The notes under the pieces were generated by a model. That model was not told the origin of the DNA. It searched no databases and saw only the letters and a program-made list of their open reading frames with translations. A stretch of 64,000 nucleotides of DNA from a bacterium (lineage in GTDB: Bacteria > UBA8248). This document shows positions 1 through 64,000 of this stretch, one piece after another. Both the position numbers and the translations under genes were made by a program. How positions within the stretch are numbered: the stretch's first letter is position 1; the number at the start of each line of letters is the position of its first letter. The stretch lies in assembly GCA_965202625.1 (NCBI GenBank), contig CBDBBI010000010.1, positions 1,152,001 through 1,216,000 of the forward strand, given 5' to 3'.

Positions 1-1214
1 CCCGCCAACGTTTCATCGCCAGAATGAAGAGAATTGATTCGCCTTATCTCAAGAGGGTCCATTCCCATCGCGCGCGCGATGATGTCCATCTGCACTTCCG
101 TGGCGAAATGATATTGAGGACCGCTCGGAGCGCGCACGGGGCCACAAATAGGCCCGTTGGTATACACCGTGCACGCACGAATTCTGACGTTCGGAATGCG
201 ATAGGAGGATGAGCCCATCAACATCTTGCTGCTGCATTGAAACGGCGCACCTCGCCCATACGCTCCGTGATCCATTGTGACGTCAAGTTCCCGGGCCACG
301 AGCGTTCCGTCGTTCTTCACGGCCGTGCGTATGGTGATGAAATGCGGATGCCTTGGATTTACGCCGACGTGATCCTCTTCTCGGGTCATCTCCATGCGCA
401 CGACCCGGTCCGTCTTCAAGGCCAGAAGAGCGGCGACGTGCTCATGCACGCTCTTCAGCTTCGCGCCGAAACCACCCCCAATTTCGGTAGGAACAACGCG
501 AACCTGCGTCGTCGGATAGCCAAGCGCCTCGGCTACGTCCGCTCGAATGCTCCACGCATCCTGCGTGGTCGTCCAGATCGTGACTTTCCCGTCCGCACCG
601 GCCTCGGCGACGCACGCATGGGGCTCGATATAGCCAGCATGTACGAACGGCGTGGAAAAAGTATGTTCAAAAACCCTGTCCGCCTCCTCGTATCCGGCGT
701 CGACGTCTCCGATCTCCTTTTCAAACTGGGCGATGACGTTCTTTTGCGCGTTCGGACCCAACCCCAATTCTCGCCAATCCTCATGAACGGCAAGCCCCTC
801 GCCCGCGCGGCTGCGCAAACCGTTCACAACCGGCTCCAAAACTTCATACTCCACGCGAATCAATTCGAGGGCGGCCCGGGCAGCATCCATATCCTCGGCG
901 GCCACGGCAGCCACCGGCTCTCCGCCGTAGCGAACAAAACCATCTTGCGCAAACCAACTCTGATCCTTGATGTTGGCGCCGAATCGAATTCGAGGCGCTT
1001 CGTCTCGCGTCAATACAGCGCGGACGCCGGACACCTTGCGCGCCTCGGCCGCATCCACGCTTTTCACTTTGGCATACGGGTGAGGGCTGCCCAAGACGAG
1101 ACCGATGAGCGCTCGGCTCGACGGGACGTCGGCCGCATATCTTGCGCTTCCAGATACCTTGTCTGGGGCGTCAATTCGGGCGTGCCCCAAGCCCGCCACT
1201 TTATAGTCTGTCAT
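1..1214 (-). CDS. Xanthine dehydrogenase family molybdopterin-binding subunit (N-terminal part; runs off window)
   Basis: Not in the ORF track. Manual translation gives MTDYKVAGLGHARIDAPDKVSGSARYAAD...SPHPYAKV...VRYGGEPVAAVAAE...HAGYIEPHACVA...IGGGFGAK...VRAPSGPQ, typical of XdhA/CoxL-family large subunits. RBS GAGGTG before the ATG at 1214. Confidence 0.9.
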   Translation of the reverse strand, partial: MTDYKVAGLGHARIDAPDKVSGSARYAADVPSSRALIGLVLGSPHPYAKVKSVDAAEARKVSGVRAVLTRDEAPRIRFGANIKDQSWFAQDGFVRYGGEPVAAVAAEDMDAARAALELIRVEYEVLEPVVNGLRSRAGEGLAVHEDWRELGLGPNAQKNVIAQFEKEIGDVDAGYEEADRVFEHTFSTPFVHAGYIEPHACVAEAGADGKVTIWTTTQDAWSIRADVAEALGYPTTQVRVVPTEIGGGFGAKLKSVHEHVAALLALKTDRVVRMEMTREEDHVGVNPRHPHFITIRTAVKNDGTLVARELDVTMDHGAYGRGAPFQCSSKMLMGSSSYRIPNVRIRACTVYTNGPICGPVRAPSGPQYHFATEVQMDIIARAMGMDPLEIRRINSLHSGDETLA

Positions 1215-1423
1215 CGCCACCTCAGAGAGAAATATGGGTGAACGGGCAACTCAAAAACGCAACCAGTGCCCCCTCGTCAAATCCGGTATCGCTCGTCCAA
1301 AATCCTTTCTCAGCCAGCCTATCTTCCACAGTTCGCAGGAGCGTCACCTTTTTTATTCGGAAAGACTTGCATGACCCTTGAATCTATCATCAAGTCGCCT
1401 TTTGCTCCTGCTGATGAATGCCC

Positions 1424-1825
1424 CTATTCGGGAATGTCCGGCGGCTTCGCGCCGTGCGTCGCTCGAATTTTGGTTTTTATATTTCCTCTCACGTTAAAAT
1501 CCCCCTCGATCCAGGCCCATTTCGGCGCACAGACCGCGACCAAGTCATCCAGTATGCTGCTGACCACCTGTTCATGAAAAATTTCCCGATTCCGATAACT
1601 ATTGATGTAGAGCTTCAAAGATTTGAGCTCGACTATTTTATCTCCAGGGATATATTTGACGTGGATATTCGCGAAATCAGGGAAGTTGCTGATGGGACAA
1701 AGACAAGTGAACTCAGGAATCGTAAAATCGACAACATAATCTCGCCGCCCGGAAGGATTCGGAACCGCCTCCAGCCTCGCCTCCGCGATCATTCTCGCGC
1801 CATATTTCATCTCGCCTTGCGACAT
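1424..1825 (-). CDS. queF: NADPH-dependent 7-cyano-7-deazaguanine reductase (preQ1 synthase)
   Basis: EFTCLCP, PDFA, ELKSLKLY QueF motif, FHE, FNVRGNI. Confidence 0.95.
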   Translation of the reverse strand: MSQGEMKYGARMIAEARLEAVPNPSGRRDYVVDFTIPEFTCLCPISNFPDFANIHVKYIPGDKIVELKSLKLYINSYRNREIFHEQVVSSILDDLVAVCAPKWAWIEGDFNVRGNIKTKIRATHGAKPPDIPE

Positions 1826-1830
1826 GGCCG

Positions 1831-2883
1831 CTATGCTCCAGGGGTTAAATTCACCAGTAAAGCCCCATCCTTTCGGGCCACGAACGTATCATGCGCTTCT
1901 TGATATTCCCTGAGCGGAAAATGATGGGTGATATATGGGTCCACCTTCATTCTGCCGGCATGGATGAGCACCAAAACCTCATCCCCGCAATTCGGGTTCG
2001 CTCGAACGCCAAAGACGTCCATTTCCTCAAGCACCACGCGCTTCCACGCCAAATCAGGAATGTTGTCCGGTATGCCGGTGATGGCGACGCGCGCGCCTTT
2101 GCCGCCGCAATCCACGCTCCACTTGAAGCTATCCGTGGTTCCAGCGGTTTCCAGAACCACGTTGGCCTTTCTGCCGCCAGTTATCTCGTCTATCCGTTCG
2201 GGCACGCCGCCCTCCCGGTAGCTGATGACTTCCGCCCCCTGCTCTCCCAGAATATCGAGTCTCCTGCCGCCTCCCACGACGATCACGCGCCCCGCCCCCA
2301 TCGCCTTGGCCGATTCGTAAGCGAAGACGCCGATGGGGCCCGAGCCCAATACCACGACCGTATCGCCGGGGTGGACGCCGGCGCGCTTCGCCGTCCATAA
2401 ACCGCAGGCGGCCGGGTCCACGGCCGATCCGTGCGCGAAAGACATGCCCTCAGGCATCTTATGCAGCGCGCGTATGTTGTTGGCCATATACTCCGCATAC
2501 GCGCCTTGCGTGATATGCCCATACTGCCTATGGCCGGTGATCGCGTTTCCATAATTATAGCAGAGGTTGTAGCGGCCGATAAGACACATGCGACAAGCAC
2601 CGCACCCCGCGTGGCTCGTCCCCGCCACGGCATCGCCCATGTTCAGGCCGAAGCCCCCGGTCATCGGGCCCATGGCGACGATTCTGCCCGCCCATTCATG
2701 CCCCAATATGGCGGGGAGTCGAGGCGGCCAGCGGGGAAGGTGCCCTCCTTTGATGATTTCGACGTCCGTTCCGCAAATCGTGGCGCACTCCACCTTGACG
2801 AGCACTTCTCCTATGCCCGGCTCTGGAACGGGAACAGATTGAATTTCAAGAACTCCTGGCGCGGTCATCACGACCGCCTCCAT
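1831..2883 (-). CDS. Zn-dependent medium-chain alcohol dehydrogenase (threonine/sorbitol DH-like)
   Basis: ICGTD, GHE, structural Zn CGACRMC...C, GSGPIG NAD motif. Start placed at MEAVV after a purine-rich RBS. Confidence 0.9.
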   Translation of the reverse strand: MEAVVMTAPGVLEIQSVPVPEPGIGEVLVKVECATICGTDVEIIKGGHLPRWPPRLPAILGHEWAGRIVAMGPMTGGFGLNMGDAVAGTSHAGCGACRMCLIGRYNLCYNYGNAITGHRQYGHITQGAYAEYMANNIRALHKMPEGMSFAHGSAVDPAACGLWTAKRAGVHPGDTVVVLGSGPIGVFAYESAKAMGAGRVIVVGGGRRLDILGEQGAEVISYREGGVPERIDEITGGRKANVVLETAGTTDSFKWSVDCGGKGARVAITGIPDNIPDLAWKRVVLEEMDVFGVRANPNCGDEVLVLIHAGRMKVDPYITHHFPLREYQEAHDTFVARKDGALLVNLTPGA

Positions 2884-3049
2884 CTTGTCCCCTATCTCCT
2901 CTCCATAGCGCACTTGGAACTGTGAGGACATGAAACGCGCCTCCTCCCTCGTGTATTCACGATACGCCCATTTGAAGAATGAACACCACAGATTCTTGTA
3001 AACCAATTACGAACTTACCCGCAAGCCAACAAGGCTATGGGCCATCGCA

Positions 3050-6000
3050 TCAGACGTTCATTTGTCTTTTCTGCGGCGAATGCGGATTGATCTCTTCTCG
3101 CGTCAACCACTCGCCCATCCATATCCGCCAGCATAAACGACCCACGTCGTTTGCAATCAAAGCCAAAGACGGAACCAGCACAAGGATAATGATCGTGGCG
3201 AAAAGCAACCCGAAACACAGGCTAATCGCCATGGGAATCAAAAATTGCGCTTGAAAACTTTTCTCCAGGAGCATCGGCCCCAACCCCGCTACCGTCGTCA
3301 TCGTGGTGAGAATAATCGCTCGCCATCTTGAAACTCCGGCCAGATGAAGCGCATCTTCAACCGGCATTCCGGCCTTGATGTTTCGGTTCGCGAAATCCAG
3401 CAAAACCAAAGAGTCGTTCACGACAACGCCGGAAAGCGCCAAAATGCCCATCATGCTCAAAATGGAGATGTCAAAACCCATAATCACATGTCCCCATATG
3501 GCACCTACTACTCCAAACGGAATGGCGCTCATAACGACGAGGGGCTGAAAATAACTTCTGAACAACGTGGCTAAAATGGCGAAAATGACGGCCGCCGCAA
3601 GCGCGAAGCCGCGAAAGAGGCTGCTGAACGACTCTCTGGTCTCCTTGGCCTGTCCTTCGAACCGAAGCCTCATACCCGCATAGCGGTTCAAGAGTTTCGG
3701 GAAGTAATTTTCCCGCAGATCGCTTAAAATTTCGGTAGGATTCGCCCGTTTCGAATCAACCTCGGCCGTTACGTTGACCACCCTCTTTCTATCGACCCGC
3801 TTGATCTCGCCCAACCCACGAACGATTCGCACGTCGGCCACTTCATAAAAAGGTATCTCCGCTCCTAACGCCGTTTTGATCCTCACGTTCTCGACGTTTC
3901 CGAGAGCGCGCCTCTCCTCCGCAGGATAACGCAATTTCACCTTCACGTCGTCGCGCCCACGCTGCAAACGCAGCACCTCCAGCCCGAAGAAACGCGCGCG
4001 CAACTGCCGCGCCAAATCGTCCACGTTCACTCCCAGCACCCGGGCCTGGGGCTTGAGAACCGCTCGCAGCTCCAGCTTGCCCGGTCGGAAATCATCCTCC
4101 ACGTCATAGACGCCGGGATATTTTTTCAACTCTTGCCTGAAGTCCAAGGCCGCCCTTCTCATCGCCTGAATATCGCCGCCAGAAAACTCCACATCAATAG
4201 GCTTGCCCCCGGGCGGCTGGTTGCCGCTTGCTCCAAACACAAGGCTCACCACGCCAGGGATATCGCCCGTTCTCTCGCGCCAACGATTGGTGATTTCCTC
4301 CGAGGCAATCCCCCTGTCTTCCGAAGGCAACAATTCCACGATCACCTGCGCGGCATGGCTGCCATCTCCCGAACGTCCACCCTGATCGTTGAGCTGCTCT
4401 CCCAGTACCGTGAACACGTGCCGGATGACGGGCGCGCTCGTTTTCGAGCGAAAATCCCCACCCAGAGTCATGGCTGCTTGCTCAATTTTTTTGGCGGCGC
4501 GCCTCGTTTGCGCAATCGGCGTGCCCTGGGGAAACAGCAGCCTCGCCTGCACCCAATCGGAGTCAAAAGGCGGAAAGAACAAAAATTTCACGTGCCCGCC
4601 CGCGGCCAGTCCTATCGTCATCGCAAAAACGGCCAAGGCGAGAGCAATCACTAAATATCTGGCTTCCAGACAAAACCGCAGAGCGGGCGCATAGAGCCGC
4701 TCAATTATCCCGTTCACCACCTTGTCAATCGCGTTCCTGATGCGTGATGAGAGCCTATTTTCCCTGGGCCGGCGCACCCAATGGGCGAGGTGCGCCGGCA
4801 GAATGAACAACGATTCAACGAGAGAGGCGATCAACGCAGCGATGATGGCGATCGGTAGGATGGCCATGAACTTTCCGGCAGTGCCTTCCATCATCATCAG
4901 GGGGATGAAAGCGACGACTGACGTGGCGACAGTGCCTATTACAGGCAACATCACTTCGGAGCAACCATCAATAGCAGCTTGAACCCGGCTTTTTCCCATT
5001 TCTATATGAGAGAATATGTTCTCGGCCACCACGATGGCGTCGTCCACAAGAAGGCCCAAAACCATGATGAAGGCGAACATGGTGAGCATGTTCAGCGTCC
5101 CGCCAAAGAAATTCAGGAATCCGAGCGACGTCAACAAGGAAACCGGTATCCCCACCACCACCCAAAAAGAAAGGCGACCGTTCAGAAATAACCAAAGAGC
5201 CAAGAAAACCAGCAGAAGCCCGATGCGTCCGTTTCTCAATAGAAGGTCGAGCCGATCCTGAATGAGTCTCGACGAATCCGCCCAATAGACGAGATTCAAC
5301 CCTTCGGGCAACTCCCGCCGTTTCTTTTCCACGTATCGCCCGACTGCCTTGGCGATGTCGATGGCGTCTTCTTCATCGGTCCGAAACACCGTGATGAGCG
5401 CCCCGGGCTTGCCGTTGAATCGTCCCGTTTTGTCGCTGTCCTCAAAGGCATCCACCACGCGAGCGATATCGCCGAGTCTCAAAATCGTCCCGTCTTTTTG
5501 CGCGAGTATCTCGAGTTGCTCGAACTCAAGACCCGTATAACGCTTACCCAGGGTTCTGATCCGGATTCTTCGTTCGGAGGTGCGGATGTCCCCCCCGGAG
5601 AGCTCCAACACGTTTTTGCGAATGATATCCGAAAGCCTCTCAAACGTGAGCCCGTAGCGGCGCAGCGTCTCCTCAGACACCTCGATAGAAATTTCCCAAT
5701 TCTTCACTCCGCCTAGAACGATCTGGGAAACGCCGTAAGCGTCCAACAAATCATCTTTGATCTCCTCGGCTTTGCGCTTGAGAGTCCGCTCCGCAACATC
5801 CCCGAACAAAGAGAGGTAAACGACCTGGTTGATGCGTTTCACTTCCGCGACGATGGGCCGCTCGATATCGGCGGGAAACGTATTGATCCGTTCAATCTCG
5901 CTTTTGATATCCTCCATTGATTTTCGAGAATCTTTCACCCAGGTATGCAGGTCCAACAGCACCGCGCACTGGTACTCATAAGCAGTCGATGCAATCTTCT

Positions 6001-6235
6001 TGACGCCCTCCACGCCCGTGAGAGCCTCCTCGATCTTGATGCAGACGCCCTCTTCCACCTCCTCGGGGCTTGCGCCCTGCCACGTCACACTGACACTTAC
6101 TTTATCGAGAGCGAACTGCGGTATCAGCTCACTCCTGATCTGAAAAACAGCAATCACCCCGATGACGATCATGATCGCCATCAAAAGGTTGGCGAAGACG
6201 GAATTACGGACGATCCAACCAAGAAGTCGCTTCAT
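3050..6235 (-). CDS. RND efflux transporter permease (AcrB family)
   Basis: About 1060 aa with many TM segments, LVDDAIVVAEN and R-AIILTT-TT motifs. ATGA overlap with the upstream MFP stop. Confidence 0.95.
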   Translation of the reverse strand: MKRLLGWIVRNSVFANLLMAIMIVIGVIAVFQIRSELIPQFALDKVSVSVTWQGASPEEVEEGVCIKIEEALTGVEGVKKIASTAYEYQCAVLLDLHTWVKDSRKSMEDIKSEIERINTFPADIERPIVAEVKRINQVVYLSLFGDVAERTLKRKAEEIKDDLLDAYGVSQIVLGGVKNWEISIEVSEETLRRYGLTFERLSDIIRKNVLELSGGDIRTSERRIRIRTLGKRYTGLEFEQLEILAQKDGTILRLGDIARVVDAFEDSDKTGRFNGKPGALITVFRTDEEDAIDIAKAVGRYVEKKRRELPEGLNLVYWADSSRLIQDRLDLLLRNGRIGLLLVFLALWLFLNGRLSFWVVVGIPVSLLTSLGFLNFFGGTLNMLTMFAFIMVLGLLVDDAIVVAENIFSHIEMGKSRVQAAIDGCSEVMLPVIGTVATSVVAFIPLMMMEGTAGKFMAILPIAIIAALIASLVESLFILPAHLAHWVRRPRENRLSSRIRNAIDKVVNGIIERLYAPALRFCLEARYLVIALALAVFAMTIGLAAGGHVKFLFFPPFDSDWVQARLLFPQGTPIAQTRRAAKKIEQAAMTLGGDFRSKTSAPVIRHVFTVLGEQLNDQGGRSGDGSHAAQVIVELLPSEDRGIASEEITNRWRERTGDIPGVVSLVFGASGNQPPGGKPIDVEFSGGDIQAMRRAALDFRQELKKYPGVYDVEDDFRPGKLELRAVLKPQARVLGVNVDDLARQLRARFFGLEVLRLQRGRDDVKVKLRYPAEERRALGNVENVRIKTALGAEIPFYEVADVRIVRGLGEIKRVDRKRVVNVTAEVDSKRANPTEILSDLRENYFPKLLNRYAGMRLRFEGQAKETRESFSSLFRGFALAAAVIFAILATLFRSYFQPLVVMSAIPFGVVGAIWGHVIMGFDISILSMMGILALSGVVVNDSLVLLDFANRNIKAGMPVEDALHLAGVSRWRAIILTTMTTVAGLGPMLLEKSFQAQFLIPMAISLCFGLLFATIIILVLVPSLALIANDVGRLCWRIWMGEWLTREEINPHSPQKRQMNV

Positions 6236-7557
6236 CGTGCGGAGACTCCGGGGGCGTTCGCGTCCCAAGCGCGAAACCTCATGCCGGCGACGGGATCGGG
6301 AATGGCGGAAAGAATGACGAGATCGTTTTCGTTCACTCCATTTTTGAGGACGACCCCATCCTGACTCTTTCTGACGACCTGCACCTTGCGGATCCGCAGT
6401 TTTCCATTTTCGAGCAGATACAGACTATCCTCCGTGCGCAGCGCGGCGCGCGGAATCACATATACGTCGGGCATCGTGACGCCCTTCATCTCCACCTGAA
6501 CGAACATTCCCACCACAAGGGGGGGATGTTCTCCCGGCACCCAGTTTTTCATCGGTTCGGAAATTTCCACCACGAGCGTGAGCGCGCGAGTGGACTCGTC
6601 AAGCCCGGAATCCACCAGAGACACCTGCCCTTCCCATGAGAACCTTCTTCCAAATTGACTCCAATACACCCTGGCGGTGGGGAAAAACCGCTTCACTTCC
6701 TCTTGGCCCCTCGGGAAGGAAACGTCCTGAACACGCCGAAACGCCCATCGCACGTCCTGAACCGGCAAAGAAACCGGAACTTCAAGCGTGGAGACGTCAT
6801 AAATTCTGCCCACGGCTTTGCCCGCGCTGGCGAAATCCCCCACGTCCAAACTCGTCTCTCGCACTCGACCGTCAAAGGGAGCGATAATTTTTGTGCGCGA
6901 GAGTTGCAAAAACGCCCTCTTCAGCGCGGCGCGGTTCACGTCAAGGACAGCGCGCTTTTGTCTGAGCTGGACGGGCAAAAGCGCCAAAGCGTTTTTGATG
7001 GATTGCACCGTCTGCTCCTGGCGGAGAAAGTTTTGCTGAGACTGATCATACTGGTTAGAGGAAATCACGCCTTGTTTCCTCAACTTTCTGTTGCGCCGCA
7101 GTTCCTGGCTCACCACCTTCATGTGCCGCGCGGCGATGTTCAGATCGGCCTGATGGTTTTTCTCCTCCTGACTCAGTCGGGCGATATCCGCCCTCAGTTG
7201 TCCTATTTCCGCTTTACGCTGCTCAACCGCGATTTCATAGTCCGCCGGGTCAATCTGAAACAAGAGCTCTCCTTTTTTGATGAAGCCCCCCGTTCGGAAT
7301 CCGGGTGCGCGGCTGACCACCTGTCCCGAAACTTCGGGCACGATGGAAAACTCCGTTTTTGGCCGCACGGTCCCGAAGCCCTTCACCCGGAACGTCTTGT
7401 CCTGTTTTTTGAGAGACATCGTTCTGACGAGTCTGGACGGCTTGGAAGGGATCGCAATATCGGGTTCGGGTCGATGTTGAATCAACCATCTGGTCCCCCA
7501 CCCTCCGATCGCCAGAACCAAAACGGCGAAAACAATGAAATTTTTTCGGCGAGACAT
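6232..7557 (-). CDS. RND periplasmic adaptor (membrane fusion protein)
   Basis: N-terminal TM, lipoyl halves (PEVSGQV; IIAPFDGRV), long helical hairpin, adjacent to the permease. Confidence 0.92.
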   Translation of the reverse strand: MSRRKNFIVFAVLVLAIGGWGTRWLIQHRPEPDIAIPSKPSRLVRTMSLKKQDKTFRVKGFGTVRPKTEFSIVPEVSGQVVSRAPGFRTGGFIKKGELLFQIDPADYEIAVEQRKAEIGQLRADIARLSQEEKNHQADLNIAARHMKVVSQELRRNRKLRKQGVISSNQYDQSQQNFLRQEQTVQSIKNALALLPVQLRQKRAVLDVNRAALKRAFLQLSRTKIIAPFDGRVRETSLDVGDFASAGKAVGRIYDVSTLEVPVSLPVQDVRWAFRRVQDVSFPRGQEEVKRFFPTARVYWSQFGRRFSWEGQVSLVDSGLDESTRALTLVVEISEPMKNWVPGEHPPLVVGMFVQVEMKGVTMPDVYVIPRAALRTEDSLYLLENGKLRIRKVQVVRKSQDGVVLKNGVNENDLVILSAIPDPVAGMRFRAWDANAPGVSAR

Positions 7558-8197
7558 TTATGATTCTCCGCCCTTTGGGCCTGGGCCGTTCCGAACCGGA
7601 GGGGGCATTCCGTTCATTCTCAATGCGAACGGGTAACATCCAGGCGCAACGTTGAGGGGACTTACAGCCCTATTTTTGTTTCTCGGAGGAGGGGCCGCAT
7701 TTCCAAATGTGGTCGCTATCTGCCGGCCAAGCGGGAGGCCATCGCCCCCGCGAAACCCAGTCCGCATGCGGTCACCTCTCTCGGAAAACCCTGTAAAATC
7801 CCCGTCTCTGGCGAGCATCATGCGCCAGAAACCCTTTATTTTCAAGATAAATGATAACTTCCGCATCCAAAAAGCGAGACGCGCGCGGCCCCATCCGATT
7901 CTGTCGCGGCTTCCAAAAACCCCCTTATTCTCCCCATTTCCCTCCATCCAAACATCGCGCCCGCCCGCCTTTTCATCGAAAAACATCTCGTGAATTTTCA
8001 CTTTATTTCGCGTATTTCACACATACCCTGCGCCGGCGGCTCCGCACCTCACCTATCGGGGATGAGAAAACGCCGCGCGTGCGAAGTGCGGAAAAACGCG
8101 AGGCCGCTTCCCATCGGGCAAGGAGGGACCGAGCGACCTTGAAAAAGAGAAATGGAACGCTGACGAGGGGCTGTTCGCCCGCCTCATCCAAGCGGGC

Positions 8198-8344
8198 TTA
8201 TTGCGCTTTCAGGACTTCCTCTTCGAGCATGTTCGCAATCTTGACGGCCACTTTCGCGTCGGGCCGAGGCAGGGGCAAGTCATACACAGGCTTGATAAAG
8301 CGTTTCAGGAACGCTTCGGCGTTTTGCGTGGAATAAGCCGCTAT
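8198..8344 (-). CDS. Possible 48-aa small protein or gene remnant (ATA start)
   Basis: GGAG RBS then ATA-AAYSTQNAEAFLKRFIKPVYDLPLPRPDAKVAVKIANMLEEEVLKAQ-TAA; coding-like codon usage. Confidence 0.3.
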   Translation of the reverse strand: MAAYSTQNAEAFLKRFIKPVYDLPLPRPDAKVAVKIANMLEEEVLKAQ

Positions 8345-8512
8345 GTTCTCCGGAGACTATCCCCCAGAATATCATCCCAGATATCGTCCGCTATCGTTTC
8401 TGCCTTCCTCCGCCCGCCATTCGCCTGCGGAGCGGGTGAAAAAAAGGCGTCCGCCACAGCAGACATTTACACCTTCCGCAAGTTTTGCGGGAGAGGAGAT
8501 AGAATATCCCCC

Positions 8513-9493
8513 CTACACCCCCACGCCCAGGGCTTTCCTAGCAGCCTCCAAGACGTTGGCTGGGTTGGGGAGCACGAAATCTTCAAGGCGCGGCTCGAAG
8601 GGAATCGGTGCCTCAAGGGCGGCCACGCGGCCGATAGGAGCGTCCAGATAGTCGAACGCTTCCTCCTGAATCGCCGCGGCTATCTCAGAACCCACCCCGC
8701 TTCTGAGATGCCCCTCCTCCACGATGACGCAGCGATTCGTCTTGCGAACCGACTCGGCCAGGGCGGGGGTGTCCAGCGGAGCCAGCGTCCTCGGGTCCAG
8801 GACTTCCGCGCTGATTCCCTCCTCCGCCAGCACGTCCGCCGCCGCCAGACAATTATGCACCTGATAGCCCACGCCCACGAGCGTTATGTCGCCGCCTTCG
8901 CGCTTCACCTCGGCCTGTCCAAACGCGGTGACGTGATCGCCCTCGGGAACGGGGCCCTTTACCTTGTAGAGCATCTTGTGCTCCACCATGAGGACGGGGT
9001 TGTCGTCCTGAACAGCCGCGCGCATGAGGCCTTTCGCGTCGGCGGGGTCGCTGGGAACAGCTACCTTTATCCCAGGAACCTGCATGAACCACGCCTCCAG
9101 ACACTGGCTATGCGTGGGGCCATACTGCACGCCGCCGCCGCCGGGCGTGCGCACGACGAGGGGCACGCTCAGCTGCCCGCCCAGCATGTATCGCAGCTTG
9201 GCCGCCTGGTTGATGAGCGGGTCCATCGCCAGCATAAGGAAGTCCATGAACATGATCTCGACGATGGGGCGATAGCCAGCCATGGCGGCGCCTACGCCGG
9301 CACCCACGATGCCGAGTTCGCTGATGGGGGTGTCGCGCACGCGATCCCGCCCGAATTTCTCCGCCAGCCCCTTCGTGACGCCAAAGACGTAGGCGAGCTC
9401 CACGTCCTCGCCCAGAACGATGACCCGCTCATCGCGCGCCATCTCCTCATGATGCGCCTCGTTGAGCGCGTTCACAAAATTGATCTCTCGCAT
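8513..9493 (-). CDS. 2-oxoacid/acetoin dehydrogenase E1 beta subunit
   Basis: GEDV, DTPISE, EIMFMDF, HSQCLEAW, DPRTLAPLD. Confidence 0.95.
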   Translation of the reverse strand: MREINFVNALNEAHHEEMARDERVIVLGEDVELAYVFGVTKGLAEKFGRDRVRDTPISELGIVGAGVGAAMAGYRPIVEIMFMDFLMLAMDPLINQAAKLRYMLGGQLSVPLVVRTPGGGGVQYGPTHSQCLEAWFMQVPGIKVAVPSDPADAKGLMRAAVQDDNPVLMVEHKMLYKVKGPVPEGDHVTAFGQAEVKREGGDITLVGVGYQVHNCLAAADVLAEEGISAEVLDPRTLAPLDTPALAESVRKTNRCVIVEEGHLRSGVGSEIAAAIQEEAFDYLDAPIGRVAALEAPIPFEPRLEDFVLPNPANVLEAARKALGVGV

Positions 9494-9644
9494 GTCGTCT
9501 CTCCAGGTTTTTTCTTTCCAGCCAGGTAAGTGGCGAGGTATCTTCCGGCATCACATGGCTCCTCCACGCGGGGGGAGACCTCGCCAGGCGCGGGTTCCGC
9601 CTTCCACCGTCCCCGTTTTCTGCGGCACCTTGGCGCCGAAACGG

Positions 9645-10658
9645 CTAAGCGTATACGTCCTCAAGCGCCGATTCAAGGGTGGCGTCCGGGCTTCCCTCGG
9701 CGAACGCGATGGCGCCCGCCAGCTCCTCGTCCACAGCCTTGAGATGCGCTTTTTTCTGCGCGTCCGTGAGTTTGAGCGTCTCCTCGGCAATCGTCAGGGG
9801 ATCGCGCTTGCGCCACTCGTCCACCTCTTCTTTCGTCCGATACGGACCGAACTGGGGGTCACCCCTCGAGTGGCCGAAGAAGCGGTAGGTCTTCGCCTCG
9901 ATCAAACTCGGGCCGCCTCCCTCCCGCGCCCTGCGAACGGCCTCCGCCGTCGCCTCATAGACGGCCACTACGTCCATGCCGTCCACCGTCACTCCAGGCG
10001 CGTCATAGCCCTGCGCCCTCACGCTGATGTCCTTAACGGAAGTAGAACGCTCCACGTGATAGCTCACCGCATAGTGGTTGTTCTCGCAGAAGAAAACCAC
10101 CGGCAACTTCCATATCGCGCACAGGTTCATCGACTCGTGAAAACTTCCCTGGTTCGACGCGCCGTCGCCAAAGAACACCACCACCATGCGGCCCCGCCCT
10201 TCCAACTGATAGGCCAGGCCCATGCCCGTCGCCATGGGCATATTGGCGCCCACGATGGAGTGCGCGCCATAGTGGCCCTTGGAGATGTCGGCGATGTGCA
10301 TGGAGCCTCCGCGCGCCTTGCAAAGACCGGTGGATTTGCCGAGCAGTTCCGCCATCATCTCGGGCATTCGGGTGCCCTTGGCGATGGAATGGCCATGCCC
10401 CCGATGGGTGGTGAGAATGGCGTCATCCTCGTTCAACGCTGCACAGACGCCGACCGAGCACGCCTCCTGCCCAATGCTGACGTGAACCGCCCCCTTCACC
10501 CGTCCAGCCATGAAGAGCTCATCGGTTTTCTCCTCAAAACGGCGAATCCGCAGCATGTTGCGATACATCGCGCCCAAATCCTTTTTCGTCAACCTCTTCG
10601 GCATCGCCGATCTTCTTGTCGCCCTGGGGGACACGGCGCCCTCCTTCTGCGGCGTCAT
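9645..10658 (-). CDS. 2-oxoacid/acetoin dehydrogenase E1 alpha subunit (TPP-dependent)
   Basis: THRGHGH, GGSMH, GDGASNQG...ENN TPP motif, TYRFFGHS. True start may be 10604. Confidence 0.95.
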   Translation of the reverse strand: MTPQKEGAVSPRATRRSAMPKRLTKKDLGAMYRNMLRIRRFEEKTDELFMAGRVKGAVHVSIGQEACSVGVCAALNEDDAILTTHRGHGHSIAKGTRMPEMMAELLGKSTGLCKARGGSMHIADISKGHYGAHSIVGANMPMATGMGLAYQLEGRGRMVVVFFGDGASNQGSFHESMNLCAIWKLPVVFFCENNHYAVSYHVERSTSVKDISVRAQGYDAPGVTVDGMDVVAVYEATAEAVRRAREGGGPSLIEAKTYRFFGHSRGDPQFGPYRTKEEVDEWRKRDPLTIAEETLKLTDAQKKAHLKAVDEELAGAIAFAEGSPDATLESALEDVYA

Positions 10659-10742
10659 CAGAACAGGAGCGCCGCAACGTCAAAACAATGAAAACTTTCG
10701 CTCCGCTAGACTTTTATGACTACCACATGGGGCAATGGCGAT

Positions 10743-31247: not shown

Positions 31248-33872
31248 TCACGCTTTCACGGCTTCCGCCTCCATGACCACGGCGAAGGAGAGTGCATCCG
31301 CCCCCTCGGCATGGTCCGCCTCCACAGTTTCTCCCGCCTCGAATTCTCCGGCCAGCAGCTTTTTGCTCAGCGGATTCAGAACGTGCGACTGCATCGCCCT
31401 CTTGAGAGGCCGCGCCCCATAGGCAGGGTCATAGCCGCGCTCGGCGAGGAAGCTCTTTGCTGAATCCGTCAGGCGCAACTCGATCTTTTGCGCTTCGAGG
31501 CGTTTGTCCAGCTCTCGCAACTGGAGGTCCACGATATCCTTGATCTGCTCCTTCGTGAGCGCGTGAAAAACGATGATCTCGTCGATTCGGTTCAAAAACT
31601 CGGGCCGAAAGACTTCGCGAAGCATCGCGGGCGCTTGCTCCGACTGATAGGCCGCCTCCACGCCACCCCCGACAAAGCCGATGTTGGCCTGCGAAAGTTC
31701 AGCGGTTCCCACGTTGCTCGTCATGACGACGACGGTGTTTCTGAAATCCACCGTGCGGCCGTGCCCATCCGTCAGCCGGCCGTCGTCGAGCAACTGCAGG
31801 AGCAGGTTGAACGTCTCAGGATGCGCTTTTTCGATCTCATCGAGAAGAAGCACGGAATAGGGCTTTCTCCGCACGGCTTCGGTCAGCTGCCCGCCCTCGT
31901 CGTAGCCGACATACCCGGGCGGAGCGCCGATGAGCCGGGCCACGGCGTGTTTTTCCATGTATTCGCTCATGTCCACGCGCACCATCGCCGACTCGTCGTC
32001 AAACAGGAATTCGGCGAGCGCGCGAGCGAGCTCCGTCTTTCCCACACCGGTGGGGCCCAAGAAGATGAACGAGCCGATGGGCCGGTTCTCATCCATGACG
32101 CCTGCGCGGGCGCGGCGCACGGCTTCGGCCAGGGCCTCCACCGCTCGATCCTGGCCCACGACGCGCTTGTGAATGTTCTCCTCCATGCGCAGGAGTTTCT
32201 CCCGCTCCGTCTCGAGCAATCTGCTCACGTTGACGCCCGTCCAGCGACTCACGACGGCGGCCACATCGTCCTCGCCGATCTCCTCTTTCAGCATCCGGCC
32301 ATCGGCCCCTCTTTGAAGACTCTCCTCCGCCTCCGCCATCTCCTTTTGGGAGGCTATCATCTCGCCATAGCGCAGTTCCGCCGCCCGACCCAGATCCCCC
32401 TCGCGCTCCGCGCGCTGGGCCTGCGCCTTGATTTCCTCGACGTGCTCCTTGAGTTCGCGCACTCGGGAGATGGCCTTCTTCTCCTCCGCCCATTGGTTGC
32501 GCTGCTCTTTGCTCTGCGCATCCAGCGCGGAGATGCGCTCCCGTATGTGCGCCAGACGCTCCTGGCTGCCCTCCTCCTCCTCTAGGGCGCGCTCCTCAAT
32601 CCGCAGGCGAAGCAGCTCGCGTTCTTGGCGATCGATCTCCTTGGGCAGGCTGTCGAGTTCAAGGCGCCGACCGCTCGCGGCCTCGTCGATCAGGTCGATG
32701 GCCTTGTCCGGCAGATGGCGATCGCTGATGTAGCGATGCGCGAGGGAGGCGGCGGCGACCAGAGCGTTGTCCAGAATGCGGACGCCGTGGTGAATCTCAT
32801 ACCTCTCCTTGAGACCGCGCAAAATGGAGACCGTATCCTCCATGCTGGGCTCATCGACCATGACGGGCTGAAAACGCCGCTCAAGCGCCGCGTCCTTCTC
32901 AATGTGCTTTCGATATTCGTTGATCGTGGTGGCGCCCACGCAATGCAGCTCTCCACGGGCGAGCGCGGGCTTGAGCAGATTGGAGGCGTCGATCGCCCCC
33001 TCGGCAGCTCCGGCGCCCACGACGGTGTGCAGCTCGTCGATGAAGAGGACGATCTCGCCCGACGCCTCGCTCACCTCCTTGAGCACGGCCTTCAATCTGT
33101 CTTCAAACTCGCCTCTGAACTTTGAACCCGCGACGAGAGAGCCGACGTCGAGGCTGAGCAGGCGTTTACCCTTCAAACCCTCCGGCACGTCGCCGTTCAC
33201 GATGCGCTGGGCCAGGCCCTCCACGACGGCGGTCTTGCCCACGCCTGGATCTCCAATGAGCACCGGATTGTTCTTCGATCGCCGGGAGAGCACCTGCATG
33301 ACGCGCCTGATCTCCTCGTCTCGGCCCACTACGGGGTCGAGCTTGCCGGATTGGGCCTGCGCGGTGAGATCGATCGCGAAACGCTCCAGTGCCTGATAAC
33401 GGCTCTCCGCATCCTGATCGGTGACCCTCTGGTTTCCCCGGACATCCTTGAGCGCGGTGAGCACTACCTCTCGGTCGAGGCCGGCGGCGCGCAGGAGTTT
33501 CACGACCTCGGCACCACCCCTATCCAACGCGGCCAGAAACAGGTGCTCCCCGCTCACGTAGGAGTCCGCCATGGCCTTCGCTTCGCTCTGAGCCGCCTGG
33601 AAAAGCGCCGCCAACTCAGGGGTGACGTATGAGGGCGCGCCGTTTCCCGCAACTTTCGGAAGCCGCGCCAAACTCTCCTCAAGGCTTCGATTCAACGCGC
33701 GGGAGTCCACGCTGGCCTTCTCGAGAATGGGCGCCAGCACGCCCTCCGGCTGATCCAGCAGGGATAGAAGCAGGTGCGCGGGCGCGACACCTTGATGCCC
33801 CCTCAAACGCGCCAACTCCTCGGCATGCTGAAGGGCTTCCTGCGTCTTGTGGGTGAAATACTGAAAATTCAT
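31248..33872 (-). CDS. clpB: ATP-dependent chaperone ClpB
   Basis: Two AAA+ modules (GVGKT twice) and a middle coiled coil with AAELRYG. Confidence 0.97.
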
Positions 33873-33982
33873 GAAAATTCGCTCCTCATTCGAAATTTTC
33901 GCTAAATTTCGATAAATTCATCGGCACGAAAAGCCCCATCCATGCCGACTAAGCAGGCGGCCGCGGCCCTTGACGCACATTA

Positions 33983-34011
33983 AATATATTATCTTAGTCT
34001 CTTTTTGTCAA
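33983..34011 (-). promoter_or_regulatory. Sigma70-type promoter of the clpB-dnaK operon
   Basis: TTGACA-17 bp-TATATT on the minus strand, about 110 bp upstream of clpB. Confidence 0.7.
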
Positions 34012-34238
34012 ATTTTATTGCAATAAATTCACGCAATTTTTTATCCACCCTCGAAAATACGCGCACCCTTGGCTCCCAGGCGGGAAAATCAAGGAGCCAT
34101 AAAAAACCACATCGTAAAGCTCAAATGCGACCATCCCTTTGCAAACGGCGCAAACACAGAGTAGTATTATTCATACGCAAGCGCGGCATGCGTAGAATTC
34201 AATCCCCACCACCAAGGTTTTCTGAGGAGAAACGACCG

Positions 34239-34622
34239 ATGTCGGATGGAGCGATTACGCTATTCGATCAATCGCAAAAAAAACCGCAAGCCCTTGAAGA
34301 CGTCATGGTTACCCCGACCGCCAACGAAAAGGTGCGCGAGATTCTGGAGGCGGAAGGAAAAACCGGCCACGGTCTTCGGCTGACCGTCACGGCCGGAGGG
34401 TGCTCCGGATATAACTACGGCCTTTACTTTGAGGAATCCGCCAACCCGGAGGACAAGGTGTTCTCCGCCGATGGGTTCGACGTATTCGTCGACCCTCGGA
34501 GCTATCCCATCATCGCAGGAACAGAAATCGACTTTGTCGATTCCCTGCAAGGCTCGGGCTTCAAGATCAACAACCCCAACGCCATGAGCATGTGCGGCTG
34601 CGGCAAATCGTTCACCACGTGA
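34239..34622 (+). CDS. Fe-S cluster A-type carrier (IscA/ErpA/HesB family)
   Basis: GGCSG...NPNA...CGCGKSF; GAGGAG RBS. Confidence 0.95.
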   Translation: MSDGAITLFDQSQKKPQALEDVMVTPTANEKVREILEAEGKTGHGLRLTVTAGGCSGYNYGLYFEESANPEDKVFSADGFDVFVDPRSYPIIAGTEIDFVDSLQGSGFKINNPNAMSMCGCGKSFTT

Positions 34623-34638
34623 TGAAGCAACCTCGCAG

Positions 34639-34671
34639 AAGCCCCGGTTTTTATGGCCCCGGGGCTTTTTT
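34639..34671 (+). terminator. Rho-independent terminator
   Basis: AAGCCCCGG...CCGGGGCTT followed by a T-tract. Confidence 0.75.
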
Positions 34672-34695
34672 CACGCCAAGACGAAAGAGAGCGTC

Positions 34696-36150
34696 TTGAT
34701 TCAAAACCATCGAGCGTCTGAGTGGAAATCGCCCGGGGCCGTCGTCCTTATCTCCTGTTATGAACAGGGGCGTCAGCCGCTCGCTCTCGCCTCACCCTTG
34801 GCCTTTTTACGCGAGGCGGGCTTTCGGCCCTGGGCGATGGACGTGGCTGCGGAGAAGTTCTCCAAAGCGAAAATCTCGAACGCAAAATTCGTCGGCATCA
34901 GCGTGCCGATGCACACGGCGCTCAGGATCGGCATGGAGGTGGCGGCGAGGATACGCGAGACGAATCCAGAGTGCCACATCTGCTTCTATGGTCTCTACGG
35001 CTTTCTCAACCAGGACTGCCTTCTGGAAAACGGCGCGGATTCGGCCATAGGCGGCGAGTTTGAATGGCCGCTTCTCCAGCTCGTCCAAAGGCTGTCCGAA
35101 TCCTCTCACGCCGGAGAAGCGCCTGGCACCGCTACGAGGGAGCGCGCGTCCGGCCCCTATCTTAAAAAGATTCCCCATCTCAAGCCAGAGCGTGCGGAAC
35201 TGCCGGCACTTCAGGCATACGCTCACCTCATAAGGGGGGGGGAGCATTATCCCGCCGGCGCCGTCGAGGCGAGCCGGGGATGCAAACACCTGTGCCTCCA
35301 TTGCCCCATTCCACCGGTTTACGGAGGTCGTTTCTTCATCGTTCCTCAAGAAAGAGTTTTGGAGGACATTGAAGATTTAGCCGCCCGGGGCGCACGCCAC
35401 GTCAGCTTCGCAGATCCAGACTTCCTCAACGGCCCTACCCATGCGCTTCGCGTCACCCGCGCCTTGCGCGAGAGGTTCCCCTCGCTCACTTTCGACTTCA
35501 CTGCCAAGGTGGCACATCTCATCAAGCACAAGCGGCTCTTGCCGCAATTCCGGGAGCATGGATGCGCGTTCTTCATCACCGCGGTTGAATCCCTGAGCGA
35601 CCGCGTGCTCACTCATCTGGACAAAGGCCACACCCGAGAAGACGTCTTCCGCCTCGTCGAGGCGGCGCGGGAAGCGGACCTCTCGATCAGGCCGTCTTTG
35701 GTCGCGTTCACGCCATGGACGAGTGCCGAAGATTATTTCGATCTGCTGGATTTCATCGAGGAGCGCGCCTTAATTGACGAAGTGGACCCCATTCAAATGG
35801 CCATCAGGCTTCTCGTTCCTCCTGGCTCTCATTTGCTTGACGCCGGCCGCATGGAGAAATACGTCAAAACGCTTGACTCCGAGAATTTCATCTACCGTTG
35901 GGAGCATCCGGACGAGAGGATGGATAGACTGCACGAAGAGGCACTCTCGCTCGCCGAGGGCGCGGCCGCACGCTGCGAGGACACAGCCCGCACCTTTTCG
36001 CGCATTCGCAAATTAGCGGCCGACGTTCTGGAGCGTCCCGACCAGGCCGAGGCGAAGGCCGTATTCGCACCCGATCGGGTGCGGCCGCCTCGCTTGAGCG
36101 AATCCTGGTTTTGTTGAGCGGAGCCCACCCAGGGCCAGTTGGCTCTCTAA
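34696..36150 (+). CDS. CUAEP-tail radical SAM selenoprotein (UGA at 36115-36117 read as Sec)
   Basis: CKHLCLHC radical SAM motif. Read-through gives C-terminus ...LSESWFC-U-AEPTQGQLAL-TAA, matching the CUAEP/CCAEP tail family. SECIS-like hairpin downstream. Confidence 0.9.
36131..36146 (+). promoter_or_regulatory. Putative SECIS element of the radical SAM gene
   Basis: AGGGCC-AGTT-GGCTCT hairpin starting 14 nt after the UGA; GU in the apical loop. Confidence 0.65.
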
Positions 36151-36172
36151 GTCGTCAGGCAAAGCGCGTCGC

Positions 36173-36529
36173 TCATCCCAAAACCCTTGCGTAGGTCTCC
36201 TCGTGGAAGCCGACGAGCAGAACGTCCCGATATTTGAGGACTGGTGCTCTGAGTCCGCCGGAACGACCCAGCAAAAGCGCCAGTGCCTCTTCTCGTTCTC
36301 GCGCAGGCTTTTCTTTCTCAAGGTTCACGTGGAGGACCTTCTTCCCCCTGGTCGAATAGATATCCTTGACGCCATCCAAGAGAAAATCGATCCCCGCTTC
36401 ATCCACCGCGCCTTTTTGAGCGCTCACCCGCTCAGCCGCCTCAATACCCTTCGACGCAAGAAACGCTTGCGTTTTGGCGCAGGTCTTTCAGCCCGACCGG
36501 TGATAGTACCAGTCCACCACTCTCGTCAT
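36173..36529 (-). CDS. ArsC/Spx-like thioredoxin-fold selenoprotein (UxxC; UGA at 36488-36490)
   Basis: AGGAGG RBS then MTRVVDWYYHRSG-U-KTCAKTQAFL..., in frame with the track ORF 36173-36427 (LLGRSGGLRAPVL...LLVGF). Confidence 0.88.
36454..36472 (-). promoter_or_regulatory. Putative SECIS element of the ArsC-like gene
   Basis: ACGCAAG-CGTTT-CTTGCGT perfect 7-bp stem, 15-nt spacer after the UGA, GU in the loop. Confidence 0.7.
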
Positions 36530-36641
36530 GTCCATCCCTCCCTTTGAAAGTGATAAACCCCTCCCACTCAGACAACCACCGCAACGAGAACGATTCGACG
36601 AGACGCCTCCCTTCGATGCAGGCGCGAATCCTCCCTCACGC

Positions 36642-37355
36642 TCAAAGGTTCATCACGGCGGCGGCGCGCACGGGAGAGCCCGTGCCATCCCGAATCTTCA
36701 GGGGGAGTCCCACGTACAGAAATTCTTTTCCCGCCACCGCTTCAATATTCGCCAGGTTTTCCGTGTTGTGTCTCTGGAGTTCACGGCAAAGCACGTGACA
36801 GGGAAACGTCATCCGCTTGGTGTTCACGCCGGCGTCAATGCTGGGCGCATCCTGGCCGACATTCACGACGCCGCATTCTCGGTAGAGGAAGTTCGCGGCG
36901 TCATACCCCAGCCCCGGATAGGCGGTGAGATAATCGTCCGCGGGATAGGTGCGCTTAAAATGCCCGCCCGTGAAAAGAAACGTCCCATCTCTGGGAGGCG
37001 TCAGGCTCGCCGCTGAAAGCGCATCTTCCAAAAGCCGCAACGATACCTCCTCCATCGGCTCTATCTCGCCTGTAAAATCCAGAGCGATCGCCCTGGTGAT
37101 GAACCACTCGAGCGGCGCCTGATCAATGTTGGGCGCCGCTTCGCGCTCATCAATGTGGCTGACCGAATCGGTATGCGTCGGCCCGTGATCGCACATGTGG
37201 AGCATCATCGCCGCATAGGTGATGTCTTTGGGCTTGATCGGCGCATTCGCCGCGTCCTCGTGCCGGGCGACGTACTCAACCTTCGTCGCTGGATGCCCGG
37301 GAAACCTAGGCGCGTCGGTATAAATATCCTGACTCAGATCAATGATCTCATACAT
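36642..37355 (-). CDS. Cyclase family protein (kynurenine formamidase-like)
   Basis: IIDLSQ, HGPTHTD, YPGL, GQDAPSID, ENLAN, PLKIRDGTGSPVRA. Confidence 0.92.
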   Translation of the reverse strand: MYEIIDLSQDIYTDAPRFPGHPATKVEYVARHEDAANAPIKPKDITYAAMMLHMCDHGPTHTDSVSHIDEREAAPNIDQAPLEWFITRAIALDFTGEIEPMEEVSLRLLEDALSAASLTPPRDGTFLFTGGHFKRTYPADDYLTAYPGLGYDAANFLYRECGVVNVGQDAPSIDAGVNTKRMTFPCHVLCRELQRHNTENLANIEAVAGKEFLYVGLPLKIRDGTGSPVRAAAVMNL

Positions 37356-37427
37356 GGCTGTCCCCTCGCGAATGATCCGAAAAGCCTCCCTGTGCACATA
37401 CCGAGGCTTCTTCGTCAAACGAGAAAC

Positions 37428-38672
37428 TCAGGCTACTCCGCCTACCGTAACGCCATTGGACACGGGGCATTCCAGGTCAGGCCACACTTTCGTCATGAAC
37501 GTCTCCAACTCATAAATCACCTCTTCCTTGGGACACTGCGCGTAGTGCCAGATCAAGGTGATGAACTCGGAGGGCACCTTCTCGTAGGTCTCCTCCCATT
37601 CGTGCTTGAGCCTGTCCACGGGCCCTCCCAGGAAAATTCCGCTTTCCTTGATGTTTTGAATCCAGTCGATGCTCTCCGTGTCGTCCGGAAATTGGGGGAA
37701 GAAGGGCACGTAGAAATTCTGGTAGATATCCTGATCGTATTTTTTGAGTTTTTCGTCGTATTCCTCCTCGGTATCCGTCACGTGAATCCACCGGCAGACG
37801 CATTGCCGCTCGCCGTGGGCAAAGTTGTGACCCGCCCTGGCCGCCTCCTCCACGTAGAGATGGGAGAATTCCTCCATCTTTTCGAGTTTCGTGAAATATA
37901 CGGGTCGAAACCCATGTCTCGCCGCGAATTTGATGGAATCCGCGCTCGCGCTCACCGCCTGAAAAACGGGTGGATAGGGCGCCTGATACGGCTTGGGAAC
38001 AACGCTCACCCTTCGCACCCTATTGTCGTCGCCAATCTCGCCGATCGCACCGGCGTCCCGGGCACTTACCCAAGCCGGATAATCTATCCCCTCCTCATAG
38101 GGATAGGGAATCTCATAATAATCTCCCTTCACCTCCACGGAATCTTCCTGCCAGAATTTGAGGAGCATCTCGACGCGCTCCTCGAAGATGTCCCGATTCT
38201 TCACGTCGTCGGCACCGCCCAAATCCGAGGAGACGGTGGCCCGGGTATCGCTGAACTGGCCCAAGACGTTCGACCACCTAGACTGATATCCTCTCGCTAC
38301 GCCACAGAAGAATTTCCCCTTGGTGATATGGTCAAGTATGGCCGTTTCCTCGGCCACTCGGATCGGATCTTGCGTCGCCATCACGTAACCAAGCGCGCCG
38401 ACTCTCGCATTTTTGACTTGCGCGGCCCACCAAGCGTTAAGAACCCCCGGATTCGGCCCCACCTCATACCCCTCCGAGTGCAGGTGGTGCTCAATCGTGC
38501 TGACGCCCCACACCCCCATATCATCGGCCGCCTTCACGATGTCGAGCCATTCATGAAGCACGTGATGATACAGATCCTTATTCCGGGCCAAAGGTCTTTT
38601 TCGTTCGCGCTCCTCTCGACTTTCCGTTGGCAGCATGGGATACAGCTGGACGATCACCTTGGGCTTCGCCAT
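37428..38672 (-). CDS. Luciferase-like (LLM) flavin-dependent oxidoreductase
   Basis: TIEHHLHSEG, DPIRVAEETAILDHITKG, GVARGYQ, PKPYQAPYPP. Confidence 0.92.
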   Translation of the reverse strand: MAKPKVIVQLYPMLPTESREERERKRPLARNKDLYHHVLHEWLDIVKAADDMGVWGVSTIEHHLHSEGYEVGPNPGVLNAWWAAQVKNARVGALGYVMATQDPIRVAEETAILDHITKGKFFCGVARGYQSRWSNVLGQFSDTRATVSSDLGGADDVKNRDIFEERVEMLLKFWQEDSVEVKGDYYEIPYPYEEGIDYPAWVSARDAGAIGEIGDDNRVRRVSVVPKPYQAPYPPVFQAVSASADSIKFAARHGFRPVYFTKLEKMEEFSHLYVEEAARAGHNFAHGERQCVCRWIHVTDTEEEYDEKLKKYDQDIYQNFYVPFFPQFPDDTESIDWIQNIKESGIFLGGPVDRLKHEWEETYEKVPSEFITLIWHYAQCPKEEVIYELETFMTKVWPDLECPVSNGVTVGGVA

Positions 38673-38761
38673 GGTCAGATTCTCCTTCCTCAAAAAGGAT
38701 TCGCTCCTCGCAAGTCTCCGGGCGAACATACCCTCACCCTTTGAACGCTCATGTGCGGCGT

Positions 38762-39277
38762 CTATTTTAGCGAACACATCTTACTTTTCACCTTATGGAG
38801 AAGGGTGGACAGTTTCTCCCTCTCATCGTCCTCCAACTTGTTCATTAGCGCAGCGATGCGCGAATAATAATCGGGGAAAATGGAATGCAGGCTCTCTTTT
38901 CCCTGCAAGGTAAGACGCACGTTCACCTTTCTTCTATCACCTCGGTGGCTGAGGCGCTCGATGAGCCCGTCGCGCTCGAGCCCGTCCATCAACCCCGTCA
39001 TCGTCGCACGGGTAACGCCCGCTTGCGCGGCCAACTCCGATGGACTCAAACCCGAACAGTCGTTTCTCACCTTTGAGCGCAGCAGCAACAACAAAACGAT
39101 AAATCTGCCCTGCGATACGCCATGATCGGCCAGATACGTTTCAAAAGCAGTGAGCATATCGCTACCGACTTGGAGGAAAAGATAAAAAAGCATGACGGAG
39201 GAGGTATCCAAAGAGGAGTATTCCGGCACAAGAGGTCGAAAATCCTCCTCGCTGGGCAACTCTTTCATATAGAACAT
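38762..39277 (-). CDS. MarR family transcriptional regulator
   Basis: SPSELA...GVTRATMTGLMDGLERDGLIER...DRR...LT-QG. Confidence 0.93.
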   Translation of the reverse strand: MFYMKELPSEEDFRPLVPEYSSLDTSSVMLFYLFLQVGSDMLTAFETYLADHGVSQGRFIVLLLLLRSKVRNDCSGLSPSELAAQAGVTRATMTGLMDGLERDGLIERLSHRGDRRKVNVRLTLQGKESLHSIFPDYYSRIAALMNKLEDDEREKLSTLLHKVKSKMCSLK

Positions 39278-39301
39278 GGGAGCACCCCAAACCCAAAGTA
39301 T

Positions 39302-39340
39302 TATGGAGCCTGATTATATGGCGCCTTACCATCAAGTCAA
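39302..39340 (-). promoter_or_regulatory. marR promoter with candidate operator repeats
   Basis: TTGACT-16 bp-TATAAT on the minus strand, overlapped by TATGGAGCCTGA and TATGGCGCCTTA imperfect palindromes. Confidence 0.6.
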
Positions 39341-39798
39341 GGCGTGACCTGCATTGATATTTCAACACAGTTAGAAACAACCGCCCCCAAGACGTCCGAA
39401 TGGCCCGCAGACAAGTGGACGAACCCACTTTCTTGCATCATCCCCGTGCGAAAGTGGGATCTTTCGCGCAAAATTGACGCTCCAGCGATCCGAAAAATCG
39501 GAATCGCCGCGCACGAGACGACGCGGAACAAAACGTGGCGGCGAGCGAACGCGCCAAAGAACGTAAAACCCCGAAAAGGCGAATCCATATCGACGAACAA
39601 AATTATGATGGAGGCCCAAGGATGGTGGCGCATAAAGAAAACCCCTTGGGGTAGAAAAATATCATTGAATGCGATATACTGGGCTCTATGGGCCTTACTA
39701 TCCTCGAAAGGAGGATAGAGTGCAGAAACCCGATTTATGCGACTTGCCACTTCATCCAAGCGGCCAAAACGATTGGATTCTCCAGGAGGAACTCTGAA

Positions 39799-40509
39799 AT
39801 GCGCTCTCAAGACTTCGCTCGCTCGACCGGACAAAGTGTCATCGCGCAAGACGCCGCCGCCTTCATGCAGCGCGTCTATGGATGGATGACGCTGGGGCTC
39901 TTCGTAACGGGCTTTAGTGCGCTTTATGTCGCATCCAGCCCCGCCGCCATTCAGTTCATTTTCGGAAGCTCCATCTCGGTATTTTTGGTCATCGGCGTTC
40001 AACTCGCCTTGGTGTTCTCCATCAGGCCGGTCATGCGCAGACAGGGCTGGCAAACGGGGGCCATTCTATTTTTGCTCTACAGCGCAACGTTGGGCGTCAC
40101 CGTATCCACCCTGCTTCTGCGCTACACGCTTACCTCGGTCGCCCAAGCATTTTTCGTGACGGGAGGCGCGTTCGGCGGATTGACCCTTTTCGCCTTCGCA
40201 ACGAAAAAAGACCTCTCCGGTGTGGGCAATTTCTGCATGGTGGGGCTCATCGGCATTATTCTCGCCAGCGTCGTCAATATTTTTGTAGGCAGTTCCGCCG
40301 TTCATTTCGCCATCAGCGTTTTAGGCGTTCTCATCTTTGCGGGACTGACGGCTTATGACACCCAAAAGATGAAGGAATACGCCTACACCCAGGACACCAA
40401 CAACGAAACGGGCAAGCGCGCCTCCATCATGGCAGCTCTTGAACTCTACCTTGACTTCATCATGATGTTCATTTACCTTACCCAACTTCTAGGTGCATCG
40501 CGCGACTGA
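39799..40509 (+). CDS. Bax inhibitor-1/YccA family membrane protein
   Basis: FMQRVYGWM, about 7 TM, TAYDTQK, ALELYLDF; AGGAGG RBS. Confidence 0.93.
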   Translation: MRSQDFARSTGQSVIAQDAAAFMQRVYGWMTLGLFVTGFSALYVASSPAAIQFIFGSSISVFLVIGVQLALVFSIRPVMRRQGWQTGAILFLLYSATLGVTVSTLLLRYTLTSVAQAFFVTGGAFGGLTLFAFATKKDLSGVGNFCMVGLIGIILASVVNIFVGSSAVHFAISVLGVLIFAGLTAYDTQKMKEYAYTQDTNNETGKRASIMAALELYLDFIMMFIYLTQLLGASRD

Positions 40510-40523
40510 AGATAGGTTTCTTC

Positions 40524-40557
40524 ATAGAAAGCCGGGGGCTTAGTCCCCGGCTTTCTA
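40524..40557. terminator. Hairpin terminator after the yccA-like gene
   Basis: TAGAAAGCCGGGG...CCCCGGCTTTCTA inverted repeat. Confidence 0.75.
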
Positions 40558-40669
40558 GTTGCCACGGCATATCAGCTTCGCATCTATTCTCTTCCATTTT
40601 CCAAATTGAGCGCTATCGTCAGAAAGCAATAGACAAAACCCCTGTCATCCTTCTGATAGGAGCCTCGCC

Positions 40670-41899
40670 TTGGGTCTTCGCGTTTCGACTGGAGCTATTA
40701 TCGCCGTGCTTCTCGGAGGCACAGCATATCTAGCGCAACAATACCACGTGATGAAAAGTTTATTGCAAAAACGAGAGATTGCGCTTTCCCGGGAAAGGGG
40801 TAATTCCGAGAAATTAAAGCAGGACATCCTCCGCCTTGAATCTATAGAGAGGGGCACCGCCCAATCTCAAGCGCAAAAGATGGGGCGGCGCATCGCGAAG
40901 AAAACCACCGAGAGTGAGAGGGGGAAAACTGCGAACCAGAACCTCGCCCAGACGCTCCAGAGCAGCCAGAAAGAAATCGTTCGCCTCAAGAAAGCCAGGG
41001 CGCGGCTCCAGGCGCAAGTGCGAGAGCTAAGCCAGCGCATCGCGGAGAAAACCACCAAGAGTGAGAGGGGAAAAACCACGAACCAGAACCTCGCCAAAGA
41101 GCGCGCAGAGGAGATCGTCCGCCTCAAGAAGGCCAGGGCGCGGCTTCAGGCGCAAGTGCGGGAGATGAGCCAGCACATTGAGGAGAAAACTGCCGTGGTC
41201 AACTTTATCAACGACAAGCTGAATCAGACACGCTTGAGCTTGGCCGAGGCGATAAAAAAATATTCTTTGATGATCGCCCGCTCAAAAAAACTGGAGAAAA
41301 AAGCGCGCGAAGAAGCTGAACGGGCGAGAAAACTAGAAACCGATTTGGACGAGATGAACGACAAATTAAACAAGCAACTCATCACTTTGCGACGGACCAA
41401 AAACTTACTCCGCGTAACCATCGTGAACAGATTTTTATTCGATTCAGGAAGTGCTGCGCTCAGCAAAAAAGGTATCGAGACGCTTTCAAAAATTGCGGAA
41501 TTTCTCCAAACGCAGAAAGACAAAATGATTCGAATCGAAGGACATACGGACAACCAGCCAATTCATGGGAACCTGCGCCGCCGGTATCCCACAAATTGGG
41601 AACTCTCATCCGCACGCGCCATTTCCGTAGTCAAATTCCTCGAGTCAAAAAACATATCACCAAAGCGCTTGTCCGCAATCGCCTATTCATTCCATCGTCC
41701 CGCGACCAGCAACGATACCGAAGAGGAACGCGCCAAAAACCGGCGAATCGTCATACTCCTCAGAAGCCCGCGACCAAGCGCCGGAGAGCTGACGCCCTTC
41801 GGCGCGCGCTCGAATCAAAATCAAATGACGAGCACCCCTTCAAGCGCAGAGGCAAGCGGCTTTTCCGCTATCACGGCAGCTGTAAGCCTATCTTCCTGA
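40670..41899 (+). CDS. OmpA/MotB family protein with long coiled coil
   Basis: N-terminal TM; LFDSGSA, IEGHTD, NWELSSARA, RAKNRRI peptidoglycan-binding domain. Confidence 0.9.
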   Translation: MGLRVSTGAIIAVLLGGTAYLAQQYHVMKSLLQKREIALSRERGNSEKLKQDILRLESIERGTAQSQAQKMGRRIAKKTTESERGKTANQNLAQTLQSSQKEIVRLKKARARLQAQVRELSQRIAEKTTKSERGKTTNQNLAKERAEEIVRLKKARARLQAQVREMSQHIEEKTAVVNFINDKLNQTRLSLAEAIKKYSLMIARSKKLEKKAREEAERARKLETDLDEMNDKLNKQLITLRRTKNLLRVTIVNRFLFDSGSAALSKKGIETLSKIAEFLQTQKDKMIRIEGHTDNQPIHGNLRRRYPTNWELSSARAISVVKFLESKNISPKRLSAIAYSFHRPATSNDTEEERAKNRRIVILLRSPRPSAGELTPFGARSNQNQMTSTPSSAEASGFSAITAAVSLSS

Positions 41900-43074
41900 A
41901 GAACCGCATTCGCCACGCGCTGAATATCCTCCTCCCCCACGGAGTCGATATCCGCCAATTCCTCCTCCACGGGATAAATCTTGCCTCGGAGCATGAGGTT
42001 CGCACCATTGCGTGCCGCATGATATTCCGAACTCTCATGTATCTGGAGATTGCCCTTGAGGTATCGCTTCGCTTCTTCAAGCTCTTGGCCCGTCACACGC
42101 TCGCTCTTGAACTTCCCCGCTTCGGATAATATCACCTCGGTCGCTTCGACCGCCTTTTCGAGCGCCACGCCCGCCTTCATTTCAATCATCCCCGTGTCGG
42201 TGTAGCGATGCGCCGCCGCGCCCACGCTGTAGGCGAGCCCCCGCTTCTCGCGCACCTCGGTGAACAACCGGCTGCTCATCTTTCCGCCCAGCACGTTGCA
42301 CATCACCCGGAGCGGAACGCCATCCTCACCGTCAAAACCAAAGGCGCGAAACCCGAGCGCGAGATTCACCTGATCGGTCTGACGAGCCTGGTCCACGATT
42401 CTGGCCGCGCTCTTCTCTGGCAAACTTGGGGACTGGGGCTTCTCGTCGCTTCCGGTACGACCCCCGAAGTATTGCTCAGACAACGCCGCCACTTCTTCGT
42501 GCTTCACGCCGCCCGCCACAGAAATGACGGTGTTACCTGGGGCGTACCATTTTTCTATCAACTCGCGCATGTGCTCAGGTTCTATCGCGTTGATGGTCTT
42601 CCGGTTTCCGATGACGCCCATTTGCAGGTTATACACGGTGGTTTCCAGCATATCCGACACCCAGATTCGCGGCATATCCTCATACATCTTCAACTCTTCC
42701 AGGATGACCAGCCGCTCCCGCTCCCATTCCCCTTTGTCCAGCAAGCAGTTGTTCACCGCGTCGGCATATACTTCAAGGACGACGGGGAAAGCATCGGCCG
42801 GCGCCGTGAAGTGATAGCAAGTCCGCTCGGGCGCCGTGTTGGCGTTGACAGCCGCTCCGTTTCCCTCCATCTCACGCGCGATATCGAGCGTTGTTCTCGA
42901 GGGCGTTCCCTTGAAGACCATGTGCTCAAGGGCATGGGAAACCCCCACCACCTCATCGCGCTCGTGACGACCGCCACAGCCAAAAAATATATGGAAAGCC
43001 ACAGCCGCCGATTGCGGACGTTCGGCCGTCACCACGCGAATGCCATTAGAGAGCTTATCCTCAACAATCTTCAT
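41821..43074 (-). CDS. M16 family (pitrilysin-like) zinc peptidase
   Basis: HALEH inverted zincin motif; SSRLFTEVREKRGLAYSV. Confidence 0.93.
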   Translation of the reverse strand: MKIVEDKLSNGIRVVTAERPQSAAVAFHIFFGCGGRHERDEVVGVSHALEHMVFKGTPSRTTLDIAREMEGNGAAVNANTAPERTCYHFTAPADAFPVVLEVYADAVNNCLLDKGEWERERLVILEELKMYEDMPRIWVSDMLETTVYNLQMGVIGNRKTINAIEPEHMRELIEKWYAPGNTVISVAGGVKHEEVAALSEQYFGGRTGSDEKPQSPSLPEKSAARIVDQARQTDQVNLALGFRAFGFDGEDGVPLRVMCNVLGGKMSSRLFTEVREKRGLAYSVGAAAHRYTDTGMIEMKAGVALEKAVEATEVILSEAGKFKSERVTGQELEEAKRYLKGNLQIHESSEYHAARNGANLMLRGKIYPVEEELADIDSVGEEDIQRVANAVLQEDRLTAAVIAEKPLASALEGVLVI

Positions 43075-43129
43075 GCAGCCTCCCAAATTGAAAGAGCGCG
43101 AACCCCTTCACCATTGCATTGTGTTTTAT

Positions 43130-43216
43130 TGGTGCCGGAGAGAGGACTTGAACCTCCACGGGCCGAAGCCCACTAGAACCTGAATCTAGCGCGTCTACCA
43201 GTTCCGCCACTCCGGC
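43130..43216 (-). tRNA. tRNA-Leu(CAG)
   Basis: GCCGGAG acceptor stem, CTAGA-TTCAGGT-TCTAG anticodon arm, long variable arm, GTTCAAGTC T-loop, encoded CCA. Confidence 0.96.
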
Positions 43217-43236
43217 GAGGAAGATTCACAGTCCCT

Positions 43237-43265
43237 CCTATATCGGGGGGTGAGCGCGTTGTCAA
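43237..43265 (-). promoter_or_regulatory. tRNA promoter
   Basis: TTGACA-17 bp-TATAGG about 20 bp upstream of the tRNA. Confidence 0.6.
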
Positions 43266-43365
43266 GGATTCAAAACGATGAACGCAAACCACCTCATCAT
43301 CTGATATGATGGGGAGCTCTCAAAAACAACCCCGCATCCGACTCCAGCACGGCGCTTTTGAGGAT

Positions 43366-43594
43366 ATGCGCAAACTCACTCTCTACATCCGATGCGATTG
43401 TCATCTGTGCGATGAGGTGCTATTTTTTGGACCTCGTCATCGACGAGATAAATGTGGACGCAAACCTAGAATTAAGGCGCCTGCACGGCGACGAGGTGCC
43501 CGTAGGCTATCTGGGGAAAAGGAAGGTTTTCAAATTCCACATGGACGTCCACCGGTTGCGTCGTCTGCTTGACGAGCGCAACGCGAAACCATGA
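43366..43594 (+). pseudogene. Glutaredoxin-like (DUF836) pseudogene, frameshifted
   Basis: MRKLTLYIRCDCHLCDEV in one frame; ...EINVDANLELRRLHGDEVPV...FKFHMD continues in another frame. Confidence 0.75.
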
Positions 43595-44179
43595 GCCTGT
43601 CCGCCTTCTATGGATTCATCATCGTCATCTCTCTAAGCGGCGTCATGTCGCCCGGCCCCCTCACCGCGTTTCTCATCACGCGCGGCAAATAAAACCCCTG
43701 GGCTCGCGCCTGGGGCGCCTGGATCACCATCGAACACGCCTTGGTCGAAATGCCGCTCATCATCGCCCTGTTCGCCGGGTTGCAACCTCTTTTTGAGATG
43801 GAATGGACCCGTGAGAGCATCTCGCTGCTGGGCGGCGCCCTCCCCTCAAGAAAAAGAGCACGTATCGACAAAACGCCCTCGCCGGCGGCGTCCTGCTCAC
43901 GGCGATGAACCCCTATTGGGCTTTATGGTGGCTCACCGTGGGAACGAACATCATCACAAGAGCGAGCGAATTCGGCTCTTGGCCGGCCTTGTGGGAATGA
44001 TCATCGTCCACCTGCTAGCGGACGCCGCTTGGGCCGTGTTCATCACATGGGGGGCGAACCGGGGGAGCCTCATGGTCGACGCGAGCGGATGGACGAGAAT
44101 CGAGCAAGGGTGCGCATGGGCCATGCTCGGATTCGGGCTTTTCTTTCTCTGGAATGGCCTAGTGGGAATGCTGACCTAG
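43591..44179 (+). pseudogene. LysE-family translocator pseudogene
   Basis: VISLSGVMSPGPLT, then an in-frame TAA, then HALVEMPLI. NPYW..WWLTVG and the C-terminal TM helices lie in shifted frames. Confidence 0.8.
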
Positions 44180-45108
44180 CCTCTCAATTTTTTTCGGCCG
44201 TTTTCTATGTCGACGCGAATTTGCCTGACGAGTTCCTTGGGGCCAGAAAACTTCTTCTCCTCGCGCAGCCGGGAGACGAACTCCACCCGCATGGATTTTC
44301 CATAAAGATCTCCCTCCCAGTCCAGCAAATGGGTTTCGAAGGTCAGGCTCTTCCTATCGAACGTGGGGCGACGGCCGATGTTCACAACGGCGGGATATCG
44401 CCGACTATTCTTTCCCTCGAGTCGCACCCAGCAGGCGTAAACCCCATTTTCAGGAATCAGGACGGATGGATAATCCAGGTTCGCCGTCGGTATACCGATT
44501 TGCCGACCCCTCCCGTCGCCACGAACCACTTTGCCCTCTATGAGATGGCACTGCCCCAGCAGACGCGCGGCGTCCTCCACCGCCCCACTCAGCAACAGCT
44601 TTCGTATTTCCGTGCTACTCACCCGTCTTCCCTCAAACATGTAAGGGTCCAGCACGCGCGTCTCAAACCCGGCGTCCGCCCCCTCACGCTCCAACAACTC
44701 TACGTTCCCAGCACGCCCTTTTCCAAAGCGGAAATTGAACCCTATAACCACCAGTGAAGCCTTGAGACCCTTGCCAATGATCTCGCGCGCGAAATTCCTC
44801 GCCTCGGTTCGCGCCAGACGGGGCGTAAACCTCTCAATGACCACAGCATCGAGACTCTGCTCTTCCAGGCGGGCCAGCTTCTCCTCCAAGGTCGTCATCA
44901 GGGGAGGCTGTCTTTCAGGAGAAACGACGGAGAGCGGGTGCGGATCGAATGTCAATATGACGCTTTGGCCGCCGCGTCGATCGGCCTCTTGCTTGATGAA
45001 TCGGCAAATCTCTCGATGAGCGAGATGAACGCCGTCAAAATTTCCGATGCTCAGTATCGAAGGGGAATTTTGGCAGCGATAGACATCCACTCCCTCAAAA
45101 ACTTCCAC
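44176..45108 (-). CDS. ribF: Bifunctional riboflavin kinase/FAD synthetase
   Basis: GNFDGVHLAH, TFDPHP, VSSTEIR, GIPTAN, NIGRRPTF. Confidence 0.96.
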   Translation of the reverse strand: MEVFEGVDVYRCQNSPSILSIGNFDGVHLAHREICRFIKQEADRRGGQSVILTFDPHPLSVVSPERQPPLMTTLEEKLARLEEQSLDAVVIERFTPRLARTEARNFAREIIGKGLKASLVVIGFNFRFGKGRAGNVELLEREGADAGFETRVLDPYMFEGRRVSSTEIRKLLLSGAVEDAARLLGQCHLIEGKVVRGDGRGRQIGIPTANLDYPSVLIPENGVYACWVRLEGKNSRRYPAVVNIGRRPTFDRKSLTFETHLLDWEGDLYGKSMRVEFVSRLREEKKFSGPKELVRQIRVDIENGRKKLRG

Positions 45109-45357
45109 CGCTCACGCACCTCAGAAGAATCGCGCCTTGCGAAAAACCGTTGCAATCCCAATATTTTCCGCAAAAATCTTTCTAGCAGAGCGTGGCGCGT
45201 TTGCGCAAGAATAATTAAGAATGGGGCTCGCCCTACATCACTCATTCCCAACAAACAATCGGCGTTGAGAGGCGAATTTTATTTTCATCCTCGTACACGT
45301 GATAATGGGATGTTAAGCTGATAGGAAGGTGGAGGTGCTTCAACGAATCTTGAATTC

Positions 45358-47028
45358 ATGATAAATTCTATACGTCAAGCAAACCTTTGGCAAAGTGGAG
45401 CGCAATTTCTTATGAACTCGCCCGCATTGGTTTTTTTTTCTCTCCTCGCCCTCTCGGTTTCTCTTTCCTTATCAGCACCTTGCCGCGCCAACGCGGCCTC
45501 CCCCGTGGAAGCCGCCGCGTCCGTGGAAATTTCACCCGAGCGTCCGCGCAGCGGCGTGGCCCCACCATCGGTCCGGGGTCTCCGCCTCGCCCTATCTATA
45601 CGAGAAGCGGTGAGCATCGCCCTCGCGCGCAACTTCGATATCACTATCGCCAGTTTCAACCCCAGCATCGCGGCAAGCGAAGTCATCAAAGAACGCTCTG
45701 CGTTCGATCCCCTCGTCGTTGCGGACGTCTCCTCCGTCAAATCCAACCTCGAAACGTTGAGCCAACAATCCGGAAGCGTGGAGAAGCAAAAGAACAGCGT
45801 TCAGTCCATATCGGGCGGCTTTCGACAAAAACTCATCACGGGGGCGGAGTATTCCCTCATTTTCGAGGGAATCAAGGAATCAGTACTCCCTACACGAAAT
45901 GCATTCGACCCGAACTTTCAAACCAGCCTCACCTTTACGATCAACCAGCCCTTGCTCAAGAACTTCGGCATCAATTTCAATCGAGCTAGAATTCAGGTGG
46001 CCATGGCCACGAAAGAGCAAACGCTCCACGCCTACCGAAGGGAAGTCATCGAGACGGTAGACGCCGTGGAGCAAGCCTACTGGGATCTCGTCTTCTCGAT
46101 GGAGAATCTCGAATTCCGGCGAAAATCCTTGGAGCTCGCAAAGGACCTTCTGCGCAGAAACAAAATTCAAGTCGAGGTCGGCACCCTCGCCCCGATAGAG
46201 ATAACGGAGGCGGAAGCGACCGTCGCCTCCCGTGAGGAGGCCCTTCTCGTGGCGGAGCGCGAGATCAAGGATCGGGAAGACGCCCTGAAAATGCTTCTGA
46301 ACGTCACCGACAAACCCTCCTCCTGGGGCATCAGCATCCTGCCAACCGAGAAGCCAAGGTTCAACGCCGTCAAGGTGGACGAGATGCGGCTCACGCTCAA
46401 CGCCTTGCGCAAGCACGCTGATCTGGAGAGCGCACGTATTGAAATCAATAAAAGAGAAATCGATCTGAAGGTAGCGAAGCAAAACCTGCTGCCGCAACTC
46501 GATTTGAGCGCGTCCGTCTCCAATAACGCCCTTGGAAGCAAGCGGACAAAGGCCCTAGAGGAGCAATTCGACAACGAGGGATACGTTTTATCCGGCGGAC
46601 TCTCATTTCGCGTCCCCCTTGGGAACAAACGAGCGAGAGCGGACTATCGTCAGGCCCAGCTGAGACGCGCGCAAACGGTGACCTCTTATCACCAGAGGCG
46701 TCAATCCATCATGGAGGAAGTGCGTCGCAGCGCGCGGAGGGTTCGCGTAGACATCAAGAGAATTGAAGCCACTCGCGTCGCCAGAAGGCTGGCAGAGGAG
46801 CGCCTAGACGCCCAGGAGAAAAAATTCACGGTCGGCCTCTCGACGAGCAGAGACATCCTTGAAGACCAGGAAAGGCTGGCCAACGCGCTGACCCAGGAGA
46901 TCCGGGCGCTCATCGACTATCACAAATCCCTCGCTTCACTGGATAGAACCACGCATTCCACTCTCGAGCGCTTTCAGATCGAGATGCGCTATCCCGGCGA
47001 GGCTCAGGAGAAGCCGGCCCCCAAATGA
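45358..47028 (+). CDS. TolC family outer membrane protein
   Basis: Signal peptide; two OEP repeats (QPLLKNFG; LPQLDL; VPLGN). Confidence 0.9.
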   Translation: MINSIRQANLWQSGAQFLMNSPALVFFSLLALSVSLSLSAPCRANAASPVEAAASVEISPERPRSGVAPPSVRGLRLALSIREAVSIALARNFDITIASFNPSIAASEVIKERSAFDPLVVADVSSVKSNLETLSQQSGSVEKQKNSVQSISGGFRQKLITGAEYSLIFEGIKESVLPTRNAFDPNFQTSLTFTINQPLLKNFGINFNRARIQVAMATKEQTLHAYRREVIETVDAVEQAYWDLVFSMENLEFRRKSLELAKDLLRRNKIQVEVGTLAPIEITEAEATVASREEALLVAEREIKDREDALKMLLNVTDKPSSWGISILPTEKPRFNAVKVDEMRLTLNALRKHADLESARIEINKREIDLKVAKQNLLPQLDLSASVSNNALGSKRTKALEEQFDNEGYVLSGGLSFRVPLGNKRARADYRQAQLRRAQTVTSYHQRRQSIMEEVRRSARRVRVDIKRIEATRVARRLAEERLDAQEKKFTVGLSTSRDILEDQERLANALTQEIRALIDYHKSLASLDRTTHSTLERFQIEMRYPGEAQEKPAPK

Positions 47029-47468
47029 GTCGTCCCCGAATTCTAGGGATGGACTATGGCGAGAAACGCGTGGGCCTCGCCATCAGCGACTCCTTGGGTC
47101 TAACGTCTCAACCGATGGGCCTCATAGAACGGCAAAACGATGCACAACTGCTTGATGCGTTAACCGAGGTCATCCGTGAGCACAACATTCATTTGCTGCT
47201 CGTGGGATACCCCGTTGGTCTGGCCAACCAGGATACGCCCAGAGCGAAGCGGACCAGAAAACTCATCCGATTCCTCCGAGATAACCTCGAAATTGCCGTA
47301 AGAAAATGGGATGAGCGTCTCAGCACAAAGCAGGCGGAGCGCACCTTACGTGAGACGCAAACAAGGCCGAACCGAAAAACGAAAAGGCGCGACGTTATCT
47401 CGGCCCAACTCATCCTGCAAGCGTATCTGGATCACCAGAAAACGAAGCGCCCATCCTCCCCACGATGA
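47025..47468 (+). CDS. ruvX: YqgF/RuvX family nuclease
   Basis: LGMDYGEKRVGLAISD, WDERLST, AQLILQAYLD. Confidence 0.93.
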   Translation: MSRPRILGMDYGEKRVGLAISDSLGLTSQPMGLIERQNDAQLLDALTEVIREHNIHLLLVGYPVGLANQDTPRAKRTRKLIRFLRDNLEIAVRKWDERLSTKQAERTLRETQTRPNRKTKRRDVISAQLILQAYLDHQKTKRPSSPR

Positions 47469-48508
47469 AAAACGAGATGCCAGAAACGGTCCCCCACCCC
47501 GGAAAGCGTCCGCTCGGAAAACTCCTTGTGGCACTTTTCTTCTCCATAAGTTTAGGCACCTTCGTCGGTTATCGCTATATCGACGATGAATTCAGTCGGC
47601 CCGCGAACCCTAGAGCGGAGAAGATCACGCGCATCCACGTTCGCTCGGGCATGTCCTTCGGACAGATTCTCGAACTGCTGAAGGAGAAGGGCTTGATTCA
47701 AAACCCCGGATTGTTTCGCCTTCAGGCCAGATTCAGAGGCGGAGTCAAAACTTTTCAAGCGGGCGTCTATACGTTAAAGCCATCCATGTCTCCGAGAGAG
47801 ATATACGAACGTCTATCAGAAGGCAGAATCGCCCGGCGAACGTTCACCATTCCCGAGGGATACAACGTCCGGAAAATCGCCCGGACGATTCACCGCGCGG
47901 GATTCGCCAGCGAGGAGGAAATTCTGCAGCTCTCCCGAAATCCTTCTTTTCTTCGGGAGTTGAACATTTCCGCTTGCTCTTTGGAAGGATACCTTTTCCC
48001 TGACACCTATGAATTCCCCCTCGGCGTCGCGGCCAAAAAAATTTTGCGCCTCATAGTTCTCACCATGAGACAAAAATTCACGCCCGCCCTCAGAAAGAAG
48101 GCAAAGGAGATGGGCTTCACCATTCACCAAACGCTCACGCTGGCCTCGATCATTGAAAAGGAAACCTCTTTGAGCAGCGAACGACCGATCATCTCCGCAG
48201 TATTCATCAATCGGCTCAAACGAAAAATGCGCCTTCAGAGCGACCCCACCGTCATATACGCCCTACCACATTTCGATGGAAACATCACAAAAAAAGATTT
48301 GCGGCACAATTCGCCTTACAACACTTATCGCCACCGGGGGCTTCCCCCCGGTCCGATCGCCAGTCCCGGGCTCGCATCCATCAAGTCCGCCCTGAACCCC
48401 GCGAAAGTCAAATATCTGTATTTCGTGGCAACCAAGAATGGAGGGCATCAATTCTCCAAAACCTATCGAGAGCACCGCCGCGCCGTAAATCGCTACCAGC
48501 GCAGGTAA
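47465..48508 (+). CDS. mltG: Endolytic transglycosylase MltG
   Basis: TIPEG, LEGYLFPDTY, LASIIEKE, LQSDPT, GLPPGPI. Confidence 0.95.
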   Translation: MKNEMPETVPHPGKRPLGKLLVALFFSISLGTFVGYRYIDDEFSRPANPRAEKITRIHVRSGMSFGQILELLKEKGLIQNPGLFRLQARFRGGVKTFQAGVYTLKPSMSPREIYERLSEGRIARRTFTIPEGYNVRKIARTIHRAGFASEEEILQLSRNPSFLRELNISACSLEGYLFPDTYEFPLGVAAKKILRLIVLTMRQKFTPALRKKAKEMGFTIHQTLTLASIIEKETSLSSERPIISAVFINRLKRKMRLQSDPTVIYALPHFDGNITKKDLRHNSPYNTYRHRGLPPGPIASPGLASIKSALNPAKVKYLYFVATKNGGHQFSKTYREHRRAVNRYQRR

Positions 48509-48595
48509 GAGAGCCGTTGACGCCTGAGGCACGTCGCAGATGTCATCCTCCGTGCGTCGGCCGAGAGAGGGATTTGCAAAGACCCTAAAAGACGT

Positions 48596-48624
48596 TTGAC
48601 CTTGGATTTCCTATTGCTTATGCT
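48596..48624 (+). promoter_or_regulatory. Sigma70-type promoter candidate
   Basis: TTGACC-17 bp-TATGCT, 45 bp upstream of the receiver gene. Confidence 0.55.
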
Positions 48625-48668
48625 CTGCCCAACCTACTCAGTGGACGTTCGGACGAGGCCCCAAACAC

Positions 48669-49445
48669 ATGTCGACCAACCTGCTTCTCTTGGACAAAAG
48701 CCTTCTAGTTCAACGGGTCGTAGAATTGGCCTTTCGGGATAAAGGAGTTGACGTTCACACGGCGGAAAGCGCCGATGAGGCCCTCTCCATAGCGGAGAAC
48801 CTGCGGCCGAACGTCATCGTCGCCAGTGTGGACGCGCAAAGCTCCGACGGCATGGACTTCTGTCGGCGGTTGCGCCAAAATCCCATTCTCTCCCAGACAC
48901 CCCTCCTCCTCTTGACGAACGCACATCAGGGAATCGAAGACGCGGAAATAAAAGAAGCAGGGGCTACGGGAGCCGTCGAAAAACCAATCAAACCGCAAAC
49001 GTTCACTATTGAAGTGGAACGCGTCATTGCCTCCGGCAGCGTGCCAGAGCCTGAAGAACGGGCGGATTCAGATTTCCAGAAACGAGCGATTTCCGAAGAA
49101 ACTGCAGATGAAGAGTCTCTGATTCCCGAGGACGTCATAGAGGAGCTCGCAGTACCTCTGCCATCGGATGAAGGAAGCGCGTACCAGAAAGCGGGAGAGC
49201 CTCTCACCCCCCTAGAAGGGGAGAAAGCCGGGAGCGAGGAGGAAAAACCACCCCCCTCTGTTGCAATCCAGATTGGACACGGTGAAAAACTCGACGCCGC
49301 CCTCCAAAAATGTTTGGAACGAACCGCAGAGAAGTTCGTCCCCACATTATTACGCCGCCTAGAAGCAACTGTGGAGGAGCAACTTCCCGACTTGATAGAG
49401 CAAATCATCATTCGAGAAATCGAAAAAATCAAACGCGGAGAATAA
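48669..49445 (+). CDS. RomR-like atypical receiver-domain protein
   Basis: REC fold with KP motif, acidic Pro-rich linker, C-terminal LPDLIEQIIIREIEKIK; directly upstream of valS. Confidence 0.7.
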   Translation: MSTNLLLLDKSLLVQRVVELAFRDKGVDVHTAESADEALSIAENLRPNVIVASVDAQSSDGMDFCRRLRQNPILSQTPLLLLTNAHQGIEDAEIKEAGATGAVEKPIKPQTFTIEVERVIASGSVPEPEERADSDFQKRAISEETADEESLIPEDVIEELAVPLPSDEGSAYQKAGEPLTPLEGEKAGSEEEKPPPSVAIQIGHGEKLDAALQKCLERTAEKFVPTLLRRLEATVEEQLPDLIEQIIIREIEKIKRGE

Positions 49446-49448
49446 ACG

Positions 49449-52073
49449 TTGCTCGAACCCCGTTACGACCCGAAAAGGGTTGAAGATCACTGGTATCGCG
49501 AATGGCTAAGGCGCGGATATTTCCGCGGCGTCCCCCGTGAGGACCAACACCCCTATTCCATCGTCATTCCGCCGCCCAACGTGACGGGCTCTCTTCACAT
49601 GGGCCACGCCCTGAACAACACCTTGCAAGACGTTCTCGTGCGCTGGAAGCGCATGAGCGGTTTCAGCGTTTGTTGGATGCCGGGCACTGACCATGCGGGC
49701 ATCGCCACCCAGAACGTTGTGGAGCGTCAGCTCACAGAGGAGAATCTCTCCCGAGAATCCTTGGGTCGCGAGAAATTCATCGAGCGCGTCTGGGACTGGA
49801 AGGCGGAGAGCGGCGGTGCCATCATTCACCAGCTCCATCGACTGGGCGCCTCGTGCGACTGGGAACGCGAGCGCTTCACCATGGACGAGGGACTCTCGCG
49901 CGCCGTGCGCGAAGCCTTCGTGAGGCTGTATGAGGAAGGGCTGATCTACCGCGGCGATTATCTCGTGAACTGGTGCCCGAGATGCGAGACGGCCGTTTCC
50001 GACCTGGAAGTCGAGCACGAAGAACAGGACGGTCATCTATGGAAATTCCACTATCCACTTTGGGATGGCCGGGATGGCGTCACCATCGCGACGACGCGCC
50101 CCGAGACCATGCTCGGCGACACAGCCGTGGCCGTTCATCCGGACGATGAGAGATACAAGCATATGGTGGGCGAAAATCTGCGCCTCCCGCTTCTGGACAG
50201 AAAAATTCCCCTTATCGCGGATTCCTTCGTGGACGCCAACTTCGGCTCCGGCGCAGTGAAGGTCACTCCGGCGCACGATCCAAGCGATTTTGAGGCTGCT
50301 CTCAGAAACGAACTCCCGCAGATCAACATCCTCACGCCGGATGCCAAAATCAACGAAAACGGAGGGCCTTACGCGGGTTTGGACAGGTTCGAAGCGCGCG
50401 ACCACATCGTCGAGCACATGGCGGAGCGAGGGTTGATGAGAGGGGTGGAAAACCATCGTCACGCCGTGGGCGGATGCTACCGCTGCGGCGCCGTGGTGGA
50501 GCCGTATCTCTCGAAGCAATGGTTCGTGCGCACGAAACCGCTGGCGGAGGAATCTATTCGCGCCGTGGAGGATGGACGCATCAAAATCGTTCCCAAACAA
50601 TGGGAGACTACTTATTTTGAATGGATGCGCAACATCCGCGACTGGTGTATCAGCCGTCAGATTTGGTGGGGTCACCAGATACCCGCTTGGCACAACGACG
50701 ATACCGGAGAGGTTATCGTCTCGCGCGAGGACATCGAAGATCGGAACCTCAGGCGCGAGACTGATGTGCTCGACACCTGGTTCAGCTCCGCCCTCTGGCC
50801 TTTTTCGACCTTCGGATGGCCGGATGCCAACCCTGACCTGAAATACTTTTACCCGACGTCTGTCCTTGTTACCGGGTTCGACATCATCTTCTTCTGGGTG
50901 GCGAGGATGATCATGACGGGACTCAAGTTTATGGACGACGTTCCCTTCCGAGACGTCTACATTCACGCCCTGGTGCGAGACGAACACGGGCAAAAAATGA
51001 GCAAGACGCGGGGAAACATCATCGATCCCTTAGAGATCATAGAGGAATTCGGAACGGACGCGCTCAGGTTCACGCTCACCGCCATGGCGGCCCAGGGACG
51101 CGACATTCGCCTGTCCGCGGAGCGCATTGCCGGATACCGGAATTTCTGCAACAAAATCTGGAACGCGGCCCGCTTCACCCTGATGAATCTGGGCGATCGC
51201 GTTCCGCTCATGCCCGAAAGAGAGGCACTATGCCTTGGAGACAGATGGATATTGAGCCGTCTGAACCGCCTCACGCGAGAGGTGGAGAAGGCGCTAGAGG
51301 AATACCGATTCAACGACGCTGCACTGGTGCTCTACCAGTTCACGTGGCATGAGCTGTGCGATTGGTACCTCGAAGTGGTCAAAGCCGTCCTCGACTCGGA
51401 GGATCGCGGCGACGTCAGTCGCGCGGTCCTCGCCGAGGTTCTGGAACGTACGCTTCGCCTCCTCCACCCGATCATCCCCTTCATCACCGAGGAAATATGG
51501 CAAAAACTTCCGAATCGCGTTGGGGAAAGCGTCATGGTGACCGAATGGCCGAAATGCGAAGACGATTGGGACGACCCCGAGGCAGAGGAGGAATTCGGCG
51601 CCTTGATGGACATGATTGGCGCTGTGAGGAACGTTCGGGGAGAGTTGAACATCTCGCCCAATAAGGAAGTGGAGGCGCATATTCAGGTCAGCGACCCGGA
51701 GAAAGAGTTACTCATCATTCGAGAGTCCGAATGGATAAGAAGCCTGGCGAGAATCTCGCCTGATTGGAAGGTCGGCCCCAACGTGAAACGGCCCAGGGCG
51801 TCAGCCGCCGCCGTTTCCGGCAGCCTTCAAGTGTTCGTCCCCATCAGTGGACTCATTGGCAATCCGGAAGAAGAAGTCAAACGTCTCAACAAACAAATCC
51901 TGGACGCAAACGACACCGTATCAACCCTTGAGAGAAAACTCGCCAATACCTCCTTCATAGAACGCGCGCCCGCCAAAATCGTGGAAAAAGACAAAACCCG
52001 TTTGCGTGAGGCCCAAGATCGCGTGAGCAAACTCCGCGAGAGTGCAGACCGCATATCAGAACTTCAAACCTAG
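49449..52073 (+). CDS. valS: Valine--tRNA ligase
   Basis: PPPNVTGSLHMGH, DWCISRQ, KMSKT, C-terminal coiled coil. Confidence 0.98.
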   Translation: MLEPRYDPKRVEDHWYREWLRRGYFRGVPREDQHPYSIVIPPPNVTGSLHMGHALNNTLQDVLVRWKRMSGFSVCWMPGTDHAGIATQNVVERQLTEENLSRESLGREKFIERVWDWKAESGGAIIHQLHRLGASCDWERERFTMDEGLSRAVREAFVRLYEEGLIYRGDYLVNWCPRCETAVSDLEVEHEEQDGHLWKFHYPLWDGRDGVTIATTRPETMLGDTAVAVHPDDERYKHMVGENLRLPLLDRKIPLIADSFVDANFGSGAVKVTPAHDPSDFEAALRNELPQINILTPDAKINENGGPYAGLDRFEARDHIVEHMAERGLMRGVENHRHAVGGCYRCGAVVEPYLSKQWFVRTKPLAEESIRAVEDGRIKIVPKQWETTYFEWMRNIRDWCISRQIWWGHQIPAWHNDDTGEVIVSREDIEDRNLRRETDVLDTWFSSALWPFSTFGWPDANPDLKYFYPTSVLVTGFDIIFFWVARMIMTGLKFMDDVPFRDVYIHALVRDEHGQKMSKTRGNIIDPLEIIEEFGTDALRFTLTAMAAQGRDIRLSAERIAGYRNFCNKIWNAARFTLMNLGDRVPLMPEREALCLGDRWILSRLNRLTREVEKALEEYRFNDAALVLYQFTWHELCDWYLEVVKAVLDSEDRGDVSRAVLAEVLERTLRLLHPIIPFITEEIWQKLPNRVGESVMVTEWPKCEDDWDDPEAEEEFGALMDMIGAVRNVRGELNISPNKEVEAHIQVSDPEKELLIIRESEWIRSLARISPDWKVGPNVKRPRASAAAVSGSLQVFVPISGLIGNPEEEVKRLNKQILDANDTVSTLERKLANTSFIERAPAKIVEKDKTRLREAQDRVSKLRESADRISELQT

Positions 52074-52841
52074 ATGCGCCCTACCCGCGCGCGCCGGGAG
52101 GGACTGAACTGGCGCATCGAAACGATCCTGGAGACGACCTCCACCAACGATTTGATTTTGCGCAGGGCGCGAGAAGACGAGGCCGAGGGTCTCGTCATAC
52201 GAGCGATATCCCAGACCAGGGGTAAAGGAAGACGGGGTCGCTCCTGGTTTTCTCCCCCAGGAGAGGGGTTGTATTTCTCAATGTTGCTTCGCCCAAATCG
52301 CAACGCCGAAACCCTATCCGCCGTGACGCTCGTCGCCGGCGTGGGCGTTGCAGAGGGGTTAAGAGAAGCGACGGGCTGTCCCGTCATGCTGAAATGGCCG
52401 AACGATTTGAGGGCGCGAGGAAAAAAAATCGGTGGAATCTTGTGTGAGTTCACCTCTATTCCAGGCGCGCACCCCTCCATCGTCGCAGGCGTGGGGATCA
52501 ATCTCACGACGAGGGAAATCGACTTTCCGCCCGAGCTGCGCGCCCTCGCCTCCTCCATCCTTCTATCGGGAGGGAGGACACCCGACGCGGAGAATCTGCT
52601 CTCCCTCCTTCTGGACCACGTCGCTTTCTGGTACAAGAAATATGTATCAAGCGGCTTTGGCGCCGTTCAAACTCGCTGGCTTCATCTGTGCGATCATCTA
52701 GGTCAGAGAACGTCCGTTCGCGGCGCGGACGAGAAGATCGACGGAACAACCAAGGGCATTGACGAGGCGGGCCGCCTGTTGATCGAGCGCGCCGATGGGT
52801 CAATCGAGAGAATAGTCTTCGGCGAGCTGGAACTCCCATGA
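52074..52841 (+). CDS. birA: Biotin--protein ligase (no HTH)
   Basis: STND, QTRGKGRRGRSW, KWPND, KKIGGIL. Confidence 0.94.
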   Translation: MRPTRARREGLNWRIETILETTSTNDLILRRAREDEAEGLVIRAISQTRGKGRRGRSWFSPPGEGLYFSMLLRPNRNAETLSAVTLVAGVGVAEGLREATGCPVMLKWPNDLRARGKKIGGILCEFTSIPGAHPSIVAGVGINLTTREIDFPPELRALASSILLSGGRTPDAENLLSLLLDHVAFWYKKYVSSGFGAVQTRWLHLCDHLGQRTSVRGADEKIDGTTKGIDEAGRLLIERADGSIERIVFGELELP

Positions 52842-53617
52842 GCGAAGATTCCCTCCTGCTGGCCATTGACGTGGGCAACACGCAAACCGTAGTGGGGCTT
52901 TTCGACGAGGAGGCGTTAATCGCTAGCTGGAGGCTCGGCTCCGTGGCCCGCCGCACAACGGATGAGTTGGCCATCCTCATGGAGGGCCTGTTCCGTGTCG
53001 GGGAGCACCAGATCTCGGATGTGGCTCGCGTGGTCATCGCAAGCGTCGTTCCACCCTTGGGGCCAACCCTAGAGGAGATGGCAAAACGCTATTTCGGCGC
53101 GAAGCCACTGGTCATCGGCCCAGGAACGCGTACGGGAATAGCGATTAAATACGAGAATCCTAACGAGGTGGGCGCGGACCGAATCGTCAACACCGTCGCC
53201 GGCCACCACCTATACGGTGGGCCTTTGATTATCGCGGACTTTGGAACGGCCATCACCTTCGACGCAGTATCCTCCGACGGAGAATACCTAGGCGGGGCCA
53301 TCGCGCCCGGACTAGGTATCGCACTAGAGGCGCTCATCGACAAAACGGCCCGGCTTCCCAGGGTCGAAGCCGCCGTCCCCCCCTCAGTCATCGGGAGAAA
53401 CACGGTCCACAGCATTCAATCCGGTATCGCGTACGGGTATCAAGGACTGGTAAGGGAAATCGTCAATCGCATGAAAGCCGAACTCGGAAAAGAGACGAAA
53501 GTGATCGCAACGGGCGGGCAAAGCTTGGGTTTTGATGCGAGAGGGGAGGTTTTCGATGTGGTCAACCCCGACCTGACCCTTTTCGGGCTTCGCCTGCTCG
53601 CCGCGCGAAATATGTGA
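52838..53617 (+). CDS. coaX: Type III pantothenate kinase
   Basis: DVGNT, SVVP, GADR, DFGTA, GGAIAPG, ATGG. Confidence 0.95.
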   Translation: MSEDSLLLAIDVGNTQTVVGLFDEEALIASWRLGSVARRTTDELAILMEGLFRVGEHQISDVARVVIASVVPPLGPTLEEMAKRYFGAKPLVIGPGTRTGIAIKYENPNEVGADRIVNTVAGHHLYGGPLIIADFGTAITFDAVSSDGEYLGGAIAPGLGIALEALIDKTARLPRVEAAVPPSVIGRNTVHSIQSGIAYGYQGLVREIVNRMKAELGKETKVIATGGQSLGFDARGEVFDVVNPDLTLFGLRLLAARNM

Positions 53618-53808
53618 GGCGAGCGCGAGCGCGCCCACTCAAAAGTCCGCTATCCTGGATATTCTGTGGTCTCCTTTCCGTCGTATGAAAGAGCGAGGGG
53701 ACATCCAGCATGGTGTCCATCGGCGACAAAAAGGGAGAAGACATCGACGCACTCCTCCTGCCTTTGGCGCACTCCGCCAAAAAACCACCACCATTCCACA
53801 CAAACAGC

Positions 53809-54168
53809 CTATTGAAACGCATCGCACAACAGTTTTTTGACTTTCGGCCCCTCTCCCGCCTCCGCTTCGAGCAGCACAACGTCGAAGCGGCAAGCAGAAT
53901 TCAGTTCCTGCGGGTGGGCTATCAGATAGTGTTGCGCAGCTTGGGTGATTCTTCGCTGTTTTTCCCAATTGACGGCCTCCGCGCCGCTTGGGGACTGCCC
54001 CGTCGAGCGGGTCTTCACCTCAATGAACGACAGAATCTCGCCATCGCGCGCGATGATGTCCACCTCATAGCGCGCGCCGCGATAATTTCGCTCCAGGATC
54101 TCGTATCCACGGCGGCGCAAGAATTTAACGGCCGCATCCTCTCCGAGTTTTCCGCTCGCCCGGCTCAC
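53809..54168 (-). CDS. yraN: YraN family endonuclease-like protein
   Basis: GEDAA...ERNYR...EVDII...FIEVKTR...RFDVV. Confidence 0.92.
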   Translation of the reverse strand: MSRASGKLGEDAAVKFLRRRGYEILERNYRGARYEVDIIARDGEILSFIEVKTRSTGQSPSGAEAVNWEKQRRITQAAQHYLIAHPQELNSACRFDVVLLEAEAGEGPKVKKLLCDAFQ

Positions 54169-54175
54169 GACGTCC

Positions 54176-54778
54176 TCACGTCCCGGCCCCCGCCGGCACT
54201 CCCCTGAAGGTTCGCCGATGAATGCGACAGGGGCCGCGTCTTCCCAGAGCAGCGAGATGTTCCCGCGTGGGGTATCCCTTGTGCTTGCTGAATCCATAAC
54301 CGGGAAAGCGCGCGTCCATCCGCGCCATCACCCGATCTCGATACACCTTGGCGACCACGCTTGCCGCCGCGATGCAGGCGCACCGCGCATCCCCCTTCAC
54401 TAGGGGAGTTTGCGGCAGCGACGCCGGAATTTTTTTGTTTCCATCAACGAGGACGTGGGCGGGCGCGAGCGGCAGCCTTTCGACGGCAGTCGCCATCGCG
54501 CGCAACGAGGCTTGCAGGATGTTGATTCGTTCGATCTCTCGCGGGCCGACCGCCGCTAGGGCGACGGCACGCGCCTTGGCAAGAATTTCGTGTAACAGAG
54601 CCTCCCTATCGGATGGGGACAGCTTTTTACTATCATCCAACCCACGTAGCGGATTCTCCGGGTCGAGCACCACGGCAGCGGCCACGACCGGACCCGCTAG
54701 GGGGCCGCGCCCGGCCTCATCTACACCCGCGACGCTCGAGGCACCCTCATTTGAGAGCGCAATCTCTATCGAATACAT
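54176..54778 (-). CDS. rnhB: Ribonuclease HII
   Basis: GVDEAGRGPLAGPV, DSKKL, VDGN, IAAASVVAKV, HKGYPT. Confidence 0.96.
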   Translation of the reverse strand: MYSIEIALSNEGASSVAGVDEAGRGPLAGPVVAAAVVLDPENPLRGLDDSKKLSPSDREALLHEILAKARAVALAAVGPREIERINILQASLRAMATAVERLPLAPAHVLVDGNKKIPASLPQTPLVKGDARCACIAAASVVAKVYRDRVMARMDARFPGYGFSKHKGYPTREHLAALGRRGPCRIHRRTFRGVPAGAGT

Positions 54779-54916
54779 GAAAAACCCTAAGGGGTGATGG
54801 ACTTTCCTAATATAGCGATATATCCGGAAGTTCTCAATGGGAGGCGCCGCCATCCGACTTGGGAAATGAATGAGAATTTGAGAAGATAGGGGATTCCTTA
54901 AACTGGAGAAAATACG

Positions 54917-55906
54917 TTGGCCAGAACCAGGATATTTCGCAAAGATCACCTCATTGATTCCCACGACGAAGGCGTCAAGCTGCACCTGAGGGAGAAAAAG
55001 CCCCGCGGAATGGAAAAAACGCAAACCGCGACCACCTTGCTCATGGTCCACGGGCAAAGCACTCCGTCTCCGGTCGCTTTCGACCTCCCGCTTCGGGGCT
55101 ACTCTTGGATGGATTTCGTCGCCAGCCGGGGGTTTCACGTCTACGCCCTCTCCATTCGAGGGTACGGCCCTTCTACGCGACCCCCCGAAATGCGGACAAG
55201 CCCCGCCAACCAGCCTCCTGCTGTGAGAGGACTCACTGCGGTGCGGGACATTGACGCCGCAGTGCGGTTCATTTGCGAGGAAAACGCCATCACGAAGCTA
55301 AACCTCCTCGGCTGGTCATGGGGCACCACGACCACAGCCGCCTTCACCGCCGCAAAACAGTCTCGCGTCCGCCGCCTTGCGCTTTACGCCCCGTTTTATG
55401 CGTATGACGACCCCAAGGCGGCTGTGCTTTGGGAAGACCCCGCGCGGCCCGGTCGCTGGAACCCTCGAAGCGGAGCCTGGCGTTGGGTCACGGAAAACTA
55501 CCAGAGAGAGCGCTGGGACGGGAGCATCCCCAAGGGGCGACACGCAAAATGGAGAACCGAGAGGGCGATCAAGCGATTTTGGGCGGAACAACTGAAGTTC
55601 GACGCAGAAGGCAGACACAGAAAAATTCCCGCTGTCCGCGTCCCCAATGGCGCGATGGCGGACGCCTATGATCGCGCGCGGAACAAACCCCTCTATGACG
55701 CCCGCAAAATCACCTGTCCAGTCTTGACCATCCGGGGAGACCACGACCGAAGCTCCACCGACCCCATATTCGCCGGCGTGTATCGCGCGCTGATAAACAG
55801 CCGGGGCAAACGCTCCGTGGTCTTGGGAGACGCCACGCATTTCGCCCAGTATGAATGGAGCCGCGATGCTTTATATGGCGAGGTACAGAATTTCCTGGAG
55901 GGCTAG
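54917..55906 (+). CDS. Alpha/beta fold hydrolase
   Basis: VHG, RGYGPS, GWSWG nucleophile elbow, GDHD, ATHF. Confidence 0.88.
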   Translation: MARTRIFRKDHLIDSHDEGVKLHLREKKPRGMEKTQTATTLLMVHGQSTPSPVAFDLPLRGYSWMDFVASRGFHVYALSIRGYGPSTRPPEMRTSPANQPPAVRGLTAVRDIDAAVRFICEENAITKLNLLGWSWGTTTTAAFTAAKQSRVRRLALYAPFYAYDDPKAAVLWEDPARPGRWNPRSGAWRWVTENYQRERWDGSIPKGRHAKWRTERAIKRFWAEQLKFDAEGRHRKIPAVRVPNGAMADAYDRARNKPLYDARKITCPVLTIRGDHDRSSTDPIFAGVYRALINSRGKRSVVLGDATHFAQYEWSRDALYGEVQNFLEG

Positions 55907-55937
55907 GCGGAGGAAAGGAAAAACCCGCTCGCGCCTC

Positions 55938-56321
55938 TTAGGGCGACGATTTCGCCGCCTTCTTCGCCTTCTTACCTTCTGCGCGGCGTTCTTTCACCTG
56001 GGCCGCCTTGCCCTTGCGCTCTCGTAAGTAGTAGAGCTTCGCACGACGCACGCGACCCTTGCGGGTGACCTCTATTTTGTCGATCCTCGGCGAATGCACC
56101 GGAAATATACGCTCTACACCAATTCCATACGAGATCTTGCGAACGCGAAATCTCTCGCGCAACCCGCCGCCCTGCCTTCCGATGACGACACCCTCGAACA
56201 CCTGAACACGCTCCTTCTCACCCTCCACAATTTTTACGTGAACGCGCACCCTGTCACCCGGGTCAAACTGGGAGACGTCCTTGCGCATGCCTTCGCGCTC
56301 AATCTTGTCGACAATGTTCAC
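55938..56321 (-). CDS. rplS: 50S ribosomal protein L19
   Basis: [40 protein letters not shown]. Confidence 0.97.
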
Positions 56322-56359
56322 CCGCTCGCTCCCTTTCCGGAAAATGCCAGCATAATACC

Positions 56360-56933
56360 CGTCTCTCACCCAGAATGCGATCCACGACAACCGCCGCCGC
56401 GCATCAAACCGACAGATGGTTGAACCCCATATCCGTTTCCGCCCACACGGGCGTCAATATCATGTCCGACATCTTAAAAACCTCCTCCGCCAAGCCCCAG
56501 CCCGTGCCGAACAAGATGACGATCGGGGTTTCCGCCCCCTTGACTTCACGGATGGCATGATCATATATAATGGCCTGCCACGTTCGCCTGGACGTCGTCA
56601 CTGCGCATAGCGGCCTTCGAGACTCCTTCAGTTCGACTGCCTCGGCAAGCGCGTCCAAAGAGCGCAAAACCGCCAGAAACTCGAGCGTCTCGCCTCTTTG
56701 AGGGCGCAACTTACGGCCCGGACCCTCCACGAAATGGGCTATCACCCGGCGGACAAAAGCCCGCTGGGCAGCGCATTAATAGATTAATGTATCACAAATA
56801 CGCCCGATACGCCATAGGGGCGGCCCACGCGGGAGAGGTCGTGCAAATCCAGGCTCCTGACGGAGGAGGTCACGAAGCGATCCACACGATCGAGGACAGG
56901 ATAATGAATCAGCGCGAGATAGACGTTGCCCAA
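56360..56933 (-). pseudogene. TrmD-associated SPOUT RNA methyltransferase (DUF2168-type) pseudogene
   Basis: VYLALIHYPV...LDLHDLSR..YGV then TAA and a frameshift; LFGTGWGL; [17 protein letters not shown] (premature TGA). Confidence 0.85.
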
Positions 56934-56953
56934 CGTCTGGCTTCCTCCCTGGG

Positions 56954-57676
56954 CTAGAGCGATTCCAACAAGTGCAAATCCTCATCGCTCAATTCGACCC
57001 GCGCCAGGAGATCGCCTCGTCTTTCCCGCGTTCTTTTGAGTGCCTCCCCTCTCCTCCAAAGCCGGATGGCCTCATGATCGCCGGACAAAAGCACATCCGG
57101 CGCGCGGATTTCCTCGAACTCCGCCGGTCGTGTGTAGTGTGGATGATCGAGCAGGCGATCGGCGAAGCTGTCCTGGGCGGCTGAAGCGTCGTTGCCCAAA
57201 ACACCGGGGAGGAGCCTGCCGACAGCGTCCATGACAACCATGGACGGAATCTCCCCGCCCGATAGAACGTAATCTCCGATGGAAATTTCCTCATCCACGC
57301 ACAATTCACTCACCCTCTCATCCACACCCTCATATCGACCGCAGATGAGAAGCAGACTGGATGCCTTCGAGAACCTGAGGGCGGTTTTTTGATCGAACAA
57401 ACGCCCTTGGGGACTGAACAGGACTTTCAGCGGCTCGGCTTCCGCCTCCTCTCGAATCGCCTGAACTCCTCTGAATATCGGCTCGGGCTTCATGACCATG
57501 CCCACCCCGCCGCCAAACGGGGCATCGTCAGTTTGCCGATATTTTCCCTTGGCGAAATCTCGCAGGTTCCAGACCTTGAGCTCCAAAAGACCCGTGCGCA
57601 TCGCGCGTCCCACGACGCCCTCCCTAAACGCCTCCTCCACCATATGCGGGAGCACGGAAAGAACATCGATGCGCAT
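56954..57676 (-). CDS. trmD: tRNA (guanine37-N1)-methyltransferase
   Basis: DDAPFGGG, CGRYEGVDER, SIGDYVLSGGE, PHYTRP. Confidence 0.97.
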   Translation of the reverse strand: MRIDVLSVLPHMVEEAFREGVVGRAMRTGLLELKVWNLRDFAKGKYRQTDDAPFGGGVGMVMKPEPIFRGVQAIREEAEAEPLKVLFSPQGRLFDQKTALRFSKASSLLLICGRYEGVDERVSELCVDEEISIGDYVLSGGEIPSMVVMDAVGRLLPGVLGNDASAAQDSFADRLLDHPHYTRPAEFEEIRAPDVLLSGDHEAIRLWRRGEALKRTRERRGDLLARVELSDEDLHLLESL

Positions 57677-57685
57677 GAAAACCCC

Positions 57686-58180
57686 TCAATCCTCGTCAGC
57701 ACACTTGGGAGGGCGAAAAATCCAGTGCTCATCTTCGCACCTGAGCACGACCTCACGCGTCGCAGGGGCGAGTAACTCCCCTCCCCCGGGTGCGCGTATG
57801 ACAAGGACGTCGTTTCCACCTGCGCCGAACATGTCCACCACCTGGCCGAGAAGGTTCCCCTCCTCGTCCAGGATTTCGCGGCCCTCGAAATCCTCGAAAT
57901 AGAAAACCCCCTTGTTAGGACCATCCAGGAATTTCCTATCCGCCAGGAATATAGTCCCCCTCAGCGATTCAGCATCCTCTGAGGTATCAATTCCCACAAA
58001 CTTCCAGACGATGGCCCCCTTGCCCCCCCGATGGAAAGCCTCTATCCCAAATCTTTTGCATGTCTCCGTCTTGGAGGCCACCTCGCTGATTCGCCCGTAA
58101 ACGTCAACGTCATCAAGCCAAGGCTCTACCCGAACCGCCCCCTTGAGACCGTGCGGCTTCAAACCGATGCCCACGGCCAC
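57686..58180 (-). CDS. rimM: 16S rRNA processing protein RimM
   Basis: KPHGLKG, AESLRG, GAGGNDVL; between rpsP and trmD. Start uncertain. Confidence 0.88.
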   Translation of the reverse strand: MAVGIGLKPHGLKGAVRVEPWLDDVDVYGRISEVASKTETCKRFGIEAFHRGGKGAIVWKFVGIDTSEDAESLRGTIFLADRKFLDGPNKGVFYFEDFEGREILDEEGNLLGQVVDMFGAGGNDVLVIRAPGGGELLAPATREVVLRCEDEHWIFRPPKCADED

Positions 58181-58202
58181 CGCGTCGGTCCATCGGACGG
58201 CC

Positions 58203-58463
58203 CTAATCGTTGACGTCCGCCTTGCGCCTTGCCGCTTGATCCAGGAGGTTCTTCACCGTCCGGGTAGGAATCGCGCCTTTATCCATCCAGATATTGGCCC
58301 GCTCTAGGTCGATGCTAATAAAGGCCGGATCCTGGGAGGGATCGTAGCGCCCGATGCTCTCAATGAAGCGGCCATCGCGAGGCATGTGCTCATCCTGGAC
58401 GACGACGCGGTAGCGCGGTGCCTTTTTCATGCCGCCCCGGGCAAGTCTGATTTTTACGCTCAA
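58203..58463 (-). CDS. rpsP: 30S ribosomal protein S16
   Basis: VKIRLAR, YRVVV, PRDGRFIE, GRYDP. Confidence 0.96.
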   Translation of the reverse strand: MSVKIRLARGGMKKAPRYRVVVQDEHMPRDGRFIESIGRYDPSQDPAFISIDLERANIWMDKGAIPTRTVKNLLDQAARRKADVND

Positions 58464-58474
58464 AACATCTCTCC

Positions 58475-59809
58475 TTAAAAGTGAAGCATTTGACGCATTC
58501 TCTGCATCTGTTTTTTCTTGCCACCCTTGGAAAACTGCTTCATTAGCCTCTGCGTTTGTGCGAACTGCTTGAGCAGACGATTCACGTCCTGCACCCGGGT
58601 TCCGCTCCCGGCCGCGATACGCTTTCTGCGGCTGCCCTTGATGATCTCAGGCTTCACCCGCTCAAGGAGCGTCATTGAATCAATGATGGCCACCGTGCGC
58701 GAGATCTCCGCCTCGTCAACGTCCACGTCGGGCATCTTGCTTCTCAGACCCGGGATCATGGACATGACCTCCCCAATGGAACCCATTTTTCTCATCTGAA
58801 CGATCTGCTCTTTCATCGTCTCCAGGGTGAACGCGCCTCCGCCGAGAGATTCGGCCATGGACTTCGCGTCTTCGGCAGAGACGGCGGCTTCCGCCTTCTT
58901 GATAAGGGACACGACGTCCCCCATACCCAGAATGCGTGAGGCCATCCTCTCAGGATGAAAATCCTCCAGCGCGTCGAGCTTCTCCCCCACGCCGACCATC
59001 TTGACGGGCAGGCCCGTCACCGAGCGAAGCGAAAGGGCACTCCCCCCCCTGGCGTCGCCGTCGAGTTTCGTCAGCACGACGCCCGTCACCCCGATGCGTT
59101 CAGAAAACGTCCGTCCGATGTTGACTGCTTCCTGGCCTGTCATGGCGTCGGCCACAAAAAGAACCTCCTCCGGCCGCGCCGCCTCCTTCATCCGCTTCAA
59201 CTCATCCATCAACCCATCATCGACGTGCAGCCTGCCCGCGCTGTCGAGGATGCAATAATCAAAATGCTCCAGTCTGGCTCGCTCGATTGCTCCTTGGACA
59301 ATCTCTACAGGACTCGACGACCCCTTGGCATCAAACGAATCGACGCCGGCCTGCTCAGCCAGCCTATCGAGTTGAGCGATGGCTGCCGGTCGCGCGACGT
59401 CCGCCGATACCAAAAGAACGCGCAACCCCTTGTTCCTCAACTTCAGGGCAACCTTGCCCGCCGTCGTCGTCTTTCCTGAACCCTGGAGGCCGATGAGCAT
59501 CAACGTGGTGACGCCGCGCGCCGCGCGCTCAAGCGGAGCGTTCTTGGTCCCCATGAGTTCCGTCAGACGCTTTTGGACGGCCTTGACGACCTGCTGAGAG
59601 GGGTCAAGGTGGGCCGCGCGCTCCACCCCCACGAGATCTTCTCGAATTTTGGTCGTCAGTTCCTTGGCGACCTTGAAATTCACGTCCGCCTCGAGAAGCG
59701 CCAGGCGAATCTCCCGTAGAGTCGAGTCGACCTGCTTTTCTACCAGAACGCCACGGCTCCTCAAGTCCTTGAAGATCCCGCCCAGGCGCTCTTTCAAACC
59801 ATCGAACAT
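58475..59809 (-). CDS. ffh: Signal recognition particle protein
   Basis: LLEADV, GLQGSGKTT, DSAGR, TKLDGDARGG, M domain. Confidence 0.97.
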   Translation of the reverse strand: MFDGLKERLGGIFKDLRSRGVLVEKQVDSTLREIRLALLEADVNFKVAKELTTKIREDLVGVERAAHLDPSQQVVKAVQKRLTELMGTKNAPLERAARGVTTLMLIGLQGSGKTTTAGKVALKLRNKGLRVLLVSADVARPAAIAQLDRLAEQAGVDSFDAKGSSSPVEIVQGAIERARLEHFDYCILDSAGRLHVDDGLMDELKRMKEAARPEEVLFVADAMTGQEAVNIGRTFSERIGVTGVVLTKLDGDARGGSALSLRSVTGLPVKMVGVGEKLDALEDFHPERMASRILGMGDVVSLIKKAEAAVSAEDAKSMAESLGGGAFTLETMKEQIVQMRKMGSIGEVMSMIPGLRSKMPDVDVDEAEISRTVAIIDSMTLLERVKPEIIKGSRRKRIAAGSGTRVQDVNRLLKQFAQTQRLMKQFSKGGKKKQMQRMRQMLHF

Positions 59810-59879
59810 CGCACACCCAACTTTTTCACATTCAATATGTTTTGCGTTCCCGTCCGCAAAGGAGAGCTAATCAGTGAAA

Positions 59880-59909
59880 TTTATAAGGATTTTGTATGAC
59901 GAGTGTCAA
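59880..59909 (-). promoter_or_regulatory. ffh promoter candidate
   Basis: TTGACA-18 bp-TATAAA on the minus strand. Confidence 0.55.
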
Positions 59910-59984
59910 CCGGGGACAGATTGTTCGGCCATCCCGTTCAAAGGGCGCGGCAGGGCGCAAAACAAGACTTGCGCGCCAAAACGC

Positions 59985-60662
59985 TTAAGCACCCCTGATT
60001 CTCCGTATGGGCTCGGCATAATCCTTCGCCCCGAACACGGCGGAGCCCGCCACGAGCACCTCCGCGCCCGCCGCGCGTATTTCCGCCGCGTTCTCGGGAG
60101 TGACGCCGCCGTCGACCTCTATCAAAATGGACAACCCTCGCTTCTGGATCATCGCCTTCGCGCGCCGAATCCGATCCAAAGCGGCGGGGATAAATTTCTG
60201 GCCACCAAAGCCCGGATTCACACTCATGATGAGCACCACGTCCACTTCGGAGAGCAAGTCCTCTATCTCGGAAAGCGGCGTTCCGGGGTTCAACGTCAGT
60301 CCGACGCCCAACCCAGAATCGCGGACGCTTTGAAGGGTTCGGTGAATGTGTCTCGACGTCTCCACGTGAACCGTCAGAACATTCGCGCCCGCATTTGCAA
60401 ACGTTTTGATGTATTGATCTGGTTCCGAAATCATCAGGTGCACATCAAGCACCATGTCGGGGGCGGCTCTCCTGGCCGCCTGAACACACAAAGGCCCCAA
60501 GGAAATGTTCGGCACAAAGTGACCGTCCATAACGTCGAAGTGCAGCCAATCAGCACCGGCTTCGCATACAGCCTCTATCTCTTCTCCCATTCTCTCGAAA
60601 GAACAAGACAGCAAAGAAGGTGCCACCCGAACTTTTCCAGCCCCCATTTCAGGCTTGGGCAT
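59985..60662 (-). CDS. rpe: Ribulose-phosphate 3-epimerase
   Basis: HFDVMDGHFVPN, DVHLMI, MSVNPGFGGQ, EVDGG. Confidence 0.97.
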   Translation of the reverse strand: MPKPEMGAGKVRVAPSLLSCSFERMGEEIEAVCEAGADWLHFDVMDGHFVPNISLGPLCVQAARRAAPDMVLDVHLMISEPDQYIKTFANAGANVLTVHVETSRHIHRTLQSVRDSGLGVGLTLNPGTPLSEIEDLLSEVDVVLIMSVNPGFGGQKFIPAALDRIRRAKAMIQKRGLSILIEVDGGVTPENAAEIRAAGAEVLVAGSAVFGAKDYAEPIRRIRGA

Positions 60663-60677
60663 CTTGATTTCCCCGGA

Positions 60678-61616
60678 TCAATGCGCCCGTTCTTCCACAA
60701 GACGGCCATCCAGAAATATACGCGCGCGCGCGCTTCCCTTCACCCGCACGAGCAAATGAATCTCCTCGCCTGCACGCACACTGCGGGACAATTCCTCGCG
60801 CGTCCCGCCATTCGATTCCAACTCCACGCGGAGTTCGCGCTGCGGTTTTCCACCCGGCACGCGATAGCGCAAGACGATGAAATTCCCCGCCACCTGATCC
60901 GCCCCGCGCGCCACGTCCACGTGCACGCGATGGCCCGCCAGGACATGCCGCCCAGGCAGCGGTATCTGAGAGACGACGGAACCCCGCAGGGAACCCGGAC
61001 GATCCACGTAGCGAACGCGCCCGGCCGTGAGGCCAAGAGCACGGACCCGGTCTAGGGCTTCGTTGACGCGCTCCCCAATGAGGGAGGGCATGACGTACGC
61101 CCGCTCACGGGGGCCCTGGCTGACGATAAGCACCACGCCCTCGCCGCGTCTTACGTTCTCCCCCTCATTTGGCCAAACGCCCACAACCTCGTCGATGGTG
61201 CGATTGGAATCAAACACCCTCTCTACCAGACGAACGCGAAGACCTTGCAGGCGGATGAGGGTCTCCGCGCGACTCAGGTTCTCTCCCCGGACCGCGGGGA
61301 CCGCCACGTCTCGCGCGCCTTTGCTCAAGACGAGCGACACGATTCTGCCTTTGCGGATACGGCGCCCGCCGGGAGGATTCTGCCGCACGACGTAATTCAT
61401 GGATACAGCGTCGCTGAAAACGCGCTCGGCGACCCGCATGGGTATTCCCTTCTCTCCCAACAACTCCAGCGCGCGAACCGCGCCCAGTCCCTCGACCTGG
61501 GGCAGAAAAATACCATCTCCCCCCCTGAAAACGTAAAGTCCCGCAGCGCCCCCAAAACCTCCCAGAGTGATGAGAACCACAGCCCAAAGAAAGCTTTTGA
61601 GAATCCCAACCAACAC
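60678..61616 (-). CDS. PASTA domain-containing membrane protein
   Basis: N-terminal TM and three PASTA-like repeats (each ending SKG/SQG/ARG); between rsmB and rpe. Confidence 0.88.
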   Translation of the reverse strand: MLVGILKSFLWAVVLITLGGFGGAAGLYVFRGGDGIFLPQVEGLGAVRALELLGEKGIPMRVAERVFSDAVSMNYVVRQNPPGGRRIRKGRIVSLVLSKGARDVAVPAVRGENLSRAETLIRLQGLRVRLVERVFDSNRTIDEVVGVWPNEGENVRRGEGVVLIVSQGPRERAYVMPSLIGERVNEALDRVRALGLTAGRVRYVDRPGSLRGSVVSQIPLPGRHVLAGHRVHVDVARGADQVAGNFIVLRYRVPGGKPQRELRVELESNGGTREELSRSVRAGEEIHLLVRVKGSARARIFLDGRLVEERAH

Positions 61617-61618
61617 CT

Positions 61619-62980
61619 CTAATCCTCTTTGCGCCAGCTCATGGCGAAAAAGCCGTCAAGTCCCATGCCCGGCGCAATCCACAACGCCCCGTCGGGGCGC
61701 AAAAGACGCCTCGCGCCCTGAGGAAGGGCGCCGCCATCCAAAATGGGGACGAACCCAGACTCCTGAAAAGAGGAAACGACACATTCGGTTTCCTCTGACT
61801 CGTTCGTGCAAACTGCATACACCAGCCTTCCCCCTCGGCGCACCGCACCGGTCACCCCACGCAAAATCGCTATCTGTCGGCGCGCCTGCTCTGCCAAATC
61901 TCCCTCTCTCACCCGCCATCTCGCGTCGGGATGCCTCCTGAGCACACCCAGCCCACTGCATGGCGCGTCAACGAACACCAAGTCGAACGCTTGATGAAAA
62001 GGCGGCTTCATCGCATCCATCCGCAATAGGCGGACGCTTGCGCGAATCCTAGCACAGTTGTTCTTGAGGCGTTTGAGTCGATGAAACGATTCGTCCGCCG
62101 CCACAACGCTCCCCCCGACTCCAGCGGCCCAGGCGAGGCAGGCGGATTTGCCCCCGGGCGCCGCGCAGGCATCCAGAACTCTCTCCCCTGGAGCAGGCGC
62201 AGCGAAACGCGCCGCCATGCTTGAGGCCTCATCCATAACGATGAACTTGCCCTCACGATAAGCCGTCGTATCGCTAAAGCGCGCCCCGGACACACTCTCA
62301 TCGGGAAGAAATATCAAACAATCCGGATCCACGCATCCGGCCCGCGTGATGACTCCCTCGCTCTCCAGTTGCGTCTTCAGGCTTTGGAGACTCACCGCTT
62401 GCGCGTTCACGCGAAAGACGACCGGCGCCTCTTCGTTGTTCGCCCGGCATCGCCTCCGCGTTTGCTCCTCTCCGAGCGCGCGCATCCAGCGCCTCACCAG
62501 CCACCTCGGATGGGATTCCCATACCGTCAAATAATCTTCAACGCTCTCCGGAGGATGGACGTCGCGCTCTGCCACCTTACGCAAAACCGCATTCACCAAT
62601 CCCTTCGCCCAGTCCAGATCTCGACCATTGAGCAAGGAGACGCTGCCATCCACCGCACCGTGCGCGGGGATTCGATCCATAAACAACAGCTGATAGACGC
62701 CCAAGCGCAGCGCTCCACGCACAGAAGGGGCCAGACCCGGTTTGCTCAAAAAATGGCCAAAAACAAAATCCAGTCTATTTCTCCACCTCAGGACGCCATA
62801 GATCAACTCGCGCAAAAACGCGCGGTCCCGCGCGTCGAAATCCGCCGATGAAAACCTCTTGACCAACGCGTCCGCGGGAGCGGGGGCTCTCTCGAAGGCA
62901 AGCAGCGCGGCGTGCGCCGCTCGCCGAACGCGATGGGAGGAACGGACACCTTTCTTTCTCGCCACGGCGTTTCGGCTCAC
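61619..62980 (-). CDS. rsmB: 16S rRNA m5C967 methyltransferase
   Basis: NusB-like N-terminus, DACAAPGGKS, DAPCSGLG, YAVCT, DGFF. Confidence 0.94.
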   Translation of the reverse strand: MSRNAVARKKGVRSSHRVRRAAHAALLAFERAPAPADALVKRFSSADFDARDRAFLRELIYGVLRWRNRLDFVFGHFLSKPGLAPSVRGALRLGVYQLLFMDRIPAHGAVDGSVSLLNGRDLDWAKGLVNAVLRKVAERDVHPPESVEDYLTVWESHPRWLVRRWMRALGEEQTRRRCRANNEEAPVVFRVNAQAVSLQSLKTQLESEGVITRAGCVDPDCLIFLPDESVSGARFSDTTAYREGKFIVMDEASSMAARFAAPAPGERVLDACAAPGGKSACLAWAAGVGGSVVAADESFHRLKRLKNNCARIRASVRLLRMDAMKPPFHQAFDLVFVDAPCSGLGVLRRHPDARWRVREGDLAEQARRQIAILRGVTGAVRRGGRLVYAVCTNESEETECVVSSFQESGFVPILDGGALPQGARRLLRPDGALWIAPGMGLDGFFAMSWRKED

Positions 62981-63924
62981 TCGTCATCTCCCAATAATAG
63001 AGTCGGCCGACATGGGTATCCCCTGGCGAAAGCCCCAGCGACCATCTTTTTCCCACCCGGCGGCTGGACCTCCAGAATCACCAAATCGCCCGCGCCCGTG
63101 GCTACGCGGATTCCCTGTCCTTCGGGCGATTCGGCCATCCCCAAAATCTCGCCGCCACGCCCACCGGAGACTCCCGGAATCGGATAGGCCCGCCATATCC
63201 TCACCGGGCCATTCGCCACACCTGGCCATGGCGTCTCGGCGACTGGCCAGGGATTGAATCCCCTGATCAATCTATCAAGACGGTGCGCCGAGAGGCTCCA
63301 ATCGAGCTTGGCCTCCCTTTTTTCGAGTTTTTCCGCATAGGTGGCCAGGGATGCGTCCTGAGGCTCCTCTTTTACTTCTCCGTACTCGAGCTTCCGCAGC
63401 ACCGCCAACATTTGCTCCGCTCCTAAGGTGGCCAGTTTGTCATGAAGGTCGGTGGAAATATCCCTCGGCCCAATCCACAGGGAACGCCTGGCGAGCACGG
63501 GACCGGCGTCAAGCTCCGGCACAAGGCGCATGACGCAAACCCCCGTTTCAGAATCCCCCGCCACCAAGGCGCGTTGAATCGGCGCTGCACCCCGCCAGCG
63601 GGGCAGAAGCGAGGGATGCAGATTCAACACCCCCCAACGGGGCGTGCGAAGCAGCTTCGTGCTCATAATCTGTCCGTACGCCGCAGCAACACCTACGTCG
63701 GGCCGATATTCCGCTACGTGTGCAGCGCGGATTTTCTGCGGCTGCAAAACGGGGACTCCCATTTCAAGCGCGCGCGCCTTGATGGGCGGCGGCGTGCGCT
63801 TGCGACCTCTACCCGCCGGCCTGTCCGGCTGCGTGAACACAGCCTCCACCTCGACGGGAGACGCTATCAGCGCCTCAAGCGTCGGCACCGCAAAATCGGA
63901 CACGCCAAAGAAAACCGTTCGCAT
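62977..63924 (-). CDS. fmt: Methionyl-tRNA formyltransferase
   Basis: TQPDRPAGRG, NLHPSLLPRWRGAAPIQ, LDAG, FNPWP. Confidence 0.96.
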   Translation of the reverse strand: MRTVFFGVSDFAVPTLEALIASPVEVEAVFTQPDRPAGRGRKRTPPPIKARALEMGVPVLQPQKIRAAHVAEYRPDVGVAAAYGQIMSTKLLRTPRWGVLNLHPSLLPRWRGAAPIQRALVAGDSETGVCVMRLVPELDAGPVLARRSLWIGPRDISTDLHDKLATLGAEQMLAVLRKLEYGEVKEEPQDASLATYAEKLEKREAKLDWSLSAHRLDRLIRGFNPWPVAETPWPGVANGPVRIWRAYPIPGVSGGRGGEILGMAESPEGQGIRVATGAGDLVILEVQPPGGKKMVAGAFARGYPCRPTLLLGDDE

Positions 63925-64000
63925 GGATCGCTCCCAGGAAAAATCGCGCGCCAACGGACGAGGGAAGCGGTGCTCTCTAAGTGACGGCCCTCGCCTGCTT

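Follow-up and report, generated by a model that had tools for sequence, protein, structure and literature searches.

The DNA analyzed in this work is a window of 64,000 nucleotides from contig CBDBBI010000010.1 of a bacterium belonging to the UBA8248 lineage. It carries a gene encoding a radical SAM protein with a CUAEP tail and a small gene encoding an ArsC-like protein, which are convergent and integrated tail to tail in the local gene order, with only 22 bp (36151-36172) between their stop codons Table 1. This arrangement had already been noticed in an initial examination of the letters alone (hereafter the sequence-only reading), which also proposed that the ORF caller shortens both genes at an in-frame UGA and that the complete frames read WFC-UGA-AEPT and HRSG-UGA-KTC. 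The coordinates of both stop codons, the database proteins and the translated frames bear out all of these observations. Using translation table 11, the radical SAM ORF ends at TGA 36115-36117 and encodes 473 aa; if this UGA is read as selenocysteine (Sec), the frame continues as ...SESWFC-U-AEPTQGQLAL until TAA 36148-36150. The small gene begins at ATG 36529-36527, about 7 nt downstream of a Shine-Dalgarno sequence (GGGAGG). Its codon 14 is the TGA (36490-36488) of ...HRSG-UGA-KTC, and its frame closes with TGA 36175-36173, for a product of 118 aa. The protein predictions available in databases for this DNA (P0003, 473 aa; P0123, 84 aa) are both shortened, and the corrected gene calls would extend them to 484 aa and 118 aa, respectively, each with a Sec. 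An IscA/ErpA-like gene of the same orientation precedes the radical SAM gene, at a distance of 74 nt.

Table 1. Coordinates of the genes and sequence features of the locus (positions in the window)
Feature	Coordinates	Strand	Remarks
A-type Fe-S carrier gene (IscA/ErpA-like)	34239..34622	+	Pfam Fe-S_biosyn; TIGR00049 120 bits, cut-off 58.8
CUAEP-tail radical SAM selenoprotein gene	34696..36150	+	484 codons; TTG start; Sec predicted at codon 474
CX3CX2C radical SAM cluster motif (C196, C200, C203; CKHLCLHC)	35281..35304	+	From sequence and alignment A1
In-frame UGA, predicted Sec474, radical SAM gene	36115..36117	+	Cys in homologues
SECIS-type hairpin AGGGCC-AGUU-GGCUCU, radical SAM gene	36131..36146	+	Begins 16 nt past UGA; stem 36131-36136/36141-36146, loop AGUU
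ArsC/Spx-fold UxxC selenoprotein gene	36173..36529	-	118 codons; Sec predicted at codon 14
SECIS-type hairpin ACGCAAG-CGUUU-CUUGCGU, ArsC-like gene	36454..36472	-	Begins 18 nt past UGA; stem 36472-36466/36460-36454, loop CGUUU
In-frame UGA, predicted Sec14, ArsC-like gene	36488..36490	-	Cys homologues P0130, P0131
Cyclase gene	36642-37418	-	Upstream of ArsC-like gene, co-directional
Luciferase-like monooxygenase gene	37428-38777	-	Upstream of ArsC-like gene, co-directional
MarR gene	38762-39277	-	Upstream of ArsC-like gene, co-directional
Promoter-like site TTGACT-16-TATAAT	39340-39313	-	Near MarR gene

Comparison with homologues gives evidence on the decoding of the two UGAs. At the UGA position of the radical SAM protein, 18 of the best 120 database homologues carry CCAEP, 100 end after ...WFC and two show another situation. 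A C-(U/C)-A-E-P tail was found in 95 hits across radical SAM loci, the codon at the Sec474 position being TGA (n = 72), TGC (n = 17) or TGT (n = 6). For the small protein, the homologues P0130 and P0131 carry C-x-T-C at the UGA position, and all the 33 genomes of the phylum that have an over-cut-off match contain exactly one TGA within this match. The search for Cys at both positions, which the sequence-only reading had suggested, was therefore positive for both genes.

The same reading had reported a hairpin with a GU-containing loop after each UGA, and both hairpins were retrieved and found to be conserved among homologues. Since single-sequence folding of the stretches following the UGAs performed no better than shuffles (z = -1.08 for the radical SAM gene and +0.60 for the ArsC-like gene), the case for these hairpins is built on comparative evidence. 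A stem of at least 5 bp starting at +14 to +18 and closed by a GU-containing loop is present in 63 of the 66 distinct sequences found downstream of TGA in the radical SAM family, compared to only one of the 23 TGC/TGT forms. Its stem shows many compensatory variants (for example GGGUC/GACCC, GGGAC/GUCCC and AGAUC/GAUCU). The hairpin of the ArsC-like gene was recognized in each of the 27 distinct sequences (the stem finder detected 26, and the minimum-energy fold showed that of L109), with variants including CGCAGGG-GUU-CCUUGCG and the compensatory pair CGCGGGA/UCUCGCG. When positions 33800-37000 were scanned with Rfam (E ≤ 1), the sole match, to U3, was a chance one (18.7 bits vs 34). Furthermore, the selA, selB, selC and selD genes that remained to be looked for are all carried by the same genome, which encodes SelA, SelB, SelD and tRNA-SeC; its SelD gene itself contains one TGA. 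Because of the Cys homologues, the covarying hairpins and the presence of the Sec machinery, both UGAs are predicted to be decoded as Sec by SelA/SelB/SelC/SelD of this genome, through the SECIS hairpin located 16-18 nt downstream. It is hardly credible that translation really stops at either or both of the UGAs, or that the extensions are not made, leaving a 473-aa radical SAM protein and an N-terminally shortened 84-aa ArsC-like protein: standard gene calling does yield these forms and the hairpin energies of the single sequences are unremarkable, but the coding sequence is conserved beyond or before the UGA, Cys codons occupy the same positions in homologues, the covarying hairpin is missing from the Cys forms, the Sec machinery is complete and a Shine-Dalgarno sequence precedes the upstream ATG of the small gene.

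Judging from their sequences, the two genes are members of already curated families, NF040546 (CUAEP/CCAEP-tail radical SAM (seleno)protein) for the large one and NF041106 (ArsC family (seleno)protein) for the small one. The radical SAM protein matches positions 1-467 of the 468 positions of the NF040546 profile with 649.4 bits (cut-off 500; 642.8 bits on genomic DNA), in agreement with the family proposed by the sequence-only reading. It also matches Pfam Radical_SAM (52 bits), and its score with Pfam B12-binding is 22 bits, below the cut-off of 32.1. The three Cys of the radical SAM motif (C196, C200 and C203) are invariant in an alignment of 29 sequences (A1), in which C21 is invariant too and C93, C96 and C290 are nearly invariant. 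This gene is nearly universal in the phylum of the window (48 of 51 genomes). The full-length match, the CX3CX2C motif, the ...WFC-U-AEP tail and the SECIS are all shared with the rest of the family and no defining feature differs; however, the upstream neighbor encodes here an A-type carrier (IscA-like), whereas it commonly encodes an Nfu-type carrier elsewhere. In the literature searched, the only mention of NF040546 lists it among CU-motif selenoproteins, as uncharacterised (Haft 2022 preprint, 10.1101/2022.07.06.499078).

The relatedness to ArsL, the enzyme forming the C-As bond of arsinothricin, was also corroborated, as the ArsL model (NF040542, RCCLKC tail) is the second-best NCBIfam match. 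The two align over residues 17-427; their overall architecture is the same, combining the canonical CX3CX2C motif with a C-terminal tail rich in Cys. However, the score of 293.2 bits is under the NF040542 cut-off of 450 and the tails differ: WFCUAEP is carried by an extra arm of about 50 residues and offers two chalcogens, whereas the CCxxC tail of ArsL binds As(III) through three Cys, according to a 2026 preprint (section 6). In addition, ArsL is reported to have only six conserved Cys, whereas C21 is also invariant and C93, C96 and C290 are nearly invariant in alignment A1, and there is no ars context around the radical SAM gene. The best structural matches of the AlphaFold2 model (mean pLDDT 91) are the radical SAM enzymes AprD4 6fd2, TsrM 6wte, OxsB 5ul2 and MgmA 9ccb (B12-binding-like N-terminal domain) and the methylthiotransferases MiaB/RimO (Foldseek E from 9e-20 to 1e-9, TM 0.53-0.68), but sequence identities are only 14-20% and none of these proteins has a Cys-Sec tail. 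The radical SAM protein would be an ArsL-related enzyme with one CX3CX2C [4Fe-4S] cluster, at which SAM is cleaved. Its C-terminal arm of about 50 residues would bring the vicinal Cys473-Sec474 into the active site, where they would hold a soft two-coordinate substrate or serve as a selenenylsulfide or H-atom relay. Serving the clusters of this enzyme is probably the task of the adjacent A-type/Nfu-type carriers.

The small protein scores 114.3 bits with NF041106 (cut-off 85; 106.7 bits on genomic DNA) and 31.4 bits with Pfam ArsC (cut-off 24). Its best PDB matches are 3gkx and Spx, and its UxxC motif (U14-K-T-C17) aligns exactly on the CxxC of both; the ArsC/Spx fold assigned by the sequence-only reading holds. 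Both proteins of the locus thus far described carry reactive Sec/Cys motifs, and electron exchange between them is possible in principle. UxxC and the single TGA are shared with the other members of NF041106, from which no defining feature differs; this family appears as "arsenate reductase-like protein, UxxC" in a table of a 2026 review (PMC13188914). The score with the "ArsC family reductase" model of arsenate-reductase type (NF008107) is only 16.2 bits, compared to a cut-off of 121, and TIGR00014 gave no match at E ≤ 0.01. The Spx/MgsR regulators and 3gkx, an "ArsC family related protein", belong to the same fold family. However, the score with the Spx/MgsR model (TIGR01617) is 43.3 bits, below the cut-off of 75.05, and the first Cys of the motif is replaced by Sec in the small protein. 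The small protein would be a free-standing UxxC selenol/thiol-disulfide oxidoreductase with an ArsC/Spx fold, probably expressed from the last gene of a MarR operon and not specifically devoted to the radical SAM enzyme.

The distribution of the pair was explored in the phylum and beyond. The two genes are adjacent only in 27 genomes, belonging to three genera (g1, 23/23; g2, 3/4; g3, 1/1) of one family of the phylum of the window, i.e., in three of the 13 genera having an over-cut-off radical SAM match (15 genera in all). Six other genomes of the phylum carry both genes unlinked, and no ArsC-like match was found in 13 genomes of the phylum carrying the radical SAM selenoprotein gene. It should be emphasized that these genomes are related and not independent, and that the counts within the phylum therefore correspond to few evolutionary events either way. 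In other phyla, the genes are linked in neither of the two genomes harboring both (separate contig, or 1.8 Mb apart). The survey of the surroundings of CUAEP radical SAM genes that the sequence-only reading had called for, done by tblastn and with an HMM specific to the ArsC-like protein (E ≤ 1), revealed an ArsC-like neighbor in only six of 80 loci of the wider family, these six being the closest relatives; of the 74 negative loci, 60 extend for 600 nt or more past the radical SAM gene on its downstream side, and the other 14 are shorter there and cannot be judged.

The genomes in which synteny is broken show with which genes the ArsC-like gene is associated. In G013 and G048, it follows the minus-strand block rather than the radical SAM gene; in G013, the MarR-monooxygenase-cyclase block stays with it although the link with the radical SAM gene is broken. 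In G042-G045, blocks A and B (defined below) are joined without any ArsC-like gene between them. This gene is found elsewhere in G042, G044 and G008, co-directional with NmrA-like/DUF2867 and photolyase-like genes. We consider it likely that the locus consists of two independent, genuine Sec-encoding genes of curated families, which lie tail to tail where two conserved gene blocks meet. On the plus side, block A comprises DnaK-ClpB and then the IscA-like gene followed by the radical SAM gene; block B, on the minus strand, comprises MarR-monooxygenase-cyclase followed by the gene of the ArsC-like redoxin. Since the pair stays adjacent, tail to tail, in genomes whose radical SAM proteins have diverged to about 62-64% identity (G036, G010 and G012), there may be some selection for its proximity.

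It could be proposed that, in the three genera, the UxxC redoxin specifically serves to reduce, and thereby recycle, an oxidised Cys473-Sec474 selenenylsulfide of the radical SAM enzyme, without any involvement of arsenic. The redox-type Sec motifs of both proteins and an adjacency persisting down to about 62% identity while some flanking genes change would fit with this proposal. However, it is improbable, as the radical SAM UGA is kept in the 13 genomes without any ArsC-like match, the redoxin goes with block B or with other partners where synteny breaks, and the genes are convergent.

The sequence-only reading had gone further by suggesting a possible selenium-dependent metalloid-handling module, for example with a reductase supplying As(III) to an enzyme that keeps it on a Cys-Sec tail. 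Spelled out, the ArsC-like selenoprotein would reduce arsenate and pass As(III)/MAs(III) to the Cys-Sec tail, the radical SAM enzyme forming a C-As bond like ArsL. In favor of such a module, no characterised protein is closer to the radical SAM protein than ArsL (293 bits), whose tail binds As(III), the small protein matches Pfam ArsC and the genes adjoin in 27 related genomes. However, it is not supported by the comparison of genomes and is highly improbable. Besides the 74 of 80 loci without adjacency and the genomes of the phylum in which the ArsC-like gene is absent (n = 13) or unlinked (n = 6), the two genes are not co-transcribed because they are convergent. No ars genes were found in the 22-48 kb region of the window (about 10 kb around the pair), and neither ACR3 nor ArsB was found in the genome, which is 99.7% complete. 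The small protein reaches only 16 of the 121 bits required for NF008107 and its motif aligns with the CxxC of Spx, while the tail of the radical SAM protein has two chalcogens in place of the three As-binding Cys described for ArsL. The tail-to-tail pairing of the two selenoprotein genes is likely a local gene-order feature of one bacterial lineage and not a conserved arsenic-handling module.

The radical SAM family has other recurrent neighbors: Fe-S carrier genes (Nfu, IscA, YggX), a gene encoding an ATP-grasp protein of L-amino-acid-ligase type and DUF169. A Fe-S carrier gene is the commonest one (31 of 81 loci). When the count is limited to the 48 loci that extend for 2 kb or more on each side, 32 contain a Fe-S carrier or YggX gene, 19 the ATP-grasp ligase gene and 10 DUF169. 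The ATP-grasp ligase and radical SAM genes are both almost universal in the phylum, being absent together only from G008 (99% complete), and the test of their co-absence is therefore nearly uninformative. Deep-branching genomes (G001-G004 and G007) have two ATP-grasp paralogues, of which the more distant one adjoins the radical SAM gene; the genome of the window has a single copy. SDR genes were considered as a possible common thread (they adjoin the radical SAM gene in G042-G045, an ArsC-like gene in L165 and, in the genome of the window, the ATP-grasp gene) but were rejected, since they are unrelated paralogues (29-32% identity). The neighbors of the ArsC-like gene in two other phyla showed no recurring partner: in the first phylum they encode a SelA-like protein and an amino-acid permease, whereas those in the second encode an SDR and an amidohydrolase.

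The radical SAM protein could be an ArsL-like 3-amino-3-carboxypropyl transferase or a related enzyme forming heteroatom-carbon bonds, whose Cys-Sec would hold a soft two-coordinate substrate. It would act in a widespread undescribed small-molecule pathway with the ATP-grasp ligase, DUF169 and dedicated Fe-S carriers (Nfu/IscA/YggX), and the redoxin would have been recruited in the lineage of the window to keep the tail reduced. This scenario is conceivable but improbable. Overall, the CUAEP-tail family is found across many phyla with Fe-S carriers, the ATP-grasp ligase and DUF169 and not with arsenic genes. Therefore, its neighborhoods point biochemical tests of this family to these neighbors and away from an arsenate-reductase partner.

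The sequence-only reading had described two genes lying tail to tail, 22 bp between their stop codons, each cut short by the ORF caller at an in-frame UGA. With TGA read as selenocysteine (Sec), the radical SAM frame continues past ...PRLSESWFC as U-AEPTQGQLAL to a TAA at 36148-36150. The small gene, with GGGAGG about 7 nt 5' of its ATG, begins MTRVVDWYYHRSG-U-KTCAKTQAFL... and appears in the ordinary ORF list only as an 84-aa piece started at GTG. The public protein collection holds the same truncated forms from this DNA (P0003, 473 aa, and P0123, 84 aa). Since these forms and the two frames match it, this observation was correct in every detail. Two ORFs without family match (114 and 529 aa) were rejected as genes: the first is an antisense shadow of the ArsC-like gene, the second of those for the cyclase and the monooxygenase.

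Features of the selenoprotein gene pair and its surroundings (window coordinates)
Feature	Position	Strand	Remark
Heat-shock chaperone cluster GrpE, DnaJ, DnaK, ClpB	26111-33872	-	directly upstream of, and divergent from, the IscA-like/radical SAM pair
IscA-like gene	34239-34622	+	the window's own Fe-S carrier neighbour of the radical SAM gene
GC-rich hairpin GCCCCGG...CCGGGGC, then TTTTTT	34640-34675		immediately 3' of the IscA-like gene; 20 nt separate it from the start of the radical SAM gene
Radical SAM ORF (table 11)	34696-36117	+	ends ...PRLSESWFC at TGA 36115-36117
ArsC-like gene	ATG 36529 to TGA 36175-36173	-	118 residues with TGA = Sec
ORF, rejected	36203-36547	+	114 aa
ORF, rejected	37155-38744	+	529 aa
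Promoter-like site TTGACT-16-TATAAT, strong	39340-39313		5' of MarR

Four lines of evidence (decoding machinery, alternation of Cys and Sec, SECIS hairpins and the single TGA per gene) agree in marking both UGAs as predicted Sec codons. The selA/selB/selC/selD set is present in the genome of the window (3.09 Mb, 99.69% complete), which carries tRNA-SeC, SelA (565 bits), SelB (361 bits) and SelD (333 bits). SelD itself (G000:C10:1611050-1612009 in this genome) contains one in-frame TGA, making it a Sec-containing selenophosphate synthetase. The 120 best homologues of the radical SAM protein in the database comprise 100 that end at ...WFC, 18 with ...WFCCAEP..., and hence Cys at the Sec position, and two cut in other ways. 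At the DNA level, the codon is TGA in 72, TGC in 17 and TGT in six of 95 tail matches from the window and the fetched loci, some genomes being counted in two locus sets. Cys also occupies the Sec position of the small protein in the database proteins P0130 (..WYYHRLNCNTC..) and P0131 (..WYYHRTNCVTC..), so that both UGA positions have Cys-containing homologues. P0128 has W at this position, probably because the gene caller took TGA as Trp, and the remaining seven listed homologues begin 3' of the UGA (three of these were read directly).

The hairpins that had been seen after each UGA gained comparative support. In 63 of 66 distinct sequences downstream of radical SAM TGA codons, a stem of five or more base pairs begins 14-18 nt past the UGA and has a loop with GU in it (such as AGUU or AGUUG), compared to one of 23 for the TGC/TGT forms; the stem shows compensatory variants (GGGCC/GGCCC, GGGUC/GACCC, GGGAC/GUCCC and AGAUC/GAUCU). 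The hairpin of the ArsC-like gene, at +18/19 to +36, is present in all 27 distinct sequences as CGCAAG-CGUUU-CUUGCG or CGCAGGG-GUU-CCUUGCG, with one compensatory form (CGCGGGA/UCUCGCG). Single-sequence folds of the post-UGA stretches are indistinguishable from shuffles, and the hairpin evidence therefore rests on comparison. Finally, exactly one TGA occurs in 47 of the 48 over-cut-off radical SAM matches in the phylum (the 48th is cut by a contig end) and in the over-cut-off ArsC-like matches of 33/33 genomes. Two weaker matches to the ArsC-like model (32-39 bits, below cut-off; G005:C2:609960-610262 and G006:C5:615924-616226), with one TGA each, may represent a more distant Sec-containing paralogue.

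Both family assignments proposed earlier were right, and both families are already catalogued. The radical SAM protein scores 649 bits against NF040546, 'CUAEP/CCAEP-tail radical SAM (seleno)protein' (cut-off 500); the next-best family, that of the arsinothricin C-As bond-forming enzyme ArsL (NF040542), gives 293 bits, under its cut-off of 450. The small protein belongs to NF041106, 'ArsC family (seleno)protein' (114 bits, cut-off 85), and to Pfam ArsC (31 bits, cut-off 24), falls below both the Spx/MgsR and the ArsC-reductase models, and aligns its U14-x-x-C17 onto the CxxC of Spx and 3gkx, in agreement with an ArsC/Spx fold. The Haft 2022 preprint (10.1101/2022.07.06.499078) describes NF040546 as an uncharacterised CU-motif selenoprotein family; the library searched gave no other relevant paper on it. 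A table of a 2026 review (PMC13188914) has NF041106 as 'arsenate reductase-like protein, UxxC', and selenoproteins homologous to ArsC, with the motif UxxS, had been described from the Sargasso Sea in 2005. Literature and curated families thus cover both genes, which are of known kinds.

The radical SAM protein has the canonical cluster motif CKHLCLHC (C196, C200, C203); in the alignment, C21 is invariant and C93, C96 and C290 nearly so. Its AlphaFold2 model, built with 29 sequences, has a mean pLDDT of 91; residues 451-470 are well positioned, and pLDDT is 63-66 for the final 14. In this model, a confidently predicted C-terminal arm terminates in Cys-Sec. The nearest solved folds are AprD4, TsrM, OxsB, MgmA, CysS and TokK, followed by MiaB and RimO; the PDB copy searched gave no ArsL structure.

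It had further been proposed that the two genes form a selenium-dependent metalloid module. This is not supported: the two genes are adjacent only in close relatives, and no ars genes were found nearby. Across 80 radical SAM loci from many phyla, taken with flanks of up to 10 kb, a tblastn search with the small protein as query found it as a neighbour in only six (L016-L020 and L022). In each of them it is convergent with the radical SAM gene and follows it directly. All six (63-80% identity) belong to the seven closest relatives; the remaining one, L021 (65% identity), lacks this neighbour. A profile HMM from 28 ArsC-like sequences (E<=1, six-frame translations with TGA read through) recovered the same six and no others. 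Of the 74 negative loci, 60 extend 600 nt or more past the radical SAM gene (51 of them 2 kb or more), and 14 are too short to judge the position immediately downstream. In the 51 genomes of the window's phylum, the radical SAM family is over cut-off in 48 and the ArsC-like family in 33, and they are adjacent, in convergent orientation, only in three genera of one family: g1 (23/23, window included), g2 (3/4, one as contig-cut fragments) and g3 (1/1). These 27 genomes are related and represent very few evolutionary events. Six genomes (G013, G042, G044, G048, G003 and G004) carry both genes apart, 437 kb from each other on one contig in G004; 13 (87-100% complete) encode the radical SAM selenoprotein but lack any ArsC-like match, and G008 has the ArsC-like gene without the CUAEP radical SAM gene. 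In other phyla, two of five genomes with the radical SAM gene encode the ArsC-like selenoprotein, on a different contig or 1.8 Mb distant. There is no conserved link between the radical SAM gene and the redoxin.

Gene maps show instead that the tail-to-tail pair is the boundary of two blocks co-inherited in three genera. In the window's family, block A comprises GrpE/DnaJ/DnaK/ClpB on one strand, then IscA-like -> radical SAM; the DnaK-ClpB-IscA-radical SAM order is kept across much of this family. Block B is (ArsC-like) <- cyclase <- luciferase-like monooxygenase <- MarR, then Bax1-I ... M16 peptidase, and its promoter-like site is consistent with, not proof of, a MarR-monooxygenase-cyclase-redoxin transcript. 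The blocks abut in G042-G045 with the ArsC-like gene missing between them. This gene remains with block B in G013 and on the Bax1-I ... M16 side in G048, in both cases away from the radical SAM gene. In G042, G044 and G008 (loci L153, L154, L155 and L150), it immediately precedes, in the same orientation, an NmrA-like NAD(P)-binding/DUF2867 gene and a photolyase-like gene, which may point to a light or oxidative-stress cluster; its upstream neighbours in G042 and G044 are DUF4174 and an epimerase/DUF1731 gene. On the block A side, the hairpin before the radical SAM gene looks like an intrinsic terminator, with a loop longer than the limit of the terminator scanner and hence unlisted; the radical SAM gene may have its own promoter or be expressed by read-through.

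No ars genes were found from about 22 kb to 48 kb of the window, whole-genome searches found neither ACR3 nor ArsB, and this ArsC-like gene is the sole Pfam ArsC-family gene of the genome. In ArsL, As(III) is held by all three Cys of the CCxxC tail (section 6 of a 2026 preprint and truncation data of a 2024 preprint), and the 2026 preprint states only six conserved Cys for ArsL. The CUAEP tail offers two chalcogens, compared to three As(III)-binding Cys in ArsL. As in vicinal-Cys proteins, such a pair would suit a two-coordinate ligand, for example methylarsenite or Hg(II).

The radical SAM enzyme would cleave SAM at one [4Fe-4S] cluster, and, by analogy with ArsL, its tethered tail could present a soft substrate or act as a redox or H-atom relay; the tail of thioredoxin reductase provides a selenenylsulfide analogy. 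The redoxin would be a general UxxC oxidoreductase. In 81 loci, all ORFs up to 4 kb away from the radical SAM gene were clustered, and the clusters annotated. Nfu-type or A-type Fe-S carrier genes occur in 31, usually co-directional and near (median gap about 100 nt), ATP-grasp genes of the L-amino-acid-ligase type in 28, DUF169 in 16 and the iron-trafficking protein YggX in 11, in varying orders (ligase-radical SAM-Nfu, radical SAM-DUF169-ligase, IscA-radical SAM). Where at least 2 kb is available on both sides (48 loci), at least one of these four is present in 39, and a carrier or YggX in 32. The single ATP-grasp homologue of the window's genome (47% identity; G000:C10:2436768-2439067, L166 5768-8068) lies 1.25 Mb away from the radical SAM gene, where it faces an NfuA-like Fe-S carrier gene in convergent orientation. 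Ligase matches in G014, G033, G010, G038 and G002 were flagged with a single TGA in the open frame, and four further ones with TAG or TAA; these codons may lie within the gene or only in the flanking frame. A second metal site, possibly formed by the extra Cys of the radical SAM protein, may explain the carrier neighbours. The company kept by this gene is a pointer to its function, as a lead rather than a demonstration.
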